The notes beneath the pieces are model-generated. The model saw only the letters and a list, made by a program, of their open reading frames with translations, searched no databases and was not told the DNA's origin. Below, piece by piece: positions 1 to 64,000 of a stretch of DNA of 64,000 nucleotides. Every line of letters starts with the position of its first letter. The first letter of the stretch is position 1. The position numbers and the translations under genes were made by a program. The stretch lies in contig OX597835.1 of NCBI GenBank assembly GCA_951406725.2, positions 11,346,001-11,410,000 of the forward strand, in the 5' to 3' direction. Source of the DNA: Octopus vulgaris (taxonomy: Eukaryota).

Positions 1-302
1 ATCGTAACTAATGAAAAGAGATAAATTTGATTGTGCTTAAAACTTCGTCAGTCATTTAGATTGAGTGGTGTTTTTTGTTTATTTGCTTTTTGTTTTTTTT
101 TTTGTTGTTTTTTTTGTATTGAAAGGGATTATGGGAATAGAAGTGATTGTAACAAAGATATTACAGAATCGGTTCTATTTTAGCACAGACTTACTCATAA
201 CAGGACTGGAATTCAGAAAATTGATAAAAATAAAATATATCAGTCACTTGCATAATGTTTCCACTACTTACTGCAGGCGGGGTTGGTTCTGTTTACGGCT
301 AG

Positions 303-555
303 ATGGACTGAGACAATATGAGTTAGTATTCATAGAAGGTGATGGGTCCTATTTACAACCTGGTGGACAGAGACAATATGAGTTAGTATTCATAGAAGGT
401 GATGGGTCCTATTTACAACCTGGTGGACAGAGACAATATGAGTTAGTATTCATAGAAGGTGATGGGTCCTATTTACAACCTGGTGGACTGATCCAATATG
501 ACTGATGAACACTCTTTACAGCTAGGTGGACTGATCCAATATTGTCTCAGTCCAT
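303..555. repeat. 60-bp minisatellite (3 near-identical copies plus degenerate partials) bounded by a perfect 17-bp inverted repeat
   Basis: Lines 301, 361 and 421 are nearly identical. ATGGACTGAGACAATAT (303-319) is the reverse complement of ATATTGTCTCAGTCCAT (539-555). Confidence 0.85.
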
Positions 556-1024
556 ATAATATTGCTGGCATTGTGCCAAAATGTGAAACCAATTTTATCA
601 CAACTTGAATCAAGTTTGTCCCACTGCGTGGCATCTTAAAAGCTGAAGCCTTTTGCATTTTCTCTGATTTTCTGCTTATTTGGTTAATATCCAGAATGGA
701 TACCAAGCCATCAAGAAACATTGTCCTTGTAGTATGTAGTTAGTTACTAAACCTCATGAAATTAAAGTTAAATTCTGAAACCTTTAGGATTTTAGAAATC
801 ATTTGGTAATGATATAAAGAAAACAAGATAAGGGTAAAGCATGTGTGAGCTCTTGTGTTACTGAGCTCATGTGACACAATGTGTGGTCTTAAAATATACG
901 TTTTCTCTTTGTAACAGGATGATAGCAAATTACTTAAAACATTTCACATATTTCTCGTTTGAATATAAATCTCTTGACTGTAAAGTTCATAGGCTAACCA
1001 AGATATTCTCATGGGATGTGATTA

Positions 1025-1342
1025 AATGAGGTTCAGTTATTAATATAGTCCCCTTGTAGTCATCCTGAAATGTAGCAACCATGTCAGCTTGAATGTCCTC
1101 GGAGGCTAAGCCATTTATCTGCAGGTACTTGATGACACCACGATGCCAAATTTTGTCAGTTTGTTAGACGAATCGATAGTAATTTGTCTTGAAGTTTTCT
1201 TTGAACAATCAGATTTCAGTTTGGCTGGAAAGAAACAATGCAGTTATTAATAAGGAGAGTTGAAATTAATGCACGCAAGATTTCACAGCCCTAGCGTCAC
1301 TCCTTCATAGTCAACCTATAAACTTTTCAGCCCCACCTCATG
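1025..1342 (-). mobile_element. Mariner DNA transposon 5' end relic (TIR plus N-terminal HTH coding fragment), copy 1
   Basis: Minus strand begins with TIR-like CATGAGGTGGGGCTGAAAAGTTTATAGGTTGAC and encodes DKIWHRGVIKYLQINGLASEDIQADMVAT, typical of a mariner transposase N-terminus. Confidence 0.78.
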
Positions 1343-1959
1343 TATGTATGTGTATACACCCCAACACACACACGCACAATTCTGAGCCTGATCAAACAAA
1401 AAAAAATGACACTCTGGAGCACTTTTCACTCACCTTCTTTAGAAGATATGTCAGTCTTTTATATTCTTCTACAGAAGGCCCACCACCACCACTACCACCA
1501 TCACCACCACCACCACCTCCTAGCATTTTCACATTACAATTCTTTACAAATATTTCCTATCAAGTATATGTAGTGATGGACATGAATATCAATTTATAAT
1601 GCTACAAAAGTTTAGGGTTTTCCAGTTGCTCACTATAAACGTCTCCTTATCCGCAATGATTTGCCAATCTCTACAGCCTCTCCACTGAATTGCTTTTGTG
1701 TCTTGTCTCTAACGATGACACACACACTCTCTCTCTCTCTCTTCTATCCGTTCTCGATTCATGATGATAATGCTGTTGCTATGTTTGTTTCAAGAATATT
1801 CTTTTACTTTTATAAAGGCATTGATTTATTCCATCTCCATTGTCTGTCAAGATATTCTTTCCCACAGATACCATTGTCGTTTGCTGACAATGTTGTGTCC
1901 TGTAGGAAAGGTAGAATCACCGAACGGACATTTTTAGGTTTCTGCTGCTGCTGTTTCTC

Positions 1960-2270
1960 AAATGAGGTCAGTTATTGATATAGTCCCCTCATCCTGAAAT
2001 GAGCAACCATGTCAGCTTGAATGTCCTCGGAGGCTAAGCCATTTATCTGCAGGTACTTGATGACACCACGATGCCAAATTTTGTCAGTTTGTTAGACGAA
2101 TCGATAGTAATTTGTCTTGAAGTCTTCTTTGAACAATCAGATTTCAGTTTGGCTGGAAAGAAACAATGCAGTTATTAATAAGGAGAGTTGAAATTAATGC
2201 ACGCAAGATTTCACAGCCCTAGCGTCACTCCTTCATAGTCAACCTATAAACTTTTCAGCCCCACCTCATG
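1960..2270 (-). mobile_element. Mariner 5' end relic, copy 2 (created by the tandem duplication)
   Basis: Same sequence as 1025-1342. Confidence 0.75.
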
Positions 2271-2916
2271 TATGTATGTGTATACACCCCAACACACACA
2301 CGCACAATTCTGAGCCTGATCAAACAAAAAAAAATGACACTCTGGAGCACTTTTCACTCACCTTTCTTTAGAAGATATGTCAGTCTTTTATATTCTTCTA
2401 CAGAAGGCCCACCACCACCACTACCACCATCACCACCACCACCACCTCCTAGCATTTTCACATTACAATTCTTTACAAATATTTCCTATCAAGTATATGT
2501 AGTGATGGACATGAATATCAATTTATAATGCTACAAAAGTTTAGGGTTTTCCAGTTGCTCACTATAAACGTCTCCTTATCCGCAATGATTTGACAATCTC
2601 TACAGCCTCTCCACTGAATTGCTTTTGTGTCTTGTCTCTAACGATGACACACACACTCTCTCTCTCTCTCTTCTATCCGTTCTCGATTCATGATGATAAT
2701 GCTGTTGCTATGTTTGTTTCAAGAATATTCTTTTACTTATAAAGGCATTGATTTATTCCATCTCTATTGTCTGTCAAGATATTCTTTCCCACAGATACCA
2801 TTGTCGTTTGCTGACAATGTTGTGTCCTGTAGGAAAGGTAGAATCACCGAACGGACATTTTTAGGTTTCTGCTGCTGCTGTTTCTCATAATAGTAGTGGT
2901 GGAGGTAGTGGTGGAG

Positions 2917-3145
2917 GCGGCGAGATGGCAGAAACATGAGCACGCCGGGCGAAATGCTTAGCGGTATTTCGGCTGCTGTTACGTTCTGAGTTCAAATTCC
3001 GCCAAGGTCGACTTTGCCTTTCATCCTTTCGGGGTCGATAAATTAAGTACCAGTTACGCACTGGAGTCGATGTAATCGACTTAATACCTATGTCTGTCCT
3101 TGTTTGTCCCCTCTGTGTTTAGCTCCTTGGGGGTAATAAAGAAAT
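2917..3145 (+). mobile_element. tRNA-related SINE family M (central GCCTTTCATCCTTTCGGGGTCGATAAATTAAGTACCAG domain), monomer with 14-bp TSD
   Basis: B-box-like GAGTTCAAATTCC; many copies in the window; direct repeat AGGTAGTGGTGGAG at 2903-2916 and 3146-3159. Confidence 0.85.
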
Positions 3146-3289
3146 AGGTAGTGGTGGAGTCAGAGGCAGCAGCAGTGGTGGTGATGGTGGTCGTGGTTAT
3201 GGTGATGATGATGATGATGCACATGACATCTTCCCCATAACAACAGCATATTCGGCCATTTTCTCACACATCATTTCTCTTTTTTGTTT

Positions 3290-3459
3290 CTCTTTTCCTT
3301 GTTTCAGTCATTTGACTGTGGCCATGCTGGAGCACCGCCTTTAGTCGAGCAAATCAACCCCAGGACTTTTTGCCGAACCGCTAAGTTACGGGGACGTAAA
3401 CACACCAGCATTGGCTGTCAAGTGATGTTGGCAGGACAAACACAGACACACAAACATAT

Positions 3460-3513
<54 letters not shown>

Positions 3514-3672
3514 GATGGGCTTCTTTCAGTTTCCATCTACCAAATCCACTCACAAGGCTTTGGTCGATCCAAGGCTATAGTAGAAGACACTTGCCCAAGG
3601 TGCCATGCAGTGGGACTGAACCTGGAACCATGTGGTTTGTAAGCAAGCTACTTACCACACAGCCACTACTGC
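3290..3672 (-). mobile_element. tRNA-derived SINE family A
   Basis: Minus strand has head TGGCTGTGTGGTAAG...GGTTCAGTCCCA (A/B box-like), an internal (TA)n, and tail GCTCCAGCATGGCCACAGTCAAATGACTGAAAC; about 15 copies in the window. Confidence 0.85.
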
Positions 3673-3727
3673 ACCTACATCATTGTATGTACATATGCAT
3701 GTGTATGTGTATATATGTATGTATATT

Positions 3728-3766
<39 letters not shown>

Positions 3767-3828
3767 TATATATGTATATATATATACACACATACACATA
3801 CATACATGCATAAACATACACACATATA

Positions 3829-3870
<42 letters not shown>

Positions 3871-3966
3871 CATGTGTGTATGTTTATGCATGTATGTATG
3901 TGTATGTGTACATACACATATACATGTACACATACACATACATACATGCATAAACATACACACATG

Positions 3967-4008
<42 letters not shown>

Positions 4009-4753
4009 TACACACATGTGTATGTTTATGCATGTATGTATGTGTATGTGTACATGTATATGTGTATGTACGCTCGTATCTATGTGTATCTATGTACACA
4101 TTCATGTATGTACATGCGTGTGTATGAATGTATGTGACATGCTGTTAGAGGTTCTAGTGGTGGCGCCAGCAGAAGTGTCCCTGGTGTTAATAGGAGCCAC
4201 AACTGGATGCCATGCCAAGTTCATAATTCTTCCTCTTCGACTAACACTTAGTGTCTTTAGACCAATAAATTGACAACTGTCAAGTTTTGATCTGCTTCAG
4301 TGCACTCTCGCTGTTCCATTATTGACAGAAAATTGCCAAATCCAGTTGTCTTCATCAATTAGTATTCTTTGATTTTTTTGTCTTTTTTTGTATATTTTTT
4401 TTTTTTATTATATATTTTTCCTAGTTTCAGTCATTGAAGTACAGCCATGTTGGATCTCTATTTTCTGTGGGGGGTTTTTTAAGGAATTTTATTGGTCACA
4501 GACCTTTGTCCGTTTCTTATTTCATCGATTTCTGTGAGACACAGCTTGGCAGAATAAGCATCGTTATGTATTTTTAATTGATGATATTTTAGCTGTCACA
4601 TCACTCATATAAACACACAAACACACACCTGCATGAATGCACATATACAATTACTCACACATGCACGCATGCAGACACACCCAAACATGTAAAGGTATAT
4701 ATCTGTGTATGTATACCTGTATGTGTGTGTGTATATGTATGTATGTATGTATG

Positions 4754-4794
<41 letters not shown>

Positions 4795-4807
4795 TTGAAT
4801 AAATATC

Positions 4808-4907
<100 letters not shown>

Positions 4908-4921
4908 CACCTATATATATA

Positions 4922-5063
4922 TGGCGTTAGGAAGGGCATCCAGCTGTAGAAACACTGCCACATCTGACTGGCCTGGTGCAGCCTTCGGGCTTCCAGACCC
5001 CAGTTGAACTGTCCAACCCATGCTAGCATGGAAAGCGGACGTTAAACGATGATGATGATGATG

Positions 5064-5069
<6 letters not shown>
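4922..5069 (+). mobile_element. 5'-truncated RTE LINE 3' end with (GAT)n tail
   Basis: GGCGTTAGGAAGGGCATCCAGC...GGAAAGCGGACGTTAAACGATGATGAT matches the 3' end of the coding RTE copy at 14426-15367. Confidence 0.8.
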
Positions 5070-5136
<67 letters not shown>

Positions 5137-5179
5137 ATAAATATATGAGTGTGTATATATATATATATATATGGTGATG

Positions 5180-5600
5180 TGATTACATGGTTTTGTTCAA
5201 CTCAAAATAAAGGAAAAATCTTATTTTATACAATTTGCCATTCAATAATTATTGTTGGTCAATATTTCTGAATCTTTTAGATAAGGAATCGGCATTTGCA
5301 AGGAGGTTTGAGAATATTTCTTCTTTGGAAAGAGAGATAATCCAAACTGCCAGAAAAACATTAATCTCGTATAATGAAAAATATTGAACCCACAGTGATA
5401 TCTCTGATATTTTCGATGTTATGATGGGTCCCTCTGATTCCACCCAAATCACTGCCATAGTTGAGCTATTCTTATTATCAATTACTCAGGAGAAATTTCC
5501 AAATATTAGCGGGGCATTATGTAGAGATGATGCTTTATTTGCCATTTTGAACCTTCCCTTATGAAAAATTGATAGGATTAGAAAACAATTAGGGTCTTTA
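5180..5600 (+). pseudogene. Decayed Penelope-like retroelement reverse transcriptase fragment
   Basis: Manual translation: FIQFAI/NNYCWSIFLNLLDKESAFARRFENISSLEREIIQTARKTLISYNEKY*THSDISDIFDVMMGPSDSTQITAIVELFLL...ISGALCRDDALFAI...KIDRIRKQL. Matches recalled PLE RT motifs FIQFDI, FDVTMGS.D and LYRDDGL; one frameshift and two TGA stops. Confidence 0.8.
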
Positions 5601-5667
5601 AGGGATATAATTTAAATATATATATATATATATATAAATAGGAAATAGTGGCACAATATTTATAATT

Positions 5668-5699
<32 letters not shown>

Positions 5700-5700
<1 letters not shown>

Positions 5701-6065
5701 CTGTTCTAGTCATTAGACTGTGGCCATGCTGGGGTACCACCTGGAAGAATTCTAGCCCCGGAAATTGACCCCAGTATTTATCTGTTAAGCCCGGTACTTA
5801 TTGTACTCATATGTGATGCCAGACGATCAAGTTATGGAAACATAAACACACCAACACCGGTTGTGAAGAGTTCATAGGGGACTAACATGGAAAGAAAGAC
5901 ACACACACACACACACATATTCCTTTTTCGGTTTCTGTTTACCAAATCCACCCGCAAGGCTTTTTCTCAAGCTGTGACTATAGTAGAAGACACTTGTCCA
6001 TGGTGCCATGCAGTGGGATTGAACCTGGAACCACGCAGTTGGGAAACAAGCTTCTTCCTACACTG
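5700..6065 (-). mobile_element. SINE family A, older diverged copy
   Basis: Recognisable tail (tggccatgctgg) and head (accaaatccac...agaagacacttg...gcagtgggattgaacc) with many substitutions. Confidence 0.7.
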
Positions 6066-6544
6066 CCACAATGTTATAATTTGCTCTTTACCCTTTTGTT
6101 TGTTTTAATCATCATTGGACCGCAGCCATAATGGGCCACCACATTGACGTAGTTTTTAGCGAATCACATTAACTGCATCATTTACTGCAGCCTGGTACTG
6201 ATTAAATTGATTTCTATTTGTCACACTGCTATGTCATGGCTCATAAACACAGAAACGACTTTTTTGAGCAATACCAAACCTAAGCACCTATATACAGATG
6301 TCATCCTCTCTTCCTCCCTCTCCCTCTCAGCAATATATATTGGATGCACCAGCTGGTGGAGGTGTTCTCCTGCTTTTAAAACTAGCCGTAACATCGTTTC
6401 CTACAGAACGGCCATGTTTGAGTGGTGATAAGCATTAATTTTCAGTAGAGTTACTACTTTCATCTCTTACAGAAATTTTCTAACAAGCTAATTTGTTCTA
6501 CACACACAAACACACACACACACACACATTTATATTCTCTTTTA

Positions 6545-6736
6545 TTTTCTCTTTTACTTGTTTCAGTCATTTGACTGCGGCCATGCTGGAGCACCGCCTT
6601 TAGTCAAGCAAATCGACCCTGGGACTTATTCTTTGTAAGCCCAGTACTTATTCTATCGGTCTCTTTTTGCCGAACCGCTAATTGACGGGGACATAAACAC
6701 ACCAGCATCGGTTGTCAAGCAATGCTAGGGGGACAA

Positions 6737-6770
<34 letters not shown>

Positions 6771-6940
6771 ATACATATATACGACAGGCTTCTTTCCGTT
6801 TCCGTCTACCAAATCCACTCACAAGGCTTTGGTCGGCCCGGGGCTATAGCAGAAGACACTTGCCCAAGATGCCACGCAGTGGGACTGGACCCGGAACCAT
6901 GTGGTTGGTTAGTTAGCTACTTACCACACAGCCACTCCTA
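6545..6940 (-). mobile_element. SINE family A, full length
   Basis: Complete head-to-tail match to other copies. Confidence 0.88.
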
Positions 6941-7022
6941 TATATATAAACAGTTTAACATTAAACTAAATGATCACTCTTTACTTTTTAGAAGTTTCAG
7001 CTTGCTAACTTTCATGTGACTG

Positions 7023-7076
<54 letters not shown>

Positions 7077-7704
7077 CATACACACATACACACTAAAGGT
7101 GACTGGATTTTTGATAGTAATGGAGCAGCTCATTTTCAGTGAAGCAGAAGATGGCTTGTCAGTTGTCAATTTATTGGCGTATAGACACTAAATGGTAATT
7201 GAAGGAGAAGAAAATAAACTTGCTGTGACACCCAGTTGTGGGGTCCACTTAACACCATATATTTTGTAAATCTATACATAGGTTGTTCCGGACTACTGTA
7301 AGGTTCTGAGAGGAAAGAACAAAAAAAAAAAACTAAAAAAAACAACTGAATTTTAGTCAGTCAGCTGATGGGTTCCACTACCTCAAATGTTCTTAAAATT
7401 TAAATCCACATCTTTGTCTATATATCTACCTTCTGTATAATGTTACCACTTGATATGAAAATTATGTATTAATGGAAAACCTCTATTAATGGCTGATGAG
7501 TGCTCAGCATTTTAAAACTGTTGTAATACTTACAACATTTAATAAAATGATGTAGTGCAAAACGATCGTACCAAATTACCGGAGTTATTCTTGTTGCTTA
7601 ATTTGATTATAATCACCCCATGGATTTATATGGATAACACCATACAAAATTCTGGTGCTTCTAACTTAAGTACCATATTCATTTGAATCTAAATTTTTGC
7701 TGAA

Positions 7705-7706
7705 CT

Positions 7707-7737
<31 letters not shown>

Positions 7738-7770
7738 ATATATATATATGTATATATATGTGTGTGTATA

Positions 7771-7823
<53 letters not shown>

Positions 7824-7834
7824 GTATATATATG

Positions 7835-7887
<53 letters not shown>

Positions 7888-7970
7888 GTATATATGTATG
7901 TATGTATATATATATATGTATGTATATATGTATGTATATATGTATGTATGTATATATATATATGTATATA

Positions 7971-8022
<52 letters not shown>

Positions 8023-8091
8023 TGTGTATATATATGTATATATATATATAAATTTTATACTAACACTTACATATATATACATGTCTGTATA

Positions 8092-8123
<32 letters not shown>

Positions 8124-8215
8124 CATGCTCACACATGTGTGCATATAAACATATATAAGTATATGTGAGCTTTAACATGCATGTGTGTGTGTATGTGTGT
8201 GTGTGTGTGTGTGCT
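7705..8215. repeat. (TA)n/(TG)n compound microsatellite
   Basis: Direct reading. Confidence 0.95.
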
Positions 8216-8617
8216 TACATTTCTAATAAATGTCTTTGGAGCCATTCACATTCAACTCTGTAACTCCCTTCGACCCCAATTGTTTGTGAGTCGCTGTGTG
8301 TTCTTCCTTGAAGTGAACTCTGCTCCTCATTATACAAAGCTGAGAAAGGTTAACCGTTGAATCACTAATGAGCTTATATTAATTACATACATTTCCATAT
8401 TGAAGTAAATTCATTGTTGGTTATCCAAAGATTTAGTAGTGAATACGTCAACATTTTAAAGCAATGTAGCTGTCTGCTAATACTGAGTATCTTTCTCTCT
8501 CCCTCTCTTTCTCTCTCTCTGTCTATCTATCTATCTATCTATTTATCTCTCACCCTCATGTATGTGTGTGTGTGTGTGTGTGTGTGCATGCACACTGTAA
8601 GTAAAAAGGGTCCAAAT

Positions 8618-8652
<35 letters not shown>

Positions 8653-9529
8653 TATATGTTTATGTGTAGATTTAGGTGGGTCTGTGTGTGTACATATATA
8701 ATTATGCTTATGCATACCTTTACATTTATGTGTGTATACATATATATTTGTATGTATATATAAATATGTTAATGCTTGGTGTCCATTTCAAAACACTGAT
8801 ATGTACATATGTCTAGGGGGGTGGGGGTTTCTAAAAGTAATCCTATGTCTGTGAAGATAAATAGTAATTGCCCACTACCCATAAATGAGAATAAAATATA
8901 TTAACGAATCGCCACATACTTTGATATCTGATGTGTAGATTTGTCTCTGCCCATTTAGACAGACTTAATGGCAGCAAAATTTGCTTTAGTCCCTTCTCAA
9001 TTTTGATATGAAAAATATTCCACATTTGTCATTTTAGAATCTGAGTACTTTATTTGACAAATCTCAACACACCTATTATCTTTATTGACACCATTATGTT
9101 TGTTGCTCTGTCTGAAAGCCTTTATATAACTAGAGTTTTTAAAAAGTTTCTGATGTAATCTCTGATGATTTGATAGTGTAATCAGTATAAAGATTATTTC
9201 ATTATATAAAATATCATTGTTAATGAAATACAAATAGGAATATATTGAATGAACATAAAAATTTATCTCCACATTTGTTTTATATTTGTACTCTGTGTTC
9301 AAAATATAATGGAATGACAGTAACAAACTTGGAATAATAACTCATTTGCTCTTTGTATGTGAATTTTTTTGAAAGTATAACCAAACACACAATGTTCTAA
9401 ACATTGGTTCTGTGTCATCATGATCAATAAACTACACCTCACAAATACCACACACATTGTCCTATCCATGCATGCATGGAAAACGGACATTAAACGAGGA
9501 TATATATATATATATATATAAATATGTAG

Positions 9530-9650
9530 AAAAATACAAACTGGGACAAGAACGTAACACATTTAGAAGACGATAAATAAAACACGGACGGGACATTCGA
9601 AGCCTTCAATCTTCAGTCAAGAATCGGATCATCCTAGCAATTTTGGCTGA
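9530..9650 (-). mobile_element. Dispersed repeat terminus (possibly Penelope-like pseudo-LTR), related to 14125-14262
   Basis: aaaaatacaaactgggacaag...gggacattcgaagccttcaatcttcagtcaagaa is the reverse complement of 14160-14255; it abuts (TA)n. Confidence 0.6.
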
Positions 9651-10066
<416 letters not shown>

Positions 10067-10321
10067 CTTAATTAGTGCATCCAACCTAAATTGGATGTGT
10101 TCCCTAATTGCTAGTTTATTCACAGCCCCTGCTAACTTCATGTGGCACCACTGGTGGTTTTGTCTGTGTTGTACCATATCAGCTTGACTGATTTTTCATT
10201 CTGGCATTCAGTGCTCAGCTAATGATCCACACTTTATGGCGAAATCATGTGACACTGATGCTGATGGGAATTTCGTCAGCTGATACAGTTTGTGTTTTTT
10301 AGCATTTGTCATACACATGCG

Positions 10322-10712
10322 TGGAGGCGCAATGGCCCAGTGGTTAGGGCAGCGGACTCGCGGTCATAGGATCGCGGTTTCGATTCCCAGACCGGGCGTT
10401 GTGTTGTGAGTGTTTATTGAGCGAAAACACATAAAAAAGCTCCACGAAGCTCCGGCAGGGGATGACGGTGATCCCTGCTGTACTCTTTCACCACAACTTT
10501 CTCTCACTCTTACTTCCTGTTTCTGTTGTACCTGTATTTCAAAGGGCCGGCCTTGTCACTCTCTGTGTCACGCTAAATATCCCCGAGAACTACGTTAAGG
10601 GTACGCGTGTCTGTGGAATGCTCAGCCACTTACACGTTAATTTCACGAGCAGGCTATTCCGTTGATTCGGATCAACCGGAACCCTCGTCATCGTAACCGA
10701 CGAAGTGCTTCC
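10322..10712 (+). mobile_element. tRNA-derived SINE family B with tail type X
   Basis: Head GGAGGCGCAATGGCCCAGTGGTTAGGGCAGCGGACTCGCGGTC...GGTTTCGATTCCC has A/B boxes; the same head occurs at 51285-51431 (-) and 63735 (+). Confidence 0.82.
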
Positions 10713-10844
10713 ACATCCACATGAGATGACTTCTTGAGACGCTCATTGTAATGTAAAGTATTCTAAACAACGCATCCAATTCATCTTGGATGTACTAATT
10801 TGGCATTCATTACTAAGGCTGGTTCTTTCACTAACAGTATATAT

Positions 10845-11240
10845 TGGGAGTGGCTGTGTGGTAAGCAGCTTGCTAACCAACCACATGGTTCCGGGTTCAG
10901 TCCCACTGAGTGGCATCTTGGGCAAGTGTCTTCTGCTATAGCCCCGGACCGACGAATGCCTTGTGAGTGGATTTGGTAGACGGAAACTGAAAGAAGCCCA
11001 TCGTATATATGTATGTATATATATGCTTGTGTGTGTTTGTGTGTCTATGTTTGTCCCCCTAGCATTGCTTGACAACCGATGCTGGTGTGTTTACATCCCC
11101 GTCACTTAGCGGTTTGGAAAAAGAGACCGATAGAATAAGTACTGGGCTTACAAAGAATAAGTTCCTTGACTAAAGGCTGTGCTCCAGCATGGCCGCAGTC
11201 ATATGACTGAAACAAGTAAAAGAGTAAAAGAGTAAAGAGA
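10845..11240 (+). mobile_element. SINE family A, full length
   Basis: Head ggagtggctgtgtggtaag through tail gactgaaacaagtaaaagagtaaaagag. Confidence 0.88.
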
Positions 11241-11289
11241 GTATTGCAAGCAGGGTTAGACTACCACTACATCTTGCACACGAGTATCA

Positions 11290-11661
11290 ATCTCTGAGGT
11301 GGCACATGAAAAGTACCATTTGAGTGGGATCATTGCCAGCATCACCTTACTAGCACATTTGCCGGGGGTATGTGAAAAACAACATTTGAGCATGGTCGTT
11401 GCCAGTGCCACTGGACTGGCTCCAGTGTAGGTAGCGCATAAAAAACACCTTTTGAGCGTGGTCATTGCCAGAACTACCTGACTGGCCCTCGTGCCGATGT
11501 CATGTAAAAACACCCACTACACTCTCAGAGTTGTTGGCATTAGGAAGGACATCCATCTGTAGAAACTTTGCCAGGTCAGATTGAGCCAGGTGCAGCCTCT
11601 GGCTCACCAGTCTTCAGTCAAACCGTCCAAACCATGCTAGCATGGAAAACGGACGTTAAAC

Positions 11662-11694
<33 letters not shown>

Positions 11695-11955
11695 ACATAC
11701 ATACACAAGAAAAATGTGTTAAAAGTTTGTAAAAGCACCCACTACACTCTCAGAGTGGTTGGCGTTAGGCAGGGCATCCAGCTGTAGAAACCTTGCCAGA
11801 TCAGATTGAGCCAGGTGCAGCCTCTGGCTCACCAGTCTTCAGTCAAACCGTCCAACCCATGCCAGCATGGAAAACGGACGTTAAACGATAATGATGATGA
11901 TGATGATGATGATGATGATACATACATACACAAGAAAAATGTGTTAAAAGTTTAA
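11290..11955 (+). mobile_element. RTE 3' UTR/tail with a local ~225-bp tandem duplication that includes downstream flank
   Basis: 11510-11728 is repeated at 11733-11953, including the non-element flank atacatacacaagaaaaatgtgttaaaagttt. Confidence 0.78.
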
Positions 11956-12101
11956 TGTTTCTAGAGTCTATTGTCATTCTCTTTTATTGGGGCTGTTCTT
12001 GTTTTTCCATGTATGTGTGTGTGTGTGTGTGTGTGTGTGCATTTATGTGAGCATGCATCTATATGTGTGTGTGTCTGTTAGTGTGTATGAGTGTGTGTGT
12101 G

Positions 12102-12160
<59 letters not shown>

Positions 12161-13979
12161 GTGTATATGTATGTATGTGTGTATATACATGCATGTGTGG
12201 CTGTGTGTGTGTGCATCAATATAAGTTTTGATTAATGAGATGTTAAATGTTTCAGATAAAATTAAATTCTTTACACGGAAAGCAGGAAATTGAATGAAGT
12301 TGGTTTCTTTTTTTTCTTTCCTTCTTTCTTTCTTTCTTTCTAACTCTCATTCATTGCAGCTGCTTTTTTATTTTTTGCCGTATTTTTTTCTTCCCTTTTC
12401 ATTTTTTTTTTATTACTGTTTCTTTCAACTTTGCCCATTGTTTTTACTCATGACTGGAAGCAGTAGGGATACACCACAACATCCACCACTATAACAGTTA
12501 ACGCTCAGATAAAATATGTCTGTCTCTGCCTGTCTCACTGTCTCTTAGTCTATTTATCTCTGACTGTCTCTCTCTCTCTCTACCTCTTTCCCTTTTCCTC
12601 TCTCTCTTTCATATATATATATATATATATATAAGACTTCTTTTTGTTCTCTAGTTTTCTTGCTATTTTTTCTTTCTCTCTGGCTCTTTCCTTTTTATCT
12701 TTTCGATTTGCCTGCTTGCTTGCAACTCCATCATGCATATTGGAATGGACATTTCTAGTGAATTGTTCCCAAGATAACCTCAACAAAGAGAAGAATGACA
12801 GCAAAATTTTCCCTCTGACACCAATGATGGAAATGTGTTTTGGTAACTTGATATTTGGTAACGGGTCGTAACCAGGAATTAAACCCAAGAATCCTTATGG
12901 GATTGAAATAGACGCTTTAAGAAAACCATCAAGAAATACTTTTATGACCCCTGATCTTTTTAGCCCTGACATAACTGCTGCTGCTGCTGCTACTCCTTTA
13001 GTTACTTTGCAGTGATACAGGATGAGAAAACTTAGCAACAATTGATTGCAAATACACAACTACAAGAGTCTGCTATTAATGAGAGGAGATGTATCAACCA
13101 TATTAAACATTTTAAAATTGTTTATAAATTAGGTCTTTCACCTTTATCTGTCACATTTGGCTCTCTGTGTAGTGTGCAATATTCTCACATGACTTAGAAT
13201 AGAATGTACCCTCAGTTAAACCCACGTTCTTCTTTCCATTATACAAAGTTATAAAAAAAACACTCAACTTGTTATGCTTTGTCATTTTTCAGTGATACAT
13301 AAACTGCATTGTTGATTACCTTTTTATCAGCTCTCATTAACAATTTTTTGTGCATCTGTAATGTGCTTCATTGCTTTTGTGCTAAAAATCTTACTTTTTT
13401 CACTTGCTGTTTTGCTTTGTCACAATTCGCTTCTACCTTTACAATATTAACATTTACTATGCAGAAGACAAATGAATTTCTTGTGTTCATTCACGATCAA
13501 GGTGATCACATAAGCTGTATCCATTCCTAATGGTTTCTTATATTTCATAGGAAGTTGTAATGGCCTGTGTCAATAAAAAATCAATCAATATAAGGTTCAG
13601 AAGAATGAAAGAGTCGATTTGCGATGATGGAGTTTTGAATATATTTCATCATTCATATTTTTCATGGTGAGAGTGACAAAAAGCGGAGGGGAAAAAAACT
13701 GAACTTGAAAGTTGATTTGGTCAAAAGCCAGATGGCTAAACAAAAGTGGATAACATAAAAGAATAAGAAAGTAGAAAAGCAAGGTAAAATAAAAAAAAAA
13801 GTATCAGGAAGTCGATCAGAAAGGTGGATAGGTACAATACCTTAAAAACTGCATTTATAGATGCAGCTGCAGCAATAGAGGCTGCAGCTGCAGCAAGGGA
13901 AGTGCATCGAGGTTACCAGGAAGGAGGGCCGGAGCAGCAGCTCAAAGTGTCATACAGATATATAATGCTGCAGTGAAAG

Positions 13980-14262
13980 ATTTTTACGTATTTTTGTATT
14001 CTTATTCGTGTAACATCGTCCGTTTTCCCGTCCTTGTTTTGTATACATTTGAGGTTTTCTTCCAAGGAATCTAATGCGCCTGGCTTAGATTTTCCTTTGG
14101 GGCTGGCCAGGTCGGAGCAATCTCAAGATTAATCAGCTGAAATTGCAAGGATGATCCGGTTCTTGACTGAAGATTGAAGGCTTCGAATGTCCCGTCCGTG
14201 TTTTTTGTATCGTCCTCTAAATGTTTTTCTTTCTTGTCCCAGTTTGTATTTTTTTACATATC
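13980..14262 (+). mobile_element. Dispersed repeat terminus (possibly Penelope-like), abutting (TA)n
   Basis: Shares ~120 bp with 9530-9650 in inverted orientation; contains CTGAAGA..GAAG-G-CTTC-GAAT, weakly hammerhead-like. Confidence 0.5.
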
Positions 14263-14425
14263 CATATATATATATATATATATATACATAGCTATGATAA
14301 GGAATTAGAGCTTTGCGAATGAGGTGGTGTGGGAACACACATGCAAACACAAAAACACACACACAAATATATATGTATATGTGTTTGTGTGGGTGTGTAT
14401 ACATATATATACATATATATATATA

Positions 14426-15367
14426 TCATCATCATCATCATCGTTTAGCGTCCGTTTTCCATGCTAGCATGGGTTGGACGGTTCTACTGGGGTCTGTGAA
14501 GCCAGAAGGCTTCATCAGGATAAGTCAAATCTGGCAGTGTTTCTACGGCTGGATGCCCTTCCTAACGCCAACCACTCCGTGAGTGTAGTGGGTGCTTTTT
14601 ACGTGCCACCCGCACAGGTGCCAGACAGAGCTGGCAAACGGCCACGAACGGATGGTGCTTTTTATGTGCCACCGGCACGAGGGCCAGGCGAGGCTGGCAA
14701 CGGACACGAACGGATGGTGCTTTTTATGTGCCACCGGCATGAGGCCAGTCGGGGCGGTGCTGGCAACGGTCGCGAAACAGAAGGTTCTCTTACATGCCAC
14801 TGGCACTGGTAACACATCTGCAATTTCCATTGATCGATTTCGATTCTGATCCTCACTTGCCTCAACAGGTCTTCACAAGTAGAGTTTTGTGTCCCAAGAA
14901 GGGAAGGTATGCATACGTAGGCTGGCTCCATCCCATGTAGAAGGCCACGGGTTATGGACTCACTTGTCCTGCCGGGTCTTCTCGCGCACAGCACACTTCC
15001 AGAGGTCTCGGTCTCTAGTCATTTCCTCAGTGAGACCTAAAGTTCGAAGGTCGTGCTTCACCACCTCGTCCCATGTTTTCCTGGGTCTGCCTCTTCCGCA
15101 GGTTCCCTCAACCGCTAGGGCATGGCACTTTTTCACACAACTATCTTCATCCATTCTCGCCACATGACCATACCAGCGCAAACGTCTCTCTTGCACACCA
15201 CAACTGATGCTTCTTAGGTCCAGCTTTTCTCTCAAGGTACTTACACTCTGCCGAGTATGAGTACTGACATTACACATCCATCGGAGCATACTGGCTTCAT
15301 TTCTTGCGAGCTTACGCATATCCTCAGCAGTCACGGCCCATGTTTCACTGCCATGTAGCATGGCTGT
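14426..15367 (-). mobile_element. 5'-truncated RTE-clade LINE: ORF C-terminus, 3' UTR and (GAT)n tail
   Basis: ORF track 14960-15673(-) contains AMLHGSETWAV...LRWMCNVS...ERRLRWYGHVARM...VEGTCGRGRPRKTWDEVVKHDL, the classic RTE post-RT region; open to its stop, so a young copy. Confidence 0.92.
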
Positions 15368-15479
15368 ATATATATATATATATATATATACACATACATA
15401 AACATATATATATATATATATACATATACACATACATAAACATACATATATATACATACATATACAAACATATATATAC

Positions 15480-15692
15480 ATGAGTTCTGTAGACAAGGTC
15501 AGAACAGTACTGGTGGAGTATTTTTCATTACAAACAAGTGAATTTTGGAAGAGGGTCCTTGCAAGTCTACCAGATAGATGGAAGAGCCTTATAAAAACTG
15601 AAGGATAGTATATTTCAAATGAAAAAAGAACTTTATCTTGATTTTGAAAAATAAAAGTATAAAAAAACTGCATTATTTACAGGATGACCCAA
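15480..15692 (+). mobile_element. Mariner transposon 3' end relic
   Basis: Translates SSVDKVRTVLVEYFSLQTSEFWKRVLASLPDRWKSLIKTEG*YI (mariner C-terminal F..GI..LP.RW...G.Y motif), followed by TIR-like gcattatttacaggatgacccaa-TA. Confidence 0.75.
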
Positions 15693-15721
15693 TATATATA
15701 TATATGTGCATACAATGAGAA

Positions 15722-16495
15722 GGAACATGGCTCACTGGTTAGATCATTGGACTCACAATCATGAGGTAGTGAGTTCGATTCCTGGACCAGGCTATATCTT
15801 GTGTTCTTGAGCAAGACACATTATTTCACACAGCTCCGTTTCACTCAGCTGTAGAAATGAGTTGTGACATCACTGGTGCCAAGCTGTATCGGCCCCTTTG
15901 CCTTTTCCCTTGGATATCATTAGTGGCATGGAGAAGGGAGATCGGTATCCATGAGCAACTGCTCGTTTCCCATAAATAACCTTGCCCACACTTGTGCCTC
16001 AGAGGTGAACTTTTTTAGGTGAAATCTTATGGTCTGTTTCTTTACTACCCACAAGGGGCTAAACACAGAGGGGACAAACAAGGACAGAGAAACGGATTAA
16101 GTCGATTACATCGACCCCAGTGCATAACTGGTACTTAATTTATCAACCCTGAAAGGATGAAAGGCAAAGTCGACCTCGGTGGAATTTGAACTTCGAACGT
16201 AACGGCAGACGAAATACCTATTTCTTTACTACCCACAAGGGGCTAAACACAGAGGGGACAAACAAGGACAGAGAAATGGATTAAGTCGATTACATCGACT
16301 CCAGTGCGTAACTGGTACTTAATTTATCGACCCCGAAAGGATGAAAGGCAAAGTCGACCTCGGCGGAATTTGAACTCAGAACATAACGGCAGATGAAATA
16401 CGGCACGCATTTCGTCCGATGTGCTAACATTTCTGCCAGCTCGCCGCCTTAATCTTAATCTTAATCTTATGGTCAGTCATGACCAAAGGGGGTCA
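15722..16495 (+). mobile_element. tRNA-derived SINE family V (GTGTTCTTGAGCAAGACAC central domain), interrupted by a family M dimer
   Basis: Head tggctcactggttagatc...gagttcgattcctgg; a homologous copy lies at 59375-59708 (-). Confidence 0.75.
16035..16450 (-). mobile_element. SINE family M dimer with 12-bp TSD
   Basis: Two ~185-bp units joined at GACGAAATAC|CTATTTCTTT; AATCTTATGGTC at 16023-16034 and 16463-16474. Confidence 0.85.
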
Positions 16496-16934
16496 TCCAC
16501 ATACATACATACATACATACATACAAGTGTTCATACAGATCTAGTTAAACACAAATACTTTTGCACATCTCCTCACACTTTCTCTTCAACTCCATCCACA
16601 ATACTGAGCAGTCCTTACTGTATAACATACAATAGATCAAGTTTCCGTACATGTTTTCCTATCAGAACAAGATGAATAATTATGTATAATTGCAATAATA
16701 CACAAGTAAATGCTTATTGATAGCAGCTTCATAAATAACTGCTAATAATGTCTCCCTTAATAGACACTTAATATACGAAACATTAGAAATTCCTAAGTAG
16801 CTGAATGTCGTACTCTTGCATATCTTCCTCCATTTCCTTCACAACTTACAACTGAATGCTTTAAGATAATCAAATATTCTGTGAATCTTTATGTCCAATA
16901 ATGGTTGCAAATATGAATGCGTGACAGATAAATG

Positions 16935-17160
16935 CCTGAGCTGGCAGAAACGTTAGCACGCCGGGCGAAATGCTTAGCGGTATTTCGTCTGCCGTTACGT
17001 TCTGAGTTCAAATTCCGCCGGGGTCGACTTTGTCTTTCATCTTTTCGGGGTCGATAAATTAAGTACCAGTTACACACTGGTGTCGATGTAATCGATTTAA
17101 TCCGTTTGTCTGTCCTTGTTTGTTCCCTCTATGTTTAGCCCCTTGTGGGCAATAAATAAA
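16935..17160 (+). mobile_element. SINE family M monomer
   Basis: gagctggcagaaacgttagcacgccgggcg...agccccttgtgggcaataaa. Confidence 0.85.
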
Positions 17161-17209
17161 TAATTTCTGTTTTAGAATCGGTTCTCAATGTAGATAACTA
17201 AAGTTTTAA

Positions 17210-17399
17210 CCCTTTAATGTTTAAACCGGCCTAATATATTCTACATGCTTTGTATTTAAACTGGCCATATCCAGCCTCTCACACCTAACCTACATTGACA
17301 TTTTAAAAATAAACAATCACATCATTGAACCCTCAAAACTATAAGATAATGCATGATTAATTCAAAACAATTTAACAGAATAGTCTGAACACTAAAGGG
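17210..17399. mobile_element. piggyBac-like MITE (190 bp)
   Basis: TTAA at 17206-17209 and 17400-17403; imperfect TIRs CCCTTTAATGTTTAAAC and (reverse complement) CCCTTTAGTGTTCAGAC. Confidence 0.75.
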
Positions 17400-17413
17400 T
17401 TAAATAATCATTT

Positions 17414-17700
17414 GTACTGAAAGCACAAGGCCTCAAACTTGTGGGGAGGGGACTAATCGACTGCATTGATCCCAGTACGCAACTGGTACTTAATTCTATT
17501 ATAGAATTGGTTCTCGATGTAGATATAAAGCTTTAAATAATTGTTTCTACTGAAGGCACAAGGCCTCAAATTTGTGGGGAGGGGGCTAGTTGACTGCATT
17601 GATCCCAGTACACAACTGGTACTTAATTCTATTATAGAATTGGTTCTCGATGTAGGTATAAAGCTTTAAATAATTGTTTCTACAGAAGGCACAAGAATTG
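17414..17700. repeat. ~130-bp tandem repeat (2 copies plus a partial) derived from a family M-like SINE tail
   Basis: tactgaa.gcacaaggcctcaaa...gatcccagtac.caactggtacttaattctattatagaattggttctcgatgtag is repeated. Confidence 0.75.
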
Positions 17701-18295
17701 GTTCTAATAATGCCATGTAAATACAGGGCTGTAGAAACTCTTTTGGATAGAAAAAGTCAGTGGCTGCTTGTAGGATTTTTTCCATCTGAAGGGGTTTTTC
17801 GCCCCAGAGTTGTGGGGTCGATGAATCAACTTACCCCTCCCCTCAAAATTAAGAAGAAATTATGTATAGTTTTCTGTGCTTTCAGAAACACTGTTCCATA
17901 AATAGAATTATTTCTCTCTCTCTCTCTCTCTCTTGCAGTTTATAAGTTCTTTTGGTATCTATTATAATTCTTACTTTAATGATGATGATGATGATTAATG
18001 TCAGTAGTGATGATGATGATTATGATGGATGTTGCAGTGGAGATCTGGTCTCACAGTAAAAGAAAAAATATTTAAAACCATTCATACATTCCAGTCATGT
18101 TTCACATTAGAATGTCTCTCTCATTATTCTGACTTTTTGTGACAAGTTCCAATATGTAGCAGAGTAGGGGTTCTTCTTCTTTTGGTGGTGCTATTATATT
18201 CTTATTTACCATTTTCACTCCTCGCCTGAAAAATAAAATATTAGCTGTGAAATTTATAAAAATTACTTCCTACTTTTTTTTTTAACCCATCGCTA

Positions 18296-18328
<33 letters not shown>

Positions 18329-18783
18329 TGTGTGTCTGTGTCTGTGTGTGTGTGTGTCTGTGTGTGTGTGTGTGTGTGGCAATGTGCGTTTATGTAGCGA
18401 TGGGCATGTGTGTAAAGTGCGTATCATCTGAAAATATATTCATATTTTTGATAATAAAATTGATATTGCGGCCAATATTTCAAACTTGAAAGTTAATAAA
18501 CACACCCTCTTACTCACTCACTCACTCACTGTCTTTCTTTCTTTCTCTTACATACATACATATATACAAAACATAAATATGATGAACTGGTAAATAAATT
18601 GTGAATTAAGTTAATCTGATTTCATATTAATTCACAACAAAGGCCTTTGTATTTTTTTTGTCAAAGTTGGGAGCAGAACAAGTTTTGCATATATAATAAT
18701 AATCATAATAAAAGTAATAATAATAATCATAATAAAAGTAATAATAATAATAATATTAGGAATAAATAATATTATATATGAAT

Positions 18784-18786
<3 letters not shown>

Positions 18787-18838
<52 letters not shown>

Positions 18839-19031
18839 GTATATATATATGTATATAAGGATATATATATATATGTATGTTGTGTATATATGTATATAAG
18901 CATTTATATGCATATATATATGTATATATGTATATGTAAATGTACATATGTAAATCTGTGTGTGGGTGTATATATGTGTGCATATATATATGTATGTGTT
19001 TATATATCTATATATGTATCTATCTATATAT

Positions 19032-19062
<31 letters not shown>

Positions 19063-19067
19063 CATAA

Positions 19068-19148
<81 letters not shown>

Positions 19149-19500
19149 AATATATATATATACATATATATATACATATACATATATATATACATAAATA
19201 TATATATATATATACATAAATATATATATATACATATAATACATATATATATATATATATATATATATGCATATAAATATACATATATATATACATATAT
19301 ATATATATACATATATATATACATAATATATATATATATATATATACATATATTTATACATAAATATATATATATTATGTATGTATGTATACACATACAC
19401 ACAGCTATTTATCTTATATCTATATTTCTATTTATCTATATCTTTTTATGTTTGTATGTGTGTGTGTATTTATATATATTTATAATACACACACATACAC

Positions 19501-19530
<30 letters not shown>
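18787..19530. repeat. Long imperfect (TA)n microsatellite
   Basis: Direct reading. Confidence 0.95.
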
Positions 19531-19533
<3 letters not shown>

Positions 19534-20528
19534 GTTACCTATCTCTCTGTCTTTCTATCCCTGTGTATGTAAATTCCTCTGCATTATCTTTCCCAAACAT
19601 GTTTATATTTCCTCCTCTCCGTCCGTTTGATCAATACGGTTTGTGTTTTGTTTTCTTTTAAGAAAGAAAAACAACAACAACAACAACACAAAACATTAAA
19701 AAAAAAAAAACGAAATTAAAAGTTTCTCATAAAATATTGAAGTGATATCGGCAATCTCATAAATGTGGGCTTAATATGACAATTGCTTAGAAGAAATGGC
19801 TCTATAAGAAGCAAATAGCAGAATGAAGACAAAGAGAAATTCTTCATTCAAAACAAAAAAAAAATTAGATAATGAAATAAAAAAAAATCTAAATGTAATA
19901 AGCAAAGTTTTTTTTCACTTCCTCATTTTTCTCAATTTTTTATCTCATACCCATATCTCCATATATCAATTAGTAGTGGTAGTAGTAGTAGTAGTAGTAG
20001 TAGTAGTGACTGATTTATTTATTTATTTATTTTATGAATTGCATCATATGATTTGTCTTGTCAACAACATTTGTTTTCCAAGATGTATTTCCTTGTATTT
20101 TCGTGTACTTTTCAAAAAAAAAAAAAGAAAAAAGAAAAAAGAAAAGAAAAGAAAAGTAAAAAAAAAAAAACTGTCATGTTTCTTGTTATTGTCATATATT
20201 ACGAGATAATAAAAGAAGACCCAGAATAACAAAGTAAATAAAAACAAAAACAAAAAAAAAACCAGATAATATAAGAAGAAAATTTTTACAATATTAAGAA
20301 ATTTCTAGTAAGTTTAATGCAATCAATGGAATTAAAATTTAATTTTCATTATTATATTAGCAACCATAATAATAGGAGAAACATACATTTGTTTAATTGC
20401 TTACAGCATATTATTTTTCCTATACATAATTCCTTATCTCTTCTCTCCATCCCCTCTTGTACCATATTACTATTTTCCATCTTATTACTATTGCTAAAGA
20501 AAGGATTATTTTATTATTATTATTATTA

Positions 20529-20585
<57 letters not shown>

Positions 20586-20927
20586 GAAAGAAGAAGAAAA
20601 ATGGGAAGAATAATTTTAACTGAATAAAGAAAAATATTTCATGATTCGTTTTCATTTCTAAAAAAAATATACAATAAGGAATAAAATTAAATTAATATTT
20701 TTCAAAAATATTATTGATGATAAATAAAATTTATCCATTTATTTTATTTTATCTTTTCTTTTTCTTTTTTTTTTTCGAAAAATCAAAATTCTTCAATAAG
20801 AAAATCCATATTTGAGAATTGTAAGAATTTGCTTGTCTTGCACAAAACTAATTATGTGTGTAAGCAATTAGCTCTCTTCTCGTTAATGTATTACTGGCAC
20901 ATATTTCCTCAGTTATGGGAAGAATGT

Positions 20928-21962
20928 GAATCATCGTCATCATCATCCTTTTACGTCCATTTTCTATGCTGGCATGGGTTGGACGTTAGACAGAAGCTGA
21001 TCAGCTGGAGAGCTGCACTAGGCTCCAATTGTCCATTATAGCTTGGTCTCTAAGGCCGGATGCCCTTCCTTATGCCAACCACTTTACAAAGTTTACTGGG
21101 TGCTTTTCACGTGGCACCAGCACGGGAGATTTTTATGTGGCACCAGCACAGGCACATTTTAGATGGCACCAGCACTGCTACTTTTTGCATGGCACCAGCA
21201 CATGTGCTTTTCATGTAGCACCAGCTCAGGAGCATTTTATGTGGCACCAGCACGGGAGATTTTTATGTGGCACCAGCACAGGCACATTTTAGATGGCACC
21301 AGCACTGCTACTTTTCACATGGCACATGTGCTTTTCATGTAGCACCAGCTCAGGAGCATTTTATGTGGCACCAGCACGGGAGATTTTTATGTGGCACCAG
21401 CACAGGCACATTTTAGATGGCACCAGCACTGCTATTTTTCACATGGCACATGTGCTTTTCATGTAGCACCAGCTCAGGAGCATTTTATGTGGCACCAGCA
21501 CAGGCACATTTTAGATGGCACCAGCACTGCTACTTTTCACATGGCACCAGCACATGTGCTTTTCATGTAGCACCAGCTCAGGAGCATTTTATGTGGCACC
21601 AGCACAGGCACATTTTAGATGGCACCAGCACTGCTATTTTTCACATGGCACATGTGCTTTTCATGTAGCACCAGCTCAGGAGCATTTTATGTGGCACCAG
21701 CACGGGAGATTTTTATGTGGCACCAGCACAGGCACATTTTAGATGGCACCAACACTGCTACTTTTCACATGGCACCAGCACATGTGCTTCTCATGTAGCA
21801 CCAGCTCAGGAGCATTTTATGTGGCACCAGCACGGGAGATTTTTATGTGGCACCAGCACAGGCACATTTTAGATGGCACCAGCACTGCTACTTTTCACAT
21901 GGCACCAGCACATGTGCTTTTCATGTAGCACCAGCACATGAGCATTTTATGTGGCACCGGCA
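20928..21962 (-). repeat. Diverged RTE 3' tail whose UTR module has expanded into a higher-order minisatellite (21110-21960)
   Basis: Tail at 20930-21110. Then ~21-bp subunits with core TGGCACCAGCAC, grouped into ~7 higher-order units of ~100-130 bp (anchor ttttatgtggcaccagcacaggcacattttag). Confidence 0.85.
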
Positions 21963-22120
21963 TCTAATCAGTTTGTGCCAGTCATGAGGCCAAACATCCC
22001 CGAAAGTTTCATCCGAATCCATCAAGTGGGTCTTGAGATATCTTGCCCACAGACAAACAAACAAACAAACAAATGTGACTGAAAACAATAACTTTGCCTT
22101 CACTTAGATGGAGGTAATAA
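21963..22120 (+). mobile_element. Helentron/DINE-1-like non-autonomous element end (inverted relative at 22788-22878)
   Basis: aagtttcatccgaatcc...acagacaaacaaac...aaaacaataactttgccttcacttagatggaggtaa: (CAAA)n plus a decayed terminal hairpin, as in HINE/DINE-1-type elements. Confidence 0.55.
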
Positions 22121-22281
22121 GAAGGGATTAAGTCGATTACATCGACCCCAGTGTGTAACTGGTATTTATTTAATCAACTCCGAAAGGATGAAAGGCAAAG
22201 TTGAACTCAGGAGATAGTGGCAGATGAAATACTGCTAAGCATTTCGCCCGGTATGCTAACGATTCTTCCAGCTCACCACCC

Positions 22282-22314
<33 letters not shown>

Positions 22315-22316
22315 TG

Positions 22317-22350
<34 letters not shown>

Positions 22351-22571
22351 TAATCCTTTCTACTGGAGGCACAAGGCCTCAGAATTGTGGGAAGGATTAA
22401 GTCAATTACATCGACCCCAGTGTGTAACTGGTATTTATTTAATTGACTCTGAAAGGATGAAAGGCTAAGTTGAACTTAACAGAATTTGAACTCAACTCAG
22501 AACATAGTTGCAGATGAAATACTGCTAAGCATTTCGCCCAATGTGCTAACAATTCTGCCAGCTTACTGCCC

Positions 22572-22572
<1 letters not shown>
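22120..22572 (-). mobile_element. Two diverged family M-like SINE copies separated by (AAT)n
   Basis: atcgaccccagtgtgtaactggt...gaaaggatgaaaggc...gcagatgaaatactgctaagcatttcgccc occurs twice. Confidence 0.72.
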
Positions 22573-22604
<32 letters not shown>

Positions 22605-23461
22605 TGATGATAATAATAACAATAACAATAATAATAATAATAATAATGATGATAATGTGGTAGTGTGTTGTCAACTTAATGTGACAGTCCCATGAAAGGG
22701 AATAATACTACTGCTATTTAGCCCTCTTATTCCCTTTCATATAAGCCTTGTGCCTATAGTAGAAAGGATTATTATTATTATTATTATTATTACCTTCATA
22801 TTAGCAAAGGTGAAGTTATTGTTTTTAGTTGCATTTGTTTGTTTGTTTGTCCCTGGACAAAATATCTCAAGAACCATGAAAGGGAATAACAGGGCTAAAT
22901 AGCATTCTTCCCTTTTATGGGGCATTCACATTAAGTCGACAACTTACCACCACTTTATTGTGTTACTACTGTATAAAACTCTCTGAGAGATTTAGAAATG
23001 TAATAATAATGTTTTCAAATTTTGGGACAATGCCTGCAATCACACCCACTCCACCCCAGTGCTTGAGTGGTTCTTATTTTATCTCCCCTGAAAAAGATGA
23101 AAGGCAAATTCGACCTTGGCAGAATTTGAACTCAGAACGTAAAGAAGACAAAATGCCACTAAGCATTTTACCCACTGTGCTAATTATTTTGCCAGCTCGT
23201 TACCTTAATAGTAATAACAATTAATATCTTTCAGTTATATTTCGTTTGGTGATGTAATCTGTTTTTATTGGTTTTTTTCGTTTTTACTTTTAATTGCCGA
23301 ACAAACAAAAAAAAAATTTTTTTTTTACTGAGGTAGAGTTATTTTACCAATTATTTAATTAACAAATCTAATTATCAGCATGAAATGTTTCTTTCTTCTT
23401 CATTGTTTTCTTTATTAGCTCCTTTGATCTCTTTCTTTCTTACCATCTTTCTCTCTCTCTC

Positions 23462-23525
<64 letters not shown>

Positions 23526-24505
23526 TGTTTCTTTCAATTCCTTGAGAAGAAAATCAGACAATAAATTCCTCAAATAAATAAAACAATCAAACAATATTAA
23601 ATCTTTTTAATATCATATTTATTGTTTTGTTATCAAAACCATCATTGTCACCAATATTATCAATAAACCATCACACCTTTCTCTCTCTCTTTCTCTCCCT
23701 CTTTCCTTTTGTCTGGAGGAATCTATCCAACTCTTTGAAAATGTGCAGTTATGGTATTTCACACCCCCTTAAAGGGCAACCTCTCCCACCACACCAACTA
23801 CCATCTTTTTGTTCTTAATTCTAACATTTCAAATGTGAAACAGTTTTAAAGAATCACCTCTATCATCATCATCATCATCACCACCACCACCATCACCATC
23901 ACCACCATGAATACCTATTCATCAAACAGTAACTTTGACCCCACCCTCCACCCCATGTCTTCTTTCTCCATTGCTTGAACAATCACTTCTTTTATTATCG
24001 TCATCATAAATTTCTATCTTTTTGCCAGTGGTCTTTGTCCAGCCCAACCACCAGTATGTCTTCCTTACCATTGCCAGAACTCTTACCATCATCATCATCA
24101 TCATCAATCTCTATTCCTCATCACTAACCTCTGCAACCCCTGCCAACTCCCACCAATATATTTTCCACTGTGGAATCGTATCTACTATATCATCTCTCTT
24201 ATACATCACCCACTAGAGGCCATGTCACTCATCTTTGACAATTTTGGTGACAGCAGCGTCGTTAAAAAGACTTTATTCCTCATGGCCATAAGTTCCAACC
24301 TTATTGTAACCGTTTGTATTATTACAGTCACGGCCAAAATTCTTTTTACAAAAATTAAAATTGTTCAGCCCAAGTACAATTCGAATCAGACATATACAAC
24401 GTAGCGATATACTTACTGAATAACTGATCCAATAACTCAATAACTACAAGAAAAATTTTCAGACCTATGTTCCAGACTTTTGACCAAATAGTAATATGTT
24501 GCAAA

Positions 24506-24903
24506 TCTTTATATATAAAAGTAAGCTTGTGTGTCTGTCTCCTACGATTTAGATTCCTAACTACTCCCACATTTTGCGGTGCAGTTTAACCAAAACCAGG
24601 TATCTTATAGTCGTGATTCATATCGAGCCCTTCTCGGTATTAGCGCACGTCTACGATGAGTCTACGATTTAAAAAAAGATTTACCATTATTTTTTTCCAT
24701 TTTAATGCATTTTTTTCGCTATTAAATAAGGGAAGTAACTCTCTAAAAATGTCTACGATGAGTCAACGATTTTAAACAAAATTTACCATCATATTTTTCC
24801 ATTTTTAATGCATTCTTTTGCTATTTTTTGGCTGTAACTCTCTAAAAATGCTTATATAGTTATTTCCCTTACAAACCCAAGCAACACCGGGTGATACTAC
24901 TAG
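24506..24903 (+). mobile_element. Non-autonomous Helitron (398 bp)
   Basis: 5' TC(TTTATATATAAAAG), 3' CTAG preceded by decayed hairpin CCCAAGCAACACCGGG, inserted between A (24505) and T (24904), no TSD; internal ~100-bp duplication. Confidence 0.82.
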
Positions 24904-24949
24904 TTAAATATAATTTTGGGTGTTTAACTCTTTCATTACTGTATTCATT

Positions 24950-25382
24950 TTGAGATGGGGGGACAAACACAGACACACAAACATATACACACACATACAT
25001 GTATACGACGGGCTTCTTTCAGTTTCCATCTGCCAAATCCATTCACAAGGCTTTGGTTGGTCCAAGGCTATAGTAGAAGACACTTGCCCAAGGTGCCACG
25101 CAGTGGGACTGAACCCGGAACCATGTGGTTGGTAAGCAAGCTACTTACCACACAGCCACTCCTACGCCTATACTCTCTTTACTCTTTTACTTGTTTCAGT
25201 CATTTGACTGCGGCCATGCTGGAGCACCGCCTTTAATCGAGCAACTCGACCCCCGGGACTTATTCTTTTGTAAGCCCAGTACTTATTCTATCGGCCTCTT
25301 TTGCCGAACCGCTAGATAACGGGGACATAAACACACCAGTATCGGTTGTCAAGCAATGCTAGGAGGACAAACAGACACACAA

Positions 25383-25419
<37 letters not shown>

Positions 25420-26149
25420 CGACGGGCTTCTTTCAGTTTCCGTCTACCAAATCCACTCACAAGGCTTTGGTTGGTCCGAGGCTATAGTAGAAGACACTTG
25501 CCCAAGGTTCCACGCAGTGGGACTGAACCCGGAACCATGTGGTTAAGTAAGCAAGCTACTTACCACACAGCCACTCCTACGCCTATACTCATTTTCAGTC
25601 AGAAAGTATGGGTTGATCCAGGGCTATAGAAAATGACATTTGCTCAAGATGCCACATGATAGAATCAAAACTAGTACCACATGGCTGTAAAGCTAATTCC
25701 TTAACTATTTGGCCATACTGCACCTCCTCAATTGTTCGTTCCAACATTAATTAGATCTTACTGTGTCTAATTTTTCTGTTATAACATTAAATAGATTTGC
25801 CTTACAAAGTCTAATTTCTTTTTTATTAGAACATTAAATAGATTTATCTTACGTTGCAATAGAAAGAAATTAGACATTATAAGTAGATCGACTTACAATG
25901 AATAAAATAATTTCTTTCCTTTTACAACATTAAGTAAATCTATTTACAGCGCCAATGTTTCTGTAAAGATTCGCTCAAAGTGTGACAGGCGCAAGCATGG
26001 CTGTGTGGTAAGAAGCTTGCTTCCCAACTACATGGTTCTGGGTTCAGTCCCACTGTGTGGAACCTTGAGCAAGTGTCTTTTACTGTAGCCTCGGGCTGAC
26101 AAAAACCTTGTGAATGGATTTGGCAGACAGAAACTGAAAGAAGCCCATC

Positions 26150-26211
<62 letters not shown>

Positions 26212-27138
26212 CTTTTTATTTGTGTTTGTCCCCCCACCACCACTTGACAGCCAGTGCTGTTGTGATTATGTCCCTGTAACTTAGCAGTTTAGCAAAAGGG
26301 ACCAATAGAATAAATGCCAGGCTTATAAAAAATAACTAACTAATGGGCGCAGGAGTGGCTGTGTGGTAAGTAGCTTGCTTACCAACCTCATGGTTCCGGG
26401 TTCAGTCCCACTGTGTGGCATCTTGGTAAAGTGTCTTCTACTATAGCCTCGCGGGCCGACCAATGCCTTGTGAGTGGATTTGGTAGACGGAAACTGAAAG
26501 AAGCTCGTCGTATATATGTATATATATATATATATGTGTGTGCGTGTATGTTTGTGTGTCTGTGTTTGTCCTCCTAGTATTGCTTGAAAACCGATGCTGG
26601 TGTGTTTATGTCCCCGTTACTTAGCGGTTCGGCAAAAGAGACCGATAGAATAAGTACTGGGCTTACAAAAGAATAAGTCCCGGGGGTCGAGTTGCTCGAT
26701 TAAAGGCGGTGCTCCTGCATGGCCGCAGTCAAATGACTGAAACAAGTAAAAGAGTAAAGAGTATGGGGGGGGGGGGTAGATACATTCGATTAGAAAATTC
26801 TTGAAGGCCGAGCTCCAGCATGGCCACGGCCTGATGACTGGAACAAGTAAAAGATTATGAGTCTTCTTTGGGTGCTTTTCTACCATTTCGCTGCCATTTT
26901 GCCAGCAATGAAATCTTTTGTTTGGGAGGTCATTTTTTACTCTTTTACTTGCTTCAGTCATTTGACTGCGGCCATGCTGGAGCACTGCCTTTAAGTCGAG
27001 CAAATCGACCCCAGGACTTATTCTTTGTAAGCCTAGTACTTATTGTATTGGTTTCTTTTGCCGAACCACTAAGTTACGGGGACGTAAACACACCGGTATC
27101 GGTTGTCAAGTGATGTTGAAGGGACAAACAAAGACACA

Positions 27139-27178
<40 letters not shown>

Positions 27179-27485
27179 CATATATATATATATATACTCA
27201 CATATATACGACAGGCTTCTTTCAGTTTCCATCTACCAAATTCATTCACAAGGCTTTGGTCAGCTCGAGGCTATAGTAGAAGAGACACTTGCCCAAGGTG
27301 CCATGCAGTGGGACTGAACCCGGAACCATGTGGCTGGTAAGCAAGCTACTTACCACACAGCCACTCCTATGCCTATGGTAATTTTTTTGTTATCACTGTC
27401 TAAGCAAGCATCTTGTAGTATAGTCCCTTGTTGACCAAAAGCTTGAGTGGATTTGGTAGATGGAAACTGAAAGAAGCCCATTGTA
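24950..27485. mobile_element. Cluster of about six SINE family A copies in both orientations (-, -, +, +, -, partial +)
   Basis: Copies at ~24955-25170(-), 25175-25585(-), 25987-26330(+), 26345-26762(+), 26935-27375(-) and 27420-27485(+ partial). Confidence 0.85.
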
Positions 27486-28720
27486 TTATGTGTGGAGATG
27501 TATATATATGCCTTCTATCAGACATGTTGTTGCTATCACTTTCCATCAAACATGCTGTTGCTTCAATGCCCCTCTTCCATCAAACATGTTGCTGCCATCA
27601 CTGTCTCTCTTCCACTACTCACTCCTCTGCCACCATCTCACCCCAAACACTATTTCATGCTCTTCTTTCTCTCACCTTTCATCACCCTTTCCTCTCTCTG
27701 TCTCTCTCTCATATTCATCCTCTTGTTCACCTTGCCTTGAATAAAGACAATCTCAAGTAATATATCCTCTTGAGATTTCTGGTTTGCAAAGGTAACCTCA
27801 GCAGTACTGGAGCCATGATAATGTACCCCACCTACTCTCTGTAAAGTGGGTGACAAATCAGACAGTGGAAGTTCAAAACGACTCTTTAGTCTTGCAGGAG
27901 ACATGACAACCCCTCCGATGCTGGTGCTGCAATAAAATGCATTCAGTACATTGTGTAAAGCAGTTCGTGTTAGGGATGTCATCCAACCATAGGAACCAAA
28001 CCCAAATTGAAATATATGAGTTAAAAATATATATAGTTCCCCGACCCATCAAGAAAGGCAGCACCTTTGAATAATAAGTTACTGAAAGCATAACGAACCC
28101 ATGAATTAGGACTGGCTGGGGCCAAGGCATGCTGTCTAACCCATTACAGCAAAGAAAGTGATTATAAGATGATGGTGATGATGCTGATGATGATAGTGAC
28201 AGGCATTAGATTAGGGACAGTAAAATGTCCATTATCTCAACTTGCCAAGTTGTCAGGAAATGTTACATTTTCTGGTGAGAAACAAAAATCAATAAAACCG
28301 AATCATTAATTGATCTGATAAAATTATCAAACGTCAAGGGGAAACTTAGATGGTTTTAACTTTTTTTTTTTTTTTTTTTTTTAAAAACTAAGCCAAGAAA
28401 TAGATATAAGTAAATTCTCGACAATTTTATTTTCTCGGAAAAGTGACACTTGGGAAAATAACGAACAAATATTTCGGTGCTTCATTGCGAGTGAAGAACA
28501 ATGAATCTGAAATGGATGATAAATGTTTGGGAGACGTTTTCAGCTCTTATCATGATTTCTCTTGAAACAAACTGTATACACAGTAAACAGGATACGATAG
28601 TTGTTGGCAGGTCCATGTATATTTTTGTAATTCATTGTGTCTGTTGATTAAAGACTAATGTTTTATTTATTTTCATATTTGTTTTTTTTTTATAATTTTT
28701 TTTTGTTTTATCTGTCCTAG

Positions 28721-28954
28721 GTACTACCTTCGTTTCAAAGACGACTACAGACAAGCAGCCATTGACGTGTTGTTAGGCCAACCAATTGCTGAAGAGACAT
28801 TATTAAGTGCTGGTTTACAGGAAGAGGACATCGAGGGGGAACTTCTGGAAAAGGAAGAGAATGTACGCACACTAATTGACGATTTGAAGAAGATGTTAAT
28901 TGTGGAACCAGAGCAATGTCTTGGAGGATGGAGTCTGGTCAATGCTGATCCTGT
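28721..28954 (+). CDS. INPP5F: Phosphatidylinositide phosphatase SAC2 (INPP5F-like), internal coding exon (end of SAC region into hSac2 domain)
   Basis: Polypyrimidine tract plus tcctAG acceptor at 28719-28720; GTAAGT donor at 28955; 234 nt, phase 2-2. Translates (R)YYLRFKDDYRQAAIDVLLGQPIAEETLL...KKMLIVEPEQCLGGWSLVNADP, matching recalled vertebrate INPP5F RYYLNRFKDAYRQAVIDLMQG...GGWALIDCDP. Confidence 0.92.
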
Positions 28955-29184
28955 GTAAGTATATATATAAGCTTTGGAACATTTAATTCTATACAACATT
29001 CTCAGGATATTTACATGGAACTTTCACGGGAGGTGGTCTTTTGGATTTAGGTATACATTATACATGTTAAAGAGTGTATGTATGCGTTGTACATATGTGT
29101 GTGTATGTATATATATGTATATGTGTATATATACACACATACATTATATACATCCATATCCATATATATATATATGTAAGATCC

Positions 29185-29337
29185 ACCTGTGCTGTGGGGT
29201 AGATCTTATCAACCACATGGTTCCAGGTTCAGTCCCATGGCGTGGCACCTGACACAAGTGTCTTCTACTATAGGCTCAGGCTGACCAAAGCCTTGTGAGT
29301 GGATTTAGTAGACGGAAACTGAAAGAAGCCTGTCGTA
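29185..29337 (+). mobile_element. SINE family A head, partial
   Basis: aaccacatggttccaggttcagtccc...gagtggatttagtagacggaaactgaaagaagcc. Confidence 0.75.
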
Positions 29338-29538
29338 GGGGACATTAAAATGATGATGGCAATAACGATGATGATGAAGGTGTAACAAATATAATATGTT
29401 GGCATGTGGAATGAAAATATTCGATAACCTCAACTGATTCTCACAAGGCTTTGGTCAGCTTGAGAATGTTGTAGAAGACAGATGCCCAAGGTGTCACACA
29501 ATGGAACTAAATCCACCACATGGCTACACCAGCACCTA

Positions 29539-29577
<39 letters not shown>

Positions 29578-29962
29578 CCGGCTTCCGTGCCAGTGGCACT
29601 TAAAGGGCACCATTCGAGCATGATCGTTACCAGCGTCGCCTTACTGGCATTTGTACCTGTGCTAGTAGGGTGCCAAGAGCACCATCCAAGCGTGATCATT
29701 GCCAGAGCAGCTAACTGGCTTCTGTGCCAGTGGCACATAAAAGGGCACCATTTGAGCATGATCATTACCAAAGTCACCTTACTGGCACCTGTGCTGGTGA
29801 CATGTGTAAAAGGATTCAAGCGAGGTCATTGCCAGTACCGCCTGACTGGCCCCCGTGCTGGTGGCACGTAAAAAGCACCCACTACACTCTTGGAGTTGTT
29901 AGCATTAGGAAGGGCATCCAGCATGGAAAGCGGACGTTAAACGATGATGGTGATGATGGTGA
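29578..29962 (+). mobile_element. RTE 3' UTR/tail fragment with repeated hairpin modules
   Basis: gtgccagtggcac modules plus aaaagcacccactacactct...ggaaagcggacgttaaacgatgatgg. Confidence 0.78.
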
Positions 29963-30556
29963 TACATACATTGAAGAACATATTTTAAAAGCTGTAAACA
30001 GAGGACAGTGTAACCAGTTAGTAGGATTTGAAGTTTTTTTTTTCTCTTTCAAAACCAGTGTTAGTTACAATTTGCACTAAAATTTATTCAGGAAAAAAAT
30101 ACCATATGCAATTTTTTTTGGCTTTATGAAACCTTTTCTATAAAACATGATTTCCTTTGTTTTCTTTGTATGTGATAAAAAAACTCACCTTGTGAAAACA
30201 TACACTAATATTTTTACAGTAAAACTGTTACGTAAAAATATCTTATGTGGAAAGAATTTTGTAAATTTATTTTCATATATACACATGTGTGTGTGTGTGT
30301 GTGTGTGTTTGTATATACAGATATGTCATAGAAATATATACTTTCAATATTAAAAACCAAAACTTGATTTATTCAAACAAATACATATCATAAAATAGAA
30401 GAGAAGAAAAGATAAGCAAACAACATATGTCGGGTCAAATGATGATAGCATTACATAACATACCGAGAAAAACAAATGAATGAAGGAACAGAAATCAGAG
30501 GATATTGGTAAAAGTTGCTCTGAGGGATGTTTATGTAACAACATATAAATATATGT

Positions 30557-30713
30557 AGGCGTAGGAGTGGCTGTGTGGTAAGTAGCTTGCTTACGAACCA
30601 CATGGCTCTGGGTTCTTGGGCAAGTGTCTTCTACTATAGCCTCAGGCCGACCAAAGCTTTGTGAGTGGATTTGGTAGACAGAAACTGAAAGAAGCCTGTC
30701 GTATATATGTATA

Positions 30714-30745
<32 letters not shown>

Positions 30746-30832
30746 CATATATACAATGGGCTTCTTTCAGTTTCTGTCTACCAAATCCACTCTCAAAGCT
30801 TTGGTCGGCCTGAGGCTATAGTAGAAGACACT
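30557..30832. mobile_element. SINE family A head plus an inverted partial copy across a (TA)n spacer
   Basis: 30620-30700 (+) is mirrored by 30757-30832 (-). Confidence 0.75.
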
Positions 30833-30857
30833 ATATATATATATATATATATATATA

Positions 30858-30969
30858 TTGGCCTGCTCGCTTAGCCAGCGGGGTGGCGTCATTCGAAGGC
30901 CAAAACAATGCGAATGCATTGTGACCAGCGATGTGTAACTACATCTGATGGACTGGTCGGTCACGTGAT

Positions 30970-30976
<7 letters not shown>
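30858..30976 (+). mobile_element. Isolated retroelement 3' tail type Y inside (TA)n
   Basis: ttggcctgctcgcttagccagcggggtggcgtc..cgaaggc.aaaacaatgcgaa.gcattgtgaccagcgat is shared with 63921-64000 and 62838-62945. Confidence 0.75.
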
Positions 30977-31021
<45 letters not shown>

Positions 31022-31542
31022 CTGTCTTTGAGTTCAAATTCTGCTGAGGTTGACTTTGCTGTTCATCTTTTTGGGGTTGATAAATTAAGTACCAGTTGCA
31101 TACTAAGGTCAAGCTAATTGACTGGTCCCCTTCCCCAAAATTTCAGGCCTTGTGCCTAGAGTAGAAGAGAATATGTCTTGTCACTTGACAAGTTTCATCA
31201 GTTTGGTGTGAAGACAAAAGTACTTTTAGAAATCAGGAAGGGTTTGCAGCAGGAAAGGAAGCTGGCCATAGAGTACTGTCTCAATAAATCTCATTCAACC
31301 CATGCCTAGAAGACAGACATAAAACTGGAAAGACAAACGGAAAAATGGTATTATTAATACAGATTTGAGTTTTATCCTTCTTTGCATTCAGTATGATGGA
31401 ATTATACTTGTAAACAGTGCTACAGCATGGCCATAGTCCTTGACTAAAAATACTAACTGCATAGGTTCATAGAATACATAATCTCATGCACTCACACACA
31501 GTCACACAAGTACATTAAAAATACATACATACACATATATAT

Positions 31543-31907
31543 GTAACAGGTTTTGTTGAATTTCTGCTGCTTTTAAATATAAAGCATATTACTCTACCCC
31601 TGGTATTTGAGTACTCTTTTTCCACCTTGTTTCACATTTATGTGTTTACTCCGGTATATATATATAAATATATATATATATATACTTTATTTAAAGCAGC
31701 AGAAAATTCAACAAAACCTGTTACTCTGAGTTTCCGTTGCCGTTCATCGGACAGTTTTTACTAGAAAAACTGTCCAATGAACGGCAACGGAAACTCAGAG
31801 TAACAGGTTTTGTTGAATTTTCTGCTGCTTTAAATAAAGCATATTACTCTACCCCTGGTATTTGAGTACTCTTTTTCCACCTTGTTTCACATTTATGTGT
31901 TTACTCC

Positions 31908-31942
<35 letters not shown>

Positions 31943-32169
31943 TTTATTTAAAGCAGCAGAAAATTCAACAAAACCTGTTACTCTGAGTTTCCGTTGCCGT
32001 TCATCGGACAGTTTTTACTAGAAAAAACTGTCCAATGAACGGCAACGGGAAACTCAGAGTAACAGGTTTTGTTGAATTTTCTGCTGCTTTAAATAAAGCA
32101 TATTACTCTACCCCTGGTATTTGAGTACTCTTTTTTCCACCTTGTTTCACATTTATGTGTTTACTCCGG

Positions 32170-32201
<32 letters not shown>

Positions 32202-32429
32202 CTTTATTTAAAGCAGCAGAAAATTCAACAAAACCTGTTACTCTGAGTTTCCCGTTGCCGTTCATCGGACAGTTTTTACTAGAAAAAACTGTCCAATGAA
32301 CGGCAACGGGAAACTCAGAGTAACAGGTTTTGTTGAATTTTCTGCTGCTTTAAATAAAGCATATTACTCTATCACTGGTATTTGAGTACTCTTTTTCCAC
32401 CTTGTTTCACATTTATGTGTTTACTCCGG

Positions 32430-32461
<32 letters not shown>

Positions 32462-32685
32462 CTTTATTTAAAGCAGCAGAAAATTCAACAAAACCTGTTA
32501 CTCTGAGTTTCCGTTGCCGTTCATCGGACAGTTTTTACTAGAAAAACTGTCCAATGAACGCAACGGAAACTCAGAGTAACAGGTTTTGTTGAATTTTCTG
32601 CTGCTTTAAATAAAGCATATTACTCTATCACTGGTATTTGAGTACTCTTTTTCCACCTTGTTTCACATTTATGTGTTTACTCCGG

Positions 32686-32690
<5 letters not shown>
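31543..32690. repeat. Tandem array (~260-bp period) of long palindromes with hammerhead-like motifs; probable Penelope-like pseudo-LTR/retrozyme-type repeat
   Basis: Four palindrome centres (TTTTTACTAGAAAAA at ~31762, 32020, 32280, 32539) with ~75-bp arms, each followed by a ~70-bp unique body and a (TA)n spacer. Confidence 0.9.
31718..31754 (-). ncRNA. Minimal type I hammerhead-like ribozyme motif (U4C variant); repeated in each array unit
   Basis: Minus strand CTGT-CCGATGA-A-CG(GCAA)CG-GAAA-CTC(A)GAG-TA-ACAG: stem I CUGU/ACAG, GNRA-capped stem II, near-palindromic stem III, GUA cleavage triplet. Confidence 0.55.
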
Positions 32691-32734
<44 letters not shown>

Positions 32735-32858
32735 GCACATGCACACACACACACACATATGTCTAACTAAACACTCGGTATTAATAAGTTTGTTTTTTTT
32801 AGTTATATTCTTGTTTGTTTTGTTATTTGTTTTGTTTTTTTTCTTTTTCTTAATCTAG

Positions 32859-32930
32859 AGTTGGAGATCACGATCGACAGGAAATGGATATAATACTGCT
32901 TTTGAGTCAACGAGCATTCTACGTTGGTTG
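32859..32930 (+). CDS. INPP5F: INPP5F/SAC2 internal coding exon (hSac2 domain)
   Basis: T-rich tract plus ctAG acceptor (32857-32858); GTAGGT donor at 32931; 72 nt, phase 2-2. Joins the previous exon in frame giving (V)VGDHDRQEMDIILLLSQRAFYVG(W), cf. recalled HRDVDVLLLLSNSAYYVAY. Not in the ORF track. Confidence 0.9.
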
Positions 32931-33369
32931 GTAGGTGATCTGTTCTTCTATACAAGATAATTAATATGCATGTGAGTGCATGTAGGTATACCTGTCCATA
33001 CACACACACGATACACAATATATATACAAACACACACAAACATAATAAACATACATTATACATGTAATATGTACATAATATATTCATTCATATATGCACA
33101 ATATATATTTATACAAGTTTAATATACATATGCATACACACTATAAGTATACATGCATATACACACAGACTTCATATCTAAAGTTCCACAGAAAACATAA
33201 GTATAATATAAATTCACACAGACATTATGATATACACACAAAATATGTATATATGCACACAATATACATAATATGCACAATATATATAATATACACACAC
33301 AATATATGTAATATGCATGATATATATAATATATACCACATAGAGAAAGTATGCAATACACACCATATA

Positions 33370-33400
<31 letters not shown>

Positions 33401-33510
33401 TGTATATATGTGTGTATATATATGTATGTATGATGATTTATCAATTCTTTGATGATGTGTTTTTGTTATATATGTCCTTGTGTTATGTGTGTGAGTGTGT
33501 ATATATATAT

Positions 33511-33845
33511 TTCTTTACTGCCCACAAGGGGCTAAACATAGAGGGGACAAACAAGGACAGACAAAGGGATTTAGTCGATTACATTGACCCCAGTGCAAAC
33601 TGGTACTTTATTTATCGACCCCGAAAGGATGTGTTTAGCCCCTTGTGGGTAGTAAAGAAATAGGTATTTTGTCTGCCGTTACATTCTGAGTTCAAATTCT
33701 GCCGAGATCGACTTTGCCTTTCATCCTTTCGGGGTTGATAAATTAAGTACCAGTTACGCACTGGAGTCGATGTAATCGACTTAATCTGTTTGTCTGTCCT
33801 TGTTTGTCCCCTCTGTGTTTAGCCCCTTGTAGGTAGTAAAGAAAT
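33511..33845. mobile_element. SINE family M multimer with an inverted 5' segment
   Basis: 33511-33630 is minus-strand; 33631-33845 is plus-strand and includes the AAAGAAATAG|GTATTTT unit junction. Confidence 0.78.
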
Positions 33846-33957
33846 ATATATGGTCTTATGTGTGTGTGTGTATATGTTATTGTATTATGAATATATGTTG
33901 TTATGCACTTATATTGTTGTATTATATATGTGTGTTTATACTATATATATATATATA

Positions 33958-34232
33958 TTGCCAGTGGCATTTAAAAAGCACCCGTGCCGGTGGCACGTAA
34001 GAAGCACCATCCGACCGTGGCCGTTTGCCAGCCCCGTCTGGCAGCTGTGCCAGTGGCACATAAAAAGCACCCACTACAGTCATGGAATGGTTGGCGTTAG
34101 GAAGGGCATCCAGCCATAGAAACATTGCTAGATCAGACTGGTCCTGGTGCAGCCTTCGGGCTCCCCAGACTCCAGTTGAACCGTCCAATCCATGCCAGCA
34201 TGGAAAGCGGACGCTAAACAATGATGATGATG
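33958..34232 (+). mobile_element. RTE 3' UTR/tail fragment
   Basis: gtgccggtggcacgtaagaagcacc...ggaaagcggacgctaaacaatgatgatg. Confidence 0.8.
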
Positions 34233-34234
34233 GT

Positions 34235-34275
<41 letters not shown>

Positions 34276-34532
34276 TATTGTATTATGAATGTATGTTGTT
34301 ATGCACTTATATTGTATTATATATGTGTGTTTATACTATGTATATATATATTCTTGATATGTATATGCTGATGTATATATTGTGTCTGTATCCTATATGT
34401 TTCTATGACTTCGTGTTTGTACCATGCCTTATAATCTTATAATTCAGGGTGTGTGCTTTTGTCTTAATCATACACATTTCATCTCACCTGTCCGGACTTT
34501 CACTCCCAATAACCTTTTCCCTCTTCTTTCAG

Positions 34533-34606
34533 GTATGATGACGAGAAGGAAGCCGTGACGCAGTTCCAGCAGGTTCTCCTGGAAGACATTGTGAAAATCG
34601 AAATAG
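34533..34606 (+). CDS. INPP5F: INPP5F/SAC2 internal coding exon (hSac2 domain)
   Basis: cttctttcAG acceptor (34531-34532); GTAAGG donor at 34607; 74 nt, phase 2-1. Gives (W)YDDEKEAVTQFQQVLLEDIVKIEI(G), cf. recalled YDDEVDKVNQYQRLSLENLEKIEIG. Confidence 0.92.
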
Positions 34607-35728
34607 GTAAGGTCTAAATAATTGCTGGATCTCACATACGTCACCGTTATTATGACAGCTGCGTATCACATTTATATTACTATTCACACACTGTATCACC
34701 CTATATTACAATTAAAGAGACGGCCACCGACTACATTACATCACTGGCAACCACACAATACATTACATCATGTGTGTGTGTGTGAGTGTGTGGCAGAACA
34801 CTTCACTATATATCCATAATGATACACTATTCCAGAAATATATGCATGAAGCTATGCATATTCTCTCTCATACATACACGCGTTATATTGTATTATTATG
34901 AAGCACCTTAGAGCACGTACTGTGACACTGCTCCGCACCCATACTGCATTCTGCACTACAAAATACAGTGTTGTAAAAGTAGGGTTTAGGCTTGACGTGG
35001 TTGCTCAATTTGGTAGAAATAGCAGCTAAATCTCCCTGAAAGTTTCGCCCTGTTTAAGAAAAATTTTTCTAAATGCAATAAATACTATGTTCCTAGAAAG
35101 AAATGTTGGAATGGTCATGTCTAGCATGTCTTTCATTTGCTGGTTCATTTAATCTGGGCTGATCCGGGATTAACCAACAACGACAACAGCACAGCATGAT
35201 ATCCCTTACATCACGCTAGGCATCGAACATCTTCCCTACCACCACCACCACCACCACCGTCATTATAATTACCTGCTTGCTTGCTTGTTTGTTCTCCTCC
35301 TCTTTCTCCTCCCCCCTTTATCATCATCATTAACTTAATTATCATCATCATAACCACCAATATTTCAAACATAGTCACCTCCATCACTACCACCACCACC
35401 ACCACCATCACCAATTGATTTCTCCATTAACTCTTCTGAAACTAAGAAATGTTGATGTAGGTGGGGGTGAGTGGGTGGGCTTGAGTGGTGGGTGGTGGTG
35501 GCAGTGGTGGTGGAGTAGCATTGCCAAATCTGATTCTGCTTATATATCTCCATGTTATTTCTGAGATTTAGAATTTAGAGAGAGAATTTGTGAATCTGGT
35601 TTGGAGTTATTAATTCTCAGCACTGCCATGTGTGTGTGTGAAGCTTTGGTTTCAGGTTCAGTCCCACTATGCAGTACCTTGGAGAAAATTTTTTCTAGTA
35701 GGGTCCAGTGGACAGACACTGTGGAAAC

Positions 35729-35768
<40 letters not shown>

Positions 35769-36113
35769 ACTTTTTATCTTATATTAAACTTTTTAATAGT
35801 TATATATATTTAAAATAAAATTTTAAAAAATAATAAAAAATTAAATAAAAATATAATAAAAAAAATAAATAATAAAAATATAAATAAAAATAATAATAAT
35901 AATAATAATAAAAATATAAAATATATATATATAAATTTATAAGTATAAATTAATAATTTAAAAAGTTTTTTTAAATTTTAACTTTAAATTTAAATAATTC
36001 AAATTTTGAATTTTATATTTATATATTTTGTATATTATATTAATTAATTTTATTTCTATGTTTTGGTTTATGTTTTTCACTGTTTGATTTGCCTAATAGT
36101 GGTTTTATTCTAA

Positions 36114-36157
<44 letters not shown>

Positions 36158-36267
36158 GAAATATTAAAATTACTAAGTCTCTATAAAAGAGATTACGGCA
36201 GCGTTTACTGGAAATTAATTGTTATTGCCATATTAATATGGCATTCTTATAGATATATATATATAGT

Positions 36268-37115
36268 AACAAACAAGATAGTTGGGTAGATGGAGGTCTC
36301 AGGTAGGGATTGTGATATGATCTCATTTAGTTTTATTTTTTCTGTAAATAAAGAAGTGGGGAAAAAAAAAAAAATTGCTGAAAACTTTTACAGTATAGGC
36401 CAGGATTGATCCTTTGTCAAAGAGGTTTGTGTGTTACTGTGTCCATGTCTTTACCCACAAGACCATTGAGGCAACAGCAATAACTAGTTTGAAAATGATG
36501 TATTTAAACCTTTCAGATTAATGTAATCAATAACCAATCATTAAAATAGATTTAAATATCTCATATTGTGTGTAAGTAGTATTACTGGCCTTGTGGCCCA
36601 GTGGATAAGGGGGGTTGGTTACAAACAAGACAGTGGGGTAGATGGAGGTTTCAGTCTCAGGTAGGGATCCTGATATGATCTTAGTTTTATTTTTTTCTGT
36701 AAATGGAGAAACAGGAAAAAAAAAAAAATTGCTGAAAACTTTTACAGTATAGGCCAGGATTGATCCTTTGTCTTAAAGAGGTTTGTGTGTTGCTGTGTCC
36801 AAGTCTTTACCCACAAGACCATTGAGACAACAACAATAACTACTTTGAAAATGATGTATTTAAACCTTTCAGACTAATGTAACCAATAATCAATCATTAG
36901 AATAGTTTTCAGGTAGGGATTGTGATATGGTCTCATTTAGTTTTATTTTTCTCTAGAGATGTGTTAAAAGGGGGAAGAAAAAAAAAACACAATCAGTATA
37001 GGCCATGGGCTAAGATTGATCCTTTGTCCAAGAAGTATACATGTTGCTATGTCTGTATGTCTTTACCCACAAGACCATTGAGACAATAGCTAGTTTGAAA
37101 ATGATATATTTAAAT
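36268..37115. repeat. Local triplication (copies at ~36268-36550, 36620-36905 and a more diverged 36910-37115)
   Basis: caggtagggat..tgatat...cagtataggcca..gattgatcctttgtc...ctttacccacaagaccattgag occurs three times. Confidence 0.85.
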
Positions 37116-37394
37116 CTTATATAGCTATTTGATGTGGTGGTGTTCATGGTTTTCTGTGACTTTAGTAATATTTGAGGGGAGTATGTGAAATGCTCCAGAA
37201 CACAACATGCTACCTTATTCAGGAATTGATCTCACAGCCTTAATGATTATAAGCTGAACACCCTAACCACAAGGCCATGCACTTTAATAGCAAAGTCAGT
37301 AGAGTGATGGGCTGATTTCCATTTATATCCTGGGTTCAAGTCCTGCTAAGTTCAGCTTAGCCTTTCATTCTTCTGGGGTCAATAAAACAAAGTA

Positions 37395-38298
37395 TGGGCC
37401 GTGACCACTGAGGACATGCATAAGCTCGCAAGGAAAGAATCCAGTATGATCCGATGAATGTGTAATGTCAGCGTGCATACTCGACAGAGTGTAAGTACCT
37501 TGAGAGCAAAAGTTGGACCTAAGAAGCATCAGATGTGGTGTGCAAGAGAGACGACTGTGCTGGTATGGTCATGTGGCGAGAATGAATGAGGGTAGCTGTG
37601 TGAAAAAGTGAAACACCCTAGCAGTTGAGAGAACCTGTGGAAGAGGTAGACCCAGGAAGACCTGGGATGAAGTGGTGAAGCATGACATTTGAACATTAGG
37701 CCTCACCAAGGAAATGACTAGTGACTGAGACTTTTGGAAAAATGCTGTGCTTGAGAAGACCCAGAAAGCCAAATGAGACCATAACCTCATGGCCTATGCC
37801 AGGGGTGTAACCAGCCCACTTATGCTTACCTTTCCTTCGTTAGACACTAAACTGTACTTGCGAAGACCTGTTGAGGCAAGTGAAATCAAAAGCGAAATCA
37901 AATTTGATGACTGGCATCTGTGCTAGCGGAGCACAAAGAGCACCATCCAAGCGTGATTGTTGCCAGAGCAGCTAACTGGCTTCCATGCTGGTGGCATGTG
38001 AAAAAACATTCGAGCGAGGTCGTTGCCTGTGTCGTTGGAATGGCTCCTGTGCAGGTAGCACGTAAAAAAGACCATTTGAGTGTGGCCAATGCCAGTACCG
38101 CATAATTGGCCCTCATGCCGGTGGCACGTAAAAGCACCCACTACACTCTCAGATTGATTAGCGTTAGAAAGGGCATCCAGCAGTAGAAACTCTGCTAGAT
38201 CAAGATTGGAGCCTGGTGCAGCCTCTGGCTCACCAGTCCTCAGTCAAATCGTCCAACCCATGCTAGCATGGAAAGCGGACATTAAATGATGATGATGA
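37395..38298 (+). mobile_element. Decayed 5'-truncated RTE LINE (same family as 14426-15367)
   Basis: tgggccgtgaccactgaggacatgc...tggtatggtcatgtggcgagaatg...ggaagaggtagacccaggaagacctgggatgaagtgg with stops and frameshifts, then UTR modules and (GAT)n. Confidence 0.88.
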
Positions 38299-38517
38299 TA
38301 TACACACACATACAGATATGTGCATGTGTGTCTCACCACTTGAAAAACCGATGTTGCTTTGGTTATGTCCCATTAACTTAGCAGTTCAGCACAGAGACCC
38401 TTTAGAATAGCAGACTAATTCTACTGGGGTCAATTTATTCAACTAAATTCTTCGAGGCACTGCTCCAGAATGGCAGCTTTTCAATGACTGACAATTTTAG
38501 ATATATATGTATAAGCA

Positions 38518-38880
38518 CAGGCATGGCTGTGTGGTAAGAAGAGCTTGCTTCCCAACCACATGGTTCCGGGTTCAGTCCCACTGCGTGACACCTTGGGAAA
38601 GTGTCTTCTACTATAGCCTCAGGCCAACCCAAAGCCTTGTGAGTGGATTTGGTTGACGGAAACTGAAAGAAGCCCATCACATGTTTATATATATATATTT
38701 GTGTGTGCATCTGTGTTTGTTCCCCAACCATTGCTTGGCAACCGATGTTGGTGTGTTTGCATCCCTGTAACTTAGCAGTTCAGCAAAAGAGATCGATAGA
38801 ATAAGTACCAGGCTTATAAAGAATAAGTCCTGAGGTCGATTTGTTTGACTAGAGGCAGTGCTCCAGCATGGCCGCACTCA
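38518..38880 (+). mobile_element. SINE family A
   Basis: Head and tail match the family. Confidence 0.83.
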
Positions 38881-40244
38881 AAATACATGTTGGTCTCTCT
38901 ATAGTATATATAGATGCACATGTGGCTGAGTAAAAAGAAGTTTGCTTCATGAACTGAGAAAAGCAGGGTGTTGCCATTTCTGTTGCATACTCCATGTTTC
39001 TGATATTAGTTGGCAGAGTTCTGGCTATGGACAGAGCTAGAGTGCCCTTAATTAATCCGTTACGAAGGCATCGCGATGGAAGAGAGGTGACGATAGATAT
39101 AACGGATCAAATGCCATTCCTCGTTAAGTGTTGGATTAGAGTGGCGAGGGTGGAAGAGTGAAAGATGAGCAACAGATAATGAAGAGAGCAGTCAATGGTG
39201 ATTTAACATGAAGGCAATAATAAATAAAAATTAAAAAAAGAGGAAGGAGAGATCAGACAATGCAGCCCTAGATATACAAAACAGGAGAGACTGTCATGGA
39301 TGGAGTACCTGTGATCAAAGGAGGTTTGCTTGATCAGAACTGTTGTTAAATAATTTTTGGTTAAATAACAACAATAACAGAAATATAATCAATATCATTT
39401 GGGAAATAAATAAATAAAAAAAACATATAAAAAATCACATTTCTGATAATTATTCTAGTTAATCAGTTCACATCTAATTCTAATAGAAATCATAAATTAT
39501 CATTTTTTTTTGGTTCTTTTAAAAACTTCAAAGTTTTTTTAAAGTTTTTTTTTATATTTTGTATAAACAAATTACGAAGCAACATTTTGCTTTTTGTTGT
39601 TTTGCTGGGGTTTTTGTTTTTCTTTTACTATTTTCATGGAAGAATGACTAGAATGATGTGAGAAAGATAGCTTAAATCACAGATTTTATAATTTAGCAAT
39701 TAACAATAACAACAGTAATTTCAAAAGCAATTCAGAAATTAGGAGCTGACATGGCTGTGTGGTTAAAAAGTTTGCTTAGTAAGCACATGATTTGGGGTTC
39801 AGTCCCTCTGCACGGTACCTTGCTCAAGTGTCTTTTACTATAACCCTGCACCGAACAATGCCAGACAGTGGAATTGGAGAATGGAAACTATGTGGAAGCC
39901 TATTGTGTGTCCCTTCTTCCCCGCTCAACAACTGGTGTTGGTTTATACCCTCATAACTTAACAGTTTGGCCTAAGAGATCGATAGAATAAGTGCCAGGTT
40001 TAAAACCTAAGGTTGCAAACATCATTAGCATGTTGGATGAAATGCTGAGTTCAAATCCGACTGAGGTCAACTTTGGTTTTCATCTTTTCAGGGCCAATAA
40101 AATAAAGTACCAGCCAAGTACTATGGGCAATGTGATCGACATGTCCCCTCTCCTCAATACAGCTGATATTGATCCCTGCAATGGGCTAGCACCCTGTTCA
40201 AGGAGAAAGTTGTGATTGAGATTACTTGGCATGCAATAAACACA

Positions 40245-40841
40245 ATTCATGTGTGTGGTTCATTGCCAGTGCCACCTGACTGGCTCCCCATGCTGGTGGC
40301 ACGTAAAAGCACCATCTGAACATGGTCAGTGTCAGCACCCCTGCCTCGACTGGCTCCTGTGGCGGTGGCATGTAAAAAGCACCATCCGAACTTTGCTGAT
40401 ACCAGTGCTGTCTGACTGGCTGCCATGCCAGTGGCATGTAAAAAGCACCCACTACACTCTCAGAGTGGCTGGCATTAGGAAGGGCATCCAGCTGTAGAAA
40501 CATTGCCAGATCAGATTGGAGCCTGGTGCAGCCTCCTGGCTTGCCAGTCCCCAGTCAAACCTATTTCTTTACTACCCACAAGGGGCTAAACACAGAGGGG
40601 GACAAACAAGGACAGACAAACGGGTTAAGTCGATTATATCGATCCCAGTGCGTAACTGGTACTTATTTAATCGACCCCAAAAGGATGAAAGGCAAAGTCG
40701 ACCTCGGCAGAATTTGAACTCAGAATGTAACGGCAGATGAAATACAGCTATGTATTTCGCCTGGCGTGCTAACGTTTCTGCCAGCTCGCTGCCAGTCAAA
40801 CTGCCCAACCCATGCCAGCATGGAAAATAGACATTAAACGG

Positions 40842-40872
<31 letters not shown>
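40245..40872 (+). mobile_element. RTE 3' UTR/tail interrupted by a family M SINE monomer (40561-40791, minus) with 10-bp TSD
   Basis: CCAGTCAAAC at 40551-40560 and 40792-40801 flanks the nested SINE. Confidence 0.82.
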
Positions 40873-41311
40873 CTGGAAACCAGATAACCATCCTTATGTG
40901 TCACAGGACTGAAAAAAAAGTATCTAAAAATACATCAGAATGGAAACCCAAACCACATGTTTACAAAGCAAGCTGCTTAACCGCGTAGCTATGTCTGCAC
41001 TAACAGCAATGTTTATTAATCGCAGCTGCACCTTGTAGATGCAAAGTGTTGCCATTAGCTTACGAAGATAATCAGTTCTATGTAGATTGAATATTAATGA
41101 ATAAAGTTGTGTATCGAGCGAACTGCCATCTATAAAAACTTAAATGTGCAAGAGTAGCAGGCGACATAAGCACTACCAAATATTAGGTTAAAGAACTGGT
41201 AATTTATTTATGTAGAAAGAGAATTCTTAGTACACAAACTGGTTTCTTCTGTTCGTGCAGGTACCACTCAACAACTACCCTGCTCCATGGATTTCTTTTT
41301 TTCTTTTTTTT

Positions 41312-41697
41312 TTTCTTTTACTTGTTTCAGTCATTTGACTGCGGCCATGCTGGAGCACTGCCTTTAGTCGAGCAAATCGACCCCGGGACTTATTCTTTTT
41401 TGTAAGCCCAGTAGTTATTTATCGGTCTCTTTTTGCCAAACCGCTAAGTGACGGGGACATAAACACACCAGCATCGGTTGTCAAGCAATGCTAGGGGGAC
41501 AAACACAGACACACAAACACACATATATATATATACGACAGGCTTCTTTCAGTTTCCATCTACCAAATCCACTCACAAGGCATTGGTCGGCCCGGGGCTA
41601 TAGCAGAAGACACTTGCCCAAGGTGCCACGCAGTGGGACTGAACCCGGAACCATGTGGTTGGTTAGCAAGCTACTTACCACACAGCCACTCCTGTGC
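41312..41697 (-). mobile_element. SINE family A, full length
   Basis: Head and tail match the family. Confidence 0.87.
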
Positions 41698-43073
41698 CTA
41701 TTGTCTATGAACCTTGTGACATGACCAGCTCATTGCAGCTTTGCATATTGGTATTCACTCAGTGGTTGACCTGAAGAACAACCATATCAAAACAACTTAT
41801 TAGAGAAATGTCAATTATATATTAAAATTACAATAATCTGGGATAGTTATAACTGCTGCTCCTAAAAGAAAGTCTCAAAACTTCTGGAATGCCTTTTATG
41901 CGGGGTTTGTATTGTACACAAATTTCTAGAATGAAAACCAATTTTTGATTTCCTTTCAACTTGTTCATATTACTAGTTATCTTTACGTCTGTGGCTATTT
42001 TACCAGACACTTGATTAGTATTGTTTTAGCCAATACAGATCAATTTAAACAAGAGAGAAAGTGCAAGAGAGAGAGAGAGACCATTTCTTTGCATAATATT
42101 CTCTACACATCAGACAGCTTCGGCAGATATTCCAACAACAGATGTTTGGCAGTTTGATAACTTCTTAAGATTAATTTCATTTTTTGTTCTTCACACCAAG
42201 GCAGATGAGTTGAAAGGATATTTGGCATAAGTAGCGCAGTCTGCCATTCTTGTCAGTGCTTAGTGTTCATCAGTATAACTTGATGGAATCTGAAGACCAA
42301 TCTTCTCAAAGAATATACCAAAATAGCAAATATTGTCTTTTAATCATTTCATTATATTTATTACCCCAGTTCAAGTAACTTCAAACTACTTCAAACTTAA
42401 ATTATTTAATTTGGCATTCAATTTGGCCTGTCTAGTTCAATTAACACCTGGACAGGTAGGAATAAGCAGCTTTCCCTATGCCAGCATCCTACTTTCTACT
42501 ACGGGTGTATTGGGGTAAGTTACGCATAATTTATTCCAAGTATGAAATAAGTAAAAGTGACAACATCAATACTTGCATTTCTGTTTTAAACGTTTGGGGA
42601 ACAGTGTTAAAGCAACGAGAAATTCTATATTTTGTGCTTTTTTTTTTGTTCTATGTTTTATGAATTATTTCCTGGGAGAATCTTTAACTTATGTGTTAGA
42701 TGAAAGTTGTAGCTAATGAAATCATTAAAATAGAAAGGTTGGCATTATTTACCCGTTCATATACCATCAGCCAATACTATGCAGTACTATGTTACTAGAG
42801 AGCCACTTACATTTCACTTATTCACTTAGCTCTAAAGTGAAAACGATGTCTGGATGCACAGGTACGAGCAATAAAAGCAATGCTTTATTGTTACCAGACA
42901 GCAGCGCTGCATCTACTTGTTAGAGAGATGTACAACTGTCTTAAACATTATTCTTAGAAGTTACGCGTTCTTGAATTTTTGTTTGGCCCATGCAAACATG
43001 GACATTAAACCAAAGACAATAATGCTAATATATATATATTATATATATACCTGCATAGATATGGCCACACACT

Positions 43074-43134
<61 letters not shown>

Positions 43135-43154
43135 ACATAGATATGGTTACACAT

Positions 43155-43215
<61 letters not shown>

Positions 43216-44729
43216 CCTACATAGATATGCCTACACACTCGTATATATATATATATATATATAAATATATATACCTGCATAGATATGGTCACACACACAC
43301 GCACGCACATATATATATATATATATATATATATACCTGCATAAATATGGCCACACACTTAGGTATATATATATATATATACCTGCATAGATATGCCCAG
43401 ACACTTGTATATATATATATATCCCTACACACATGCACACACACACACACATGTATGTATATATAATCTCCAGACATTATCTGTTTATATACACAATAGA
43501 ACAGACATCATTATTTGGTACAAGACTTATTCTTTCACATTTAATTAAATACACGAAGCATTTATATAACAAGAAACGAAGCAACAGTATGCATTGCAGG
43601 CCATAAAAGGTGAATTTGGAACTACTAGAGTAAAAAAAAAAAAAAAAAAAAATGAAATTCTTCAAAGAAGAGGAAAAGATTGTTGTAGCAACAGCAGTAG
43701 TAGTAATTTTCCCAGTGTATTATTAATAAATGAATCTAATGTATGTTTTTATTTTTTTACAAAGATATTGTTCCTAGCCTCAGCTTGTTTCAACCGTTTG
43801 TACTAGCGCAAGTAAAGTAGTTAGCGTAATAAACAGAATCGGTAGCAGCTAATGTGTCTAGTAAAGTGTCCTCTTGACTCCGTCACCCATTCCACGCTGC
43901 CTTAATAACAGCTTTACTTCTTAAGAACGGTCTGTGTGGAATCGCAAATAGAAAATAATGACATAGAATGCTTCTTCATAATTTCTTCAATCTCTCTTTT
44001 ATTCCATCCTATTGTTTGTTTTGTTTTATTTTTATTTTTATTTTACATCTAAGTTTGGTTTGGTTAAAATTCATGTTTTTTTTTCATTTTGTTTTTTTTT
44101 GGTCAGAACAATTCCTTTTTTCTTTGTTTTTCTTAACACAATTCTTGTCAGTTTTCCATTGAACCATGCAAGATTAACATGGGGGAAACCATAAAACAAC
44201 CAGTTATTTATACAAAATGATGGCCAAGAGACACTGGATTTACCCTGGCTTGAACTCTTGATTGTATAATTATTTATTTAGAATCATTATCTCACATTTA
44301 TTGGCACTGATTTATCTAGAAATGGTAAATTTGATCTACAGGTACCAATGTTTCCAAAGAATCTTCTGATTATCTGATATCTTAGCTAGTACAGTCAGGG
44401 CCTAAAAGAGGGACCAATATTTGACTATCATTGGTGCTGGACCCAGAGAAGAGATCCAGGAAGGGCCATATGACTGTTTAACAGAAGCCCTCCCCCCCCC
44501 CCCACACACACACACAAAATAATTAAAAGAAATTCTCCCCATGAAATTTGAAACATCCAGCAGGGCCTAAAAGTAGTAGTTCTGCCTCATAAAATTAGGG
44601 TCTCTGAGTTATTGACTACTTAAATAGAGTAAGACAATGAGGAATCATATAAACAGTTCCTCGTCATGCTAGAAATAGCAGTTAAATCTCCTTAGAATAA
44701 AAAAAATTCACCCTATAAAAACTAATGAC

Positions 44730-44934
44730 AATAGATAACTCATTTGCAGATATTTTGATAAAATTGGATGGATATTTGTCCTCATCTTGTTTGTTGTTAA
44801 CACAACGTTTCGGCTGATATACCCTCCAGCCTTCATCAGGTGTCTTGGGGAAATTTCGAACCTGGGTTTCTCATTCCAAGTTTGATTCCAACCAGTGACC
44901 TGTATAAATAATAATAACATCGAAAAATATAATG

Positions 44935-44968
<34 letters not shown>

Positions 44969-45079
44969 TGATGATGATGATGATGATAATAATAATATTT
45001 CCCGACTCTTTGCCCTAGGAGTCGGGAAGACACTTGGCAAGAAATGGAAGCAAATTTTAAAGAAGAAGAAAAACCCATA

Positions 45080-45113
<34 letters not shown>

Positions 45114-45285
45114 TCGAAAAAATAGGAATGAGAACTCAGATTCGAAATTTCCCCAAGACACCTGATGAAGGTTGGAGGGTATATCAGCTGAAATGGGTTT
45201 ACAACAAACAAGATGAGGACAAATATCTGTTAAATGTAAATAATGTAAATGATGAACATAATTCCTCATCTCTTAAATATAGAAC
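44730..45285. mobile_element. Two inverted copies of a hammerhead-bearing Penelope-like terminal repeat, separated by (AAT)n and a hairpin-containing insert
   Basis: 44730-44880(-) and 45122-45285(+) share ggaatgagaa...ttcgaaatttccccaagacacctgatgaagg.tggagggtatatcagc.gaaa...aacaaacaagatgaggacaaatatc. Confidence 0.75.
44799..44844 (-). ncRNA. Minimal type I hammerhead ribozyme (PLE-type, palindromic stem III)
   Basis: Minus strand GACAC-CTGATGA-A-GGCTG(GAGGGTATAT)CAGCC-GAAAC-GTT-GTGTT: intact core boxes, 5-bp stem II, stem I GACAC/GUGUU, ACGU stem III. Confidence 0.7.
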
Positions 45286-45859
45286 AAAATTGGATGGGTT
45301 TGGCCAATCCTGAATCTGCTTCGTCAGAGCTCATCTCTAACTAAACAACATTATCAACAATAATAATAATCTTTTCTATTATAGGCACAAGGCCTGAAAT
45401 TTGGGTGGTGGGGCAGTCAATTAGATCGACCCTAATACACAACTGGTACTTAATTTATCAACCCCTGAAAGGATGAAAGGAAAAGTTCATCTCGGCAGAA
45501 TTTGAGCTCAGGTGCTAACAAATCTGCCAGCTCGCCGCCTTAATAATAAGAATAGTGGTTTCAAATTTTAGCACAAGGCCAGCAATTTTGGACAAGGGTT
45601 TAAGTTGATTAAACTGACCCCAGTACTCAGTATTTTATCAACCCTGGAAGGATGACAGGCAAAGTTGTCCATGACTGAATTTGAAATCAGAATGTAAAGG
45701 CAACTAAGCATTTTTTCTGTAATGATTCTGCCTTAATAATATTAAGAATAACAATGAGGCTAATATGCAACAATAAAAACAACATGCAAGAAATTGCTTT
45801 TGAGGGAAAATAAAGTATTTCATAAATCGCTTTTAATTTTGGGGTCATAATTTGTTTTC

Positions 45860-46566
45860 GTGCCACTGGCACGTAAAAAGCACCATCTGTATGTGGCCGA
45901 TACCAGCACCGCCTTAACTGGCTTCTGTGTTGGTGGCATGTAAAAACCACCAACCGATCATGGCTGTTGCCAGCTTCCCCTGGTACATGTGCCAGTGGCA
46001 TGTAAAAAGCACCATCCGTACATGGTCGATGCCAGCGCCACTATGATTGTCTTCCGTGCTGGTGGCACGTAAACAGCACCATCCGATCATGGCCGTTGCT
46101 AGCCTCCCTTGGCACCTGTGCCAGTGGCATGTAAAAAGCACCATCCATACGTGTTCAATGCCAGCGCCACTATGATTGGCTTCCGTGCCGGTGGCACGTA
46201 AAAAGCACCGCCTGATCATGGCCGTTTGCCAGCCTCCCTTGGCACCTGTGCCAGTGGCACGTAAAAAGCACCATCCGTACGTGGTCGATGCCAGCGCCAC
46301 CTTGACTGGCTTCCGTGCTGGTGGCACATAAAAAGCACCATCTGATCACGGCCATTGCCAGCCTCCCCTAGCACCTGTGCCGGTGGCACATAAAAAGCAC
46401 CCACTACACTCACAGAGTGGTTGGTGTTAGGAAGGGCATCCAGCTGTAGTAACACTGCCAGATCAGACTGGAGCCTGGTGCAGCCTCCATGGCTTGCCAG
46501 ACCCCGGTCGAACCATCCAACCCATGCTAGCATGAAAAACAGACGTTAAACGACGATGATGATGAT
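45860..46566 (+). repeat. RTE 3' UTR with nine hairpin modules (alternating 67/62-bp spacing, ~129-bp higher-order unit) and (GAT)n tail
   Basis: GGCA(C/T)GTAAAAAGCACC at ~45868, 45935, 45997, 46064, 46126, 46193, 46255, 46323 and 46385. Confidence 0.85.
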
Positions 46567-47424
46567 GTGTCTCCATCTGCAGCACAAAACACCAAACATG
46601 CTACTAGATACTACAGCACAACCACCATGACTACCACTACACTACAACCCCAACAGTATCATTGCTCTACTCCACCACCACCACCACATAGGAACACTTC
46701 CAATCCGACTGTCATCACACATTAGCACTGACATCATCACCCCTCTCACCACCACCTCATCATTTACATATTTTTCGTATGAAACCAGTAAAAGTAACCA
46801 TACGAATACTTGCAGTTCTGTTTGAAACATTTGGGAACAATTTTAAAGAATTGAGAAATTCTACAATATTATGGGGTTTTTTTAATTTTTTCTTTCTTTC
46901 TTTCTTCTGTGAATTATTTCCTGAGAGAAACTTAAACTTAGATAAAAGTTGTGGCTAATGAAATCATTAAAATATAAAAGCAACCATCATTCAGTGGCTC
47001 GTATCCCATAAGCCATATGACACAGTGCTTGTTACTTGACAGTCACTTAAGTTTCGCTAATTCACTTAGTTGTAAAACGATCGCAGATGCAGAGGTGTGC
47101 AGCTTTACACAATTGAAGCAGTGTGTATGTTAACTTGCATTACTGCATCCACTTATAACAAATGCACAACTGTCTAAACAGTGTCGCTCTGATGTTCTTA
47201 TCAGTATAGAGTTAGATAGGGAATTTCTTCAATTGCAGAAGATCGGTGCTGGCTGTTTAACCGAAGGACTGGTATTTTGGAAATAAGGTTTTAATGTGAC
47301 ACACTTCCCCAAATTCCTCATATTCACCATATCCTTTATATATGTAGGCAGCCTACACAAGCATCCTTCCCCATCACCATACTGCCTTTTGCCTGTCCAA
47401 AAGTATTTTCATAAGTTCGTCCTT

Positions 47425-47520
47425 GGCGTAGGAGTGGCTGTGTGGTAAGTAGCTTGCTTACGAACCACATGGTTCTGGGTTCAGTCCCACTGTGTGGCAC
47501 CTTGGGCAAGTTCTTCTACT
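47425..47520 (+). mobile_element. SINE family A head, truncated
   Basis: ggcgtaggagtggctgtgtggtaagtagc...ccttgggcaag. Confidence 0.8.
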
Positions 47521-47905
47521 ATGTTTGGTGTTGACAGTATTGACAACTATGTGACTTGTTGGCATTGACAACAGTATGGTCGATGTGGATAATATTGACA
47601 GCTATGTGCCTGTTGTTGGCATTTACAAAGACATGTTTGGTATTGACGGAATTGACAACTATGTGCCTGTTGTTGGCGTTTACAATGACATGTTTGGTAT
47701 TGACGGTATTGACAACTATGTGACTTGTTGGTATTGACAACAGTATGGTCAGTGTGGATAATATTGACAGCTATGTGCCTGTTGTTGGTGTTTACAATGA
47801 CATGGTTGGTGTTGACTGTATTGACAACTATGTGGTGGTTGTTGTTGACAATGACATGGTTGGTGCTGATGATATTGATTGCTACGTATCTGTTGTTGTT
47901 GACAA
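47521..47905. repeat. ~55-57-bp diverged minisatellite (about 7 copies)
   Basis: Unit atgtttggtattgac..attgacaactatgtgcctgttgttggcatttacaatgac. Confidence 0.82.
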
Positions 47906-48772
47906 GGATCCTTCAAATCAGAAAAACGATAGAAAAAGTAGATCCAGCAGTGGTAATTATGGTGACAGTCGGTGTTGTTGTTCTTGTTGTTGTTGTTGCT
48001 GTGATTGTAGTGGTGGTGGTGGTGGTGATGTAGGTGGTAGTCATGTTGGCAGTGGTGGTATAGTTGACGGAAATATTGATTATACTTTCTGCAGGTGCCA
48101 CTGATTAGAGAACGGCAGGTTTTAATTTGTGTCTTGTATTCAGTGTCATATCATTTGATGCGGAATGATGCGGTGCAAATGAGGGTGGGGGTGGGGGAGC
48201 ATTGGAAAGAAAGAGAGAAGGGAGGAGAGAGGAAACAGAACAGTGAACATTTCCAACATGTCCCCTATTTTCAAGGTAATAAAATTTACACAGCTGGTTG
48301 TTGTTGTTGTTGTTGCTGATGCTATTCTTCAGATAGGAAGTGATTAGAGATGTTGGGATAATTCAGAAGAAAATTTTAAAGTAGATTGCAGCGGGTGATG
48401 GCCATGTTGTGCGTGTGTGTGTGTATGTGTGTGTGTGTGTGTCATAAGCATATCTAATGGGTGGTGAGAGAGGGAGGAAAGGAGGGGGAGAGAAAGAGGG
48501 GCAAGAAAGATGTATTGTTCATGGGGGATCATAATCATGACATCACATTCTCTTACTCAGAAGATCTCATGCAAAGAAACAGAAATGAGAACCTTGGTCT
48601 ACCTGCCCCCCCTCCCCTCCACACACACACACACAGGATGTGCTCCCATACAGTTTTCATCTACCAGTTCCACTCACAAGTCATTGGTCAGCCCTTTCCC
48701 AAAATATCCTACTGTCTGACTGACCCAGAAAGCATGTGGTTACGACGTAAACTAAACCACACACAGCCATGC

Positions 48773-48810
<38 letters not shown>

Positions 48811-48844
48811 CTGAAGACTTGAACTGTGACAGCTTGACCATTCC

Positions 48845-49043
48845 ATCCATCCATCTATCTATCTATCTATCCGCTCAGTCGAAGTCAACTCTCGGTTACT
48901 TGATGGATCAGTGTTCTCCAGCCAGTTCTATCCTGGGTCGCTTCTTTCAGATTGGCTATGGCCATTCCCGTGTCACTCTTAATGGTGTCAAGCCAGGGGC
49001 TTCTTGGTCGGCCTCTTCCTCTCTTGCCACTGACCATTCCGAA
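48845..49043 (-). mobile_element. BovB-like RTE LINE 3' end (second RTE family) with (GATA/GATG)n tail
   Basis: Minus strand encodes FGMVSGKRGRGRPRSPWLDTIKSDTGMAIANLKEATQDRTGWRTLIHQVTES*LRLSG, similar to the recalled BovB C-terminus GRRRRGRQRMRWLDGI...DREAWRAAVHGVAKSRTRLSD. Confidence 0.78.
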
Positions 49044-49642
49044 AAGTAGAAGTAAAAAGATGATTCTATATCATCATCAGATTTTAATGTCCATCTTCAA
49101 GTGAGAATCGAAATCGATCAACATCAATGGAAATTGCAGCTGTGATACCAGTGCCAGTGGCATGTAAGAGAACCATCCGAACGTGGCTGTTGCCAGCGCC
49201 GCCCCGACTGGCCTCATGCTGGTGGCACATAAAAAGCACCATCCATTCGTGGCCATTGCCAGATCAGACTGGGCCTGGTGCAGCCTTTTGGCTTCCCAGA
49301 CCCCAGTTGAACCGTCTAGCCCATGCTAGCATGGAAAACGGACGTTAAACGATGATGATGATGATCTTCCATGCTGGGATTGGTTGGATGGTGGTCCAAC
49401 AGGATCTGATGAGCCAAAGAATCTGGTTGTGTTCCCATGTCATCTTCAGTATGATTTCAAGAGCTGGGGCCCTTCCTAAGACCATCCAGTTTACAGTGTG
49501 CACTGTGTCCTGTCAGGTCTTATTCCCATGTCTTGAGTAGTAATGAGGATGACAAGTAACTTGAAAGACAAGACCTTCCCAGCAGAAGGTGGGATGCAGT
49601 ATTGAGGGAGGTGGCTTTGTGCCAGATGTTGAGGGGTTAACA

Positions 49643-50600
49643 TACGATATAGGATAGAGGAACAGGTGTCTTGTTGTAGTGGAGATACATGCTTACCTTA
49701 TCTGGAAAGATAGAAAGGTGGTGGTAAGAGGTCAGGGTACATGAGGGTGAATATGAGAGAGAACAGGAACAGAGAATGAAGGCTGGTTCGTTGGATGGAT
49801 AGGTTCACAAGTGTATGAAAGGAAAGTAACCGAATATTAGAGATGAGGACAGAGGAGAATGCAGGGGATGAGGAACATGGAATGGAAGCAGAGTCTGTGG
49901 GAAACCTTGGTTTAGAGGAAGGTAAACAGTAAAGAAGAGTGGGTGGGAGAAGATGAGATAATAGATGAAAAATATTTATAAATGTATAAAATTTTAAGAA
50001 ACATTTTAAGGACTCAGGGTATTACGATAGAGGATAGAGGAACAGGTGTGTTGTTGTAGTGGAGATACATGCTTACCTTATCTGGAAAGATAGAAAGGTG
50101 GTGGTAAGAGGTCAGGGTACATGAGGGTGAATATGAGAGAGAACGGGAACAGAGAATGAAGGCTGGTTCGTTGGAGAATGAAGAAAGGTGATGGTAAGAT
50201 AGAAAGGTGATGGTAAGAGATCAGGGTACATGAGGGTGAATATGAGAGAGAACAGGAACAGAGAATGAAGGCTGGTTCGTTGGAGAATGAAGAAAGGTGA
50301 TGGTAAGATAGAAAGGTGATGGTAAGAGATCAGGGTACATGAGGGTGAATATGAGAGAGAACAGGAACAGAGAATGAAGGCAGGTTCACAAGTGTGTGAA
50401 AGGAAAGTAACAGAATATTAGAGATGAGGACAGAATGCAGGGGATGAGGAACATGGAATGGAAGCAGAGTCTTTGGGAAACCTTGGTTTAGAGGAAGGTA
50501 AAAAGTAAAGAAGGGTGGGTGGGAGAAGATGAGGTAATAGATGAAAAATATATATAAATGCATAAAATTTTAAGAAACATTTTAAGGACTAAGGGTATTA
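49643..50600. repeat. Purine-rich ~380-bp tandem duplication; the second copy has internal ~110-bp expansions
   Basis: acgata.aggatagaggaacaggtg... starts at ~49643 and ~50023; cagggtacatgagggtgaatatgagagagaac occurs four times. Confidence 0.85.
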
Positions 50601-50700
50601 AAGATTCTGTCAGCTTTTAAAAAAATATTGTCATATGGTATTTTTTCTTAGTCCATCCATAAAGAACACTAGATTAAGATTACACATTTTACACGCACAC

Positions 50701-50733
<33 letters not shown>

Positions 50734-50869
50734 CATGTGCATGTATGTATATTGCATTAAGATTATGCAGTGTTACTACTCAGAGTAGTCTTAGCAACAG
50801 AATAAATATTTATATTTTACTATTTTTCCTTCTCTTTGTGAACTCAAACATACATATACATACATATAT

Positions 50870-50942
50870 ACATCCCCCCCCCCACTAATACATATATATT
50901 TATATTTATGTATATATATATATATATATATTCCCCCCCACT

Positions 50943-50984
<42 letters not shown>

Positions 50985-51067
50985 CCCCACTAATACATAC
51001 ATATATATATATATATATATATTCCCCCACTAATACATACATATATATATATATATTCCCCCCACTA

Positions 51068-51111
<44 letters not shown>

Positions 51112-51129
51112 CCCCCACTAATACATACA

Positions 51130-51161
<32 letters not shown>

Positions 51162-51466
51162 CCCCCCCACTAATACATACATATTTATATATATATATTT
51201 TTTTTTTTTTTTTTTTTGTACTTGTTTCAGTCATTTGACTGCGGCCATGCTGGAGCACCGCCTTTAGAGTGGTGAAAGAGTCAGCAGGGATCACCACCTC
51301 CTGCCGGAGCCTCGTGGAGCTTTTAGGTGTTTTTCGCTCAATAAACACACACAACGCCCGGTCTGGGAATTGAAACCGCGATCCTCCGACCGCAAGTCCG
51401 CTGCCCTAACCACTAGGCCATTGCGCCTCCATATATATATATATATATATATATTCCCCCCCACTA

Positions 51467-51508
<42 letters not shown>

Positions 51509-51527
51509 CCCCCCACTAATACATACA

Positions 51528-51570
<43 letters not shown>
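50870..51570. repeat. (TA)n-CCCCCACTAATACATAC minisatellite interrupted by a chimeric SINE
   Basis: About nine ccccccactaatacatac motifs separated by (TA)n. Confidence 0.85.
51200..51431 (-). mobile_element. Chimeric SINE: family B head plus family A tail plus poly(A)
   Basis: Minus strand GGAGGCGCAATGGCCTAGTGG...CTCTTTCACCACT joined to CTAAAGGCGGTGCTCCAGCATGGCCGCAGTCAAATGACTGAAACAAGTAC(A)n. Confidence 0.82.
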
Positions 51571-51572
<2 letters not shown>

Positions 51573-52515
51573 TGTGATGGTCTATGAAAAGGCTTTAACA
51601 AATCGTAAAAATCCAGCTTTAATGCAAAGAGTAAAAAAAAAAAAGACAATACAGCCAAAAAAGTAAATAATAACAAAAAAATTTTTTTTTTTTAAACTCA
51701 ACAGAAAATTGCAAACTACTCCCTCAATATAAAGTATTTTTCTGGAAAAAAAGAAATTGGCAAAAGAAGAATTTTAAAAAATATATTTAAATGTAAATTG
51801 ATAAATGAATTTAATCCAAAATTTATTTTTTTCCTGGTTAGAAAGCATTACAGATTTTTTTTTTTTTTTTTTTTTTTACGTTCTTTCGAAATGCATTCTA
51901 AAATGATAACAATGACAATAGTGCTGCTGCTGCTGATGATGATGATGATGATTTGCATTGTAATGTATTGCAAAGAATTTCAGGTAAAATGCACAGGTAA
52001 AAGAAAAATAGGTAAATAAAAAATATTTGAAGAAATTTCCCCAATAATTGCACGTAAGAAACCAAGCCACCACCAAACCCTCCCCTCAATGTATATGGGT
52101 ATAAAGAAAGAAAGAAACATGAATTATGGTATCAGATTCTCCAAGTAGGCAAGATGACATCAATATCTTCTTTAATTGAAAAAGAATATATGCAATATAT
52201 AACATACACAGTAGAATTACACACACACACACACACACACATGTGGGTATAAAGATATATATGTACATGATTCTGTTTAAATACATCTATATATACACGT
52301 GTGTGTTTATATAAATTTAAATGTGTATGTATATATAATTGTATGTGTTTGTGTGTGTGTATATGTATACATATTTGTGTTTATATGTTTATACCTGTAT
52401 GTATATATTTATATATTTTGTGTCCTTATACATGTATGTATTTATGTGTATGTTATATGATTCACACACATATTCAACACATGTGCATATATGTATTATA
52501 TGTACAGATGTTATT

Positions 52516-52570
<55 letters not shown>

Positions 52571-52859
52571 ATATATGTATGAAGAAACCTGTTGATATGA
52601 ATATAAGTACATTACTATGTGTGCATACATGTGTGTGTGTATCTATGCAAATATATATATTGTTGAATATTAATAAATGCATACTTATGCATATTATAGT
52701 ATCACGCATGCACACATGCACAAAATTCATATGCGATTAATGAAGGAGCATTTGTATTTAGGAAGAGATGGCGTAGAAACTTCAGTGTCGCTTATACAGA
52801 GTGCAAACAAAGAATACACTTGGACACACACACATATATATGCACACATACACACACAC

Positions 52860-52905
<46 letters not shown>

Positions 52906-53857
52906 TTACACACTCACAGTTGTTACTAACACCAAGTGTAAACGATGAATGCACTGACATATATACATACATACGCATTATATATATATATCTATACACA
53001 CAATACATACACAATATATCCATACACACACATATTGTGTATGAATGTACATAGACACATACATATTCATATAGAATTAGTGCACATTTAAACACAAAAG
53101 AGGTGTCCTAGTATGTTAGAAGGAGCAGTCAAAATCCAAACCATGTTTAGGGGTAATTTCGAAGGAAATGAAAAAATAGAAACATTTACCATAATTTGTT
53201 ACCAGACAATGATTTCAAATTTTAATTAGCAAATAAAATAATTTGCTAGGCGAAGCTTTCATCAGCGGGTACGCCAAAGATTAACATATAATTATGAAGC
53301 AAAATAGCCCATGTCTCATCTTTATATATTATAATTTTTCACATCCACTGCACAAGCACAGTTTTAGACACGCATATATTGTGTATATAAAGAAGGTTCT
53401 GCTTTTGGTGTGTGCTCTGTGGCACATTGCCAGAATATCAGAATTCAAATATTGTAAATATGCCATAGTTTAGAGGAGAAACATACACAGAATTGATGGA
53501 GGGTTGAAACTACTTGGGAGATACATCAGTGTTTGTTCCTTGGGTAATCTAATTAATATTAAGGGCTCAATGACGGTTGAAGTAATTAGTATTAGAGGGG
53601 TTAATAAAGTTCACCTTGAAGCAAACCAAAGTAGCAAGTTGCAAGATTTAATATTCTAAGTCCTAGAAGTGTAATGACATGACAGTAAGACAGGAGTTAA
53701 AAGAATTAAAATTATCATTTGTTTGTAACAGTGTGAAAGGTTGTAAGAATTGACTTGATCTGTCAGAAAGAGCAGCTAAGTCACCTTTAAAGACTTTAAA
53801 AGTTATGTGAAAAGTTATAGTACCTACGTGTGTGTGTGTTTATATATATATATATAT

Positions 53858-54012
53858 AGGAGTGGCTGTGTGGTAAGTAGCTTGCTTACCAACCACATGG
53901 TTCCGGGTTCAGTCCCACTGTGTAGCACCTTGGGCAAGTGTCTTCTACTATGGCCCGGGACAACCAAAGCCTTGTGAGTGGATTTGGTATACGGAAACTG
54001 AAAGAAGCCCGT

Positions 54013-54049
<37 letters not shown>

Positions 54050-54178
54050 CAAAAGAGACTAATAAAATAAGTAGTAGGCTTCCAAAGAATAAACTCTGGG
54101 GTTGATTTGCTCGACTAAAGGTGGTGCTCCAGCGTGGCCACAGCCAAATGACTGAAACAAGTAAAAGAGAGCAAAAGA
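53858..54178 (+). mobile_element. SINE family A with internal deletion
   Basis: Head, (TA)n, then tail. Confidence 0.8.
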
Positions 54179-54200
54179 TATATATATGAATATGAATGTG

Positions 54201-54246
<46 letters not shown>

Positions 54247-54268
54247 TGTGTGTTTATATATATATATA

Positions 54269-54646
54269 CTAGCAGTATCGCCCGGCGTTGCTCAGGTTTG
54301 TAAGGGAAATAACTATAAAGCATTTTTAGAGAGTTATAGCCAAAAAATAGCCAAAAAATGGAAAAAAATGATGGTAAATTTTTTTGAGAGTAAAAAAGTT
54401 GGAGTTGCGTCCCCTAGACAGTTTGCGGTTTGTGTTTCTGATTCTCGACCCCATGTCGAATTTATCGATTTTTTCAGAACTGGGGAACTTTTCAAAATTT
54501 TCGCTGCGTTAGTTTTGAATTATGACATTGGGCTATGTGTGTGTCAAGTTTCATCAGAATCGGTTGAAAGCCGTGGTCAGGGTGAGGGTACAAGCAAACA
54601 GACACACAGAAACACGCACAGACAAACTGCCGTTTATATAGAGAGA
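54269..54646 (-). mobile_element. Non-autonomous Helitron sharing its 3' ~110 bp with 24506-24903
   Basis: Minus strand 5' TCTCTCTATATAAACGG ... AAACCTGAGCAACGCCGGGCGATACTG-CTAG 3', between A and T. Confidence 0.8.
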
Positions 54647-54653
54647 TATATAT

Positions 54654-55281
54654 ATATTGTTATATTTCGGAATGGTCATTTTGCCAGTTTAGCCAATAAA
54701 AACACACGCACTATATATTTGGTGTTATTTTGCTTCAGTGTTATTTGTTTTTTACATTAATCTTAATCTTATATTTTTTTTTTCGATTCAATTTATTATT
54801 ATTATTACTAGTATTGTTGTTATACATACATACATACATACAAACATATGTAATGATAATAATAAGTGGATGTAAACACATGAACAAAATAAGAATAAAC
54901 AAAAACAACAACAACAAAAACAAAATACAAATTACATGAACGTATATAAACAGAAGATACAAATATTAAAGGCATCGCCCCCCCACACACACACACACTA
55001 AATAAACATAGACGCACACAGAGATATAAGTATGCGCAAATGAAGACATACAATAGAAATACAAAATGGCTGACAGTTAGTAAGGAGAGACACAAATAAG
55101 AAAGAAGAAAACAAAGGACACTGATGTGGTCACAGGAGTGTGACAAAAGAACTCTGACCGAAATACGATTAAGATTAATGTAAAAAACAAATAACACTGA
55201 AGCAAAATAACACCAAATATATAGTGCGTGTGTTTTTATTGGCTAAACTGGCAAAATGACCATTCCGAAATATAACAATAT
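54654..55281. repeat. Perfect 115-bp inverted repeat (54654-54768 and 55167-55281) around a ~400-bp spacer
   Basis: The arms are exact reverse complements; the ORF track shows the peptide IVIFRNGHFASLANKNTRTIYLVLFCFSVICFLH on both strands. Confidence 0.9.
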
Positions 55282-55334
55282 CTGTTTCAACACACGACTT
55301 CACATAAAAAATCTTGCACAACAAATATTTAAAC

Positions 55335-55369
<35 letters not shown>

Positions 55370-55374
55370 TGTGT

Positions 55375-55411
<37 letters not shown>

Positions 55412-55954
55412 TGTGTGTTTATATATATATATATGCATGTGTGTTTATATATATATATATATATGCATGTGTGTATATTGTGTATGAATATTCACATTTA
55501 ATATATGTCATAAATCTTAGGTTTTGCAAATAAAAAATTATTACATTTTGTTTTATGGAGCAACTATAAACACACACACACGTGTATGTGAATACTTATA
55601 CATACACACATGTGTGTGTTTGTGTCTGTACACTAACATACATTTGTTGTGTTTATCCCCATACACTCATATACACACTGATCACTTTGTAGGTTTTATA
55701 ATTGAGTGTAGGATGAAATAAACTAAAAGAGCTGTTGAGGAAAATATGGCAAATTCTCTTTGCGTGTTTGTAGTGTGTGTGAGAGAGAGAGACAGTATAT
55801 GTGGGTATATTTTTGCTTGTTCATATGTATATGTGTATACATGTGTAGAAATGTATTTATGTGCACATATGTACTGCATGCATATATGTATATACATATG
55901 TATGTCTATGTATGAATGTATATAAATGCTCAAAAGGTATGTGATATCCTTTTG

Positions 55955-56532
<578 letters not shown>

Positions 56533-56582
56533 ATGTTCCAAGAATTTCTAAAACTTCTCAAACAAGAAGTGATTCTTGGGAC

Positions 56583-56616
<34 letters not shown>

Positions 56617-57329
56617 AACACTTAAACTTTGCTAAAATTCTTCATCAGAAACAAAATAAAAAAAAAAAACAAAACAAAGACTCCGCAGTCCTTAACAGCT
56701 TTTCTGGTTCCTTCATTTTATTTTATTCTCTTTTATTTTTCGTCTCTGTTTTCCTTCTTTCTTCACATCTTTATTTATCTCAAATCCATTGTCTTCATTT
56801 TGATGAATGAGTTTCTCTGAATATTATTTAAAAAGGAAAATGAAGTAGAATCTAAAGTTAGGGTATTTCTAAACTAAAATATTTTGATTCGACAAAGATT
56901 CTCCATTAATTTATTTCAATAAATATTTTATTTACGTTTCCCTTATGTTTTATTTTTGTTGGGGTTTTTTTTTTCTTGTTTCTTTTTATACACTATTTTA
57001 CATAAACACAAGTTAAACTTGATAAAAAACCATTCTAGAGAAAATAACCCAAGGTAGCAGCAGCAGCAGCAGCAGCAGCAGCATGGCAATGTATTGCCTC
57101 CTTTCATTCTCACTTCCACCCTTCCTCTTTCTAGAAAGATTTCTGCATTTTACACCCCACGCCACCCAAACACACTTTTACAAATATACACATATAGACA
57201 AATATATGTATAGATATGTACATCTACAAAAATATACATGTGTATATATACAAATATAAACCATCATCATCGTTTAACATCCGCTTTCCATGCATATAAC
57301 TATATATATATATAAACTATATATATATA

Positions 57330-57366
<37 letters not shown>

Positions 57367-58056
57367 ATATATATTAAAACATATATATATATATGAACTA
57401 TATATATATATAAATATATATATATAAACCATATATATATATATATGAACTATATATATATATGAACTATATATATATATAAACTATATATATATATAAA
57501 CTATATAAATAAATGTATATATTTATACAGACACATATAGATAGATTTATGTATAAATAATTGTTGCTATATAACTATTTGTATATGTATGGATAAACAT
57601 GTATGTTTGTGTATATATATATATATATATATATACATACACGTGTATATATACATAAGTGTGTGTGAGTGTATATATACATATACATATGTGTATGTTT
57701 ATATATTTATATATATATATATTTATGCATGTATATGCTTATGTGTTGCATTCATGCTGCGTGTGCATATGTAAAAATTAACAATTATATAGCTTTTGTT
57801 TATTTTTCCCGCGTGTTTAGTTCTCTTCGAGAGATTGCATTCAGAACAACAACAACAACAACAAAACAAAACAATAGAAAAAAAATATTAAGACCAAAAA
57901 AAAAGAAAAGAAAAAAGAAATGAAGAAATTAAAACCAAACAAATAACAAAACAATAACTGAAAGAAGCAAACCCGTTCTTGCAGGATATAAAGTCAAGGG
58001 TGGATCTTTGTTTCATTCTTTCGAGAACAATACCGATTTTATTGAATAAAAGAAAG

Positions 58057-58091
<35 letters not shown>

Positions 58092-58657
58092 CACGCACAC
58101 TTTCAAATATTAATGTTTTCCTAATATGATGTATCTGCAATGGAACTCAGCCTCATTCTCTTGTCTCGTAGACCTTTCATACACTTTATTAATCATTCTA
58201 TTAAGAAATATTAATGGGATTCTCACAGTTTTTTTTTTTTTAATTCCTTTCTCATAAAATTTTATATTTCATATTATTATCTTCATTGTTTGTGTTCATT
58301 TTTATAGATTTATTTTGTCTAAAATTAAAAACTCTAAGAATTCTCGAATTTTGTGTTTTTTTCGTATTTATTTATTATCCTTTTATTTTTAATTTCGTTT
58401 ATTTAGTTATTTATTTATGTACTTATTTATTTCCTAACTTTTTTATTTTTTTTGTTAATTTCTTCTTTAGAGTAGATCTTACCGTTTTCTATTTTTGTTT
58501 TCTGCAACAGGAATCTTGCTGATTTCCATCATTTCCATTCCTTGTACAAGTAAAATCTCTTTGTATTCGTTGAAGAATTATTTTTGATTGTCTTTCTTCT
58601 AGCATCAAACTTTGTTTTCTTATATTTTCCTTCTCCTCTCCACACTAAATCATGGTA

Positions 58658-58704
<47 letters not shown>

Positions 58705-59159
58705 TTATTCCTCTTCTCCAAACTAAACCTTTTTCTCATGCTCCTGATTTATTTTCCCTTATGTAATCAAGGTGTAATCTACTTTTACAATATGTAGCCA
58801 AGTATATGGTGGTCGTTTTTGGAATCGCTTGCTTCTGACAATGACTGAAGAAATACCTCAGAATAAATAACATTCCAAGAGATTTAGGGAGGCCACCAAT
58901 TTTGTTGGAAAGTGGGTAGCTGCCATATAATCATTGCCATTATGTGTCAAGTTTTACAGGTGCAAAAAAAAAAGAATTAACATCACCAGGTCACTGTGAC
59001 ACAGGTGTGTGTATGCATGCATGCATGTGCACATATATACATGAAAATATTCTCATTCCCTAAAGTATATACACATATGCATATATACATGCATATGCAC
59101 ATCTATGCATATATATATATATACCCATATATGTACTTATATGTATATGAACATATGTA

Positions 59160-59291
59160 TATTCTGTCGAAGAGCGTAGGCTCAAAATGTAAAAGACTTG
59201 TTCTATTTCTATTCCTGAGCGCCATACTAATACATTTGTTTGTTTGTACTCCACCTGCCTTCGTCTTTTGTTTATTTTCATAAACCTTCCC

Positions 59292-59293
<2 letters not shown>
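59160..59293 (+). mobile_element. Probable Penelope-like terminal fragment with a degenerate hammerhead
   Basis: CTGTCGA-A-GAGC(GTAG)GCTC-AAAAT-GTA at 59164-59191; ends in (TA)n. Confidence 0.45.
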
Positions 59294-59325
<32 letters not shown>

Positions 59326-59374
59326 TGTATATATAGATATGTACACATACATACACGCACACATATATTGATGC

Positions 59375-59708
59375 TGAGGCCCCCTTCAGTCATGAATGAC
59401 CATGGGATTGCACCTAGGAAGTTACCTTTCCAGGCACAAGTCCGGGCAAGGTTGTTTATGGAAGACCAGCAATCGCCCATGCATACCAGCCTCCCCTCTC
59501 CATGCTACCAGTGTTATCCAAGGGAAAGGCAAAGGGGTTGATACAGCTTGGCACCTGTGATGTCGCAACTCATTTCTACAGCTGAGTGAACTGGAGCAAT
59601 GTGAAATAAAGTGTTTTGCTCAAGAGTACAACACGCAGCCCGGTCCAGGATTTGTACTCACAACCTCGCGATCGTAAGCTCGACGCTGTAACCACTGAGC
59701 CATGCACC
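59375..59708 (-). mobile_element. SINE family V
   Basis: Minus strand ggctcagtggttacagcgtcgagc...cttgagcaaaacactttatttcac...; homologous to 15722-16495. Confidence 0.8.
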
Positions 59709-59769
59709 TTCACATATATGGATATATACACATATATGGATATATGTGTGTATATATATATATTTGTAC

Positions 59770-60006
59770 CAGAGCTGGTGGCAAACTGGCAGAATCGTTA
59801 GCACGCCGGGCAACATGCTTAGCAGTATTTCATCTGCCGCTATGTTCTGAGTTCAAATTCTGCCAAGGTCGACTTTGCCTTTCATCCTTTCAGGGTCGAT
59901 AAATAAAGTACCAGTTTCACACTGAGGGTCGATGTAATCGACTCAATCCCTTTGTCTGTCCTTGTTTGTCCCCTCTATGTTTAGCCCCTTGTGGACAGTA
60001 AAGAAA
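59770..60006 (+). mobile_element. SINE family M monomer
   Basis: Family match. Confidence 0.8.
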
Positions 60007-60563
60007 TGTATATCACTTTGTACCAGAATAGTAATACACTAACTTCTCTCTTACTATTGCTGATAACTCCACAAGACACCAACTAAAACTATAGACTCAA
60101 CTCTTTGACTCTCGACCCTCAATTGATGACCAGCTACTGGTTTATTTATAATGGCTGGTTCCTACTACTTTTTACCTGTAGGGGTATACAGTTTTGCTGT
60201 ACAACAAAAGAAAAAGGAGCAATGGAGAGAATGTTTGTGAATTGAGTGAGCTTTGAGAGAACAACAGGGCATGGTTTGGAGATAAGTTGTTTTTGGGGAA
60301 GAAACGATTATGTTAAGGGGCACCTGAATATGGTTACAAGTATAAGACATGCTGAGGTGACGCGAATGTAATAGAAGGGGTTAGGAGATTGGGATCGGGT
60401 GGGGGGTGGATAGCAGGTTTATGTGTATAGAGTGCTTCAGAGTGCTTAGGTGGAAAGTCAGCTGTGATGAAAGAGTGATTTCAAAAAGAACTGAATAAGT
60501 AGAAAATGAAAGAAAAGCGAAAGAAAGATGTGAGAAAATTCCAGAAGGAATATTGACATACAT

Positions 60564-60565
60564 GT

Positions 60566-60615
<50 letters not shown>

Positions 60616-60637
60616 TTGATGATGATGTTGATGATGT

Positions 60638-60684
<47 letters not shown>

Positions 60685-60685
60685 T

Positions 60686-60735
<50 letters not shown>
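60564..60735. repeat. (GAT)n trinucleotide microsatellite
   Basis: Direct reading. Confidence 0.97.
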
Positions 60736-60895
60736 TGGAATGTAATACAATATAGAAATCAATTGCATTTCTTCAAAATCACATGCATACCTGTGTATAC
60801 ATTCACTCGCATATACATACATACATACACACTCATCCAGGTACACATACACACACGTGTGTGTGTGTGTGTGTGTGTGTGTGGTCTAGTGGTCA

Positions 60896-62646
60896 AGAAG
60901 GCGGCTGGATGGCAGAAACGTTAACGCACCGGGTGAAATGCTTTGCGGTATTTCGTCTGCCGTTACGTTCTGAGTTCAAATTCCGCCGAGGTCGACTTTG
61001 CCTTTCATCCTTTGGGGGGGGTCGACTAAATAAGTACCAGTTATGCACTGGGGTCGATATAATCGACTTATTCCGTTTGTCTTTTCTGTGTTTAGCCCCT
61101 TGTGGGTAGTAAAGAAATAGGTATTTCGTCTGCCACTATGTTCTGAGTTCAAATTCCGCCGAGGTCGACTTTGCCTTTCATCCTTTGGAGGTAGATTAAA
61201 TAAGTACCTGTTACACACTGGGGTCGATATAATCGACTCACTCCGTTTGTCTGTCCTTGTTTGTCCTTTCTGTGTTTAGCCCCTTGTGGGTAATAAAGAA
61301 ATGGAAATAGGTATTTCGTCTGCCACTACGTTCTGAGTTCAAATTCCACCGAGGTCGACTTTGCCTTTCATCCTTTGGGGTCGACTAAATAAATACCAGT
61401 TATGCACTGGGTTCGATATAATCGACTTATTCCGTTTGTCTGTCCTTGTTTGTCCTTTCTGTGTTTAGCCTCTTGTGGGTAGTAAAGAAATAGAAATAGG
61501 TATTTCGTTTGCTGCTACGTTCTGAGTTCAAATTTCGCCAAGGTCGACTTTGCCTTTCATCCTTTGGGGGGGGGGGGGGTCGATTAAATAAGTACCAGTT
61601 ATGCACTGAGGTCGATATAATCGACTCACTCCGTTTGTCTGTCCTTGTTTGTCCTTTCTGTGTTTAGCCCCTTGTGGGTTGTAAAGAAATAGAAATAGGT
61701 ATTTCGTCTGCTGCTACGTTCTGAGTTCAAATTCCGCCGAGGTCGACTTTGCCTTTCATCCTTTGGAGGGTCGATTAAATAAGTACCAGTTATGCACTGG
61801 GGTCGATATAATCGTCTCACTCCGTTTGTCTGTCCTTGTTTGTCCTTTCTGTGTTTAGCCCCTTGTGGGTTGTAAAGAAATAGATACAGGTATTTCGTCT
61901 GCCGCTACGTTCTGAGTTCAAATTCCACCGAGGTCAACTTTGTCTTTCAGCCTTTGGGGGGTCGATTAAATAAGTACCAGTTCTGCACTGGTGTCGATAT
62001 AATCGACTCACTCCGTTTGTCTGTCCTTGTTTGTCTTTTCTGTGTTTAGCCCCTTGTGGGTAGTAAAGAAATAGAAATAGGTATTTCGTCTGCTGCTACG
62101 TTCTGAGTTTAAATTCCACCATGGTCGACTTTGCCTTTCATCCTTTTGGGGTTGATTAAATAAGTACCAGTTACGCACTGGAGTCGATATAATCGACTTA
62201 CTCCGTTTGTCTGTCCTTGTTTGTCCTTTCTGTGTTTAGCCACTTGTGGGTAGTAGAGAAATAGAAATAGGTATTTCGTCTGCCACTACGTTCTGAGTTC
62301 AAATTCCGCCAAGGTCGATTTTGCCTTTCATCCTTTGGGGGGTCAATTAAATAAGTACCAGTTACGCACTGGGGTCGATATAATCGACTCACTCCGTTTG
62401 TCTGTCCTTGTTTGTCCTTTCTGTGTTTAGCCCCTTTTGGGTAGTAAAGAAATAGAAATAGGTATTTCGTCTGCCACTACGTTCTGAGTTCAAATTCCGC
62501 CGAGGTCGACTTTGCCTTTCATCTTTTGAGGGGGGTCGATTAAATAAGTACCAGTTACGCACTGGTGTCGATATAATCGACTCACTCCGTTTGTCTGTCC
62601 TTGTTTGTCTTTTCTGTGTTTAGCCCCTTGTGGGTAGTAAAGAAAT
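60896..62646 (+). mobile_element. SINE family M nonamer (one head plus nine ~173-199-bp units) flanked by a 14-bp TSD
   Basis: Units start GTATTTCGT at ~60948, 61121, 61311, 61500, 61699, 61890, 62081, 62271 and 62462; TGGTCTAGTGGTCA at 60882-60895 and 62647-62660. Confidence 0.9.
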
Positions 62647-62950
62647 TGGTCTAGTGGTCAGGGTGTTGTACTCACAATGGCTAGATTGTGGTGTTTGGTT
62701 CCCAGACTGAGTGACACATTGTGTTCTTGAGCAAAACACTTCCTTCTACATTGCTCCTCTCCACTCAGCTTTAAATGGACAACTCTTTGGCAGACTAACC
62801 TTCCAATCGGGTGGGGGGGATGGTGACGGCGGATGTCAGCCTGTTTGCCAGTAGGTGGCATCATTCAGAAGATAAAACGATGCAGAGCACATTGTGACCA
62901 GTGATGTAGCAACAGCCAAGAATGTTGGTAGTGTTTTTGATCACTTGATT
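62647..62950 (+). mobile_element. Diverged V-type SINE with tail Y; its A-box is the target of the nonamer insertion
   Basis: tggtctagtggtcagggtg...gtgttcttgagcaaaacac...gcacattgtgaccagtgatgtagc. Confidence 0.65.
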
Positions 62951-62953
62951 GCA

Positions 62954-64000
<1,047 letters not shown>

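Follow-up and report, generated by a model that had tools for sequence, protein, structure and literature searches.

Reports on endonuclease-bearing (EN+) Penelope-like elements (PLEs) describe inverted 5′-truncated copies that bear a tail on one side only and meet at a palindrome (PMC3846280; PMC8557442) and, for the PAc element of Anolis, a protein that in vitro cuts and extends both target strands and begins reverse transcription at two internal sites which define the tail, together with a hammerhead that is protein-assisted and whose cleavage is dispensable (PMC11167929). The Hydra clade of PLEs is diagnosed by the protein motifs RWK, DKT, CxCx5C and CxxC..E..N..CxH, by (TA)n targeting and by hammerheads (PMC8557442). 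Free minimal PLE hammerheads are described as cleaving weakly and as dimers only, and pairs of motifs near each other on opposite strands are noted in the same source (PMC4209133). Metazoan non-LTR retrozymes are tandem units of 150–450 bp with a type I motif, for which an origin from pseudo-LTRs (pLTRs) has been argued (PMC7229834; bioRxiv 10.64898/2026.07.22.740005). Here we compare with these systems an array found in a 64-kb stretch of Octopus vulgaris DNA (the window). With a probability of roughly 80%, its unit is a head-to-head pair of Hydra-clade pLTRs in a TA microsatellite, the array arose via local duplication, and its hammerhead motifs are predicted to be inactive. In a literature search of limited reach, neither this PLE family nor any tandem array built from head-to-head pLTR stumps turned up.

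Layout of the array and its host gene

A first-pass annotation of the window had claimed an ~260-bp tandem repeat with four near-perfect hairpins, which was borne out by TRF (period 260, 4.5 copies, 97% matches at 31543–32717) and by the presence, within the same limits, of four centred inverted repeats with arms of 75–84 bp that are 96–98% complementary. In each full unit, (TA)n is followed by an inverted short arm and then, across a junction centred on CTAG, by a long arm, the short arm extending from −46 to +37 and the long arm from −44 to +109 relative to the hammerhead cut site. The array opens on the + strand with a half unit (31543–31655), a long pLTR arm truncated at its 5′ end to 3 nt ahead of the cut site and running to the +109 end. 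The (TA)n target microsatellite follows at 31656–31684 and recurs between units at ~31911–31941, 32171–32201, 32431–32461 and 32687–32731. The four short arms, all on the − strand, with the core CCGATGA (U4C), lie at 31685–31759 (ending at +37; motif 31718–31754), 31942–32016 (motif 31975–32011), 32202–32277 (motif 32235–32272) and 32462–32536 (motif 32495–32531). The full long arms, on the + strand, with the core CCAATGA (U4C and G5A), occupy 31765–31910 (motif 31770–31806), 32023–32170 (motif 32028–32065), 32284–32430 (motif 32289–32326) and 32542–32686 (motif 32547–32582), the +109 end of the last being also the exact end of the array.

The tail of the half unit and of long arms 1 and 2 reads ACCCCT and that of long arms 3 and 4 ATCACT, so that two substitution classes stand in polar order. 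Each is one step from the ACCACT of the family, which by hand count made up 95 of the first 100 matches listed, the variants accounting for four and one. The remaining differences among the copies are homopolymer-length changes, the same as long-read error would produce. This bears on the reading that a single head-to-head insertion is real and the 4.5-fold tandem partly or wholly an assembly artefact of fold-back or haplotype stitching, which we consider unlikely. Perfect hairpins in (TA)n are difficult to assemble, according to PMC8557442; the copy number comes from the assembly, no contig of four DNA-type runs spanning the array and no read-level span having been obtained; and the array is the sole one of its kind found. 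An artefact is argued against by the two clean substitution classes, both rare in the family, by the strictly regular, unmirrored order of short arm, long arm and TA tract, by a contig of an independent run that holds the left junction (31150–31572, with one other letter and two gaps), and by a 1.5-unit version at another locus, L128.

The annotated position of the array, ending ~170 nt 5′ of a 72-nt exon, agreed with a measured gap of 172 nt between the end of the last arm (32686) and the exon at 32859–32930 (+ strand), which has AG/GT borders, belongs to the hSac2 domain of INPP5F/Sac2 and matches residues 43–61 of the SAC2 chain 4XUU weakly (E 0.51). An upstream hSac2 exon with approximate bounds of 28848–28952 (+) matched positions 5–40 of PF12456 (E 0.011), and the next exon downstream, 34528–34611 (+), matched 4XUU residues 62–87 (E 0.005) and Pfam hSac2 (E 1e-5). 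As hSac2 exon matches are found on both sides, the array is intronic in what is, from sequence matches, a probable + strand INPP5F/Sac2 gene. Elsewhere in the genome (G000:C12:10914631-10914831), an unspliced hSac2-domain match of 53.7 bits with one internal stop may represent either a processed pseudogene or a further member of the family.

Several other repeats were observed in the window. The intron that holds the array also contains a second palindrome (30623–30832) with 105-nt arms and a TA-tract centre, unrelated to the array in sequence and apparently made from a dispersed repeat. A very high-copy repeat with huge contig depth, which we take to be SINE-like, is present at 31029–31174 and 33687–33781, and further minisatellite arrays occur at 21098–21962, 45859–46401 and 47521–47905 (periods ~26/124, 67/129 and 57, respectively).

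The dispersed pseudo-LTR family and its parent element

A search for dispersed copies, suggested by the first-pass annotation, found thousands of them. The long arm as query gave 2,053 candidates, and the 40 that were scored included copies of 96–99% identity on many contigs, usually with an inverted partner adjacent; a 26-mer from the arm had 4,027 exact matches in the genome, against 0 for a control. The first 100 matches listed for this 26-mer yielded 98 distinct anchored arms belonging to 81 insertions, a sample which takes in a few copies of the sister subfamily described below and leaves out solo copies truncated past the anchor. The 3′ ends were bimodal, ~59 of the 98 lying at +29 to +42 and 39 at +104 to +109 after the cut site, and (TA)n adjoined nearly all of them. 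The 5′ ends of the 98 arms were spread between −171 and −1 and formed a hump at −47 to −38, just upstream of the motif. No 5′-end peak was seen at the cut site, where three of the 98 arms ended (at −1), all three being internal deletions; in a hand tally of 40 loci, ~8 had a 5′ end within −3 to +1, near the ~20% expected for an even spread. A start of the array at the GUA site as the mark of a cleaved template is thus unsupported by the genomic 5′ ends. These variable 5′ and fixed 3′ ends, and the derivation of the arms from the pLTR of an element that encodes a reverse transcriptase (RT), also led us to reject the reading of a MITE or of a foldback DNA transposon.

Of the 81 sampled insertions, 44 consisted of two arms facing head-to-head no more than 60 nt apart, the other 37 being solo or having a distant partner. 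A long arm was paired with a short one in 40 of the 44; one pair was short with short, three had an odd end and none was long with long, a combination which does exist in the score-selected set (L002, L014 and L023). Paired arms differed at 2.4% of 1,971 sites, compared with 3.5 ± 0.3% when partners were shuffled (0 of 2,000 shuffles were as low), and because paired arms are more alike than shuffled partners, both arms of a pair would tend to share one source.

The sequence at the centre of the unit was matched six times, four times in the array and twice in single insertions elsewhere, both lacking G5A and equal in anatomy to one array unit. The junction of tail, (TA)n and short arm had 11 exact matches, four in the array and seven elsewhere (two without a TA spacer), and none of these seven loci is an array; L128 carries the 1.5-unit seed, arranged as long-TA-short-long. 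Judged from these sequence matches, the unit itself is a common insertion and only its tandem amplification is particular to the INPP5F/Sac2 locus; by extrapolation, similar single hairpins may number hundreds to thousands in the genome. Other rearrangements were observed at individual loci: a 1,332-bp tandem duplication (L116:359-1938) carries a head-to-head pair twice, so that here too such a stump was duplicated locally, and four compound insertions (L118, L120, L121 and L126) have three to four arms alternating in orientation inside a single TA tract.

The claim of back-to-back PLE pseudo-LTRs was substantiated when the parent element was found. A full-length copy (L031) comprises a pLTR with tail, ORF remnants broken by stops and frameshifts, an ~1.1-kb 3′UTR and a pLTR ending at +37; Pfam searches with five ORF fragments of this copy gave nothing meaningful. 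Its RT fragment returned 14,094 candidates, and 38 of the 129 scored had a 727-aa open frame by hand count. Two of the 38 were translated (L159:731-3072 and L160; G000:C2:191029777.. and C1:64217927..). Both gave a 727-aa stop-to-stop frame with RWK at 53, DKT in place of DKG at 129, YRDD at 360, CxCx5C at 578, GVVY/YTG at 596/614, CxxC at 683 and CxH at 711, these last two flanking E and N, indicating at the level of motifs a single ORF with an RT plus a GIY-YIG-like endonuclease at the C terminus, and no N-terminal EN.

The first 100 matches listed of 4,957 in a survey of the core motif, counted by hand, comprised 73 with CTGATGA, 26 with CCGATGA and one with CCAATGA. The canonical core was found in all seven motif-bearing loci among 11 ORF loci. 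U4C is fixed in the entire subfamily to which the array belongs (26 among the first 100 listed matches to the core). Tails differ pairwise by 1.5% in the canonical subfamily (16 copies) and by 3.3% in the U4C subfamily (35 copies); on these divergences the canonical-core sister subfamily is the younger, and with its intact 727-aa frames it is probably still active. Long and short arms form pairs in the sister subfamily too, of sizes ranging from 80 bp to kilobases, at 20 loci chosen as opposed neighbours. The divergence between the subfamilies is 5% in the motif, 6–12% in the adjacent pLTR, 1–4% in the tail and 8–45% further upstream.

On these motifs, and when set by eye beside the published proteins of Hydra elements, the parent corresponds to a Hydra-clade PLE. 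It shares with these C-terminal EN+ elements, as presented by Craig et al. (2021; PMC8557442), RWK, DKT and the CxCx5C linker, CxxC and CxH around E and N, (TA)n as target and, close to the 3′ end, a hammerhead of canonical type; the arms of stems I and III are identical to those of Hydra-2_Amil (supplement File S2). Hydra-1_Obim differs by eye in hammerhead and protein and represents a different family. The octopus family departs from the clade, so far as described there, in a stem II of just 2–3 bp with a GNRA loop, in a parent element of ~3.5 kb with its ~1.1-kb 3′UTR as against ‘<3 kb’, and, in the array subfamily, in the fixed U4C.

Sequence and folding of the hammerhead motifs

A scan of both strands of the whole window for type I hammerheads, with checks of the stems, gave five matches, every one inside the array. 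The motif is present in all eight arms, the three beyond the scan matches differing by one base before GAAA or being located in folding, and has the minimal type I layout, with stems I, II and a palindromic III around the core and an NUH site. Its presence in every arm, four on each strand, upheld the annotated motif; the purine that the annotation had left ambiguous in the core proved strand-specific (CCAATGA in 4/4 + arms, CCGATGA in 4/4 − arms), and base 11.1 before GAAA had been omitted from it, a base kept in three of the eight array arms and present in most genomic copies. What had been missed altogether was that the array lacks the intact core CUGANGA...GAAA, since U4C occurs in all eight arms and G5A in all four gene-sense arms. 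In a search with hammerhead models, which had been proposed as a check, no hammerhead family was among the 113 Rfam matches at E ≤ 1. A MIR395 match at gathering score (32235–32326) and other miRNA matches were rejected as generic hairpin matches.

The extra base after A9, the short helix I and the palindromic helix III suited to dimers recall the minimal PLE hammerheads treated by Cervera and de la Pena (2014; PMC4209133), from which the array family differs in having C-G in place of G10.1-C11.1 where helix II begins at its base, and in a very short rather than long helix II. G5A abolishes cleavage in published hammerheads and serves as an inactive control (PMC4027429; PMC4075628), whereas U4C reduces activity in vitro yet permitted viroid infectivity and can be tolerated in vivo (PMC3088659).

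Among 66 sampled family copies, G5A, a CpG-type change, was found in three, and the common variants were N7 (19), loop 2 GCAA to GGAA, which is still GNRA (8), and 11.1 (23), a tally in which the search pattern itself fixed several core positions. Judged on sequence, these are free positions tolerated by the hammerhead fold. Within the family, two-sided covariation of the stems was not found; a published table shows it at the level of the clade only. Beyond one event, nothing supports the idea that G5A was selected for in gene sense, the background being 3/66, and this idea was rejected.

Isolated motifs folded no better than shuffled sequences (z 0.03–1.17), as is to be expected for minimal motifs. 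When the 1,144-nt array was folded, 35–38 of the 36–38 nucleotides of each of the eight motifs were predicted to pair with the antisense arm in both polarities, the predicted pairing probability of stem I was 0.0 in all eight, and forcing hammerhead stems I and II cost 71 (+) and 77 (−) kcal/mol per unit. Given the head-to-head order of the arms, the antisense arm is the first to be transcribed, whichever the direction of read-through. Helix III is predicted to be able to form as a dimer (−7.4 kcal/mol). The motifs of the array are thus predicted by modelling to be inactive at the INPP5F/Sac2 locus. Some cleavage by the antisense arms, which carry U4C only, may nevertheless occur, given the tolerance of U4C in vivo and the protein assistance of a PLE hammerhead. 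Working ribozymes and unit-length or circular RNAs, as the first-pass annotation had envisaged, are not supported, given G5A in the sense arms, complete predicted sequestration and junctions that are not dispersed as a multimer; long hairpin RNA in the intron, in the form of four ~80-bp near-perfect hairpins, is predicted by folding.

Origin of the array and its probable RNA products

The tandem amplification of a back-to-back pLTR unit asserted at the outset is present in the assembly as 4.5 × 260 bp. For the origin of the unit, we infer that a dimeric RT-endonuclease cut both (TA)n strands and that cDNA was primed at two fixed sites 72 nt apart; the two cDNAs, from +37 and +109, would have been joined just upstream of the motif, where CTAG forms a micro-palindrome. 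The insertion data fit such twin priming, and fold-back self-priming, proposed in PMC3846280, could likewise apply. A second, truncated long arm in the shared TA tract would then have set up a directly repeated sequence, and slippage or unequal exchange involving both long arms would have copied the unit to n+0.5 copies. The polar order of ACCCCT and ATCACT fits exchange that drew on two source arms and was itself polar, and in sequence terms these two variants point to local unequal exchange and not to rolling-circle copying.

A head-to-head arrangement of 5′-truncated copies, a junction palindrome and a one-armed tail are features that the array shares with inverted-pLTR insertions of EN+ PLEs such as Adineta Pen2a (PMC3846280), Naiad (PMC8557442) and PAc, with its two RT starts (PMC11167929). 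Its tail of 72 nt compares with 30–40 in the known inverted-pLTR insertions, and it differs from these, as documented there, in that both arms are tiny ORF-less stumps and the pair of stumps is tandemly amplified. Non-LTR retrozymes (PMC7229834; bioRxiv 10.64898/2026.07.22.740005) resemble it in tandem units of 150–450 bp, type I motif and pLTR origin, and differ from its palindromic units, mutated cores, predicted self-sequestration and occurrence as an array at one locus only. The array works like a PLE inverted-pLTR insertion; it resembles retrozymes in unit size and fails in core integrity, folding and dispersal, seven of the 11 exact matches to the unit-unit junction being at non-array loci.

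It is accordingly most improbable that the array is a nascent non-LTR retrozyme, in which a palindromic-unit RNA would have undergone cleavage and circularisation, with 4.5 rounds of reverse transcription from +109, and which would still yield ~260-nt RNAs. The unit size, the pLTR origin argued for retrozymes, the dimeric helix III and the limits of the array, from 3 nt before the cut site to exactly +109, would suit such a history. A single circular template, however, cannot easily yield both ACCCCT and ATCACT arms, which require two changes; G5A is in every sense arm, with the motifs predicted to be fully sequestered in both polarities; only five other loci, none of them an array, have the junction of tail, (TA)n and short arm, and only two have the centre, both single insertions without G5A; and the cut site lacks a 5′-end peak. 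A related proposal, very unlikely in our estimation, is a retrozyme at birth, or one that silences itself: antisense U4C hammerheads, freed by the RT protein of the sister subfamily, would give ~260-nt rod-like circles, and G5A would spare the INPP5F pre-mRNA.

Under the preferred reading, a head-to-head PLE insertion multiplied locally, read-through RNA is predicted to meet the antisense arm first and to zip into an ~80-bp hairpin. From these models, the likeliest effect of the array at the RNA level is an intronic double-stranded RNA that may be open to ADAR editing or dicing, and not a cleaved or circular RNA. Widespread A-to-I editing of repeats in coleoids, reported in PMC9068888, together with the predicted near-perfect hairpins in the pre-mRNA and the location of the inactivating change in the sense-strand cores, would be in keeping with an array retained as a regulatory double-stranded RNA cassette acting on the editing or splicing of the INPP5F exon downstream. 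We nevertheless hold such retention to be exceedingly improbable: one CpG-type event before amplification suffices for G5A, at 3/66 in the family, and the many similar single hairpins extrapolated for the genome do not mark the array out.

The array is an ordinary mobile-element relic and not a new ribozyme system; were the retrozyme-at-birth reading true, the array would illustrate the way in which pseudo-LTRs give rise to retrozymes. Two side results are of modest value, to PLE specialists. The first is the near-strict pairing of one long with one short arm (40/44), which, together with the closer-than-random likeness of paired arms, would allow twin priming from a fixed pair of RT starts to be read from the genome. 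The second lies in the two subfamilies: the young sister, with its intact ORFs and canonical core, lends itself to in vitro studies of Hydra-clade elements, and the U4C subfamily spread in spite of its weakened core.
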